Below, piece by piece: positions 1 through 40,255 of a stretch of 40,255 bases of DNA. Position 1 is the stretch's first letter. Every line of letters starts with the position of its first letter. The DNA comes from a virus (taxonomy: Duplodnaviria; Heunggongvirae; Uroviricota; Caudoviricetes). A model generated the notes under the pieces. It ran no database searches, was not told the origin of the DNA, and was given only the letters and a program-made list of their open reading frames with translations. The stretch covers positions 82,332 to 122,586 of IMG/VR virus record IMGVR_UViG_3300027708_000034; one strand, 5' to 3'. Made by a program: the position numbers and the translations under genes.

Positions 1-366
1 ACCTCCAGAGGTAGCAGGAATGCTGGCATCTCGACCAGCTGCACCACCACCACCACCCAGTGTAAGCACACTGATGCCGCTGCCGACAAATGTAGACGTA
101 GTGCCAGTGGTGCCCGCTCCTGATGCCGCAGCACCAGCGCCGCCTGAACCCACTACGATAGAATATGTTTGTCCGCATATCAATGCAATGCTGCCTGCAA
201 GTGCTCCACCTGCACCTCCACCACCTGCCAATCCTTGACTATTACCAACTCCGCCACCCCCACCACCACCAGCTACTACTAAGTATTGTGCAGAGTAGGC
301 AGGCACGGTTACGCTAGTCTGCATATTGAAACTGCCGTTGAAACTTATACCACCGGTGATTATCAT
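1..366 (-). CDS. Glycine-rich-domain virion/fibre protein, 5' part only (runs off the window edge)
   Basis: Not in the ORF track. Manual translation from ATG at 366 is open to base 1: MIITGGISFNGSFNMQTSVTVPAYSAQYLVVAGGGGGGGVGNSQGLAGGGGAGG...YSIVVGSGGAG. The YLVVAGGGGGG...GGGGAGG motif is typical of the glycine-rich domain of phage tail proteins. Confidence 0.85.
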   Translation of the reverse strand, partial: MIITGGISFNGSFNMQTSVTVPAYSAQYLVVAGGGGGGGVGNSQGLAGGGGAGGALAGSIALICGQTYSIVVGSGGAGAAASGAGTTGTTSTFVGSGISVLTLGGGGGAAGRDASIPATSGG

Positions 367-388
367 GTTAGTAGTTGTAATGTACTTG

Positions 389-790
389 TTAACTGCAACT
401 TAACCCTTGCAACTCGTCTAATGTACTAGCAGTATTTACTAGATCAGTGATGGCACGTAATCTATTTTTTTCTGCTACGACGGTGGTGGTATCTGCGCCA
501 GTTTCCAAAGCTCGCTGGAATAAGATATCTTGTGCTGCCAACAGTGGAGTTCTTTCTGCACGTAGTCTAGTTCTAGTTAATTCTTGTGCCCGTGCAAAGT
601 TGACTGCGACTGTGCCGTCGACTAGTTCCCAGGCGTCAAACCAATAATCGCTCACTGTAATATCATCAGTATCTATGATGATAGAATGTTCAGGCGTGTC
701 TTTGGCCTTGACATAGTCTATATCTAGTTCTGGATTTGGAGCAACAATAGTGACTCCGCCTTTATTGTTTGTATATACGATTGTTTTCAT
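389..790 (-). CDS. Tail fibre assembly chaperone-like protein (paralogue 2)
   Basis: 133 aa, translationally coupled (TAATG) to the 955-aa fibre. C-terminal helical RLRAERTPLLAAQD...RLRAITD pattern resembles Tfa-type chaperones. Near-identical C-terminus to 5494..5898. Confidence 0.7.
   Translation of the reverse strand: MKTIVYTNNKGGVTIVAPNPELDIDYVKAKDTPEHSIIIDTDDITVSDYWFDAWELVDGTVAVNFARAQELTRTRLRAERTPLLAAQDILFQRALETGADTTTVVAEKNRLRAITDLVNTASTLDELQGLSCS
411..639. repeat. About 230-bp dispersed direct repeat, copy A (copy B at 5516..5744)
   Basis: Manual alignment of the 3' parts of the two chaperone genes gives roughly 90% identity, with mostly synonymous changes. Confidence 0.9.
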
Positions 791-3657
791 TATATGAATA
801 CCGCCACTGATACGGCTGCTAGGTTTGTTGAAACAAAAGAAGAATTTACTGTTAGAGCATCTATGACAGAAACTGAGCTAGCATAGGCACCAACAACACC
901 TTGACCAACTCCTAGATTTCTAGCCGACGCCACAGTAGAAGCGTAGGCTGTTGGTAATGGATTATTTAAATTTATTTGGAATGATCCTGTGCCACCGCGA
1001 GCTACACTACTGACATTAAAACTCCTATACATAGTCGGCGGAGTCGTGGTTCCATCAAAGTATACAAACGCCCAAGCAAATTTAGCAATTTCTGTACCCG
1101 TGCTGTCTTTTATCACAGGTGCCGTTAATGGAGCAGCTGACAGTATCTGTGCCACACCATTGTACGTATTAGTACCGCTGACATAGCCAATACCGGTACC
1201 TAGGTACGCAGCTTGGAAATAGTTAGCACCAGCTTGAGTTTGTACTGCCACTGTGGTGGCCACATAAACTCGCATGTCAACATAGTCACCGGTGCCGTTT
1301 AGGTATACCATCGCAGATCCCATGGGCCCTTGTGCAGATGCCAACTCTCCCCTATAACCATTGGTGGCATCAAATGTGCCATTCTTGAGGAAATCTACAC
1401 TGCAATTAACCACACTGGCCAGTTGAACCATACCTGTCAGTAGGTAATAACCTGCCGTAGGAGGGCAGAAACTGTAGGCTGGTACCGTCAATCCATTTAG
1501 GGTAACCGGGGATGCCGTGGCATTAAATGCATTGGCATTATCCCAATTCTTATTTGAAAAAGATATTTTAGTCTGCTGTGTACCAGTTAAACTTTGCCCG
1601 CCAGTGGCTGCATAAGTAAAAAATGTAGGCTCCGAACTGGCAACTGCTTGACTGTTGGCCACTGTAGGACCAGTGATATCCAACCAATAGCTGCTGGTAC
1701 TATCGCTGGTATATCGATATATGTCATCTGTTGATGTATTATACCAAATATCACCTGCTGTGGGATTAGCTGGTGGAGTGCTGGTACTGCTGGTACGTAC
1801 TCCGCCACCTACGATATTTCCGCCCACATTCAAATTTCCACCAATGCCCGTGCCACCAGTTACCTGTAGCGCACCGGTCGTAGTCGATGTAGAAGTGGCA
1901 GTACTGGTTATCGTGGCAGTGGATGCTGACAGTAATCCAACACCGGTAATAAATCCACTGCCAGCTACACCGGCAGTTACGATACTGGTGGCAGTTACGA
2001 CACCGCCAACAAATAGTCCGCCACCTATACCAACTCCGCCCACTACCTGTAGGGCACCTGAATTGGTACTGGTTGTGCTGGCAGTGCTGGAAATAACGAA
2101 TGTACTAGTAGTACCAGTATTGGCAGTACCTGCTGCGGCATATTGACCAATAGTGGCAGTGGTGATGATCTGTGCGCCAGCGATGAATGACGCAGTTCCT
2201 ATATAAACAGCACCACCGATGCCAACTCCACCCGTTACTATCAATGCACCAGTCGTAGTTGATGTTGATGTAGCAGTACTGGTTATCGTAGCAGTGGATG
2301 CTGACAAAAATCCAAGACCGGTAATAAATCCAGCACCAGCACCTATAGTTACAATACTAGTGGCAGTTATCACACCACCAACATATAATCCGCCGCCCAC
2401 GCCAACTCCACCTACTACCTGTAGGGCACCTGAATTGGTACTGGTTGTGCTAGCAGTGCTGGAAATAACGAATGTGCCAGTAGTACCTGTACTGGCGGCA
2501 GATGCCGCAGCATATTGACCAATAGTAGCAGTGGTGATGATCTGCGCGCCAGCGATGAATGACGCAGTTCCTATATAAACAGCACCACCGATGCCAACAC
2601 CACCTGTGACAGTCAAAGCGCCAGTGGTAGTTGACGTTGATGTAGCTGTTCCAGTGACTGTGACTGTGGTAGCAGTTATGCTAGTGGCAGTTATTATTGC
2701 TGCGCTTATCAATGCGGCACCAGTGATAGATCCACCTGATCCAGTGGTTACGATCCTACCACCTAGATATAAATCTCCACCAATTCCAACACCACCTGTG
2801 ACTATCAAAGCACCAGTCGTAGTGCTTGTTGAACTGGCTGTACTGCTGATATTAGCGGTGCCAATAGTAGCAGCACCAGTGATAGTGGCTGTGACACTAC
2901 TGATTAAACTAGCACCAGTGATAGATCCGCCAGAACCAGTGGTCACAAATCTACCACCTATATATAAATCTCCACCAATACCAGCTCCGCCCGTTACCTG
3001 TAAGGCACCTGTACTAGTCGATGTCGCAGAAGTTAAATTGGATATGACAAAAGTGGTAGTGGTACCTGTTGTAGATCCTCCTCCACCAGTGAATAGTACA
3101 CCATTTTGATATAAATTACCACCGAAATAGATGTTACCGCCAATGCCCACACCGCCACGTACCTGTAGCGCACCCGTGTTAGTACTGGTGCTGCTGGTAG
3201 TGTTTAATATTATAAATGTGCTGGTAGTACCTGTGCTATTAGACCCGATTGCCTGACCACCCGGACCATATATATTTCCACCAACCCATAAGTCTCCGCC
3301 AATACCAGCGCCGCCACGTACCTGCAGAGCACCTGTTGTGGTACTGGTGCTGCTGGTGGTGTTTAATATTATAAATGTGCTGGTAGTACCTGTGCTATTA
3401 GACCCAATTGCCTGACCACCCGGACCATATATATTTCCACCAACCCATAAGTCTCCGCCAATGCCTGCGCCGCCACGTACTTGTAGAGCACCGGTGTTGG
3501 TACTAGTACTGGATGCTGTGGAAGTTACAGATAGCGTAGTAGTACCTGTGACATTGCCAACGACTCTAATCCATGCTCCCTTGGTGGAATTATAGATGTA
3601 GGTAATACCGTTTGCTACTGCTGTTTGACCGTTTACTGGGGATGCTGGTAATGCCAT
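790..3657 (-). CDS. Tail fibre protein, 955 aa: N-terminal module, 10 GALxVxGGxGIGG repeats, GDxWY module, C1q-like domain, C-terminal tip domain
   Basis: S/T/G-rich repeats; C1q/TNF-like pattern (F..P.AGYY....KNG...GDYV); C-terminal AWAFVYFDGT...SFNVSSV...G.F.I.....LP tip motif common in phage fibres. Confidence 0.85.
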   Translation of the reverse strand: MALPASPVNGQTAVANGITYIYNSTKGAWIRVVGNVTGTTTLSVTSTASSTSTNTGALQVRGGAGIGGDLWVGGNIYGPGGQAIGSNSTGTTSTFIILNTTSSTSTTTGALQVRGGAGIGGDLWVGGNIYGPGGQAIGSNSTGTTSTFIILNTTSSTSTNTGALQVRGGVGIGGNIYFGGNLYQNGVLFTGGGGSTTGTTTTFVISNLTSATSTSTGALQVTGGAGIGGDLYIGGRFVTTGSGGSITGASLISSVTATITGAATIGTANISSTASSTSTTTGALIVTGGVGIGGDLYLGGRIVTTGSGGSITGAALISAAIITATSITATTVTVTGTATSTSTTTGALTVTGGVGIGGAVYIGTASFIAGAQIITTATIGQYAAASAASTGTTGTFVISSTASTTSTNSGALQVVGGVGVGGGLYVGGVITATSIVTIGAGAGFITGLGFLSASTATITSTATSTSTTTGALIVTGGVGIGGAVYIGTASFIAGAQIITTATIGQYAAAGTANTGTTSTFVISSTASTTSTNSGALQVVGGVGIGGGLFVGGVVTATSIVTAGVAGSGFITGVGLLSASTATITSTATSTSTTTGALQVTGGTGIGGNLNVGGNIVGGGVRTSSTSTPPANPTAGDIWYNTSTDDIYRYTSDSTSSYWLDITGPTVANSQAVASSEPTFFTYAATGGQSLTGTQQTKISFSNKNWDNANAFNATASPVTLNGLTVPAYSFCPPTAGYYLLTGMVQLASVVNCSVDFLKNGTFDATNGYRGELASAQGPMGSAMVYLNGTGDYVDMRVYVATTVAVQTQAGANYFQAAYLGTGIGYVSGTNTYNGVAQILSAAPLTAPVIKDSTGTEIAKFAWAFVYFDGTTTPPTMYRSFNVSSVARGGTGSFQINLNNPLPTAYASTVASARNLGVGQGVVGAYASSVSVIDALTVNSSFVSTNLAAVSVAVFI
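1850..2620. repeat. Tandem 372-bp (124-aa) repeat, two copies; equivalent block with 378-bp period at about 6740..7510
   Basis: atataaacag anchors at 2201/2573 and 7091/7469; shared GAVYIGTASFIAGAQIITTA...STGTT.TF.ISSTAS peptide. Confidence 0.85.
3155..3500. repeat. Tandem 159-bp (53-aa) repeat, two near-identical copies; further near-identical copy at about 9160..9360
   Basis: gtactggtgctgctggt at 3182 and 3341; peptide GALQVRGGAGIGGDLWVGGNIYGPGGQAIGSNSTGTTSTFIILNTTSSTST. Confidence 0.9.
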
Positions 3658-3660
3658 ATG

Positions 3661-5457
3661 TTATAACTCCGCACTTATATATGCTGTTCCGCCGTCAATT
3701 ACGCTGCCCGAAGTAAGTAATGCTCTTTTAACGCTGGAACGCACTGCGGCACCTGCTGAACCAGATATTGTAGGTATTATTCGTTTTTCTAAATAATTTA
3801 TCATATCCCACCATCCATTGCTATCGTACTGTGCGCCTTTTGTCAACGTATATATTTTCGCTGTTTCATAATACCTCTGACACAAGGCCAGCTCTGTAGT
3901 AATAGGTCTGCGTTCAAAGGGGGTTGCCACTGTGCCTGGTTCCAGTTGAACCGCACCTATCTGCCAAGTACCAGATATTTGCGCGCCCACTGAGAACACA
4001 ATTTCAATACCAGTTGTGGCAGCAGCGGGTATGATAATATTAGTAGAATATCGTGTGAGCGTACTGGATACTGTGAATGTACCAGTGGCAATTTGTGTTC
4101 GAGTAGGCGATGCTAGTGTACCAAATGTATCCGCAGTATTGGCATAGTATGCTGTCCAAGTCACTGTAGTAAGTAAACTGTTAGCAAGATATGCACTCAA
4201 TGTCACAGTAGTGCCATTAAGTTCGTAACAGTTAACCGCTTCAATTCTCTGACCAAACCCTATAGCAGTTGTACTGGCAGCACCAGTGAACTGATATAGA
4301 TACTGTAGTGCGCCAGAACCTGCTACTTGTTGCCCAGTCACGTTGGCACCAGTTGAGTAGGCATACCAGCGATCCACAGTATAGGCTAGGGCGGCGGCTG
4401 CTGTAATGGTCTGTGACGAACCCGAGTTGCGTTGATCTGTAGTCATGGCCCCATTAATAATCCTATTGTGCATGCCAAGACTATTGGCCGTAATAAACTG
4501 TGTGCTATCTGGCAGTGTAACTGGTCCTATGGATACTGGTGTTTGCTGTGCTGAGTAAATTGATAGTCCAACACCTCCCACATTGGTTACAGTAAAACTA
4601 CTTGTGCTGGCATCCACGACAGGAACGGTTTGGCAGGTCAGTAATGAGGTATTTGTTATAGCAGTCAGTGGTGCTGAGGGTACTGTAAATGCTGCGGTGT
4701 AAACTGCTGTACCCCTAACTATACGTAAATTGGAGATAAAACCAGTATATCTTGTATTTTGTATACTGCCTATATCAACTGTATATCCCGACGGTCCCTG
4801 CGGGGTTCCAGATTTTGCCACAGAAAATGCTTGTATTCCATTAATATACCCTTTTAATGTTGTACTAGAGTTTGTGTAAACCATTGCAATATGATTCCAC
4901 GAATTTAATGGCACGGTTGATGAACTGGTGGCAAAATTTGAACTACCGTTATAGTAAAAGAAAACTAAATTTCCTGAAGAATTTGTTCCAAAAGACCAGT
5001 AGTTAGTGCTGCCGACAGGATCACCATATGCTATTTGTAAAGGGCCCGTCCCACCTGCAGATGCATTTACTGTATTGTAAACCCACATTTCAATTGTATA
5101 ATCAGTATCCCACCACTGTACTGTTGATATATTATATGGAACCGTTAAATATTGTCCGCTTCCGTTGAACGAGTTAGCATACACATTGGTACTCAGATAG
5201 GTCACTGCGTTGGCCACTGTGGGGCCGGTGATGTCCAACCAGTAAAAACCCACGCCGTCTGTGGTGTATCGATAGATATCATCAGTGGCAGAATCATACC
5301 AAATATCGCCTACTTTGGGATTCGAGGGTGCAGTAGCACTGGTGGTGGAAGTTACTGTGGCAACCCTGGTCCAAGTACCGGATGTGGAATTATACACATA
5401 GGTGATACCATTCAGTGTAGTGGTCTGTCCATTTAAAGGTGATACAGGAAAAGCCAT
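3661..5457 (-). CDS. Fibre/receptor-binding protein, 598 aa, with LamG (ConA-like) domain and C-terminal carbohydrate-binding-like jelly-roll domain
   Basis: FNGSGQYL...DYTIEMWVY...WNHIAMV...YINGI...GFISNLRIVRGTAVY (LamG); NRIINGAM..DQR...DRWY...VQLE.G..ATPFE.RP...EL.LCQRYY (common phage fibre domain); AAGGA Shine-Dalgarno 6 nt before ATG. Confidence 0.85.
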   Translation of the reverse strand: MAFPVSPLNGQTTTLNGITYVYNSTSGTWTRVATVTSTTSATAPSNPKVGDIWYDSATDDIYRYTTDGVGFYWLDITGPTVANAVTYLSTNVYANSFNGSGQYLTVPYNISTVQWWDTDYTIEMWVYNTVNASAGGTGPLQIAYGDPVGSTNYWSFGTNSSGNLVFFYYNGSSNFATSSSTVPLNSWNHIAMVYTNSSTTLKGYINGIQAFSVAKSGTPQGPSGYTVDIGSIQNTRYTGFISNLRIVRGTAVYTAAFTVPSAPLTAITNTSLLTCQTVPVVDASTSSFTVTNVGGVGLSIYSAQQTPVSIGPVTLPDSTQFITANSLGMHNRIINGAMTTDQRNSGSSQTITAAAALAYTVDRWYAYSTGANVTGQQVAGSGALQYLYQFTGAASTTAIGFGQRIEAVNCYELNGTTVTLSAYLANSLLTTVTWTAYYANTADTFGTLASPTRTQIATGTFTVSSTLTRYSTNIIIPAAATTGIEIVFSVGAQISGTWQIGAVQLEPGTVATPFERRPITTELALCQRYYETAKIYTLTKGAQYDSNGWWDMINYLEKRIIPTISGSAGAAVRSSVKRALLTSGSVIDGGTAYISAEL

Positions 5458-5493
5458 TAGTGATCCTTGATTGAAATATTTTGTATGGTAAGA

Positions 5494-5898
5494 TTAAACA
5501 CAGGTCAAACCCCGTAACTCGTCTAATGTACTAGCAGTATTTACTAGATCAGTGATGGTACGTAATCTATTTTTTTCTGCCACGATTGTGGTAGTATCCG
5601 CTGATGTTTCCAAGGCTCGCTGGAACAAGATATCTTGCGCCGCCAATAAAGGAGTTCTTTCCGCACGTAGTCTAGTTCTAGTTAATTCTTGTGCCCGTGC
5701 AAAATTGACTGCGACTGTGCCGTCGACTAGTTCCCAGGCGTCAACAAATTCATCAGATGGGGGCAGGGATTCGGTATCAACTATGATTGCTCCGGGTGGA
5801 CAATCTCTTGCTAAAACTGTTTCGATAGGCAACTCGCCAGATGGTGAACATATGAATACATTCGTACCGTTGGGGTTTTTATAGATTATTGCTTTCAT
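5494..5898 (-). CDS. Tail fibre assembly chaperone-like protein (paralogue 1)
   Basis: 134 aa directly after the 1642-aa fibre (TAA-AAC-ATG); paralogue of 389..790. Confidence 0.7.
   Translation of the reverse strand: MKAIIYKNPNGTNVFICSPSGELPIETVLARDCPPGAIIVDTESLPPSDEFVDAWELVDGTVAVNFARAQELTRTRLRAERTPLLAAQDILFQRALETSADTTTIVAEKNRLRTITDLVNTASTLDELRGLTCV
5516..5744. repeat. About 230-bp dispersed direct repeat, copy B (copy A at 411..639)
   Basis: Manual alignment; encodes DAWELVDG...STLDEL in both genes. Confidence 0.9.
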
Positions 5899-5901
5899 GT
5901 T

Positions 5902-8900
5902 TTATCCAAAAAATGCAACATACGTTATTGCATCTCGCAAGGCAGCGCCAGCCGCGTTATACGTCTGCATTTGACAATTTGCCGCAGCGGGGACTGAGAT
6001 GGCAACTACTGTATTACCAAAGCCCGTGTTGCCGGTCATTACGTAATTTGCGTTTGGCAGAGCATTAGTAAATGTAATTGTAAAATTTCCGGTAGATTGC
6101 TTAGTCACACTGGACACATTAAAACTACCACTAATCGTCGGCGAGGCTATGGTGCCATCAAACTTTACCCATGCCTTGGCAAACTGCCCAATTTCTACTC
6201 CTGCACTGTCTTTTATCAAAGGTGCTGTTGATGTTGATGCAGATAGTATCTGTGCCACACCATTGTACGTATTAGTACCGCTGACATAGCCAATGCCGGT
6301 ACCAAGATAATAACCTTGGAAAAAACAACCTGGATTTAGAGCAGCCACTGTTGCTGCTGCTCCGCAGTACGCAGAAATATCTATGTAATCTGTGGTTCCG
6401 TTGCAGTAAATTACCGCACTAACCGAACTCTGTACAGCATTACTACTGGCTGTAGCAAAATTATCGCTACCCGATTTATAGCCGCCACCATTTTTACGAA
6501 TTATGATCAATAATTCTTGATTGGTCACTGGAGCTCTTATACCTGCGCTAATCTGATAGTATCCGGCAACAGTAGGTGTAAATGTCGAAGTGGCAGTAGA
6601 ATACATACCAACGGTGTTATCAAATTCAACTTGAGTATAATTAATTTTGGTAGTACCCGCACCTAAACTTTGTGTAACAGCAGTACCATATGAAAAAGTA
6701 GGTTGAGTATATGATGTCACTGCTGTACCGGCTCCAGTAGGGCCAGTGATGTCTAACCAAACACTTGTAGCGCCATCTGTGGTATAACGATAGATATCGT
6801 CAGTTGCAGTATTATACCAAATGTCGCCCACTGTGGGATTAGTCGGTGCTGTGCTGGTACTACTAGTACGTATACCTCCACCCGTGACTGAACCACCAAT
6901 ATTGACGTTACCGCCTACGCCAACACCACCTATTACCTGTAGAGCTCCGGTATTGGTTGAAGTAGAACTAGCAGTGCTAGAAATAATGAATGTAGCTGTC
7001 GTACCAGTACTGGCCGCAGATGCCGCGGCATACAATCCAATACTAGCAGTGGTGATGATCTGTGCGCCGGCAATGAATGAAGCAGTTCCTATATAAACAG
7101 CGCCACCGATGCCAACTCCGCCAGAGACAATTAAAGCACCTGTATTGGTCGATGTAGAAGTGGCAGTACTGATTATCGTGGCAGTGGATGCTGATATGAA
7201 AGCAGCACCAGTTATGTAACCAGTTCCAGTAGCGCCACTTGTTACGAAACTGGTAGCAGTTATCACGCCCCCTACATATATGCCACCGCCAACTCCTACA
7301 CCGCCCACTACCTGCAAGGCACCTGAATTAGTACTGGTTGTACTGGCAGTACTGGAAATAATGAATGTAGCTGTCGTACCAGTACTGGATGAGGAGGATG
7401 CTGCGGCATAGAGACCAATAGTGGCAGTGGTGATGATCTGAGCGCCGGCAATGAATGAAGCAGTTCCTATATAAACAGCGCCACCAATGCCAACTCCGCC
7501 TGCTATAGTCAACGCACCGGTAGTAGTACCTGTGCTGGCTGTGGTATTGAATGTTCTGATGATGTCATCAGTTTGTATTATCGTAGTAGTGACTGTGGTG
7601 AACTGAATCGTCAATTGATTGGCAGTTATATTTCCACCCACATACAAATCGCCACCGATGCCAACTCCACCTGTTACAACCAATGCACCTGTAGTAGTCG
7701 ATGTGCTAGTTGCTGTATCATATACTATTACCTGTGTGGCTGTGGAAAATATAGCATCACCACTGCCATCTGGGTCTATTAATAAATTGGCATTTGAACC
7801 TACTGGATATGTCGTGATACTTGTGAATGCTGCTTGAGGTGCTGTTATTTGCCCGCCAATACCTACTCCACCACGTACTTGTAGAGCACCTGTCGTAGTA
7901 CTGGTGCTGCTGGTAGTGTTTAATATTACAAATGTGCTGGTGGTACCTGTCGTAATACTGCCAGATGTCAATGCTGAATAACCACCGGCGTAAATCGTTC
8001 CACTGACATATAAATCTTTGCCTATGCCGGCGCCACCTGACACTTGCAAGGCTCCGGAATTGGTTGACGTGCTGTTAGTGGTATTTGATATCACAAATGT
8101 ACTGGTAGTACCAGTGGTCACAACTCCGTAAGCAATACCACTGTTAACATCAACGATCGTGCCGCTGATGTATAAATTACCGCCAATACCCACGCCACCT
8201 GTGACTACTAGTGCGCCAGAGTTAGTGCTGGTGCTATTAGTAGTTCCACTGACTAAAATTGTGTTTGTGGCCGTTAAATTCAGTGTGGTAATATAGGCCA
8301 CTCCGCTGATGCTGCCTAAACCGCCATCTGTTATAAAACTGCTGGCATAAACAGCTCCACCAACTCCCAGCCCCCCACTTACAATCACAGCACCACTTTG
8401 CGTACTAGTTGATGTGGCAGTGTTGGCAACTATCACAGGTGTTTTGAATGTACCACTGCTAAATGTTAGATTGGGCGCACTCAAGTTGCCAGAAACAGTG
8501 ACATTCTGAGCACAGATAGAACTGACGCCGGTGATAGATCCAGAAGATGCCGTATTTCCTACAGTTACGACACCACCAACACTCAAATTCTCTCCAATAC
8601 CAACACCGCCTGTAACTACCAAAGCACCAGTTATTGTGGATGTTGAACTGCTTGTGTTAGTGATGAAAACTTGCGACTGGAATGTGCCGCTGTTATATGA
8701 TAGATTTGGTGCTGTTAAACTTCCAGTAACATTGATGTTGGTCACTACAATATTACTAACACCAGTGATGGATCCAAACGATGCTGTACTGCCAACTGTT
8801 ACGTTGCCGCCGATATTAACGCATCCGACGATGCCTGCACCACCACGTACTTGTAGAGCACCTGTGTTGGTACTGGTACTGCTGGTGGTGTTTAATATTA

Positions 8901-10830
8901 CAAATGTGCTGGTGGTGCCTGTACTATTGGATCCAAGAGCTTGTCCGCCAGGACCATATATATTTCCACCGACCCATAAGTCTCCACCGATACCGGCTCC
9001 GCCCGTTACCTGTAGAGCACCTGTGTTAGTGCTAGTGCTACTAGATGTATTTGATATTACGAATGTGCTGGTTGTGCCAGTTGTACCAGCACCAATGATC
9101 CTACCTGTTTGATCAACTATATTGCCGCCAACATATAAGTTGCCACCAATACCTACTCCACCACGTACCTGTAGCGCACCCGTGTTAGTACTGGTGCTGC
9201 TGGTGGTGTTTAATATTATAAATGTGCTGGTAGTGCCTGTGCTATTAGACCCAATTGCCTGACCACCCGGACCATATATATTTCCACCAACCCATAAGTC
9301 TCCGACGATGCCTGCACCGCCACGTACTTGTAGAGCACCTGTGTTGGTACTGGTGCTGCTGGTAGTGTTTAATATTACAAACGTGCTAGTGGTGCCTGTG
9401 GTGGCTATTCCAATGCTACCAGTATAACCAGTAACACCCTGTGTGCCAGTGGAGCCAGTATATCCCTGCGGTCCTTGTGCGCCCACTGATCCCCAATAAC
9501 CATTGGGTCCTTGACTACCTGTATAACCTGAGCTACCAGAATAGCCAATAGTACCCGTACTACCAGTATATCCAGTAGCACCCGAGCTGCCAAGATAACC
9601 GCCACTACCTGTAAATCCAAGAATACCCTGTGGACCAGTCGGACCTTGACTACCAGTATAACCCAACGGTCCCTGTGGACCCACGATAACCCCGACATCA
9701 TTAAAACCGCCAACTCCGCCCACGCCAGTATAGGTCCACAGGTGTCCGTTATAGGTGACGATAATACCGTCACCTATCGTAGGTGAGGGATCTACGGAGG
9801 CAAAGGCCACTGTAGTAGCAGTACTGGTACTACCAACGATTCGAACACTTGTACCATTATTACCCTGACTACCTGTATAACCTGTGGCGCCTATGCTGCC
9901 CCAATATCCATTAGATCCACAATATCCTCTAACGCCTTGGCTACCATCAAATCCCCTACTACCGGCAAACCCAATAGTTCCTGTACTACCAGTATATCCA
10001 GTAGCACCCGAGCTGCCAAGATAGCCACCGCTACCTGTAAATCCCGTTGGTCCTTGTGGACCAGCAACATTGCTAGCTGACCCAGTATATCCGCCTGGTC
10101 CTTGAGGACCTACTGAACCTGAATACCCATATCCTACACTCTGCCCGTTTACAAGCACAGCAGTAGCACTAAATGTGCCACCGACATTTAAATTGCCCTG
10201 TATTCCAACTCCGCCCCCAACAGTCAATGCTCCTGTATATATGTTACTGGATGCAGTAGTTCCGCTAATGTTTAAATTCACGAAACTAGCTGTAGTAGCT
10301 GATAAGGTGTTTGCTGTTATCGTTCTACCAATATTTAAATCGCCGCCAACACCCAAACCGCCTGTTATTACCACAGCACCTGTAGTAGTTGATGTACTGG
10401 CTGTAGTATTAGCAAATGAAACGATATTGGTAGTGGTTGCACCCCTGCTAGTAACTGACTGTAGTGTACTGGTATTCCAAATAGTGATAGCACCAGTACT
10501 ACCACTTATTGCTGTGTCAGTACCTGCGGTAATTGATGTTTGATTGGCAAACTGGTTAACTGTGGCAGTGGTCAGTATCTGTGCGCCAGCGATGTAAGAA
10601 GCTGTTCCGATATAAACTGCACCGCCGATGCCAACTCCACCTCGAACTTGCAATGCTCCGGTATTTGTGCTGGTTGCACTGGTAAAATTGGTAACGGTGA
10701 ATGTACTAGATGTGCCATTCAACGGCTGCGCAACCCTGGTCCATGAGTTATCTGCACTGGAATACTGGTAGGTTATTCCGTCTACTACTAAGATAGTGCC
10801 GTTGGTCGATGTGGTGAACGTAGTTGCCAT
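5902..10830 (-). CDS. Long tail fibre protein, 1642 aa: 17 GAL repeats, collagen-like segment with globular knob, GDxWY module, C1q-like domain, tip domain
   Basis: Gly-X-Y run at about 9410..10130; FTPTVAGYYQI...KNG (C1q-like); AKAWVKFDGT...SFNVSSV...TGNFTITFTNALPNANY tip motif. Confidence 0.85.
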   Translation of the reverse strand: MATTFTTSTNGTILVVDGITYQYSSADNSWTRVAQPLNGTSSTFTVTNFTSATSTNTGALQVRGGVGIGGAVYIGTASYIAGAQILTTATVNQFANQTSITAGTDTAISGSTGAITIWNTSTLQSVTSRGATTTNIVSFANTTASTSTTTGAVVITGGLGVGGDLNIGRTITANTLSATTASFVNLNISGTTASSNIYTGALTVGGGVGIQGNLNVGGTFSATAVLVNGQSVGYGYSGSVGPQGPGGYTGSASNVAGPQGPTGFTGSGGYLGSSGATGYTGSTGTIGFAGSRGFDGSQGVRGYCGSNGYWGSIGATGYTGSQGNNGTSVRIVGSTSTATTVAFASVDPSPTIGDGIIVTYNGHLWTYTGVGGVGGFNDVGVIVGPQGPLGYTGSQGPTGPQGILGFTGSGGYLGSSGATGYTGSTGTIGYSGSSGYTGSQGPNGYWGSVGAQGPQGYTGSTGTQGVTGYTGSIGIATTGTTSTFVILNTTSSTSTNTGALQVRGGAGIVGDLWVGGNIYGPGGQAIGSNSTGTTSTFIILNTTSSTSTNTGALQVRGGVGIGGNLYVGGNIVDQTGRIIGAGTTGTTSTFVISNTSSSTSTNTGALQVTGGAGIGGDLWVGGNIYGPGGQALGSNSTGTTSTFVILNTTSSTSTNTGALQVRGGAGIVGCVNIGGNVTVGSTASFGSITGVSNIVVTNINVTGSLTAPNLSYNSGTFQSQVFITNTSSSTSTITGALVVTGGVGIGENLSVGGVVTVGNTASSGSITGVSSICAQNVTVSGNLSAPNLTFSSGTFKTPVIVANTATSTSTQSGAVIVSGGLGVGGAVYASSFITDGGLGSISGVAYITTLNLTATNTILVSGTTNSTSTNSGALVVTGGVGIGGNLYISGTIVDVNSGIAYGVVTTGTTSTFVISNTTNSTSTNSGALQVSGGAGIGKDLYVSGTIYAGGYSALTSGSITTGTTSTFVILNTTSSTSTTTGALQVRGGVGIGGQITAPQAAFTSITTYPVGSNANLLIDPDGSGDAIFSTATQVIVYDTATSTSTTTGALVVTGGVGIGGDLYVGGNITANQLTIQFTTVTTTIIQTDDIIRTFNTTASTGTTTGALTIAGGVGIGGAVYIGTASFIAGAQIITTATIGLYAAASSSSSTGTTATFIISSTASTTSTNSGALQVVGGVGVGGGIYVGGVITATSFVTSGATGTGYITGAAFISASTATIISTATSTSTNTGALIVSGGVGIGGAVYIGTASFIAGAQIITTASIGLYAAASAASTGTTATFIISSTASSTSTNTGALQVIGGVGVGGNVNIGGSVTGGGIRTSSTSTAPTNPTVGDIWYNTATDDIYRYTTDGATSVWLDITGPTGAGTAVTSYTQPTFSYGTAVTQSLGAGTTKINYTQVEFDNTVGMYSTATSTFTPTVAGYYQISAGIRAPVTNQELLIIIRKNGGGYKSGSDNFATASSNAVQSSVSAVIYCNGTTDYIDISAYCGAAATVAALNPGCFFQGYYLGTGIGYVSGTNTYNGVAQILSASTSTAPLIKDSAGVEIGQFAKAWVKFDGTIASPTISGSFNVSSVTKQSTGNFTITFTNALPNANYVMTGNTGFGNTVVAISVPAAANCQMQTYNAAGAALRDAITYVAFFG
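9410..10130 (-). repeat. Collagen-like Gly-X-Y repeat (GYTGS/GPQG) interrupted by a small knob domain
   Basis: Translation of the 1642-aa ORF. Confidence 0.9.
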
Positions 10831-10835
10831 GTATG

Positions 10836-10841
10836 TATTTA
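10836..10841 (-). promoter_or_regulatory. T4-type late promoter-like motif TAAATA, 5 nt before the ATG of 5902..10830
   Basis: Minus strand reads TAA-AG-TAAATA-CATAC-ATG; same motif precedes five other genes. Confidence 0.65.
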
Positions 10842-10843
10842 CT

Positions 10844-13800
10844 TTAGAAAATAGTTGGGTATTGCACGATTGGACCAGTATAATCTAACCAGAAATTAAT
10901 CACACCATTGGCAGTATATCTATACAATCTATCATTAGTTGTATTGTACCACATGTCGCCCACAGTGGGATCAGCTGGGGAATTACTGCCAGTGGTTGAT
11001 CTAACACCACCTGCTACTATGCTGGTAGCATTAATTTGTCCACCAACTCCCAGGCCGCCTGTTATTACCACAGCACCTGTGGTAGTTGATGTGCTGGCTG
11101 TAGTATTGACAAAGGAAATTATATTGGTAGTAGTTGCTCCTCGACCAGTTATACTTTGTAAAGTACTGGTATTGTTGATAGTGATCGAACCAGTTGTAGC
11201 ACTTAGTGTTATATCTGTACCGCTGTTTAGATTAGTTACACCCAAATTGGTAATCACTATGCTGCCAGTAGCAGTGTTTACACCAATATATGTGCTACCC
11301 GTTGCAGTGGTAACACCGGTATTACTGACAGTTATATTACCGCTGCTGGTACTTACGCTAATGCCAACACCAGCGATAATTGAAGTTTGATTTGCAAATT
11401 GGTTAACAGTGGCAGTGGTTAATACTACATTACCGCTACTATATATCGTGCTGCCCACATACAAGTTTCCGCCAATACCGGCTCCACCTGCAACTTGTAA
11501 AGCACCAGAGTTGGTGCTGGTTGCATTTGTGATATTGTAAGTGGAAATAATATCATCAGTGGTAACTTGTGTAGTTGTTACAGTTGTTAATTGAATAGTT
11601 AATTTTTGTGCAACTATCTCACCACCAACATACAAGTTTCCGCCAATGCCCACACCGCCTGCAACTTGTAATGCTCCGCTATTAGTTGAACTTGCCGCAG
11701 TTGCATTTAGAATTAATATCTTATTGGTCGTACTATTACCACGGCCGGTGACAGTTTCCAGTGTACTGGTATTCCATACTGTTACAATACCATTGTATGA
11801 ATATACCGCAGTGTCAGTACCGGCATTCACAGTGGTTATGCCGCCGCCGCTGCTGATCAATGTGGCGGTGGTCAATATCTGTGCGCCACCGATGTATGAC
11901 GTTTGTCCAATATATAGAGAGCCGCCAATACCTACGCCACCGGTTACAACCAATGCTCCAGTATTTGTGCTGGTTGATTCAGATTGATCACTGATATCAG
12001 TAATTCCGCTAATACTAGCAGTGCCATTTACTTGCAGATTACTATTGATTGTAGTTAATACGCCTGCAGGATCAAGTGTAAGATCACCGGTTTGAGTAAC
12101 TAAGCTACCGCCACTTAATACTAAACTTCCAACGCTAACGCTAGTTGGTAATATTACTGCATTGTTAGATCCGTCGGTTACTGTAAGTTGTCCTAGATTT
12201 CCTAGATTGACTTGTGCATTGCCAAAACTTACATCTCCGGTGTGTTGATTAACTAAGAAACTTTCTCCTACACGGAAATCACCACCTTGATCAACTGTTT
12301 GATAATATACCTTACCACCATTTATCTGTATAACTTCGTCGGCCTGCACAACCAAACTGGTATCATCTGATGAATCTTTACCTGCGCCAATATGACTTAC
12401 GTTAAAAGCAATAAGTTTAATATCGGTACCGGTTCCGTCGGCAGTAACACCACTATTACCAAATATAGCGGCAGATCCTAAACTACGTACCTCAGCACCA
12501 AACTGATGATAGTCAGCAAGGTCAATACTGGTAGCAGTAGCATAGTTTGTACCAGTAGAATAAATTACTTGTAATCTTCCAGGCTCATCAGTGAATACAG
12601 TTGACCCTGAAATTCCATTGGCATGTAACATTAATACAGTATATTCATCTACGACTAATGCCTGCGTCGGTGCTGTAAAAGTTGTTAGGTATTTTGCAAT
12701 ACCTTTACTAACTCTTATATCATCAATATAGCCAGTTAAACCTTCTGTGCTCGTGTAATTTGCGCCAATGTAAACTGCGGCTTGTCCATAGTTGTTAGTA
12801 TCAGCATAAGTAGTTGCTTGTACTGTACCGTTGATAAACAATCTTGTAACATTAGAAGATTTACTAACAGCAATGTGCGTCCAGGTATTTAGAGATACGG
12901 CTGTGCCTGTAATTCGCGTGGTATTGCCAGCAATAAATCTTACTTGGCCAGGGCCTGCAAAACCTATTTGAAAGTTTACGCCGCTGATTGGATGATAATC
13001 AAAAAGAGTGTGAACTGCCCCGGTTACTGATCTGTAAGCCCACATTTCAACGGTCCAGTCGCCTGTACCAAATGCAAAATCCGCATGTGAAGCAATTGAT
13101 AATGCATCACCAACGCCGTCAAACTTTGCACTGCCGGTGCCATATTTTTTAACAGAGGTATCAATACTTACATCACCTAACGCACTTACAATTTTAGCAG
13201 TTCTAGTAGATACAGTATCAAATCCCCATGCAGCCCCATTGATATACACATACGAACCATTAACACTGGCAATAGTTCCGCTGGCCAACGTGGTTCCGCC
13301 GGAAGTTTTATAAAATAATGTATCACCTACGGATAGTGTTCCACTAACACCACCTAGTTTTAATTTTGTTTTACCAGCACCAGTATAACCAGTTGAACTG
13401 GTTACAGCATGTACGGCCTTGTCTGCAAAGTAGAAAAATGTGTTGATAACTTCTGCACGGGCACCATTGGTCATGTATAGACCTGTGGCATTTGGCACAA
13501 TGAACGTTGCTTCGTTGAACATTATTGATGCTTGTGTGCTGGTAGTTGCTACTCGTGCTCCATCAATTTTTACGCCGCCGCCCGCGTCGTGTGCGTCAAA
13601 TCCGTATGGATCACTTGCACTGGTTATGCTACCTTTGGTAATAACACTGAAACGTTCAATATAAGGACTCTTGGTAGTAGTTACTGCACCGGGTGCAAAC
13701 TCAAACGCATAACCCGGTTTAAAGAATCCACCTACAGTGAAATCACTGATCAGTGCATCACCCATGAATAAGAACGCGGTCGCTGTATTAGTAGCAGTGG

Positions 13801-16800
13801 TTGGATATATTATTACTTCACGAAGTCCGGCTCCACGAACATTTACACCTTTTGCTATGGTTAGTGGAAATTCTTCATAGTATGTACCAGGTTGTATAAA
13901 AACTGTATCACCATCATCAGCATAACCAAGTATATATTTTATAGTACGAGCGGGTGCTGACGGATGGCCATTTTTGGTATAGTCATTAACACCTATTACA
14001 GGATCAACATACCAAATATGTTGATTTTGATTTAGTAGATTAATACCACTGGCTACCAACCCGCCGGCGATATTAATATTGCCGCCGATACCCACTCCAC
14101 CAGTAATAACTAATGCGCCGGTAACTGTAGATGTGGAACTTGATGTATTGGTAATTCTAATAGCATCTGGGGTAGTTGCACCATATTGAGTTACACCTGC
14201 TAATGTACTGGTGCTTAAACTTTGAACAGTGGACGTTGTAACAACTTTTGCGCCGCGTTGATATAAATCACCACCAACATATAAGTTGCCACCTATCCCA
14301 GCCCCGCCCACAACCTGTAAAGCACCGCTGTTTGTACCTGCACTATCTGTAATATTGGTTATCAATATTGCGTTAGTGGTGCTGTTACCGCGACCAGTTA
14401 CAGTTTGTAGAGTACTGGTGTTCCATATAGTAATTGATGTACCGCTATTACTGCTTACTGCTGTGTCGGTGCCTGCAAAAATCGCAGTTTGATTCGCAAA
14501 CTGATTGACGCTGGCAGTGGTTAATACTTGCTGGCCATTTTGATATAACGATCCACCGATATATAAATCACCACCAATGCCAACGCCGCCCACAACTTGT
14601 AACGCTCCAGTATTTGTTGAACTGGCAGCAGTTGTATTCGTAATTAATATAGTGTTGGTGGTGCTATTACCTCTACTAGTGACAGTTTCTAGTGTACTGG
14701 TATTCCATACTGTTACAATACCATTGTATGAATATACCGCAGTATCAGTGCCAGCGTTTACAGTGGTTATACCACCACCACTGCTGATCAATGTGGCGGT
14801 GGTCAGTATTTGTGCGCCACCGATGTATGACGGTTGTCCGATGTATAAGGACCCGCCTATGCCAACTCCTCCAGTAACTACTAGTGCGCCTGTATTAGTG
14901 CTGGTGCTACTAGATGTATTTGATATTATGAATGTACTGGTAGTACCAGTAGTTTGGAAGCCGTAAGCAATACCGCTGGTAGAATCAATTATTTTTCCAG
15001 CAACATATAAATCTTTAGAAATACCGACACCACCCCGTACCTGCAAGGCACCTGATGTGGCCCGGGTAGAGTTGGTGGTATTCAATATTACAAATGTGCT
15101 GGTAGTACCGGTATTTTGGAAACCGTAAGCAATACCGCTGACGACATCAACTATATTTCCACGGATATATAAATTGCCGCCTATACCAATCCCGCCGGTT
15201 ATTGTCAATGCACCTGTTGTAGTGGAAGTTGACTCAGTGATATTAGTAATACTAATTGCTTGATCGGTGCTTGACCCCCTGTTGGTAACACTTTGTAGTG
15301 TGCTGGTGTTCCAAATTGTAATTGAGCCAATACTTGCTGAGACTGCTGTATCAGTGCCCGCAGTAACTGAAGTTACCGCAGATGAACTAATAGAAGCAGT
15401 GGTGATTACCAACGCACCTTTTACAGTTAGATTACCTCCAACATAAGCATCTCCACCAATGCCAACGCCGCCTACCACAATCAACGCACCAGTATCGGTA
15501 CTGGTGCTGGCTGTAGAATTAACGATTGCGTAAGTTCCGGTGCCTAAATTATTGGCTATACCTGCTATATTAGCATAGGTACTAGATGATGCAAATATGG
15601 CAATATTAACCAGTGTTCCTGTGTTAAATGATAGAGCAAAGCCAGATGTTGTGGCAAAATTACTAGTGGACGCACTGACTGCAACATTAACCAACGTGCC
15701 TGTGTTAAATGATAATGCAAATCCTGAGGTAGATGCAAATCCTGCATTAGATGATATTAAGGATGCAGTATTAGCAAAGGTTACTACCTGACTATTATTA
15801 CTATATATTGTTCCACCAACATACATGTCTAGCTCAACACCAACTCCGCCTGCTACAGTCAATGCTCCAGTGGTAGACGATGTTGAATTAACTGAGGATA
15901 GTACTGATACTGCACCCGGATTGGTTAGATTACCATCTGTGCCAAATACCCAGGTGTTGAATATGGCTCCAGCATTATTAGGACTTGTCTGTATCGAAAC
16001 ATTATTATCCCAAGCATATAGCTGGTTGTTGCTACTAAAATTGGATATTACTGCGGCTTGTCCAGCACTTGGGTATATGTTAACACCGTTGGATACTGAT
16101 GTGATCAGTCCACCGTCTGGAAGTGTTAATACACCATCTGTACCAAAAGTCCAATGATTGTTTTCAGCACCAATTCCTACATTACCTGTACTCTTGATGC
16201 TGTCGTATCTAGGAGGTAATGTCCCACTCACATAAGAAACTGTGCTGGTAACATCTGTTGAATAAACTGGTCCAGGAGAAAAGAAAGTTTGAACATCAAA
16301 TACGATGTCATTAGCAGGACTTGTTCCGCCAGGGAATGTGGTTCCAGGAATGACTAGATTAACACTTCCTGGGCCATATCCGCCGGCACCCTGAGCCACA
16401 CTCATGTTGGTTATAGTGTCATCTACTTCTAGGGTAAATGTTAAATGAGTGGCTCCATAAGTTACCGGTATATTTGTAAATGTAGTTGGTAGGTAACTCC
16501 AAATAACCGGAGCCAGTGTCAATGACCCGTTGATGTTGGCATCACTGCCAACAAATAACTTTTCACCGATTGCAGCACCGCCCCTAACTTGTAGAGCACC
16601 TGTAGTGGTTGATGTTGATGCATCAGTGTTTAATATCAATACAGCATTAGTGGTGCTATTACCTCTGTTGGTGATAGTTTGTAATGTGCTAGTATTCCAT
16701 ATAGTTATTGACCCAACACTTCCATAGACTGCTGTGTCAGTACCTGCTATGATCGAAGTTACCGCAGATGAACTAATAGAAGCAGTAGTGACTACTAAGG

Positions 16801-19800
16801 CCCCACTTACTTTCAAATCGCCGCCAACATATACGTCACCGCCGATACCAACTCCGCCAGCAACAACTAACGCACCCGTAGTAGTCGATGTGCTAGAGGA
16901 GGAGTTAAATGTGGTAATTATATCATCAGTTTCAACTATAGTGGTAGTTATAGTGGTATATTCTATCGTTAACTTCTGGGCAACGATTTCACCACCAACA
17001 TACAAGTTACCACCAATACCAACTCCACCATATACCTGCAGGGCACCTGTATCAGTGCTTGTACTATTAATAGTGTTTACTATCGTAAATGTACCTGTGC
17101 CAAGTGCCAACGCAACTCCCGCTGTTTCAGCATATGTACTCGATGATGCATAAATTGCATTGGTAACTATAGTGCCAGTATCGAAACTTAAGGCATATCC
17201 AGAAGTTGTGGCAAAGTTAGATGTCGTAGCACTTATTGCATTTGTTACTACGGTACCAGTATCGAAACTTAGAGCATATCCAGAAGTTGTGGCAAAGTTA
17301 GATGTTGTAGCACTTATTGCATTTGTTACTACGGTACCAGTATCGAAACTTAGAGCATATCCAGAGGTTGTGGCATATTCAGCATACGCTACCAATAAGG
17401 AACTGGTATTGGCAAATGTGAGAACTTGACTGCTGCTGCTATATATTACACCACCGACATATAAATCACCACCAATGCCAACTCCACCTGCTACAGTTAA
17501 CGCACCCGAGTCCGTTGATGTAGAACTAGTACTATTAATGACCGAAATACTATTGCTGGTGGTGTTTCCTCTATCAGTGACTGATTGTAGATTACTGGTA
17601 TTCCAAATTGTAATGTTGCCAACAGTTCCATAGACTGCTGTGTCAGTGCCTGCTGTGATCGAAGTTACCGCAGATGAACCAATAGAAGCGGTAGTGACTA
17701 CCAAGGAACCTTTTATTGTTAGGTCTCCGCCAACATACAGGTCCTTACCAATACCCACACCACCTGTGACTATCACTGCTCCAGACTCAGTCGAAGTAGA
17801 ATTAGTGGATGTAGTAATCCTTAAGATTTGATTAATTACCGAAGTACCCAATACACTGGATAATCCGCTCTGTGTTGTAAGGACTTCGGCGTTGTTAAGA
17901 TACGCGGTACCAGCAACATGTAAATCTTGACCAATGTATACAGTACCGCCTATGCCTACTCCGCCAATTACCTGCAATGCTCCACTATCAGTCGAGCTGG
18001 CATTAAAAAACTCAAGGGGGGCTATTACTTTTATCGCCCCTACATCTAAAAACCCGCTGATCGTAGATACGTGATCATATCCAGAAATTTGTAAATTATC
18101 GCCCTTGATGGTGCCAATAACATTTAAATTCTCACCAATCCCCACGCCGCCGGCAACTGTCAGTGCCCCGGTAAATGGATCTGTTGATGTTGATGTACTC
18201 GATAATGTTAGTGTATTTTGATATACTGGTGACTCTGTCCCGTTGCTTACTAGAACATATCCGGGCAGTGATGTGGTTACAAATCCAGTTTGAGTAGAAC
18301 TAATTTGATATAATAATGTACCGGGAGACCCGCCAGTAACAGCAGCAGCATAGTTTGCATTATCCACTGAACCTGATATGGTTCCGCGGAACACACCGTA
18401 GATATTAGTGGCTGTAAAGTCGCCGCCAACAGTTATATTACCATTGACATTTAAATTTTCCCCGATGCCAACCCCGCCCACTACCACTAGAGCCCCATTA
18501 TTACTTGAGGTTGAGCCGATATTATTATTGACTGTTAATACATCATCTGCTTGAAACGGTCCATGTATTATAGAAGTAGCGGTTCCTCTTGTGATAATAT
18601 GATCGAAGGATCCCAAACCATCAACATACACATCGCCACCGATGCCAACTCCGCCGATTACTTGCAATGCTCCGGTATTCGTTGATGTAGATGTTTCCGA
18701 ATTTGTTATTCTAGTCTTGTTACTTAAAACTCCGCCTGTAAAAGTTCCCGTGTTTACAAGATAACCGTTAGCGTAAACATTACCACTAGAATATATGTTT
18801 CCACCAACAGACATGCCGCCTGCTATTTGTAAGGCACCCGTGTTAGCTCCGGACGAATCTGCAATAGAATTGATCATTACAGACCCAACACTTAAATTAC
18901 CAGTTATAGTTGAAAATGTAGATATGTTGAGAGATACTGCATTTATGCTTCCACCAGCAAAAATATTTTCTCCAACTCCCAAGCCTCCATATATCCTTAA
19001 GGCGCCTGTATCAGTAGATGTTGACGACCCATAATTAAGTATAGTTAATACATTAGTGGTAGTAGCACCTCTGTTGGTTACTGACTGTAGTGTGCTGATA
19101 TCACTGACAGTAACATCCCCAGTAGATGATGATACAGATATATCATCACCAGCAAGAATCTTGCTGACGAAATTAGGACTTCCATCTTTTGATGTTAGTA
19201 CCTGAGATCCATTGCTGAATAGATTAGCAACATGAAGATCACCGCGTATGCCCACACCACCATAAATTTGTAAGGCCCCATCATTAATGCTAGTTGATGA
19301 ACTATCATTGTATATTATTAATGGCCCGTATATTTTAGATTGTGTGGTAGTATTAAACGAATAAAAACTATTGACATATGCAACACCCCCAAGATATAAG
19401 TCTTTACCTATACCTGCGCCACCACTAACAACTAATGCTCCAGAATTGGTAGATTCAGAGTTGGTAGTATTGAAAGTTTTGATTATATCATCTGTTTGGA
19501 TGATAGTGGTTGTTATCGTGGTATATTGTATGTCTAACTCTTGCGCGACAATTTTACCACCAACATATAAATCACCACCAATGCCAGCACCACCGGTTAC
19601 AACCAAGGCTCCTGAATTATTTGATGTACTGGCACTAGCATTATTAATTAATATAGTATTAGTAGTAGAACTTCCACGATCAGTTACTGTTTGTAGTGTA
19701 CTGGTGTTCCAAATAGTAACAGCACCGGTGCTAGTGCTTACTGCTGTGTCAGTACCTGCCGTGATCGAAGTTTGATTTGCATATTGATTAACACTGGCAG

Positions 19801-20089
19801 TGGTTAGGATCTCGTATCCACCGATAGTACTCGTTTGGCTGATGAAAACACCGCCACCAACATACAGATCTTTTCCAATACCCACACCACCAACAACTTT
19901 TATTGCACCCGAGTCAGTAGAGGTAGAATTAGTCGAAGTGGTTACAACTATACTGACCGCAGTAAGGGTATTAAGAGCAGTATTACCGCTGTCGATTTTC
20001 CAACCCTGGCCCGTCCATACCCAGGTCCTGACGCCTACAGTGTATACTGTACCTGTACTGGGATTACTGGGGAAGCCTAAAGTTGCCAT
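10844..20089 (-). CDS. Giant fibre protein, 3081 aa: 27 GAL repeats, pectin-lyase-like beta-helix with inserted LamG domain, C-terminal GDxWY module
   Basis: IWYVDP..G.ND...G.P..P.RTIKY.L..A..GDTVFIQPGTYYEEFPLTI..GVNVRGAGLREV.I.P (beta-helix N-cap, about 14025 downward); KYGTGSAKFDGVGD...FGTGDWTVEMWAY...WTHIAV...GYIDDIRVSKG (LamG, about 12590..13200). Confidence 0.85.
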   Translation of the reverse strand: MATLGFPSNPSTGTVYTVGVRTWVWTGQGWKIDSGNTALNTLTAVSIVVTTSTNSTSTDSGAIKVVGGVGIGKDLYVGGGVFISQTSTIGGYEILTTASVNQYANQTSITAGTDTAVSTSTGAVTIWNTSTLQTVTDRGSSTTNTILINNASASTSNNSGALVVTGGAGIGGDLYVGGKIVAQELDIQYTTITTTIIQTDDIIKTFNTTNSESTNSGALVVSGGAGIGKDLYLGGVAYVNSFYSFNTTTQSKIYGPLIIYNDSSSTSINDGALQIYGGVGIRGDLHVANLFSNGSQVLTSKDGSPNFVSKILAGDDISVSSSTGDVTVSDISTLQSVTNRGATTTNVLTILNYGSSTSTDTGALRIYGGLGVGENIFAGGSINAVSLNISTFSTITGNLSVGSVMINSIADSSGANTGALQIAGGMSVGGNIYSSGNVYANGYLVNTGTFTGGVLSNKTRITNSETSTSTNTGALQVIGGVGIGGDVYVDGLGSFDHIITRGTATSIIHGPFQADDVLTVNNNIGSTSSNNGALVVVGGVGIGENLNVNGNITVGGDFTATNIYGVFRGTISGSVDNANYAAAVTGGSPGTLLYQISSTQTGFVTTSLPGYVLVSNGTESPVYQNTLTLSSTSTSTDPFTGALTVAGGVGIGENLNVIGTIKGDNLQISGYDHVSTISGFLDVGAIKVIAPLEFFNASSTDSGALQVIGGVGIGGTVYIGQDLHVAGTAYLNNAEVLTTQSGLSSVLGTSVINQILRITTSTNSTSTESGAVIVTGGVGIGKDLYVGGDLTIKGSLVVTTASIGSSAVTSITAGTDTAVYGTVGNITIWNTSNLQSVTDRGNTTSNSISVINSTSSTSTDSGALTVAGGVGIGGDLYVGGVIYSSSSQVLTFANTSSLLVAYAEYATTSGYALSFDTGTVVTNAISATTSNFATTSGYALSFDTGTVVTNAISATTSNFATTSGYALSFDTGTIVTNAIYASSSTYAETAGVALALGTGTFTIVNTINSTSTDTGALQVYGGVGIGGNLYVGGEIVAQKLTIEYTTITTTIVETDDIITTFNSSSSTSTTTGALVVAGGVGIGGDVYVGGDLKVSGALVVTTASISSSAVTSIIAGTDTAVYGSVGSITIWNTSTLQTITNRGNSTTNAVLILNTDASTSTTTGALQVRGGAAIGEKLFVGSDANINGSLTLAPVIWSYLPTTFTNIPVTYGATHLTFTLEVDDTITNMSVAQGAGGYGPGSVNLVIPGTTFPGGTSPANDIVFDVQTFFSPGPVYSTDVTSTVSYVSGTLPPRYDSIKSTGNVGIGAENNHWTFGTDGVLTLPDGGLITSVSNGVNIYPSAGQAAVISNFSSNNQLYAWDNNVSIQTSPNNAGAIFNTWVFGTDGNLTNPGAVSVLSSVNSTSSTTGALTVAGGVGVELDMYVGGTIYSNNSQVVTFANTASLISSNAGFASTSGFALSFNTGTLVNVAVSASTSNFATTSGFALSFNTGTLVNIAIFASSSTYANIAGIANNLGTGTYAIVNSTASTSTDTGALIVVGGVGIGGDAYVGGNLTVKGALVITTASISSSAVTSVTAGTDTAVSASIGSITIWNTSTLQSVTNRGSSTDQAISITNITESTSTTTGALTITGGIGIGGNLYIRGNIVDVVSGIAYGFQNTGTTSTFVILNTTNSTRATSGALQVRGGVGISKDLYVAGKIIDSTSGIAYGFQTTGTTSTFIISNTSSSTSTNTGALVVTGGVGIGGSLYIGQPSYIGGAQILTTATLISSGGGITTVNAGTDTAVYSYNGIVTVWNTSTLETVTSRGNSTTNTILITNTTAASSTNTGALQVVGGVGIGGDLYIGGSLYQNGQQVLTTASVNQFANQTAIFAGTDTAVSSNSGTSITIWNTSTLQTVTGRGNSTTNAILITNITDSAGTNSGALQVVGGAGIGGNLYVGGDLYQRGAKVVTTSTVQSLSTSTLAGVTQYGATTPDAIRITNTSSSTSTVTGALVITGGVGIGGNINIAGGLVASGINLLNQNQHIWYVDPVIGVNDYTKNGHPSAPARTIKYILGYADDGDTVFIQPGTYYEEFPLTIAKGVNVRGAGLREVIIYPTTATNTATAFLFMGDALISDFTVGGFFKPGYAFEFAPGAVTTTKSPYIERFSVITKGSITSASDPYGFDAHDAGGGVKIDGARVATTSTQASIMFNEATFIVPNATGLYMTNGARAEVINTFFYFADKAVHAVTSSTGYTGAGKTKLKLGGVSGTLSVGDTLFYKTSGGTTLASGTIASVNGSYVYINGAAWGFDTVSTRTAKIVSALGDVSIDTSVKKYGTGSAKFDGVGDALSIASHADFAFGTGDWTVEMWAYRSVTGAVHTLFDYHPISGVNFQIGFAGPGQVRFIAGNTTRITGTAVSLNTWTHIAVSKSSNVTRLFINGTVQATTYADTNNYGQAAVYIGANYTSTEGLTGYIDDIRVSKGIAKYLTTFTAPTQALVVDEYTVLMLHANGISGSTVFTDEPGRLQVIYSTGTNYATATSIDLADYHQFGAEVRSLGSAAIFGNSGVTADGTGTDIKLIAFNVSHIGAGKDSSDDTSLVVQADEVIQINGGKVYYQTVDQGGDFRVGESFLVNQHTGDVSFGNAQVNLGNLGQLTVTDGSNNAVILPTSVSVGSLVLSGGSLVTQTGDLTLDPAGVLTTINSNLQVNGTASISGITDISDQSESTSTNTGALVVTGGVGIGGSLYIGQTSYIGGAQILTTATLISSGGGITTVNAGTDTAVYSYNGIVTVWNTSTLETVTGRGNSTTNKILILNATAASSTNSGALQVAGGVGIGGNLYVGGEIVAQKLTIQLTTVTTTQVTTDDIISTYNITNATSTNSGALQVAGGAGIGGNLYVGSTIYSSGNVVLTTATVNQFANQTSIIAGVGISVSTSSGNITVSNTGVTTATGSTYIGVNTATGSIVITNLGVTNLNSGTDITLSATTGSITINNTSTLQSITGRGATTTNIISFVNTTASTSTTTGAVVITGGLGVGGQINATSIVAGGVRSTTGSNSPADPTVGDMWYNTTNDRLYRYTANGVINFWLDYTGPIVQYPTIF
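11730..11975. repeat. About 245-bp direct repeat, copy A (copy B at about 14660..14905; offset 2931 bp)
   Basis: gtgacagtttc at 11748 and 14679; both encode GGSLYIGQ.SYIGGAQILTTATLISSGGGITTVNAGTDTAVYSYNGIVTVWNTSTLETVT. Confidence 0.9.
14660..14905. repeat. About 245-bp direct repeat, copy B (copy A at about 11730..11975)
   Basis: Manual alignment; differences are almost all synonymous. Confidence 0.9.
17160..17400. repeat. Tandem 81-bp (27-aa) repeat x3; diverged x2 copy at about 15580..15750
   Basis: ATTSGYALSFDTGTVVTNAISATTSNF three times; ATTSGFALSFNTGTLVN variant twice. Confidence 0.9.
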
Positions 20090-20092
20090 GTT

Positions 20093-20500
20093 TTAAATAC
20101 CTGTAAATTGTATCCAATAAAAATTGTCGCCATCTTTTACATACTGAAATTCAACTCCGTTATCAGTATCAATCCAAAAATCTCCTACCCTTGCCCCCTC
20201 AGGTGCTAATGTACTTATCGTTATCCTAGGAGTATAAAGTGGCGAGCCGCCATTGCTATATACATCGCCATTTACATATAAATTGTTAGTGACAGTGGCA
20301 CTGGTTAATGTTATGTTTGTTAAAGTCTGTGACCAAGCACGAGTTCCGGTGTTGGTTGAAATTAACACCGAGCCGGTGGCATAGGGGAATCCCAAATCCG
20401 GTTCGGCATTGCTTAGGTCTAGGAATTTGTGACGGTTTGCATTGAGCTGACCACCAGAGACCTTTTTTACTCTGCCGCTGAGAAGTCTAGTTTTACTCAT
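20093..20500 (-). CDS. Small virion/fibre-associated protein, 135 aa, with C-terminal GDxW module
   Basis: LLSGRVKK...FLDLSNAEPDLGFP N-terminus; P...RVGDFW.D.D..VEFQY..DG...YW C-terminus; 8-nt overlap with upstream gene. Confidence 0.75.
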   Translation of the reverse strand: MSKTRLLSGRVKKVSGGQLNANRHKFLDLSNAEPDLGFPYATGSVLISTNTGTRAWSQTLTNITLTSATVTNNLYVNGDVYSNGGSPLYTPRITISTLAPEGARVGDFWIDTDNGVEFQYVKDGDNFYWIQFTGI

Positions 20501-20834
20501 TGCTTGTTTCTAATATACTTAATACTAGGTTAACACCATTGTTTGCGCCGGCGCTGGCAGTTATTACACCTGCGGTAGGAATAACCAACTTACCAGTTAT
20601 GACGTCTGCCGCATCGTTTGCTGGTATTTCAAAATCTCTCAATAGGGTAAATTCTGTCCCATTCAATATTAGTGTAAATTTAACAGTAACTGGCTCATCG
20701 ATAAGGTTAGTGGCCTGCGCACCAAGCACAATAGTTGTGACCCCTGCAGGGGTTGTATATACCGTGGTAGTAGCAGTAGTTAATTCTAGTGCCTTCGTTT
20801 TAAACGAATTTAACGGTAATGTTGCGGTTGCCAT
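20493..20834 (-). CDS. Small beta-strand-rich structural protein, 113 aa
   Basis: Tightly coupled between fibre genes; TVYTTPAGVTTIVL...LVLSILET pattern seen in small virion proteins of T4-like environmental phages (recognition only). Confidence 0.7.
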   Translation of the reverse strand: MATATLPLNSFKTKALELTTATTTVYTTPAGVTTIVLGAQATNLIDEPVTVKFTLILNGTEFTLLRDFEIPANDAADVITGKLVIPTAGVITASAGANNGVNLVLSILETSNE

Positions 20835-20838
20835 ATTC

Positions 20839-23800
20839 TTATGCTCCTATCGCTAATATATACGGTGTCATTACCGCAAACAAGCTCTTTGTAAATGTTC
20901 TTCCAGAAATAGTCCCTAGGTTATTATTTATCGTTAATTCGTTACCAATTTGGAAGTTACCTTTTTGGTCCGTTCCCGTAAAATAAACCTTGCCGCCGTT
21001 GACTGAAACTGCTTGATTTGCAGTGATTGGCACACCACCTAGATATGGAAGGGCTGCATCTATATTAGTTCCTGCGCCAATCCATTCAAAGTTGTGTGCA
21101 GAGCTTTGTATTTGACTGAATGTCTGGAACGTGATTGTTGTATTGTTTCCGGTGATGTTAGCTGAATTTTCGGCTAGTACTATCACGCAGGTAAATGCTT
21201 CATCTACAACCTTTGCGATAATCCTTAATAGGCCAGCAGCAGTATTACCTTCCACTAAGGTAGCTGATGTGGTAGCCGTCGTATACTGCGGTGTATCATA
21301 TTGCTGCGGCATAGCTATCGAAGTATTTGTGATGATTTTTGGCAGTATTGTAGATATGAAGTAGTATGCGGCGGCGCTGGCCGGTTGTTCACTTGAGGAA
21401 ATTCTCAAGGTCGCACCGTCGTAATATGCTTCACCTGCCACTACAGTTTGACTATTGCCCCCATACATTAAATCATAAGTTACTGCATCAACAACATAGC
21501 CCACATCCCGTTTACATAGGCTTTCACTATATACTAAATTACCAAAAGTTAAATTAATATAAGCGATAGTCTCTGCTTGTATAAATGTTCTATTGGCCAG
21601 CAATAGGTTGTAGGCATTGATCGTAGACGTGGTAGAACTAAAAGTTTGTCCAATAGGAGTTTTTGTATAATCTAGCAAAGGACCATTAACAATGATATTG
21701 GTAATAGTAAATACTGACTGGTCAATCAATGCTACTTCAGCTAGAGTGGCTGTATTTGAGCTGGTTGTTTGAGTTACTGATGTCTGACAAGGATACGCAA
21801 TTTGCTGTCCTAAAATAACCTTCTCTGATATAGTTCTCATGTAATCATACGCAGCCAAAGTTTGTGGTATTTGATTTGCTATGACTGTAGCATAACCATT
21901 GTATCTGTAATAATATACTCCAGACATAACACTTTGTCTATTGCCGCCATGCAGCAGATCGAATGCCACACTTTGAACCATATAAGTAACATCTCTATAA
22001 CAGGTACTAGTATTATAATTAAATGTTGGATAATTTGCATTAATCCAAATCAATGTTTGATCTGCAAGATTATACTGATTTGATATCAGACTATTGTAAG
22101 CATCTACTATATATGAACTGGTAGATATATTACCATTAGGAACAATGCTATCGGTTACATTGGCGGTTCCGGTGCTCAGTATAGATAATATCTTGTTAAA
22201 ATTCGCATTAATTATTGATGTAGCCGTTGAGCTAGTGGTCAGTGTGACAGCTAGGCTCTTGACATAGTTAATCGCAGCGGTTGTAGTTGTAATTTCATTA
22301 AGTATGACATCTATGTAGCCTACATTCTGACTCCAGTATTGCAATCCAGCAAAAAGGCTTTGACTAGTTCCCCCGTAGGCTATATCAAAGGCCAAGCTGT
22401 CTACAATCAATCCAGTGTCTCGATAGCAGGTAGCAGTATTATAATTCCTAACTACAAATTTATTATTGATATAGCCAACAACTTCAGCCTGTATAAAAGC
22501 TCTATTATCCAGCAATATTTTAAAAGAATTCACTAGATATGTGGATGTACCTGCATTCAATGGGATCGGTATCTTAGGTGCTGCTATGCTAGGTCCGTAG
22601 GTGAGTATGTTGGTAATAGTGGTTACTATATGATCTATTATCCTAGTTTGAACTGTTGTGGCTGTTCCGGTATTGATCACTGGTGTTACTGACCGTTGAT
22701 ATGTTGGCCCAGTTACTTTACCTAGGATCAAATCCTTTGACAGCTTGTTTAAGAATTTATAAGCAGCAATAGTTTGAGGGATTTCATTATTAATCACAGT
22801 CGCCGTCGTATCATAACCGTAATAGTACACACCTGCCTGAATACTTTGACGATTTCCACTATGTAGTAGATCAAAGGCAACACTTTGTAGCATATAACCC
22901 ACATCTCTATAACAGGTAGCAGTGTTATATGAACTAAAAGTTGAATTGATATAACTTATAGTAGCATCAGCGATGGCTGTTTGACTTGATATTAATGTGT
23001 TATATGCTGATACGATTCCAGGGTCCGTCGATGCATACGAATTAGGAATAATAATATCTGTTACACCTATTGGCCCGTTTACGATTATATTTGTAAGAGT
23101 ATTGAATAAACTCGTTACCCTATTGGTAGCTGTTGAACTTATTCCAGAAATCGCAGTCAATGCCTGTGTCTCAATATAAGAAATAGCACTGGTTAGTGTG
23201 CTAATTTGATCTACTATCTGACCTGTATATCCAACATCCTGACTCCAGTATTGTAGTCCTGCAAAAGTACTCTGACTGTAGTTGCCGTATAGTAGATCAA
23301 ATGCTATGGCATCAACGATTAATCCAGTATCTCTATAACAAGAAGTGGTGTTATATTGGAAATTACCAATATAGGCAGCAGTTTCTTCTTTAATAAATTC
23401 CTTGTTGGCCTGTAATAATTCAACAGCAGCTATGGTAGCTGATGTAGCACCAGTTGGTGGGTTGAATTGGTATGCTGGTGAGACTCCTACACCATTTTGA
23501 AAAATGTTGATTATGATATCAAATAAGTCGGATATTCTTATGTACGGAGCCGAACCGGGAGTTAGCAGTATCAACGTCTGAGTTTTCAAATAAATCATTG
23601 CTGCTGCGGTCTGTGTTTTTTGCAAATCGATGACTGGAGAGCTAACTGCTCGATAGTAGCTGTTACCAGCTAATACAGTTTGATAATTGCTAGGCAAAAC
23701 CATATCATAACAGACAGACTTTAAAATAGTTCCAACATCCCTGCTGCATTTAAACTGATTAAAATCGAATCCGGGATATGTTTTTAGTATATAGTTAATG

Positions 23801-24912
23801 GTTTTAACTTGTAGTGTGGATACTTCGCTTAAAATAATTTGTCTAGCATTTCTAAGGGCGGCGCCTTCAGCAGACACACTAGGATAGGTGACAACAGTAT
23901 CACCAATGGTTAGTTCGCCAGTTGAGTCAATAGTATAGTAATCGCCGTTGCCAAATCCCACGGCATCGCCAATTGAAGGCACACTGGTTAAATTAGTGAT
24001 GGTGAATACTCTGCCAGTGCTATCGCCAACTACTTTCCCTTCATATTTTACTGCACCGACACCATCTGCATATAAAGCATAATTACCAAAGCTGCTATTA
24101 CTATTTGTAATTGAACAAAATCCGCCGGATTCACATAAGAACCCTTTATCGCAACATATGGTAAACACCGATACTAGCGAAGTATATCCACTGTTAAGCA
24201 TGTGAATACCAATACCGCCTTGATTATACTGCGTAAATGCATCAACCATCATACTCTTGGTACCTAATGCTAGATTGCCGTCAACACGCATGCCTGTGCC
24301 TGTGGTAGTCATGCTGGTACAGTTTTGTACATATGGGCTAGTGGATATAACACCAGCCGATCCGTCAACTGGGAATGAAACTGCCGCCGACGGTGCAATA
24401 TGATCCTTAAAGGTCACATGGGCAATATAGCTGCCATTGTTTACGTAGAATATATCACTAGTAAGTGTTTGGGGTCTAATAGTAACACTACGCAAATTAT
24501 CGCCAATAATTGACACAAAATCAGGAACAACCATGGGACTTATTTCAGTATAATCCCCAGATTTAACAAAAATTGTAGTACCTCGGGTGGCTATTGCTAG
24601 TGCTGCTCGGATTGTTAATTTTGAAGCACCTAAGGTAGTGCCATCGTTGGCGTCGTTGCCGCTTTTACTTACATATAATACATTTTGTACAGCAATCGTT
24701 GGGCCCGATGGGCCTATCGCGCCCACACTACCAGAATATCCTTGGATGCCGCCGTAAGGCAAATCGTTCCAATGTCTGTATCCGTCACCAACTTTGAACA
24801 GATTTGTATCTGTTTCGAGGGCCATTTCACCCACGGCCAGTATAGGATTACCTGTGGAGGTGTTGGCCCATTGGGTTGCGGTACCTCGCCTGAGTTGAAT
24901 TTGAACAGCCAT
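20839..24912 (-). CDS. Virion protein, 1357 aa: Mtd/hyaluronidase-type N-terminal anchor, beta-helix, six C-x-R-D helical repeats
   Basis: MAVQIQLRRGT...W...NPILAVGEMALETDT..FKVGDG...WNDLPY (Mtd_N-like); VLYVSKSGND.NDG...TIFVKSGDY.E...VSIIGDNLRSV (beta-helix cap); repeats at aa 389-1133. Confidence 0.85.
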   Translation of the reverse strand: MAVQIQLRRGTATQWANTSTGNPILAVGEMALETDTNLFKVGDGYRHWNDLPYGGIQGYSGSVGAIGPSGPTIAVQNVLYVSKSGNDANDGTTLGASKLTIRAALAIATRGTTIFVKSGDYTEISPMVVPDFVSIIGDNLRSVTIRPQTLTSDIFYVNNGSYIAHVTFKDHIAPSAAVSFPVDGSAGVISTSPYVQNCTSMTTTGTGMRVDGNLALGTKSMMVDAFTQYNQGGIGIHMLNSGYTSLVSVFTICCDKGFLCESGGFCSITNSNSSFGNYALYADGVGAVKYEGKVVGDSTGRVFTITNLTSVPSIGDAVGFGNGDYYTIDSTGELTIGDTVVTYPSVSAEGAALRNARQIILSEVSTLQVKTINYILKTYPGFDFNQFKCSRDVGTILKSVCYDMVLPSNYQTVLAGNSYYRAVSSPVIDLQKTQTAAAMIYLKTQTLILLTPGSAPYIRISDLFDIIINIFQNGVGVSPAYQFNPPTGATSATIAAVELLQANKEFIKEETAAYIGNFQYNTTSCYRDTGLIVDAIAFDLLYGNYSQSTFAGLQYWSQDVGYTGQIVDQISTLTSAISYIETQALTAISGISSTATNRVTSLFNTLTNIIVNGPIGVTDIIIPNSYASTDPGIVSAYNTLISSQTAIADATISYINSTFSSYNTATCYRDVGYMLQSVAFDLLHSGNRQSIQAGVYYYGYDTTATVINNEIPQTIAAYKFLNKLSKDLILGKVTGPTYQRSVTPVINTGTATTVQTRIIDHIVTTITNILTYGPSIAAPKIPIPLNAGTSTYLVNSFKILLDNRAFIQAEVVGYINNKFVVRNYNTATCYRDTGLIVDSLAFDIAYGGTSQSLFAGLQYWSQNVGYIDVILNEITTTTAAINYVKSLAVTLTTSSTATSIINANFNKILSILSTGTANVTDSIVPNGNISTSSYIVDAYNSLISNQYNLADQTLIWINANYPTFNYNTSTCYRDVTYMVQSVAFDLLHGGNRQSVMSGVYYYRYNGYATVIANQIPQTLAAYDYMRTISEKVILGQQIAYPCQTSVTQTTSSNTATLAEVALIDQSVFTITNIIVNGPLLDYTKTPIGQTFSSTTSTINAYNLLLANRTFIQAETIAYINLTFGNLVYSESLCKRDVGYVVDAVTYDLMYGGNSQTVVAGEAYYDGATLRISSSEQPASAAAYYFISTILPKIITNTSIAMPQQYDTPQYTTATTSATLVEGNTAAGLLRIIAKVVDEAFTCVIVLAENSANITGNNTTITFQTFSQIQSSAHNFEWIGAGTNIDAALPYLGGVPITANQAVSVNGGKVYFTGTDQKGNFQIGNELTINNNLGTISGRTFTKSLFAVMTPYILAIGA
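21190..23870 (-). repeat. Six helical repeats with invariant C-x-R-D; spacing 136, 142, 162, 142, 162 aa
   Basis: Cys codons at 23746, 23338, 22912, 22426, 22000 and 21514 (aa 389, 525, 667, 829, 971, 1133). Confidence 0.9.
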
Positions 24913-24938
24913 TTTCGCCTTTTAACTACGTGTTCTGA

Positions 24939-24946
24939 TATTTATA
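24939..24946 (-). promoter_or_regulatory. T4 late promoter consensus TATAAATA overlapping the upstream stop codon
   Basis: Exact match; 26-nt leader with TTAAAAGG before the ATG at 24912. Confidence 0.7.
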
Positions 24947-27900
24947 CAGAAACTCCGCCGCCGCAAATGCTGGCTATTCCACCATAATTAGTCCCAGGTT
25001 CTCCACCGTCCAAGTTAGGGCTACCACCCATTCCAGCGCCGCCGCTACTGCCTGTATATCCAATTGCCCCTAAATCAACCCAGTTTGCTCCTACCCATAT
25101 CCATAGGTGTGCATTGTCGCCTGTGGCATAAATCGTACCAATAGATCCACCGTAAGGAGTTGGCAATCCCCCGGAAGATCCTACGTATCCACTAATCTGT
25201 AGGCCAGTGCCCTGACTACCTGTATATCCAGTAGATCCAACATAACCGGCGGATCCCTGCGGACCGACTGATCCAGTGTAACCTAAAGATCCGGCATAGC
25301 CCCTGCTACCATTATACCCTACGTCACCCCGACTACCGGTATATCCTATGCTACCTACAGATCCATTATATCCAGCATACCCACGGGAACCATCGTATCC
25401 AGCGAATCCACGAGAACCATCGTAACCAGTAAATCCACGGGAACCATCGTAGCCAGTAGCGCCGACTGACCCATCATAACCAGTAGATCCAGAATACCCG
25501 GTATACCCCCGCGAGCCATCATAACCAGTATATCCTATTGATCCATCATAACCAGTATATCCTCTAGAGCCATCATAACCGGTAGATCCAGTGTATCCAA
25601 CAGTGCCAACCGATCCATCATAACCAACAGCGCCAACTGATCCATCATAACCAACAGCGCCAACTGATCCATCATAGCCAGTATAACCACGTGACCCGTC
25701 ATAACCAGTAGATCCGTAGTAACCGTCTGCGCCCGCTGGGCCTCTGACTGAACCTACATCAGTCCATACGGTGCTACCCCATACCCATAAATGTCCATCA
25801 AAACTTACAATGTATCCATCACCGTTGGTATTTCCACTAGGGGGTAAACTAGTAGATGTAGATACGGTACCAACGATTTTTACTGAGGTACCAGGATCAC
25901 CTTTGCTACCGGCATATCCTGCACTGCCGTTATATCCCGCGCTACCCGCATATCCACCGGGACCTTGTGCTCCGATGCTGCCAGTGTAACCAATAGGACC
26001 CTGTGCTCCGACACTGCCAGCGTAACCAATAGGACCTGTGCTTCCCAAATATCCACCAGGTCCCTGAGGGCCAGTAGGTCCAACTGATCCTGCATATCCT
26101 ATTGGCCCTTGAGCACCTACGCTGCCCGTATATCCCGTGGGGCCTTGTGGTCCAACTGATCCTGCATATCCCAGTGGACCTTGCGCACCTACGCTGCCCG
26201 TATAGCCAATAGGCCCCTGTGGACCGGCGCTGCCTGCATAACCCAATGGGCCCTGTGCGCCTATTGAACCAGCATAACCACCAGGTCCCTGCGGCCCGAT
26301 TGATCCATCATATCCCCTACTACCTGCATATCCTAATGGGCCCTGTGCGCCTATTGAACCAGCATAACCACCAGGTCCCTGAGGGCCAGTAGGTCCAACT
26401 GATCCCGAATACCCTAAACTACCCGTATACCCTTGCGGGCCCTGGGCACCAACACTACCTGTATATCCCCTACTGCCTGCATAACCAATACTTCCAGTAT
26501 ATCCCTTTGCTGCGGTAACAGGCGGCGCTGGATCAATCCTTATTTGGAATGTCCCTATAGCTGATTGCGGGACACTATCTCTAACCGTTACTGAAAAAGA
26601 TACAACACTAGAGCTACTTAACGCTGTTCCTGTTATGTAACCAGTAGAAGTATTATAAGATATTCCATTAAAATTTAAAACAGGGGATATTGAATATGAA
26701 TAATCATTCCCGCTGATTAAAAATCCACCCTGGCCAATGACTGGCTGTAAATTAACATTATCACCGACTGCTATTACCTGTAAACTTTGAGGTACAGATG
26801 CCGTTAAACTCGGTGGAGTCGAAGGAGTGATGGTTAAATTAAATGTGCCAGTATTCGACTGTCTATTTTGATCCCTTACGGTAACTGAATATTGTGTACC
26901 ATTAATAGAAACAATAGGAGTTCCTGAGACAAAACCACTGCCTGTATTAAAAGCTAAACCTAGCGAGTCTATCGCCGGATTGATGTTATAACTTAGACCG
27001 CCGTAGTTTAAATTACTTCCAACGATTGGTTGGAAAGGTGTTGCCTGTGAATATTGAGGCAATACCTTACTAGGCGTAGAAGTTGTTATGGTTATTGGAG
27101 GCGGTAATACTGTTAAACTAAAAGTAGCTGTAGATTTATTAGATTGAGAATCTGCAACTGTAACTGAGTAACTGGCAGTCGACGACACATTCGCAGGTGT
27201 GCCAGTTAATATTCCATTAGATTGACCAATATTCAATGTACCATTAGGTAGACTACCACCACTGATACTATAACTTAATAAACCAATACCGCCCGTAGCA
27301 ATTACGGGTTGTATGCCTGTAGTAGCAGAATTTGCGTATAGCACAACGGTTGTGCCAGTTGCTTGTAATATTATCGAACTGGGCTCTGCTACACTTAGAC
27401 TGATATATTGGGTAGAAGTTTGTCCTGTTACGTTATCAGTGACAACTAATGCATATGTGGCTGTGGTTGAAGTAGTCGATGGTGTTCCGGATATCACACC
27501 CGGAGTAACTAACTGTATGTTAGGGTATTCCGGAAGAGCTGGAATCGTAGAATAACTTACTCCACCCCCGCCGCCGCCAGCATAGTTAATTACTTTAGTA
27601 TTAGACTGTGTCCCTTTTGTTAATTTTACAGTACTGGTAGTTAGCGAAGTGGTGAACGGAGTATATGCTACAGATATCGTAAACTGTGTCGAACTAGTCT
27701 GATTGATTGGCAGACTGTCGGTGACTGTAACTGTATACGTGCCAGTGGTGCTGACTACTTGCGGAGTTCCGCTAATCGTACCATTGGCAAAAGTTAAATT
27801 AGACGGCAGTGTTGGCTGGATACTAAAGTTTAAAGTTCCATATCCTGCACTACCAACAACTACAGGTGTAAAATTAGTAGCAGTACCAACAGTTAATGTA

Positions 27901-30900
27901 TTAGCTGCATACTGCGGTACTGTGGAAATTGTTAGTGCCCTTGCTGCTACAATTGAAAGATTGAATGAACTTGTTCCAGTGCTGCCCAGTAGGTCAGTCA
28001 CTGTTACAACATAATTATTTGATAGTAACTGATTTGGTGTGCCTGATATAATGCCTGTCGATGTAGAGAATACTAACCCACCCAAACTATTGCTGCTAAT
28101 TTGATAACTGTAAGGTGTAGCACCACCAGTGGCAATTACAGGCTGGAATGATGTTATCGGTACTGTGTTAGTCAACGACGGATTCGCATACGCAGCATCA
28201 GTCCTAACACTGAATGCAGGCGGCTGTATCACTAAATTAAATGTACCAGTATTGACTTGACTAGCTTGATCCCTAACTGTTACATTATATGCTGTGGAAG
28301 TAGTATAGTATATTGACGGGGTGCCGGTAACTGCACCAGTGCTGGTATTAAACAATAATCCCGCAGGTAGCGCATTATTGATAGCATATGTTAAAGTTTG
28401 ATATCCTGTGCCCGACGCATTTACTGGTATGAGGCCGCTAGCATATGTTGTCGATACAGCGGTACCTTGCACCAATGTAACATTGGTGATGGTAGTTAAG
28501 GTTATCGGTAATGGGTATGTTACATTTAAATTAAACGACCCAGTATTTGATTGATAGGGATCACTGACTGTGACGCTATATGCAACTGGTCCATTGGTAC
28601 CAGTGGTAGCTACACCTGTGATATATCCACTGGTGCTGACAAAATTTAATCCTGTTGGTAGAGCAACGGGTCCAATACTATATGTATAAGGTGGAGTACC
28701 GCCAGTAGCACCTATGGGCTTTGATGGAAGATTAGTCGTAGCACCAACTATCAAAGGTACAGACAAGGAATTCTGAACGATTGCTATCGGTGTGGAAATT
28801 ACTGATATATTAAATGTACCAGTGACTACTTGATTAGCAGAATCTCTTATCGTTACTGAGTACTGAGTGGGTAACGATAATGTACTTGGAGTTCCAGTTA
28901 ATTCACCAGTGGCTGATCTAATTGCCAAAGAACCATTAGTAGCCCCTGCGAGTGTATAAGTCAACGCACCATACCCACCAACAGCCCTAACAGGGAATAC
29001 GCCACTGGTAGCAACATTCACAGTCAATGTCACTGTAGCAGTTGCCACATATGACAGTGCCGGTGGATTGACAATGCTAATATCTATATTCTTTGAAGAA
29101 CTCAACCCGGTGACATTATCTGTTATAGTCAGTGCATATGAACTTGTAGTAGATGTTGTCCCCGGAGTACCTTGTATTACACCAGGAGATACAAATTGTA
29201 AAGCAGGGTAGGATGGTAACTGAGGGCTGATAGAATAAGTAACACCCTGTTGAGCTCCACCAGTAAATGTGATTAATTGTTGAGTGCTTGTATATACGGT
29301 ATTGACTAAAGTTATCGAACCAGTCGTTAAACTTGTAACTAAATCAGGATACTTTACATACAACGAGAATTGTGTGGATGTAGTTTGAGGTATGGGCAAA
29401 CTATCATAAACATTAATTGTATAAGTTGTTGTATTCAGTCTAGCAGTTGGTGTTCCGCTAATTATACCCGTCGAGGTGGTAAATGTTAGTCCAGCAACAG
29501 TTAATGGCGGGTTGATCCCATATGTTAACGAACCGTATCCATTGCTTAATAAGAATGTGGGCTTAATCGGCAATCCCGCACTGGATCCAACGGTTAAGGT
29601 ATTAGATGCATAGGTTGCAGATGTAATAGCTGATAACGCATTTGGGGCTGCAATAGATATACTGAACGAACTAGTACCTCGAGTACCCACAGTATCTGTA
29701 ATGGTTACTGAATAGGTAGTGGTCGATAATACTTGACTCGGGGTACCGGATATCTGACCAGTGGATGTAGAGAATGTTAGCCCACCGAGATTAATGTCGC
29801 TAATTTCATATGATACATAGGGCTGAGCACCACCTGTGGCACTTACAGGTTGGAATATTGATATCGGTATTGTCTGTGTAAACCTTTGACTAGCATACGC
29901 AGGGTTAGTGGTGACTGTAAATGCCGGCGGTGTTATTACTAGATTAAATGTACCTGTGCTGACCTGACTGGCTTGATCTCTTACTGTTACACTGTATGCT
30001 GTAGACGTAGTCCAATAATATGAAGGACTACCAGTAATGGCGCCGGTATTTACATTAAAAATTAATCCTGCAGGAATCGAAGGACTGATCGAATAAGAAA
30101 GTTGTTGATATCCTCCAGTGGCACTTACTGGAATTAACCCACTAGGATATGTAGTTGATACTGCTGTATTTTGTACTAGAGCAACATTTGGAATCGATGT
30201 TGATAAATTAATCGCAGTAGGTAGTGTTACTGTTAAATTAAATGTGCCAGTATTGGATTGCGGATATTGATCAGTCACTGTGACTGAGTAGACCACTGCC
30301 TGTCCATTAGGTGTGCTAGTAGTCGCAACTCCGGTTATATAGCCGCTGGTCGTGACAAATGTTAGTCCAGATGGCAGTCCGGGACTTATGCCATAAGAGT
30401 ATGTGCCAACTCCACCCGTAGCCCCAATTGGTTTAGATGGTAAGTTAGTAGTCGCACCTGCGACCAACGCCACTGAGTTTAAATTCTTTACGATTGTGAT
30501 TAAACTTGGGGGCGGTGCTACTACCTGTAGGTAGAATGTACCAGTGGACTTTTGAGCCGCTTGGTCAGATATTGTTACTGAATATTGAGTATTCGCAGAT
30601 ACTTGTGTAGGAGTTCCAGATATTAAACCAGTGCCTGCATTAAATGCTAACCCATTGATTGACAGCGTTGGGCTAATTGCATAACTTAATGTTCCGTACC
30701 CCAATGCACTAGGACTGGCTGATACAGGAGTTGCTGAAAACGCAGTGCCAGTGTTTATTACATTGGTTGCATAAGCAGGGTTAACAATGGCAGTCAGCGC
30801 AGGTAATTGATTTACCTGCAAACTGAACTGTGCGTTAACAGTCTGACTGGCTGCATCAGTGATAGTTATTGTGTAAGGTGTAAGGGCATTGTTAAAGGCT

Positions 30901-32279
30901 GTTGCTGTGCCAGATATTACGCCCAAGCTACTATATACCAACCCGGACGGTAGAGGAGTTGATGGACTGATAGCAAAGCTAAATGGCGCAGTTCCGGTGC
31001 CGCCTTGTACTGTTACTGGCGTAAATGGTGTGTATCCAACGCCCTGTGTTAATATAGGGATTGAGCCCGAAACAACTGCTACTGGTATGTTGGGGTTAAC
31101 CACCATGGCAAACTGTGTTGAACTAGTCTGAATTGGTGAAGAACTATCAGCGACTCGTACAGTATAATCGGCTAAACTTGCCGGAGCAATTGGTGTTCCA
31201 GATATGATACCAGTCGCAGCTGATATAGCTAATCCGTTTGGTAATGTTGGGCTAACAATGCTGTAGGCATATGGTGTTACACCAGCACTGGATATCGTTA
31301 CCGGATTGAATGGCGCTATCGCTGTGCCAACAGTAAATGTCTTAGTGCCCACAACTGCTGATGTCACACCCAGTATTACTGGAGCAGTAACCGTTATAGT
31401 TACAGTGGCAGGTGAAGACGTGCCGCCAGCGTTAGTAGCAGTATATGTAAATGTATCAGAACCTGAGTACCCCGACGTAGGAGTATAGGTAATGGTCGTG
31501 CCAACTGCTGTGGCAGTACCATGGGAAGGATTAGATGCTACTGCTACGCTAGTAGGACTGTTAGTCGCACTCAATGTAATAGTATTATTAGTAGAATTGT
31601 AAGGTACAGTCTGACTTACATTAGATGCTACTGGGGGATTAGTCGGCGGGGCAACGGCAGCCGGTTTTAATGTAAATGTAGCTTGTACTGCTCTACTTGC
31701 GCCGCCGCCATCGGTAAATGTTACTGTGTAAAGTTGCTCGGTTATGGCTGTAGCAGGCGCTGTGCCACTTATCTGTATTTCGACTTTATTATAGAGGTTA
31801 TCTACACCATTGACATTAATAGTCGGGACACTTTTTATATATGTCGCTGTTATCCAAGCTGGCAATGCTGGACTAATGCTAATGTTGTAAACTGGGGTCA
31901 CACCTCGGCTAGATAAACTTGTACCTGTGTTAACTTGTACAGCTGATCCGCCGTAAGCGAATACCGTTAGTTGGTTAGTTAATACTTGATTTACCGCGAC
32001 TGTGATTGCGGCTGCTGCATTATTAGGTACTATTCCCGGAACTGCAGGACTACCGCCACTGCCGTAAGGTTTTGGATTACTTGAATATGAAGTCCAACCG
32101 ATTCGAGTACCAGCAATACCCGCTTTGTATGGTGTACCAGCAGAGGCGGTAATTACAACAAATAAATCATTGTCTTGATAGTTATAATCAGTACCAGCAG
32201 GTGCTGCTGTATAAGCAGTCGTAGTGATATTCTTGTTTGCATCAAGAGTATAGGTATAGGGGGAGTAGAATATTGCCAC
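24942..32279 (-). CDS. Giant Ig-array/collagen fibre or adhesin, 2445 aa (GTG start)
   Basis: One cadherin/Big-like domain (P.HGTAT...ITYTP.SGYSGSDTFTYTA), 17 He_PIG-like repeats (LP.GL.F...TG.ISGTP.....Y.VTV.D), two collagen segments, C-terminal NLDGG.P...YGG motif. Confidence 0.85.
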   Translation of the reverse strand: MAIFYSPYTYTLDANKNITTTAYTAAPAGTDYNYQDNDLFVVITASAGTPYKAGIAGTRIGWTSYSSNPKPYGSGGSPAVPGIVPNNAAAAITVAVNQVLTNQLTVFAYGGSAVQVNTGTSLSSRGVTPVYNISISPALPAWITATYIKSVPTINVNGVDNLYNKVEIQISGTAPATAITEQLYTVTFTDGGGASRAVQATFTLKPAAVAPPTNPPVASNVSQTVPYNSTNNTITLSATNSPTSVAVASNPSHGTATAVGTTITYTPTSGYSGSDTFTYTATNAGGTSSPATVTITVTAPVILGVTSAVVGTKTFTVGTAIAPFNPVTISSAGVTPYAYSIVSPTLPNGLAISAATGIISGTPIAPASLADYTVRVADSSSPIQTSSTQFAMVVNPNIPVAVVSGSIPILTQGVGYTPFTPVTVQGGTGTAPFSFAISPSTPLPSGLVYSSLGVISGTATAFNNALTPYTITITDAASQTVNAQFSLQVNQLPALTAIVNPAYATNVINTGTAFSATPVSASPSALGYGTLSYAISPTLSINGLAFNAGTGLISGTPTQVSANTQYSVTISDQAAQKSTGTFYLQVVAPPPSLITIVKNLNSVALVAGATTNLPSKPIGATGGVGTYSYGISPGLPSGLTFVTTSGYITGVATTSTPNGQAVVYSVTVTDQYPQSNTGTFNLTVTLPTAINLSTSIPNVALVQNTAVSTTYPSGLIPVSATGGYQQLSYSISPSIPAGLIFNVNTGAITGSPSYYWTTSTAYSVTVRDQASQVSTGTFNLVITPPAFTVTTNPAYASQRFTQTIPISIFQPVSATGGAQPYVSYEISDINLGGLTFSTSTGQISGTPSQVLSTTTYSVTITDTVGTRGTSSFSISIAAPNALSAITSATYASNTLTVGSSAGLPIKPTFLLSNGYGSLTYGINPPLTVAGLTFTTSTGIISGTPTARLNTTTYTINVYDSLPIPQTTSTQFSLYVKYPDLVTSLTTGSITLVNTVYTSTQQLITFTGGAQQGVTYSISPQLPSYPALQFVSPGVIQGTPGTTSTTSSYALTITDNVTGLSSSKNIDISIVNPPALSYVATATVTLTVNVATSGVFPVRAVGGYGALTYTLAGATNGSLAIRSATGELTGTPSTLSLPTQYSVTIRDSANQVVTGTFNISVISTPIAIVQNSLSVPLIVGATTNLPSKPIGATGGTPPYTYSIGPVALPTGLNFVSTSGYITGVATTGTNGPVAYSVTVSDPYQSNTGSFNLNVTYPLPITLTTITNVTLVQGTAVSTTYASGLIPVNASGTGYQTLTYAINNALPAGLLFNTSTGAVTGTPSIYYTTSTAYNVTVRDQASQVNTGTFNLVIQPPAFSVRTDAAYANPSLTNTVPITSFQPVIATGGATPYSYQISSNSLGGLVFSTSTGIISGTPNQLLSNNYVVTVTDLLGSTGTSSFNLSIVAARALTISTVPQYAANTLTVGTATNFTPVVVGSAGYGTLNFSIQPTLPSNLTFANGTISGTPQVVSTTGTYTVTVTDSLPINQTSSTQFTISVAYTPFTTSLTTSTVKLTKGTQSNTKVINYAGGGGGGVSYSTIPALPEYPNIQLVTPGVISGTPSTTSTTATYALVVTDNVTGQTSTQYISLSVAEPSSIILQATGTTVVLYANSATTGIQPVIATGGIGLLSYSISGGSLPNGTLNIGQSNGILTGTPANVSSTASYSVTVADSQSNKSTATFSLTVLPPPITITTSTPSKVLPQYSQATPFQPIVGSNLNYGGLSYNINPAIDSLGLAFNTGSGFVSGTPIVSINGTQYSVTVRDQNRQSNTGTFNLTITPSTPPSLTASVPQSLQVIAVGDNVNLQPVIGQGGFLISGNDYSYSISPVLNFNGISYNTSTGYITGTALSSSSVVSFSVTVRDSVPQSAIGTFQIRIDPAPPVTAAKGYTGSIGYAGSRGYTGSVGAQGPQGYTGSLGYSGSVGPTGPQGPGGYAGSIGAQGPLGYAGSRGYDGSIGPQGPGGYAGSIGAQGPLGYAGSAGPQGPIGYTGSVGAQGPLGYAGSVGPQGPTGYTGSVGAQGPIGYAGSVGPTGPQGPGGYLGSTGPIGYAGSVGAQGPIGYTGSIGAQGPGGYAGSAGYNGSAGYAGSKGDPGTSVKIVGTVSTSTSLPPSGNTNGDGYIVSFDGHLWVWGSTVWTDVGSVRGPAGADGYYGSTGYDGSRGYTGYDGSVGAVGYDGSVGAVGYDGSVGTVGYTGSTGYDGSRGYTGYDGSIGYTGYDGSRGYTGYSGSTGYDGSVGATGYDGSRGFTGYDGSRGFAGYDGSRGYAGYNGSVGSIGYTGSRGDVGYNGSRGYAGSLGYTGSVGPQGSAGYVGSTGYTGSQGTGLQISGYVGSSGGLPTPYGGSIGTIYATGDNAHLWIWVGANWVDLGAIGYTGSSGGAGMGGSPNLDGGEPGTNYGGIASICGGGVSV
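25200..26510 (-). repeat. Collagen-like Gly-X-Y repeats: a Pro-containing GYxGSxGxQGPx block, a knob, then a Pro-poor GYDGS block
   Basis: Translation of the 2445-aa ORF. Confidence 0.9.
26530..31380 (-). repeat. Array of 17 He_PIG-like Ig repeats containing a duplicated six-domain block (offset 1713 bp)
   Basis: GATTNLPSKPIGATGG occurs twice (anchors 30436 and 28723); repeats 4-9 match 10-15 in order. Confidence 0.8.
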
Positions 32280-32286
32280 GATCTAA

Positions 32287-32292
32287 TATTTA
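32287..32292 (-). promoter_or_regulatory. Late promoter-like TAAATA, 7 nt before GTG start
   Basis: GG-TAAATA-TTAGATC-GTG, with no Shine-Dalgarno. Confidence 0.6.
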
Positions 32293-32312
32293 CCTGTAAA
32301 AATCTATCATGT

Positions 32313-34754
32313 TTAAGCTGAACATATCGGAGTTACAGTTGCTATACAATGAATATAACCCAATGGAGCTCCTGCACAGCACCTTTTGACTACAACAAAA
32401 AGTTGATTACATAATACTCCGCAGCCTGCTTGATAAATGTCTCCGGGTAATGCATAGCAGCATGTCCAATAACCAGGAGCATAATTTCGAGGAGCAGGAT
32501 TTATAAATGCTGCGCAGCAGGCCGCAAATACCTGTTGCTGTGCCCAATATCTTGCAGGGCGAGTTTGCTGCGGATAGTACTCAGATGCGCCGCATCCTTG
32601 GAAAACAATCGATCCCAAATGCCCAATAGTAACATTAGTAAATGTCACACTAGCACCAGTAGAGACATCCTGTCCTATAGATACTGTATATTTGGTCGCT
32701 GTAGTACTGCAACAGTGTGTTACTGTAACACCTGTTCCAGGTTGTATCTCAGTTACATATTTGTTAACGGGGCCGGGAATACCCTGACTACCTGTGTAAC
32801 CAGTGCTACCAACATAGCCACCTTCACCCTTGCTGCCATAATAGCCCATTGGGCCAGTTGGTCCCACTGATCCATCATAACCAGTAGATCCAGAATATCC
32901 ATCTATACCCCTGCTGCCACAATAGCCCATTGGGCCAGTTGGTCCAACTGATCCATCATAACCAGTAGATCCAGAATATCCATCTATACCCCTGCTGCCA
33001 TCGTAGCCGGCCGGGCCCCTAATTACTCCTACATCAGTCCATACTGAGCTAGCCCACACCCATAAGTGTCCATCGAAACTTATAATATATCCGTCACCGT
33101 TAGCACCGGTATAAGGTATTGGTAAACTGGTTGATGTAGATAGGGAACCAACAATTACTACCGATGTCCCGGGATCACCCTTGCTACCGTAATATCCAGT
33201 AGGACCAACTGAACCATCATACCCAGTAGATCCAAAGTAGCCAATGGGACCAATTGATCCGGAATAACCTATAGGGCCGATGGATCCATCATAACCAGTA
33301 GATCCAAAGTAACCAATGGGACCAACTGACCCATCATAGCCAACTGACCCATCAAATCCAGTGTAACCGCGCGAGCCATCATAGCCAACTGATCCATCAA
33401 ATCCAGTGTAACCGCGCGATCCATCATAACCAACTGATCCATCAAATCCAGTGTAACCGCGCGATCCATCATAACCAACTGAACCATCATAGCCAACTGA
33501 TCCATCAAATCCAGTGTAACCGCGTGAGCCATCATATCCAACTGACCCAGAATAACCAATAGATCCATCATAGCCAACTGAGCCATCATAGCCGGTATAA
33601 CCTATAGATCCATCATATCCAGTAAATCCACGTGAACCATCATAGCCAACTGAGCCATCATAACCAACTGATCCATCAAATCCAGTATATCCGCGTGAAC
33701 CATCATATCCAACTGACCCATCATATCCAACTGATCCAGCATAGCCAACTGAGCCATCATAACCAACTGAGCCATCATAGCCAACTGATCCATCAAATCC
33801 AGTATATCCGCGTGAACCATCATATCCAGCTGACCCAGTATACCCAGTAAATCCACGTGAACCATCATAGCCGGTATAACCTATAGATCCATCATAGCCA
33901 GTGGATCCAAAGTACCCAATATCGCCTACTGAGCCAGTATACCCAGTATAACCACGCGAGCCATCATAGCCGGTATAACCTATAGATCCATCATATCCAG
34001 TGTATCCAAAGTACCCAATATCGCCTACTGAGCCAGTATACCCAGTATAACCACGCGAGCCATCATAGCCGGTATAACCTATAGATCCATCGAATCCGGT
34101 GTAACCACGTGAGCCATCATAGCCAACTGACCCAGAATAACCAATAGATCCATCATAGCCAACTGATCCATCAAATCCGGTATATCCACGTGATCCATCA
34201 TAGCCTGTATACCCTCTGGAGCCATCGTATCCCACTGAACCAGAATAACCGATATCACCTTTACTACCAGTATACCCGCCAGCATCTCCTTTTTGGCCTG
34301 AACTACCAGTGTATCCAATGCTGTTGACCACTGTCATACCACAAGAGAATATTCTACCGCCAACTACTAAATCACCACCTATGCCAACGCCTCCCTCAAC
34401 CTGCAATGCTCCGCTATTAGTAGAAGTAGCAGATGTAAGATTTTTAATTAAAAATGTACTAGTAGTTCCAGTAGATGTGGCCGATACCCTAATGGTTACT
34501 ACAGTTCCAGAACTAGTAACTATAAGGCCTTCACCTACAAAGTCTAACAAACTGGCTTTGTTAGTTAATGTAGTTCCTTGTAATGCTACTGCTATATTAC
34601 CTATGCCAGATAATGGTTTACCGCCAGGAGTGACGCCGTCAGACAGTCGCAGCTCGCCTGTGAACTTGTCGTAGAATATTGTACCTTCTTGACCAATGAA
34701 GGTGTTTATGGTCTGGGTTACTACCTGACCAGCTTGTATCTTAAAAATGGACAT
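32313..34754 (-). CDS. Collagen-like fibre protein, 813 aa, with GYDGS repeats and Cys-rich C-terminus
   Basis: N-terminal FIG.EG.IFYD..TGELRLSDG.TPGG anchor-like motif; about 380-aa Gly-X-Y run; knob domain; 13 Cys in the C-terminal ~140 aa; purine-rich GAGGGGAG upstream. Confidence 0.85.
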   Translation of the reverse strand: MSIFKIQAGQVVTQTINTFIGQEGTIFYDKFTGELRLSDGVTPGGKPLSGIGNIAVALQGTTLTNKASLLDFVGEGLIVTSSGTVVTIRVSATSTGTTSTFLIKNLTSATSTNSGALQVEGGVGIGGDLVVGGRIFSCGMTVVNSIGYTGSSGQKGDAGGYTGSKGDIGYSGSVGYDGSRGYTGYDGSRGYTGFDGSVGYDGSIGYSGSVGYDGSRGYTGFDGSIGYTGYDGSRGYTGYTGSVGDIGYFGYTGYDGSIGYTGYDGSRGYTGYTGSVGDIGYFGSTGYDGSIGYTGYDGSRGFTGYTGSAGYDGSRGYTGFDGSVGYDGSVGYDGSVGYAGSVGYDGSVGYDGSRGYTGFDGSVGYDGSVGYDGSRGFTGYDGSIGYTGYDGSVGYDGSIGYSGSVGYDGSRGYTGFDGSVGYDGSVGYDGSRGYTGFDGSVGYDGSRGYTGFDGSVGYDGSRGYTGFDGSVGYDGSVGPIGYFGSTGYDGSIGPIGYSGSIGPIGYFGSTGYDGSVGPTGYYGSKGDPGTSVVIVGSLSTSTSLPIPYTGANGDGYIISFDGHLWVWASSVWTDVGVIRGPAGYDGSRGIDGYSGSTGYDGSVGPTGPMGYCGSRGIDGYSGSTGYDGSVGPTGPMGYYGSKGEGGYVGSTGYTGSQGIPGPVNKYVTEIQPGTGVTVTHCCSTTATKYTVSIGQDVSTGASVTFTNVTIGHLGSIVFQGCGASEYYPQQTRPARYWAQQQVFAACCAAFINPAPRNYAPGYWTCCYALPGDIYQAGCGVLCNQLFVVVKRCCAGAPLGYIHCIATVTPICSA
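33170..34320 (-). repeat. Low-complexity collagen-like repeat (GYD/GSR/GYT/GFD/GSV triplets; 9-, 18- and 27-bp periodicity)
   Basis: Direct reading of DNA and protein. Confidence 0.95.
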
Positions 34755-34778
34755 CTGGGTCTTTCTCCCCTCAACCCT

Positions 34779-35027
34779 TTACGGTAACTCTTTGGTTTCC
34801 GGATCAAGCTCGTCTTGTGTAAGATCTTTGATTATGGGACTTATTTTGCCTACTTGGGCTTTTTGCAACTCAAGTTGCTGTTGTAATGGCGAGACCATTA
34901 CTGGATCCTCTATTGGAACACTGGGATCAATGGGCTCATCCGAATTTGTCATATCGACTTCAGGATCTCCGTCGCCATTGATTTTAATGGTGATTGGTAC
35001 GTTGATTACAAATTCTCTGGCTCTCAT
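34779..35027 (-). CDS. Small acidic hypothetical protein, 82 aa
   Basis: Own TAAATA 5 nt upstream; D/E/P-rich with a PLQQQLELQK helix. Confidence 0.7.
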   Translation of the reverse strand: MRAREFVINVPITIKINGDGDPEVDMTNSDEPIDPSVPIEDPVMVSPLQQQLELQKAQVGKISPIIKDLTQDELDPETKELP

Positions 35028-35032
35028 AGTAG

Positions 35033-35038
35033 TATTTA
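35033..35038 (-). promoter_or_regulatory. Late promoter-like TAAATA overlapping the peptidase stop codon
   Basis: CA-TAAATA-CTACT-ATG. Confidence 0.65.
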
Positions 35039-35458
35039 TGTTATGGGTTTGCTCTTCAGAAATTCGGGATATTGCTTGTTGAAATGCCTCATAACAACGC
35101 CTGCTACCTGATGCGCTTGATTCTCTTCAGGGCTTCCTGTACGGCCGCTATCATTGTTTAATTCATGCTCAACGCTTTGTTTATAGTGAACTAATTCATG
35201 TGCTAATGTGCGTAGAATATCATTAGGATGACGATTCATTAAAGCTACAGTTAACGTATTATTGCTGTTATCAAAGCGTCCAAATGTTGGTTGTTCTTCA
35301 TCATCGACCATTGGAACAAACTCCATTTCGGGTAAAGAATCAAGTTCAATATAGTGCATGGCCAAAGGAATAAACTTCTGGAACATTTCCATGAAGTTAT
35401 CTTTATGGGAGGACATTGATTGATCTGCACCTTCGCACAGTAATTCTTTGATAATCAT
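35036..35458 (-). CDS. Zincin-type (HExxH) metallopeptidase-like protein, 140 aa
   Basis: LRTLAHELVHYKQ motif plus downstream EENQA (likely third ligand Glu); preceding beta-strands FGRF...LTVAL. Confidence 0.75.
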   Translation of the reverse strand: MIIKELLCEGADQSMSSHKDNFMEMFQKFIPLAMHYIELDSLPEMEFVPMVDDEEQPTFGRFDNSNNTLTVALMNRHPNDILRTLAHELVHYKQSVEHELNNDSGRTGSPEENQAHQVAGVVMRHFNKQYPEFLKSKPIT

Positions 35459-35464
35459 AATGTG

Positions 35465-35470
35465 TATTTA
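35465..35470 (-). promoter_or_regulatory. Late promoter-like TAAATA, 6 nt before ATG
   Basis: C-TAAATA-CACATT-ATG. Confidence 0.65.
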
Positions 35471-35576
35471 GTGCCAGTTACTTTATCTGGCGCACACTAC
35501 GCGGTGCAGTTCAATTGCGCGGACGCCCGGGCAAGCAAGCCTGCCCCCGTGACGACAACGGTCCCTAAGGTGAGAT
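35471..35576 (-). ncRNA. Putative structured RNA or regulatory element, family unidentified
   Basis: 62 G+C in 35471..35570. Stems: GGGCAGG-CUUG-CUUGCCC (35529..35546), CCGU/ACGG (35547..35561), GGAC/GUCC closing helix, GCGCA/UGCGC (35490..35520), CCAG/CUGG. Confidence 0.4.
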
Positions 35577-35663
35577 CTATACTGGACTATATGGATTACG
35601 TGTCCGATCCGTTCCATCGTCCTCCGGGTATACCGGATAATCATTGGGATTATTCTGCTGCAT
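35577..35663 (-). CDS. Possible 28-aa microprotein MQQNNPNDYPVYPEDDGTDRTRNPYSPV
   Basis: ATG overlaps the nuclease 3' end by 14 nt; TAG ends exactly where the structured element begins. Below the ORF-track cutoff; no clear ribosome-binding site. Confidence 0.3.
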   Translation of the reverse strand: MQQNNPNDYPVYPEDDGTDRTRNPYSPV

Positions 35664-36465
35664 TTGAACCACACTTGGCTCTTTTAGCCTTGGTCAACGC
35701 TCCAAAGTCCACAGGCCATTCCTGTCCAGGATTTAGTTCTCGAGCATTAGTTGGGAATTTATATTGCACACCTGCTATTTTTTCAATTTGATCAACAGGT
35801 ACCCTAAATCTAGTTAGGTCGTTGCCTAAATTAACATAGGGTTTTGTATGAGGGAACATCCATCCGGCAATCTCGTGTGTTTGATTATTGATTACGATTT
35901 TGTAATAGCCATGTGGAACAATAACACCGTTACCAATAGTAGGATCACCAGCGCCATATAATGCTCCAACGTAGATAGTAAATGCTTGATTGCGTTGAAC
36001 TGCCCAGCCTCGGACCGAAGTCTCTAACAATTTCCAAATTCCACGATTTAGGCTCCCATGTTGGGGATACATGTTGGTCATCAAGAAACTCTCGTATTCT
36101 ACTTGCTGAGTCCAACTCAAATCCCCGTCCGGTGCAGCATGTCCCTTGTCGTACCCGGTCCCAGCATAGTCGTCCGGTCTCGCACCGTTTGGGACTGATG
36201 CATCCGCTACAAAAGCATTGGTACGAGGGAAACATCCAAGGGCATTTTGTGGTAGTAGTGTGTACGCTACATACACGGGGATCTTTACGGGAGCATCGTA
36301 GGCCACTAGATATGCTTCACGGCAAATTGGCACGGCTGTACGTTGTGTTTGTGCAAAGCCATATGGGCTGTGTACTTGGCATGCCTGCGGTGGCAAGGGC
36401 GCACGTTGTTCCCAAGCAAATGCCTGTGTGGATAGGATCAGCAATCCTAGAAGTAATCGTTTCAT
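35650..36465 (-). CDS. DNA/RNA non-specific endonuclease (NucA/Serratia nuclease/EndoG family) with Sec signal peptide, 271 aa
   Basis: YDKGHAAP (DRGH catalytic motif); SFLMTNMYPQHGSLNRGIWKLLE; VIVPHGYYKIV; signal MKRLLLGLLILSTQAFA|W; four Cys. Confidence 0.9.
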   Translation of the reverse strand: MKRLLLGLLILSTQAFAWEQRAPLPPQACQVHSPYGFAQTQRTAVPICREAYLVAYDAPVKIPVYVAYTLLPQNALGCFPRTNAFVADASVPNGARPDDYAGTGYDKGHAAPDGDLSWTQQVEYESFLMTNMYPQHGSLNRGIWKLLETSVRGWAVQRNQAFTIYVGALYGAGDPTIGNGVIVPHGYYKIVINNQTHEIAGWMFPHTKPYVNLGNDLTRFRVPVDQIEKIAGVQYKFPTNARELNPGQEWPVDFGALTKAKRAKCGSNAAE

Positions 36466-36487
36466 AGAGGTACCTTTTAAGTACTAC

Positions 36488-36493
36488 TATTTA
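36488..36493 (-). promoter_or_regulatory. Late promoter-like TAAATA upstream of the nuclease
   Basis: 22-nt leader with TTAAAAGG, same leader style as at 24939. Confidence 0.55.
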
Positions 36494-36504
36494 ACCAAAC
36501 TATA

Positions 36505-39500
36505 TTATTTGGTCACTCTAAATGTAAAGCTGCCAATATGTCGGCATTCTATAGTAGAATCGGCCCAGATAGTGAATCCTTTGTTACGGGCCTTGCCGCA
36601 GAAGTCATTGTCCTCACTAATGGTATTGGCATGATCTATCGCGCTGTGATATTCAAACTGTGGATATCCTACTGACTGGAACACTTCCTTCTTGACCAAT
36701 ACACAGCCAAATCCGCAGCCCATGATCTGTACCAGTCCCCGGCCTTTTAGCTTGTCATGTGGCATGTTGGTTACCCCGCCATGTCCATTGTCTTCATATA
36801 TTTCTAACACATGTTGGTCAGGTTTACGTTGTATATACAGCCCGCTGACGATATCTTTGTTATGCGACAGTAATTTCTTCAGTGTATCACGTTCAAAGGC
36901 AATGTCGCTATCCACTGAGAATAGATAGTCATAGCTCTGTACAGTCCAGTGTGCGATTAGATTTCTTACTTGGTCGATGTTATAGCCGTAGAATGTTTGG
37001 AAGTCTACTTCGTATCCATCTGGAACTTCTAAATCATAGATAGATTTAAAAGTTTCAGGTTCGATGTATTTGGCCGTAGGTATTCCAACTAGGATTCGTT
37101 TCTTGTTCTTATCCCAGGGCTTGGTTTCCTGTACAGCAACAGACTGGCTCATGAGTCTGCGGGCTATGTCATGTAACTGGGGTTGTATGGTAGTATCATA
37201 TATCACACGCTCACGATCCAAAGCGCCGCCTGTCAGTGTAGGATCGCTAGTGGTCACAGCAAACTTGGTTTCGAAATCTAAATTAGCAATGAAGTAATTG
37301 GGCTTGCCCATGGCAATCTGTAGATCGAAGATGTAATTGTCACCAAAGAACACATCCAAGCCACTGGGAATAGGATGCCATGATGCCTTGTGACAGAAGA
37401 ACATGCTGCCAAATCCATATGTGTGCTTGCCCGGAGCCCATTTTACAATATCAATGCGCTTGTCAGTGATGGGTATCTGATTGAACACTTCGATGCCTGG
37501 ATGCAGGCCAAACAGTCCATTGCTGGGAGTCAGCATGTTTTGCAGTCGATCAAACACTTTCGTATCAAAGACAACATCATCGTTGACTATACATAATCTA
37601 TCGTACAATGCTTGCTCAACTCCAAAATTCCATGCAGGGTTTACAAAGGTATTGCGTCCTGGATCGAACATGCGTATCTTAGGATGATGGAGATCAGCAG
37701 GGGTGTTGGTGCTATCATTGTTAATGATGATAATTTCACCAACTGCCTCACAGTCACATAATACATGTAGGAAGTTTACAAACTGATCAGCCACACGCCA
37801 CATGGTGGGCACGATCACACTATACTTTTCTACTCGACGCTTGTTGACTATATCCCTGGCTGCTCTATTCTGTTCCTCAGCATTGACTTTATAATCATTC
37901 AACGGACTGGCATCGTTGTAGTTATAAACAACATCCTGTAGGCATTTTACCTTGCTGGGATCTGCTGCTTCTATCAAGGCATAGAATACGCTGCCATCAC
38001 CGCCTGCCTTGTACCATGTGCCATCGTCATATTGAAATAGGTCATCAGACAGGCCATTCATCAAACGCTTCTTAAACGTGCGCAGATGTGTATAGGGCAG
38101 TATCCAATTGAAGTGATGCTGTCTGTATGCACCTTGTCTTTTTACTTCTTCGGGATAGGGTTGGCTAATCAAAGGAATGTTATCAACCATGCTCCAGCAG
38201 GATCCATAGGTAAATTCAGTGGTACCATCATAGATAGTGTTGTAGTAACTGAATAGTGTGTTGTCATTGATCAAGCTGTCATCACCATCTAGTATGACGA
38301 CGATGGCATCATCCTCTACTATGGAACGTATAGCCTCTACTTGATTGCGAACAGCACCCATGTTCTCATCCTTGCGTATGCAGCTGAATTTTTGGAATAT
38401 ATCACGAGGCAGTCTATATACTGCTTCTACAGCATTGCCCATGCTACGATCTGAGGATGCATCGTCGATTATGATATGGTGGTAGTTGCTGTAGTCCTGC
38501 TGCGCCACACTCTGTATACAACGTTCGATGTGTTGTTCAGCATTGTACATGGTGCTAATCACTACGATCTTTTGTTCCTTGCCGCTTTTGTAATCTTCTA
38601 GTTCAACTGAGTTGTGATATCTGCGTCCGTATATCTTGTGCAGTCTGCGATTGATCTTAGTGACTTCTCTATATTCTGCTGCTGGCAGATAGGCACCACA
38701 CTCGCGGAACATGTGTTGACGCCATTGTCTTGCTACGCTATCCCACCCTGCGATGTCTTTGATGATGTTGCAGTAATATTGCTTTTGTTGATGTAGGTAC
38801 TTATTATGATATGCTTCCACTACCACTTGCACAAACTTGTCTACTTGGCTGGGTAAATCAATATGCTGGAACAAGTTATTGGGTTCCACGGCATAGTCGA
38901 TTAGGTAGCAGGCCTGCTCCAATGCGATTTCCTCCAGCCCACCAAACCTGCAGGTAATACTAGGAGTATTATACATCAAACTTTCCAGTGTGCTGATGCC
39001 ATATGTCTCGGGAAAGGCACATGGATAGATCATGAAGTTGGCCTTGCTCAATATGTTGGCAATCTCATTCTGTGGTATGACACCTGTGAAGTCGATGCCT
39101 CGTTCAGCATTGACTGGGTCAGCTGCCATGACGCGCCAATCTTTTTCCTGTTGATCAGGTTCCGAGCTTTCACTGAATCTATAGTAGCCGCCGACGATCT
39201 TTAATTGTGCATCAGGGATCTGTGCTTTGACTCTAGGCCAGATATGATTGACTAAAGGCATCATACCTTTGGTAACTGACGCATTGTAGACAAACAGGTT
39301 GGGATCTTTGGCCTTGATATCTACTTCAGGATTATAGTTGTAGGCACCATTGCGTGTGATAAAAATCTTACGTTTGAGTACTTCAAAATTGCGCCTCTTA
39401 CCGTGGTCGCAGTTTAGCACGTAGGTAGTATGCCAATCGCTAAGTGTGAAGATATCTGTGATTCGATCTGCAAGTGCCAATTCTTCGATCAATAAGTCGC

Positions 39501-39894
39501 CTAAACAGAATGTGTCGTGCATCCAAAGGATACGCATTTTGGCCCGACTCAATATCCTATCATATAGATTCATACCATGGAAGGGCCAAGCACGGCGGTC
39601 ATTTAGCTTGTCATACTGCCCGGGATCAACGAATGGAATTACTGTTCGGCTGCTGATCACTATGTCAAAATAGTGATCCTGTGCCAAATCGTTTAAGTTT
39701 CTGTAGGTCACACGATCATAAACACCTGGGACGGCGTGATCGATACAGTTATTGAAAACTGTAACTTCGAATCCCAAAGCTGCTAGTTCCTTGCTCATCA
39801 AAGTAACTGCGCTTTCGCTGCCGCCTAATCCCTGTTTGAATACTGTGGTACCATCGTAGGGTATGCCGATGATGTCGATAATAGCGATTTTCAT
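36505..39894 (-). CDS. Multi-domain glycosyltransferase, 1129 aa: one GT-B (GT4-like) plus three GT-A (GT2-like) domains
   Basis: GLGGSE and ETYGISTLE (E-x7-E) in the N-terminal domain. GT-A domains: VVISTMYN...IIIDDASSD...LDGDD (from ~aa 440); YSVIVPTMWR...IVNDDV...FFGD (from ~aa 690); ILVGIPT...FSVDSDI...GFGCVLV...SEDNDFC (from ~aa 930). Confidence 0.9.
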   Translation of the reverse strand: MKIAIIDIIGIPYDGTTVFKQGLGGSESAVTLMSKELAALGFEVTVFNNCIDHAVPGVYDRVTYRNLNDLAQDHYFDIVISSRTVIPFVDPGQYDKLNDRRAWPFHGMNLYDRILSRAKMRILWMHDTFCLGDLLIEELALADRITDIFTLSDWHTTYVLNCDHGKRRNFEVLKRKIFITRNGAYNYNPEVDIKAKDPNLFVYNASVTKGMMPLVNHIWPRVKAQIPDAQLKIVGGYYRFSESSEPDQQEKDWRVMAADPVNAERGIDFTGVIPQNEIANILSKANFMIYPCAFPETYGISTLESLMYNTPSITCRFGGLEEIALEQACYLIDYAVEPNNLFQHIDLPSQVDKFVQVVVEAYHNKYLHQQKQYYCNIIKDIAGWDSVARQWRQHMFRECGAYLPAAEYREVTKINRRLHKIYGRRYHNSVELEDYKSGKEQKIVVISTMYNAEQHIERCIQSVAQQDYSNYHHIIIDDASSDRSMGNAVEAVYRLPRDIFQKFSCIRKDENMGAVRNQVEAIRSIVEDDAIVVILDGDDSLINDNTLFSYYNTIYDGTTEFTYGSCWSMVDNIPLISQPYPEEVKRQGAYRQHHFNWILPYTHLRTFKKRLMNGLSDDLFQYDDGTWYKAGGDGSVFYALIEAADPSKVKCLQDVVYNYNDASPLNDYKVNAEEQNRAARDIVNKRRVEKYSVIVPTMWRVADQFVNFLHVLCDCEAVGEIIIINNDSTNTPADLHHPKIRMFDPGRNTFVNPAWNFGVEQALYDRLCIVNDDVVFDTKVFDRLQNMLTPSNGLFGLHPGIEVFNQIPITDKRIDIVKWAPGKHTYGFGSMFFCHKASWHPIPSGLDVFFGDNYIFDLQIAMGKPNYFIANLDFETKFAVTTSDPTLTGGALDRERVIYDTTIQPQLHDIARRLMSQSVAVQETKPWDKNKKRILVGIPTAKYIEPETFKSIYDLEVPDGYEVDFQTFYGYNIDQVRNLIAHWTVQSYDYLFSVDSDIAFERDTLKKLLSHNKDIVSGLYIQRKPDQHVLEIYEDNGHGGVTNMPHDKLKGRGLVQIMGCGFGCVLVKKEVFQSVGYPQFEYHSAIDHANTISEDNDFCGKARNKGFTIWADSTIECRHIGSFTFRVTK

Positions 39895-39901
39895 ACTACT
39901 A

Positions 39902-39929
39902 ATTATACATTAGCAGCGGGCAGTGTCAA
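39902..39929 (-). promoter_or_regulatory. Consensus sigma70 promoter TTGACA-N16-TATAAT, 7 nt upstream of the glycosyltransferase ATG
   Basis: Perfect -35 (39924..39929) and -10 (39902..39907) hexamers. Confidence 0.8.
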
Positions 39930-39945
39930 GGTTCTTGGAGAGCAG

Positions 39946-40138
39946 TTATGCTACTGGGGTGATGCTGATCAATCCAGCAGTACCTGCTTGAAGCACGTTG
40001 ACTGTGCTGGTGCTGTCCAATTTAAAATGCTCGCACGAATTGGATGGCATCAATATGCAAGTAGCTGTACTGACTGTTCTTCCACCAAATGCTACGAAAG
40101 CTGGTTAGATGTATTCTATGAGTGGCCACTCTTAGCAT
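39946..40138 (-). pseudogene. Probable frameshifted or truncated remnant of a small structural gene
   Basis: A coupled ATG at 40138 opens MLRVATH... in one frame. A different frame (39946..40104) reads PAFVAFGGRTVSTATCILMPSNSCEHFKLDSTSTVNVLQAGTAGLISITPVA* with phage-like A/T-ending codons but no upstream start. Confidence 0.35.
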
Positions 40139-40255
40139 TATGCAAATCCCGTAACCAAACTAGCGTAGTACACACTGCCAGTATAGGTGATAGTTAATAG
40201 GTCAACGGAACCAACTGCGGTGCTTAGAGTTTTGAGTCCGCCGGCAAACTTCATA
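40138..40255 (-). CDS. 3' end of a tail fibre-type protein (partial)
   Basis: ...MKFAGGLKTLSTAVGSVDLLTITYTGSVYYASLVTGFA*, a C-terminal motif common in phage fibre proteins. Confidence 0.75.
   Translation of the reverse strand, partial: MKFAGGLKTLSTAVGSVDLLTITYTGSVYYASLVTGFA

Follow-up and report, generated by a model that had tools for sequence, protein, structure and literature searches.

A four-domain glycosyltransferase beside a giant tail-fiber gene cluster in an uncultured T4-like lake phage: a candidate for virion glycosylation

An uncultured large T4-like phage from lake water encodes, at the edge of a giant tail-fiber gene cluster, a single protein with four glycosyltransferase domains (P0001), which raises the question of what this protein builds and on which acceptor. 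The first-pass annotation of this DNA had proposed glycosylation of the virion. The present analysis supports that interpretation in part, and an assembly line for virion, probably fiber, glycosylation is in our judgment the best reading of P0001, although one that we advance tentatively. The window, by which we mean the whole 40,255-nt stretch of DNA that was analyzed, contains the following features.

40138 to 40255, minus strand: 3' part of the upstream ORF, cut by the contig end
39902 to 39929, minus strand: sigma70-type promoter of P0001 (TTGACA-16 nt-TATAAT), leaderless-like geometry
36505 to 39894, minus strand, stop codon included: four-domain glycosyltransferase ORF P0001, 1129 aa
38605 to 39894, minus strand: Domain 1 (residues 1-430), GT-B fold, GT4-like, Pfam PF00534/PF13692
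37825 to 38604, minus strand: Domain 2 (residues 431-690), GT2-type GT-A, PF00535
37120 to 37824, minus strand: Domain 3 (residues 691-925), divergent GT-A; motifs PTMW, NND and invariant NDD (DXD-type)
36508 to 37119, minus strand: Domain 4 (residues 926-1129), GT-A of the STIV A197 / phrog_1574 family
35650 to 36465, minus strand: Endonuclease_NS-family nuclease, the next gene downstream of P0001, TAAATA upstream
35036 to 35458, minus strand: 140-aa protein, weak PHROG match to a metallo-protease, TAAATA upstream
790 to 34754, minus strand: fiber cluster of seven large ORFs with collagen repeats, He_PIG Ig domains and an Mtd_N domain

The ORF previously placed within 36505-39929 was borne out, except that its boundary lies at 39894 and position 39929 belongs to the promoter, not to coding sequence. 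In this window P0001 stands ahead of the fibers, whose ORFs encode 813, 2445, 1357, 3081, 1642, 598 and 955 aa. Their sum, 10,891 aa, agrees with the approximately 11,000 aa of hydroxyl-rich downstream fibers described before, and S+T accounts for 21-30% of their residues versus 14% in the rest of the genome. The S/T/Y richness of the fibers had been taken as a cue to the acceptor; the S/T enrichment is measurable, but it is generic to phage fibers and is also seen in a related genome that lacks the fused gene and still has a 2308-aa S/T-rich collagen-like fiber. In close relatives, an S/T-rich fiber-like ORF occupies the place of the truncated upstream ORF. The nuclease gene directly follows the glycosyltransferase gene in many relatives and is located elsewhere in genomes without it, and homologues of the 140-aa protein are located after the glycosyltransferase in relatives.

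The domain anatomy suggested from the sequence alone, one GT-B and three GT-A domains with catalytic motifs, is corroborated by Pfam, by folds and by invariant motifs. Profile-based parsing, which had been named as a check, recovered Glycos_transf_1, Glycos_transf_2 and Glyco_transf_21 over their cut-offs. AlphaFold2 models contain four folded domains (pLDDT 83.4 at full length, 86.2 for D3-D4); motif invariance was judged over 23-34 relatives. Domain 1 matches Glycos_transf_1 (PF00534) at residues 214-328 with 43.1 bits (cut-off 26.4) and PF13692 with 41.8 bits (cut-off 27), and it carries a GGSE loop (24-27) and, in its C-terminal half, E296-x7-E304, invariant in 29 and 34 sequences. Its PDB profile matches are GT4 enzymes, and its two Rossmann-like halves superpose on the GT4 enzymes MshA, sucrose-phosphate synthase (SPS) and PimA (Foldseek 6kih, 3c4q, 2gej, 7qsg; target TM 0.64-0.78, E 1e-11 to 6e-14). 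By Pfam score, fold and the E-x7-E motif, Domain 1 is a GT4-type GT-B domain.

Domain 2 is a GT2-type GT-A domain by its Pfam score (Glycos_transf_2 at 445-581 in two stretches, 81.6 bits, cut-off 23.3; PF00535 at 56.4 bits in the six-frame genome search) and its DXD motif. It contains DDASSD (477-482) and DGDD (536-539), with D536, D538 and D539 invariant in relatives, and its PDB profile matches include GalT1 5hea, K4CP, TarS, PmHS2 and SpsA. Domain 3, which is optional among relatives, reached 24.0 bits with PF00535 in the six-frame search, just over the cut-off, and had a weak phrog_29879 match and no sequence relative in the PDB search. Its model superposes with Z 14-15 on the generic GT-A enzymes WrtF, GalNAc-T1, TarS and TarP, and it contains NND (approximately 725-727) and NDD (771-773), the latter invariant in 28 sequences. 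Domain 3 has a GT-A fold with a DXD-type motif, an assignment made at the GT-A level only and with no CAZy family given. Domain 4 matches Glyco_transf_21 at 975-1076 with 23.6 bits (cut-off 21.7), PF00535 with 13.2 bits (six-frame search) and phrog_1574 with E 5e-25, and shows invariant DSD (995-997), SED (1093-1095, in SEDxDFC) and H1119. STIV A197 (2c0n) is its closest match: the profile hit is weak (E 1.3e-4), and the superposition gives Z 20.1 and an rmsd of 2.1 Å over 166 of 191 residues at 19% identity. Domain 4 belongs to the STIV A197-like viral GT-A group (phrog_1574).

P0001 has no hydrophobic segment (maximum KD19 1.59) and hence no membrane segment, which indicates a soluble protein. 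All four domains are acidic (pI 5.0-6.4), as are 120 relatives (pI 5.07-6.25). A basic pI is typical of transferases that dock onto a membrane or onto DNA. Positively charged surfaces have been described on DNA glycosyltransferases (Pyle et al.).

The promoter of P0001 consists of TTGACA at 39929-39924, a 16-nt spacer and TATAAT at 39907-39902, with the ATG 7 nt further on. No other 12/12 sigma70-type match lies within 34500-40255; the whole 122.6-kb record has six perfect sites, every one on the gene-coding strand, against about 0.2 expected by chance on our own base-composition estimate. Upstream TAAATA elements are found at the nuclease and peptidase genes, at the gene for the small acidic protein and at those for the 2445-, 1357- and 1642-aa proteins, in keeping with the contrast drawn earlier between a perfect sigma70 promoter and TAAATA neighbors. 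The promoter is early-type in the phage itself and in its closest relatives, and a sigma70-type early promoter is kept in about half of the relatives. However, a late-type TAAATA lies at the same place, a few bases before the ATG as in virion genes, in 11 of 42 relatives, and the proposal that the enzyme is made early so as to be ready for the fibers does not generalize.

P0001 belongs to an unnamed family with more than 1800 protein clusters; its members, from freshwater T4-like jumbo phages, were found on 410 IMG/VR contigs, and in no cultured phage. Among the best 120 relatives, 12 different layouts were counted, each with 3 to 6 catalytic domains, and most of these proteins end in a C-terminal FkbM methyltransferase. 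With relatives of this range, and since tandem GT-A enzymes can be polymerases, the "up to four sugars" of the first-pass annotation was a guess. The fused gene is absent from eight near-complete related genomes (331-374 kb) and is therefore accessory. Where present, the protein is 50-98% identical across phages with differing fibers, whose hosts so presumably differ as well.

What we infer is the enzymatic activity, the order of steps, the sugars donated and, most of all, the acceptor. P0001 would be a soluble cytoplasmic "assembly-line" enzyme, in which the GT4-type GT-B domain and the three GT-A domains each take one sugar from a nucleotide-sugar donor and jointly build one oligosaccharide or short polymer, to which the FkbM domain of most relatives could add a methyl cap. 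The likeliest acceptor would be the phage's own virion proteins, probably the neighboring giant fiber or baseplate-attached proteins, which fold in the same compartment as P0001. The outcome would be a glycan coat whose structure differs between phages by gain, loss and shuffling of domains.

Loss of fiber linkage in relatives had been named as an outcome that would speak against this proposal, but the linkage holds. Of the distinct (non-identical) related loci, 29 of 30 have a fiber-like ORF no more than three ORFs upstream of the gene, against 3 of 34 with one downstream, whereas base-modification enzymes never adjoin it in the loci examined. At least four arrangements keep the linkage: on the same strand after the fibers and then followed by the nuclease; between the fibers and T4 gp15; divergent, between two fiber operons; and, as in this window, ahead of the fibers. 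Close homologues of the nuclease are found mostly in non-fiber contexts with no glycosyltransferase nearby; the glycosyltransferase gene tracks the fibers, not its nuclease neighbor. The directly upstream fiber has at least four unrelated C-terminal modules, with no common acceptor module visible. Related loci share ancestry and so are not independent; moreover, fiber islands of aquatic T4-like phages gather accessory genes, and their glycosyltransferases have been interpreted as modifying the O-antigen, so adjacency alone is weak evidence.

The kinship of Domain 4 points in the same direction. In four unrelated small phages, a stand-alone relative immediately follows the major capsid gene, and in the Methanobacteriales virus among them it is also near collagen-type tail genes; a fifth phage has its relative in a morphogenesis operon, and in marine cyanomyoviruses the relatives are just upstream of the baseplate genes gp25-gp6-gp7. 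The two most distant relatives are among replication genes. STIV A197, an essential viral glycosyltransferase of a virus with a glycosylated capsid protein (PMC10551542), shares with Domain 4 the minimal GT-A fold and DXD motif; the archaeal-virus enzyme is a stand-alone protein of 197 aa, whereas Domain 4 is the C-terminal module of a fusion.

The nearest parallels to the whole architecture are in chloroviruses. Two soluble PBCV-1 proteins build the capsid glycan: A064R, with two rhamnosyltransferase domains and a methyltransferase, and A111/114R, with three glycosyltransferase domains (PMC9614988). Like P0001, they are single viral polypeptides with several transferase domains; each of their domains adds one residue to a virion-protein glycan and the methyltransferase caps the terminal sugar, a role that the FkbM domain of most P0001 relatives could share. 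Unlike P0001, they belong to a eukaryotic virus, act in capsid N-glycosylation and lack a GT4 domain, and P0001 has four glycosyltransferase domains, with up to six catalytic domains in its relatives. No sequence relationship to A064R or A111/114R was detected. Orthologues aside, the closest viral folds are those of giant-virus multi-glycosyltransferases (CeV-01B, Bandra megavirus, ChoanoV1, Klosneuvirus), and the collagen-glycosylating LH3 and mimivirus R699 match the tandem GT-A part, but these matches are at the fold level only, with 9-15% identity and a high rmsd across paired domains. The fibers adjoining P0001 carry collagen repeats; P0001 has no hydroxylase domain. Freeman et al. are said to have found in 2023 that mycobacteriophages Che8, Corndog and Myrna glycosylate their own structural proteins with phage-encoded glycosyltransferases. 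Those systems reportedly comprise separate glycosyltransferase genes of actinobacteriophages and glycosylate not fibers but the C-terminal ends of capsid and tail-tube subunits; they are not known to involve a fusion protein or a T4-like phage.

P0001 is a soluble transferase linked to structural genes, as in virus-encoded virion glycosylation systems. Virion glycosylation is favored by the position at the fibers, the tracking of fibers by the gene, TAAATA in 11 of 42 relatives, the kinship of Domain 4, the soluble acidic protein, the chlorovirus precedent and a second sugar cluster beside a fiber gene. Against it stand the missing gene in eight genomes, an early promoter that would equally suit host takeover, the lack of a shared acceptor module and the position of the most distant Domain 4 relatives among replication genes. 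Also against it, a bacterial autotransporter heptosyltransferase of the TibC/Aah type (TIGR04414), which would have been a marker of protein glycosylation, had no match in the record itself or in a complete 322.5-kb relative that carries the gene (G001); G001 has only an unrelated GT9 gene, about 100 kb away.

Less likely, though the strongest competitor, is remodeling of the host surface, in which P0001 would extend or replace an envelope glycan (O-antigen, capsule, S-layer, pilus or flagellin) from the cytoplasmic side and so block superinfection by competing phages or keep progeny off cell debris. Terminal methylation caps the chain in some O-antigen systems. T4-like pelagimyophages and cyanomyophages carry glycosyltransferases in a "host recognition cluster", and the published view assigns these a role at the host surface (PMC12801897; Zaragoza-Solas et al., 2020, PMC7029224, in its excerpted text, where they are read as O-antigen modifiers). 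Those clusters come from the same kind of phage and likewise mix fiber genes with glycosyltransferases in a hypervariable island, but the excerpted text describes several separate genes, mainly GT8, and mentions neither a fused multi-domain family nor a virion target. The early promoter of about half of the relatives would fit, as would the patchy, accessory distribution expected of host-specific functions; late-type promoters in the 11 of 42 are ill-suited to a job done before lysis, and 50-98% identity persists despite differing fibers and presumably hosts. The tandem GT-A domains superpose on, and resemble in having several modules per chain, the polysaccharide polymerases K4CP (chondroitin) and PmHS2 (heparosan synthase), and ABC-transporter-dependent O-antigen pathways provide further bacterial multi-domain glycan synthases (PMC11231755, excerpted text). 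Unlike these synthases, P0001 has low sequence similarity, an acidic pI and no membrane-docking features that we could see; the lack of a membrane segment and the acidity of all domains and of 120 relatives count against a role at the envelope, as does the placement of the Domain 4 family inside capsid and tail operons of small phages. The Domain 2 profile matches mostly cell-wall and exopolysaccharide GT2 enzymes, and a stand-alone FkbM neighbor has a weak RfbT match. However, all NCBIfam matches fall far below cut-offs, and no named O-antigen or exopolysaccharide family was recovered. The best NCBIfam score was 47 bits versus a cut-off of 423 (equivalogs such as WcaA, TuaG, PgaC and PglI), and P0001 is not one of these named bacterial polysaccharide glycosyltransferases. 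Gtr-type systems consist of integral membrane proteins and work through a bactoprenol-linked sugar. Serotype conversion of this type (GtrA/GtrB/Gtr-type-specific) was rejected on the absence of a hydrophobic segment; the GtrB-like phrog_841 match is weak (E 3e-4) and covers the nucleotide-binding part only. If the host surface is rewritten after all, P0001 would be a compact superinfection-exclusion system of a lytic phage.

We consider it improbable that the product is a free, lipid-linked or small-molecule-linked glycan (a storage or protective oligosaccharide, or a glycolipid) uncoupled from virion and host polymers. The structural neighbors of Domain 1 include sucrose-phosphate synthase, MshA, BshA, glycogen synthase, GlgM and methylmannose polysaccharide mannosyltransferase, all of which use soluble acceptors, but such a product leaves unexplained the fixed site at the fiber cluster, the late promoters of some relatives and the virion-operon context of the Domain 4 family.

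DNA hypermodification, like host surface conversion an alternative raised in the first-pass annotation and here a multi-sugar glycan on hydroxymethylated bases for restriction evasion, is very unlikely: T4-type phages glucosylate their DNA, phage GT-A/GT-B enzymes can make di- and trisaccharides on 5hmC (bioRxiv 10.1101/2023.12.21.572611) and two distant Domain 4 relatives are among replication genes, but cytosine C5 methyltransferase (PF00145) was unmatched in the record and in G001, the only thymidylate-synthase homologue of G001 scores as a canonical ThyA (345 bits) and lies far from the gene, none is present in the record, P0001 never adjoins base-modification enzymes in the loci examined, and its acidic pI is unlike that of DNA-binding transferases. 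A Tet/JBP search gave no match, and its control was equally silent; neither the pairing of a C5-methyltransferase with 5mYOX nor a nearby ThyA-family hydroxymethylase was found.

Returning to virion glycosylation, experimental proof in tailed phages exists, to our knowledge, only for mycobacteriophages, and giant eukaryotic viruses are the known source of multi-domain glycosyltransferases of viral origin; with this abundant family, the same principle would reach T4-like phages that infect lake bacteria, and tail fibers as well. Somewhat more speculatively, Gram-negative freshwater tailed phages may coat their giant fibers with a virus-made, often methyl-capped oligosaccharide, built by one modular polypeptide and rewritten by gain, loss, duplication and reordering of domains. 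In that case such rewriting, of which the 12 domain layouts are the visible trace, would add a second source of variation, at the level of the glycan, to host recognition or to escape from recognition by hosts and grazers. The layouts also offer a natural series for assigning sugar to domain. Tail fibers decide host range; if phage-made glycans sit on them, the sugars would have to enter host-range prediction, adsorption models and structural studies of the fibers of these phages.

The second sugar cluster of the same genome adjoins another collagen-type fiber gene and encodes GT11-like and GT2-like enzymes, a DUF5672 protein, an NDP-sugar dehydratase/epimerase and two methyltransferases.

The parent IMG/VR record, rated 34% complete by CheckV, spans 122.6 kb, and the window is its final 40 kb. 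Judged by its gene content, this record is that of a large T4-like phage: it encodes a ribonucleotide reductase, baseplate-wedge-like proteins and gp37-like fibre tips, and one of its virion proteins is ~52% identical to the counterpart in Synechococcus phage S-CAM1. The 'moraphage' lineage (PMC12619734) was considered and proved to be a different lineage from that of the phage carrying the glycosyltransferase P0001. Pfam, PHROGs and AlphaFold2 folds confirmed the presence, announced in the first-pass annotation, of one GT-B and three GT-A domains in a single protein, as follows.

Window 36505-39894, minus strand: P0001, a single ORF of 1129 residues
Residues 1-430: domain D1, superposing on retaining GT4 enzymes, e.g. 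MshA, sucrose-phosphate synthase and PimA; motifs GGSE and E296-x7-E304, invariant
Residues 431-690: domain D2, an ordinary GT2 by profile; motifs DDASSD and DGDD, invariant
Residues 691-925: domain D3, plain GT-A in fold (Z 14-15 to WrtF, GalNAc-T1 and TarS); motifs NND and NDD, invariant
Residues 926-1129: domain D4, matching STIV A197 with Z 20.1 and rmsd 2.1 A over 166 residues; motifs DSD, SEDxDFC and H1119, invariant

In Pfam, P0001 matched the GT-B family PF00534 at residues 214-328, the GT2 family PF00535 at 445-581 and, weakly, a GT21-like family at 975-1076. In PHROGs, residues 986-1127 matched phrog_1574, and residues 692-785 matched a galactosyltransferase family weakly. A six-frame search with PF00535 found three separate spots within the ORF (56.4, 24.0 and 13.2 bits). 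The AlphaFold2 model, built on 34 relatives, shows four compact domains with a mean pLDDT of 83.4, and a second model limited to residues 691-1129 reached 86.2. D3 found no sequence relative in the PDB, even by profile search. For D4, the next-best fold match, Mnn9 (Z 17.0), lies well below A197, the stand-alone glycosyltransferase of the archaeal virus STIV (PDB 2c0n), to which D4 was also linked by profile (E 1.3e-4). The expected acidic motifs are invariant across every alignment made of P0001 relatives, so that the catalytic motifs claimed earlier for all four domains are upheld and none of the domains looks dead. The sugar specificities of P0001 are not readable from its sequence, since a search of NCBIfam reached no curated family.

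The gene is preceded by the following promoter.

Window 39929-39902, minus strand: sigma70-type promoter TTGACA-16 nt-TATAAT, a 12/12 consensus match

No other 12/12 match lies in its region. The entire record has six, every one of them on the coding strand, compared to a chance expectation of ~0.2 estimated from base composition. The contrast noted previously is real: P0001 has a perfect sigma70-type site, whereas the neighbouring genes have TAAATA. The -10 hexamer ends 7 nt ahead of the ATG. Because the N-terminus MKIAIID... forms strand one, a conserved element, of the GT-B fold, the start codon is correct, and the transcript would have no leader or almost none. Of the six perfect promoters, three end 6-7 nt before an ATG (window 39895-39929; G000:C1, the whole record, 53809 and 38317, minus), several TAAATA motifs lie 5-7 nt before the start codons of genes for 1642-, 2445-, 140- and 82-aa products, and such promoter-close-to-start geometry was seen at ~10 of 130 ORFs of the record. 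This arrangement suggests that the phage has leaderless early and late messages.

Among 42 related loci, the same spot is occupied by a sigma70-like pair in ~21, by an overlapping TATAATTAAATA in three and by TAAATA in 11. Since the promoter classes of relatives differ, the expression timing is not fixed within the family, and the TAAATA loci contradict, as a general rule, the proposal that the enzyme is made early. A sigma70-type -10, a late-type TAAATA or the overlapping TATAATTAAATA directly before the glycosyltransferase ATG can be compared in L027, L028, L055, L011, L026, L035, L038 and L042, and this looks like class switching through a few base changes.

More than 1800 relatives of P0001 were retrieved by protein search, and 410 encoding stretches by a scan of IMG/VR. 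Domain-by-domain BLAST of the best 120 of the more than 1800 cluster representatives resolved 12 layouts.

Domain layouts among the best 120 representatives
D1-D2-D3-D4 with C-terminal extension: 58
D1-D2-D3-D4, as in P0001: 24
D1-D2-D4, with or without extension: 18
Other layouts: 20

An FkbM methyltransferase makes up the C-terminal extension, and some loci have in addition a stand-alone FkbM or GNAT gene directly after the glycosyltransferase. Among the other layouts are forms with a second D1, with D3 shifted to the N-terminus, with an additional C-terminal D3 or with an inserted domain, which in one relative is Methyltransf_24. P0001 is the four-glycosyltransferase form without a methyltransferase, and no FkbM gene was found in the 122-kb record. 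No longer fusions (e.g. to a fibre or lectin domain) were found, in a search of low evidential weight.

UniProt orthologues are 'uncultured Caudovirales phage' entries bearing domain names only. The fused gene was found in no GenBank phage (no match by megablast, single-domain matches only by tblastn); D3 alone matched no phage and D1 alone gave three weak phage matches. A direct search of ten large related records showed that the eight with a completeness of 95% or more (331-374 kb) all lack the fusion and carry stand-alone D4-like genes at most; for this reason the idea of a conserved core gene was dropped. One complete 322.5-kb genome with terminal repeats (G001) does carry the fusion. By this distribution across genomes, the gene is accessory. 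A scan of GTDB yielded three contigs, probably of phage, that had been placed in gammaproteobacterial MAGs: L102, L103 and L104, one on a 201-kb contig, encode orthologues of 50-59% identity in MAGs of Gammaproteobacteria, Cellvibrionaceae and Luminiphilus. These are probably mis-binned phage and could hint at the host group. The same scan returned stand-alone D2 relatives (L107-L131; 27-35% identity, including the C-terminal YNDxNPLND part of D2) concentrated in MAGs of Chlamydiae, Dependentiae/Babeliales, Simkaniaceae and Phycisphaerales. In the single-cell-associated Marine virus AG-345-L05 (MH319754.1, 119005-120413), D4-like and D1-like coding stretches lie side by side, perhaps as a split version or an ancestor of the fusion.

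The linkage to fibre genes extends to the relatives. Of the 30 non-identical related IMG/VR loci that have 2.5 kb or more of upstream sequence, 29 show a fibre-like ORF among the three ORFs preceding the glycosyltransferase, compared to three of 34 downstream; an ORF counted as fibre-like if it was at least 250 aa long and was collagen-like or contained 20% Ser+Thr or more, which applies to 18 of the 131 ORFs of the P0001 record. The commonest arrangement is fibres, glycosyltransferase, nuclease, peptidase and then a block matching 62-69 kb of the P0001 record. One group of relatives has fibres, glycosyltransferase and T4 gp15, and in a 50%-identity group the gene is divergent, between fibre operons. 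In the window the fibres come after the nuclease and peptidase. Upstream of the glycosyltransferase, at the point where our contig ends, an S/T-rich ORF is present as well in the closest relatives. The fibres directly upstream share no common C-terminal module as an acceptor or docking candidate, having at least four unrelated endings. Eleven of them (L017, L018, L019, L021, L023, L024, L031, L041, L049, L051 and L072) share a module G-Y-I-D-D-x-R-I-T ... A-R-Y-T, which we take to resemble a LamG/concanavalin-type lectin domain; other loci have at least three unrelated modules. No obvious link, judged by eye, was seen between the presence of D3 or FkbM and collagen-type neighbours.

The neighbouring nuclease was tried as an anchor for the core-gene test and is a poor one, because it moves around the genome itself. 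Of the 52 nuclease loci whose upstream DNA is long enough, just five have the glycosyltransferase, and most close nuclease homologues have non-fibre contexts with no glycosyltransferase nearby. In a complete 355-kb relative (L189, 996-8768), the nuclease comes straight after a collagen-like fibre of 2308 aa, and the glycosyltransferase is missing from between them; the genes around the nuclease in most other relatives are of ordinary size and do not encode fibres.

The gene that comes next after the major capsid gene is a stand-alone relative of D4 in a Methanobacteriales virus (there near phrog_819 and phrog_3904 collagen-type tail genes), two spring-water phages and Microcystis phage Mel-JY34. 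A fifth phage has one inside a morphogenesis operon, the marine cyanomyoviruses P-SSM2 and Sf-CH8 (L093) have one just upstream of gp25-gp6-gp7, and two more distant relatives are among replication genes. In P-SSM2 (L092, 70230-73056) the D4-like gene is located between phytanoyl-CoA dioxygenase and 2OG-Fe(II) oxygenase genes; a hydroxylation-plus-glycosylation pair acting on collagen-like virion proteins could be encoded there. STIV, whose capsid protein is glycosylated, requires A197 (PMC10551542).

The fibre linkage, the late promoters in part of the family and the D4 family itself were counted for a virion-protein acceptor. Glycosylation of the virion, as first proposed, is the best single explanation, unproven and held at a little below even chance. 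The Ser/Thr richness of the fibres, cited earlier in its support, is real and was given little weight, because it is generic and also occurs in a relative without the fused gene. Among phages, glycosylation of the virion is known from mycobacteriophages. Chloroviruses and mimiviruses encode multi-domain enzymes that assemble glycans (PMC9614988); P0001 shares this organization, and its assembly activity is predicted from sequence. In the literature searched, neither a fused enzyme of three to six domains in tailed phages nor a link of such an enzyme to T4-type fibre clusters was described.

Remodelling of host surface glycans is the main rival reading and is held less likely than virion glycosylation. 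It would fit the early promoter of P0001, the patchy distribution of the fused gene and the polymerase-like tandem GT-A fold, and it is the published view of such fibre islands (PMC7029224). A free, lipid-linked or small-molecule-linked glycan is improbable. No membrane segment is present in P0001, and the protein is acidic over its whole length, like each of the best 120 relatives; this argues mildly against lipid-linked and DNA acceptors. Hypermodification of DNA is very improbable, as the complete relative lacks a C5 methyltransferase and has only a canonical-scoring ThyA far from the gene; a Tet/JBP search is left out of account, since neither the search nor its control gave a match. A lead to TibC/Aah-type protein glycosyltransferases does not apply here, with no match in the P0001 record or G001.

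Outside the window, a second sugar-gene cluster (G000:C1:12858-25022; L002:12858-19315, L003:324-6022) encodes GT11-like, GT2-like and DUF5672 proteins, a GDP_Man_Dehyd-like NDP-sugar dehydratase/epimerase, a methyltransferase resembling Methyltransf_24/CmcI and several unknowns, and directly adjoins a 1226-aa collagen-type fibre with a gp37-like tip.
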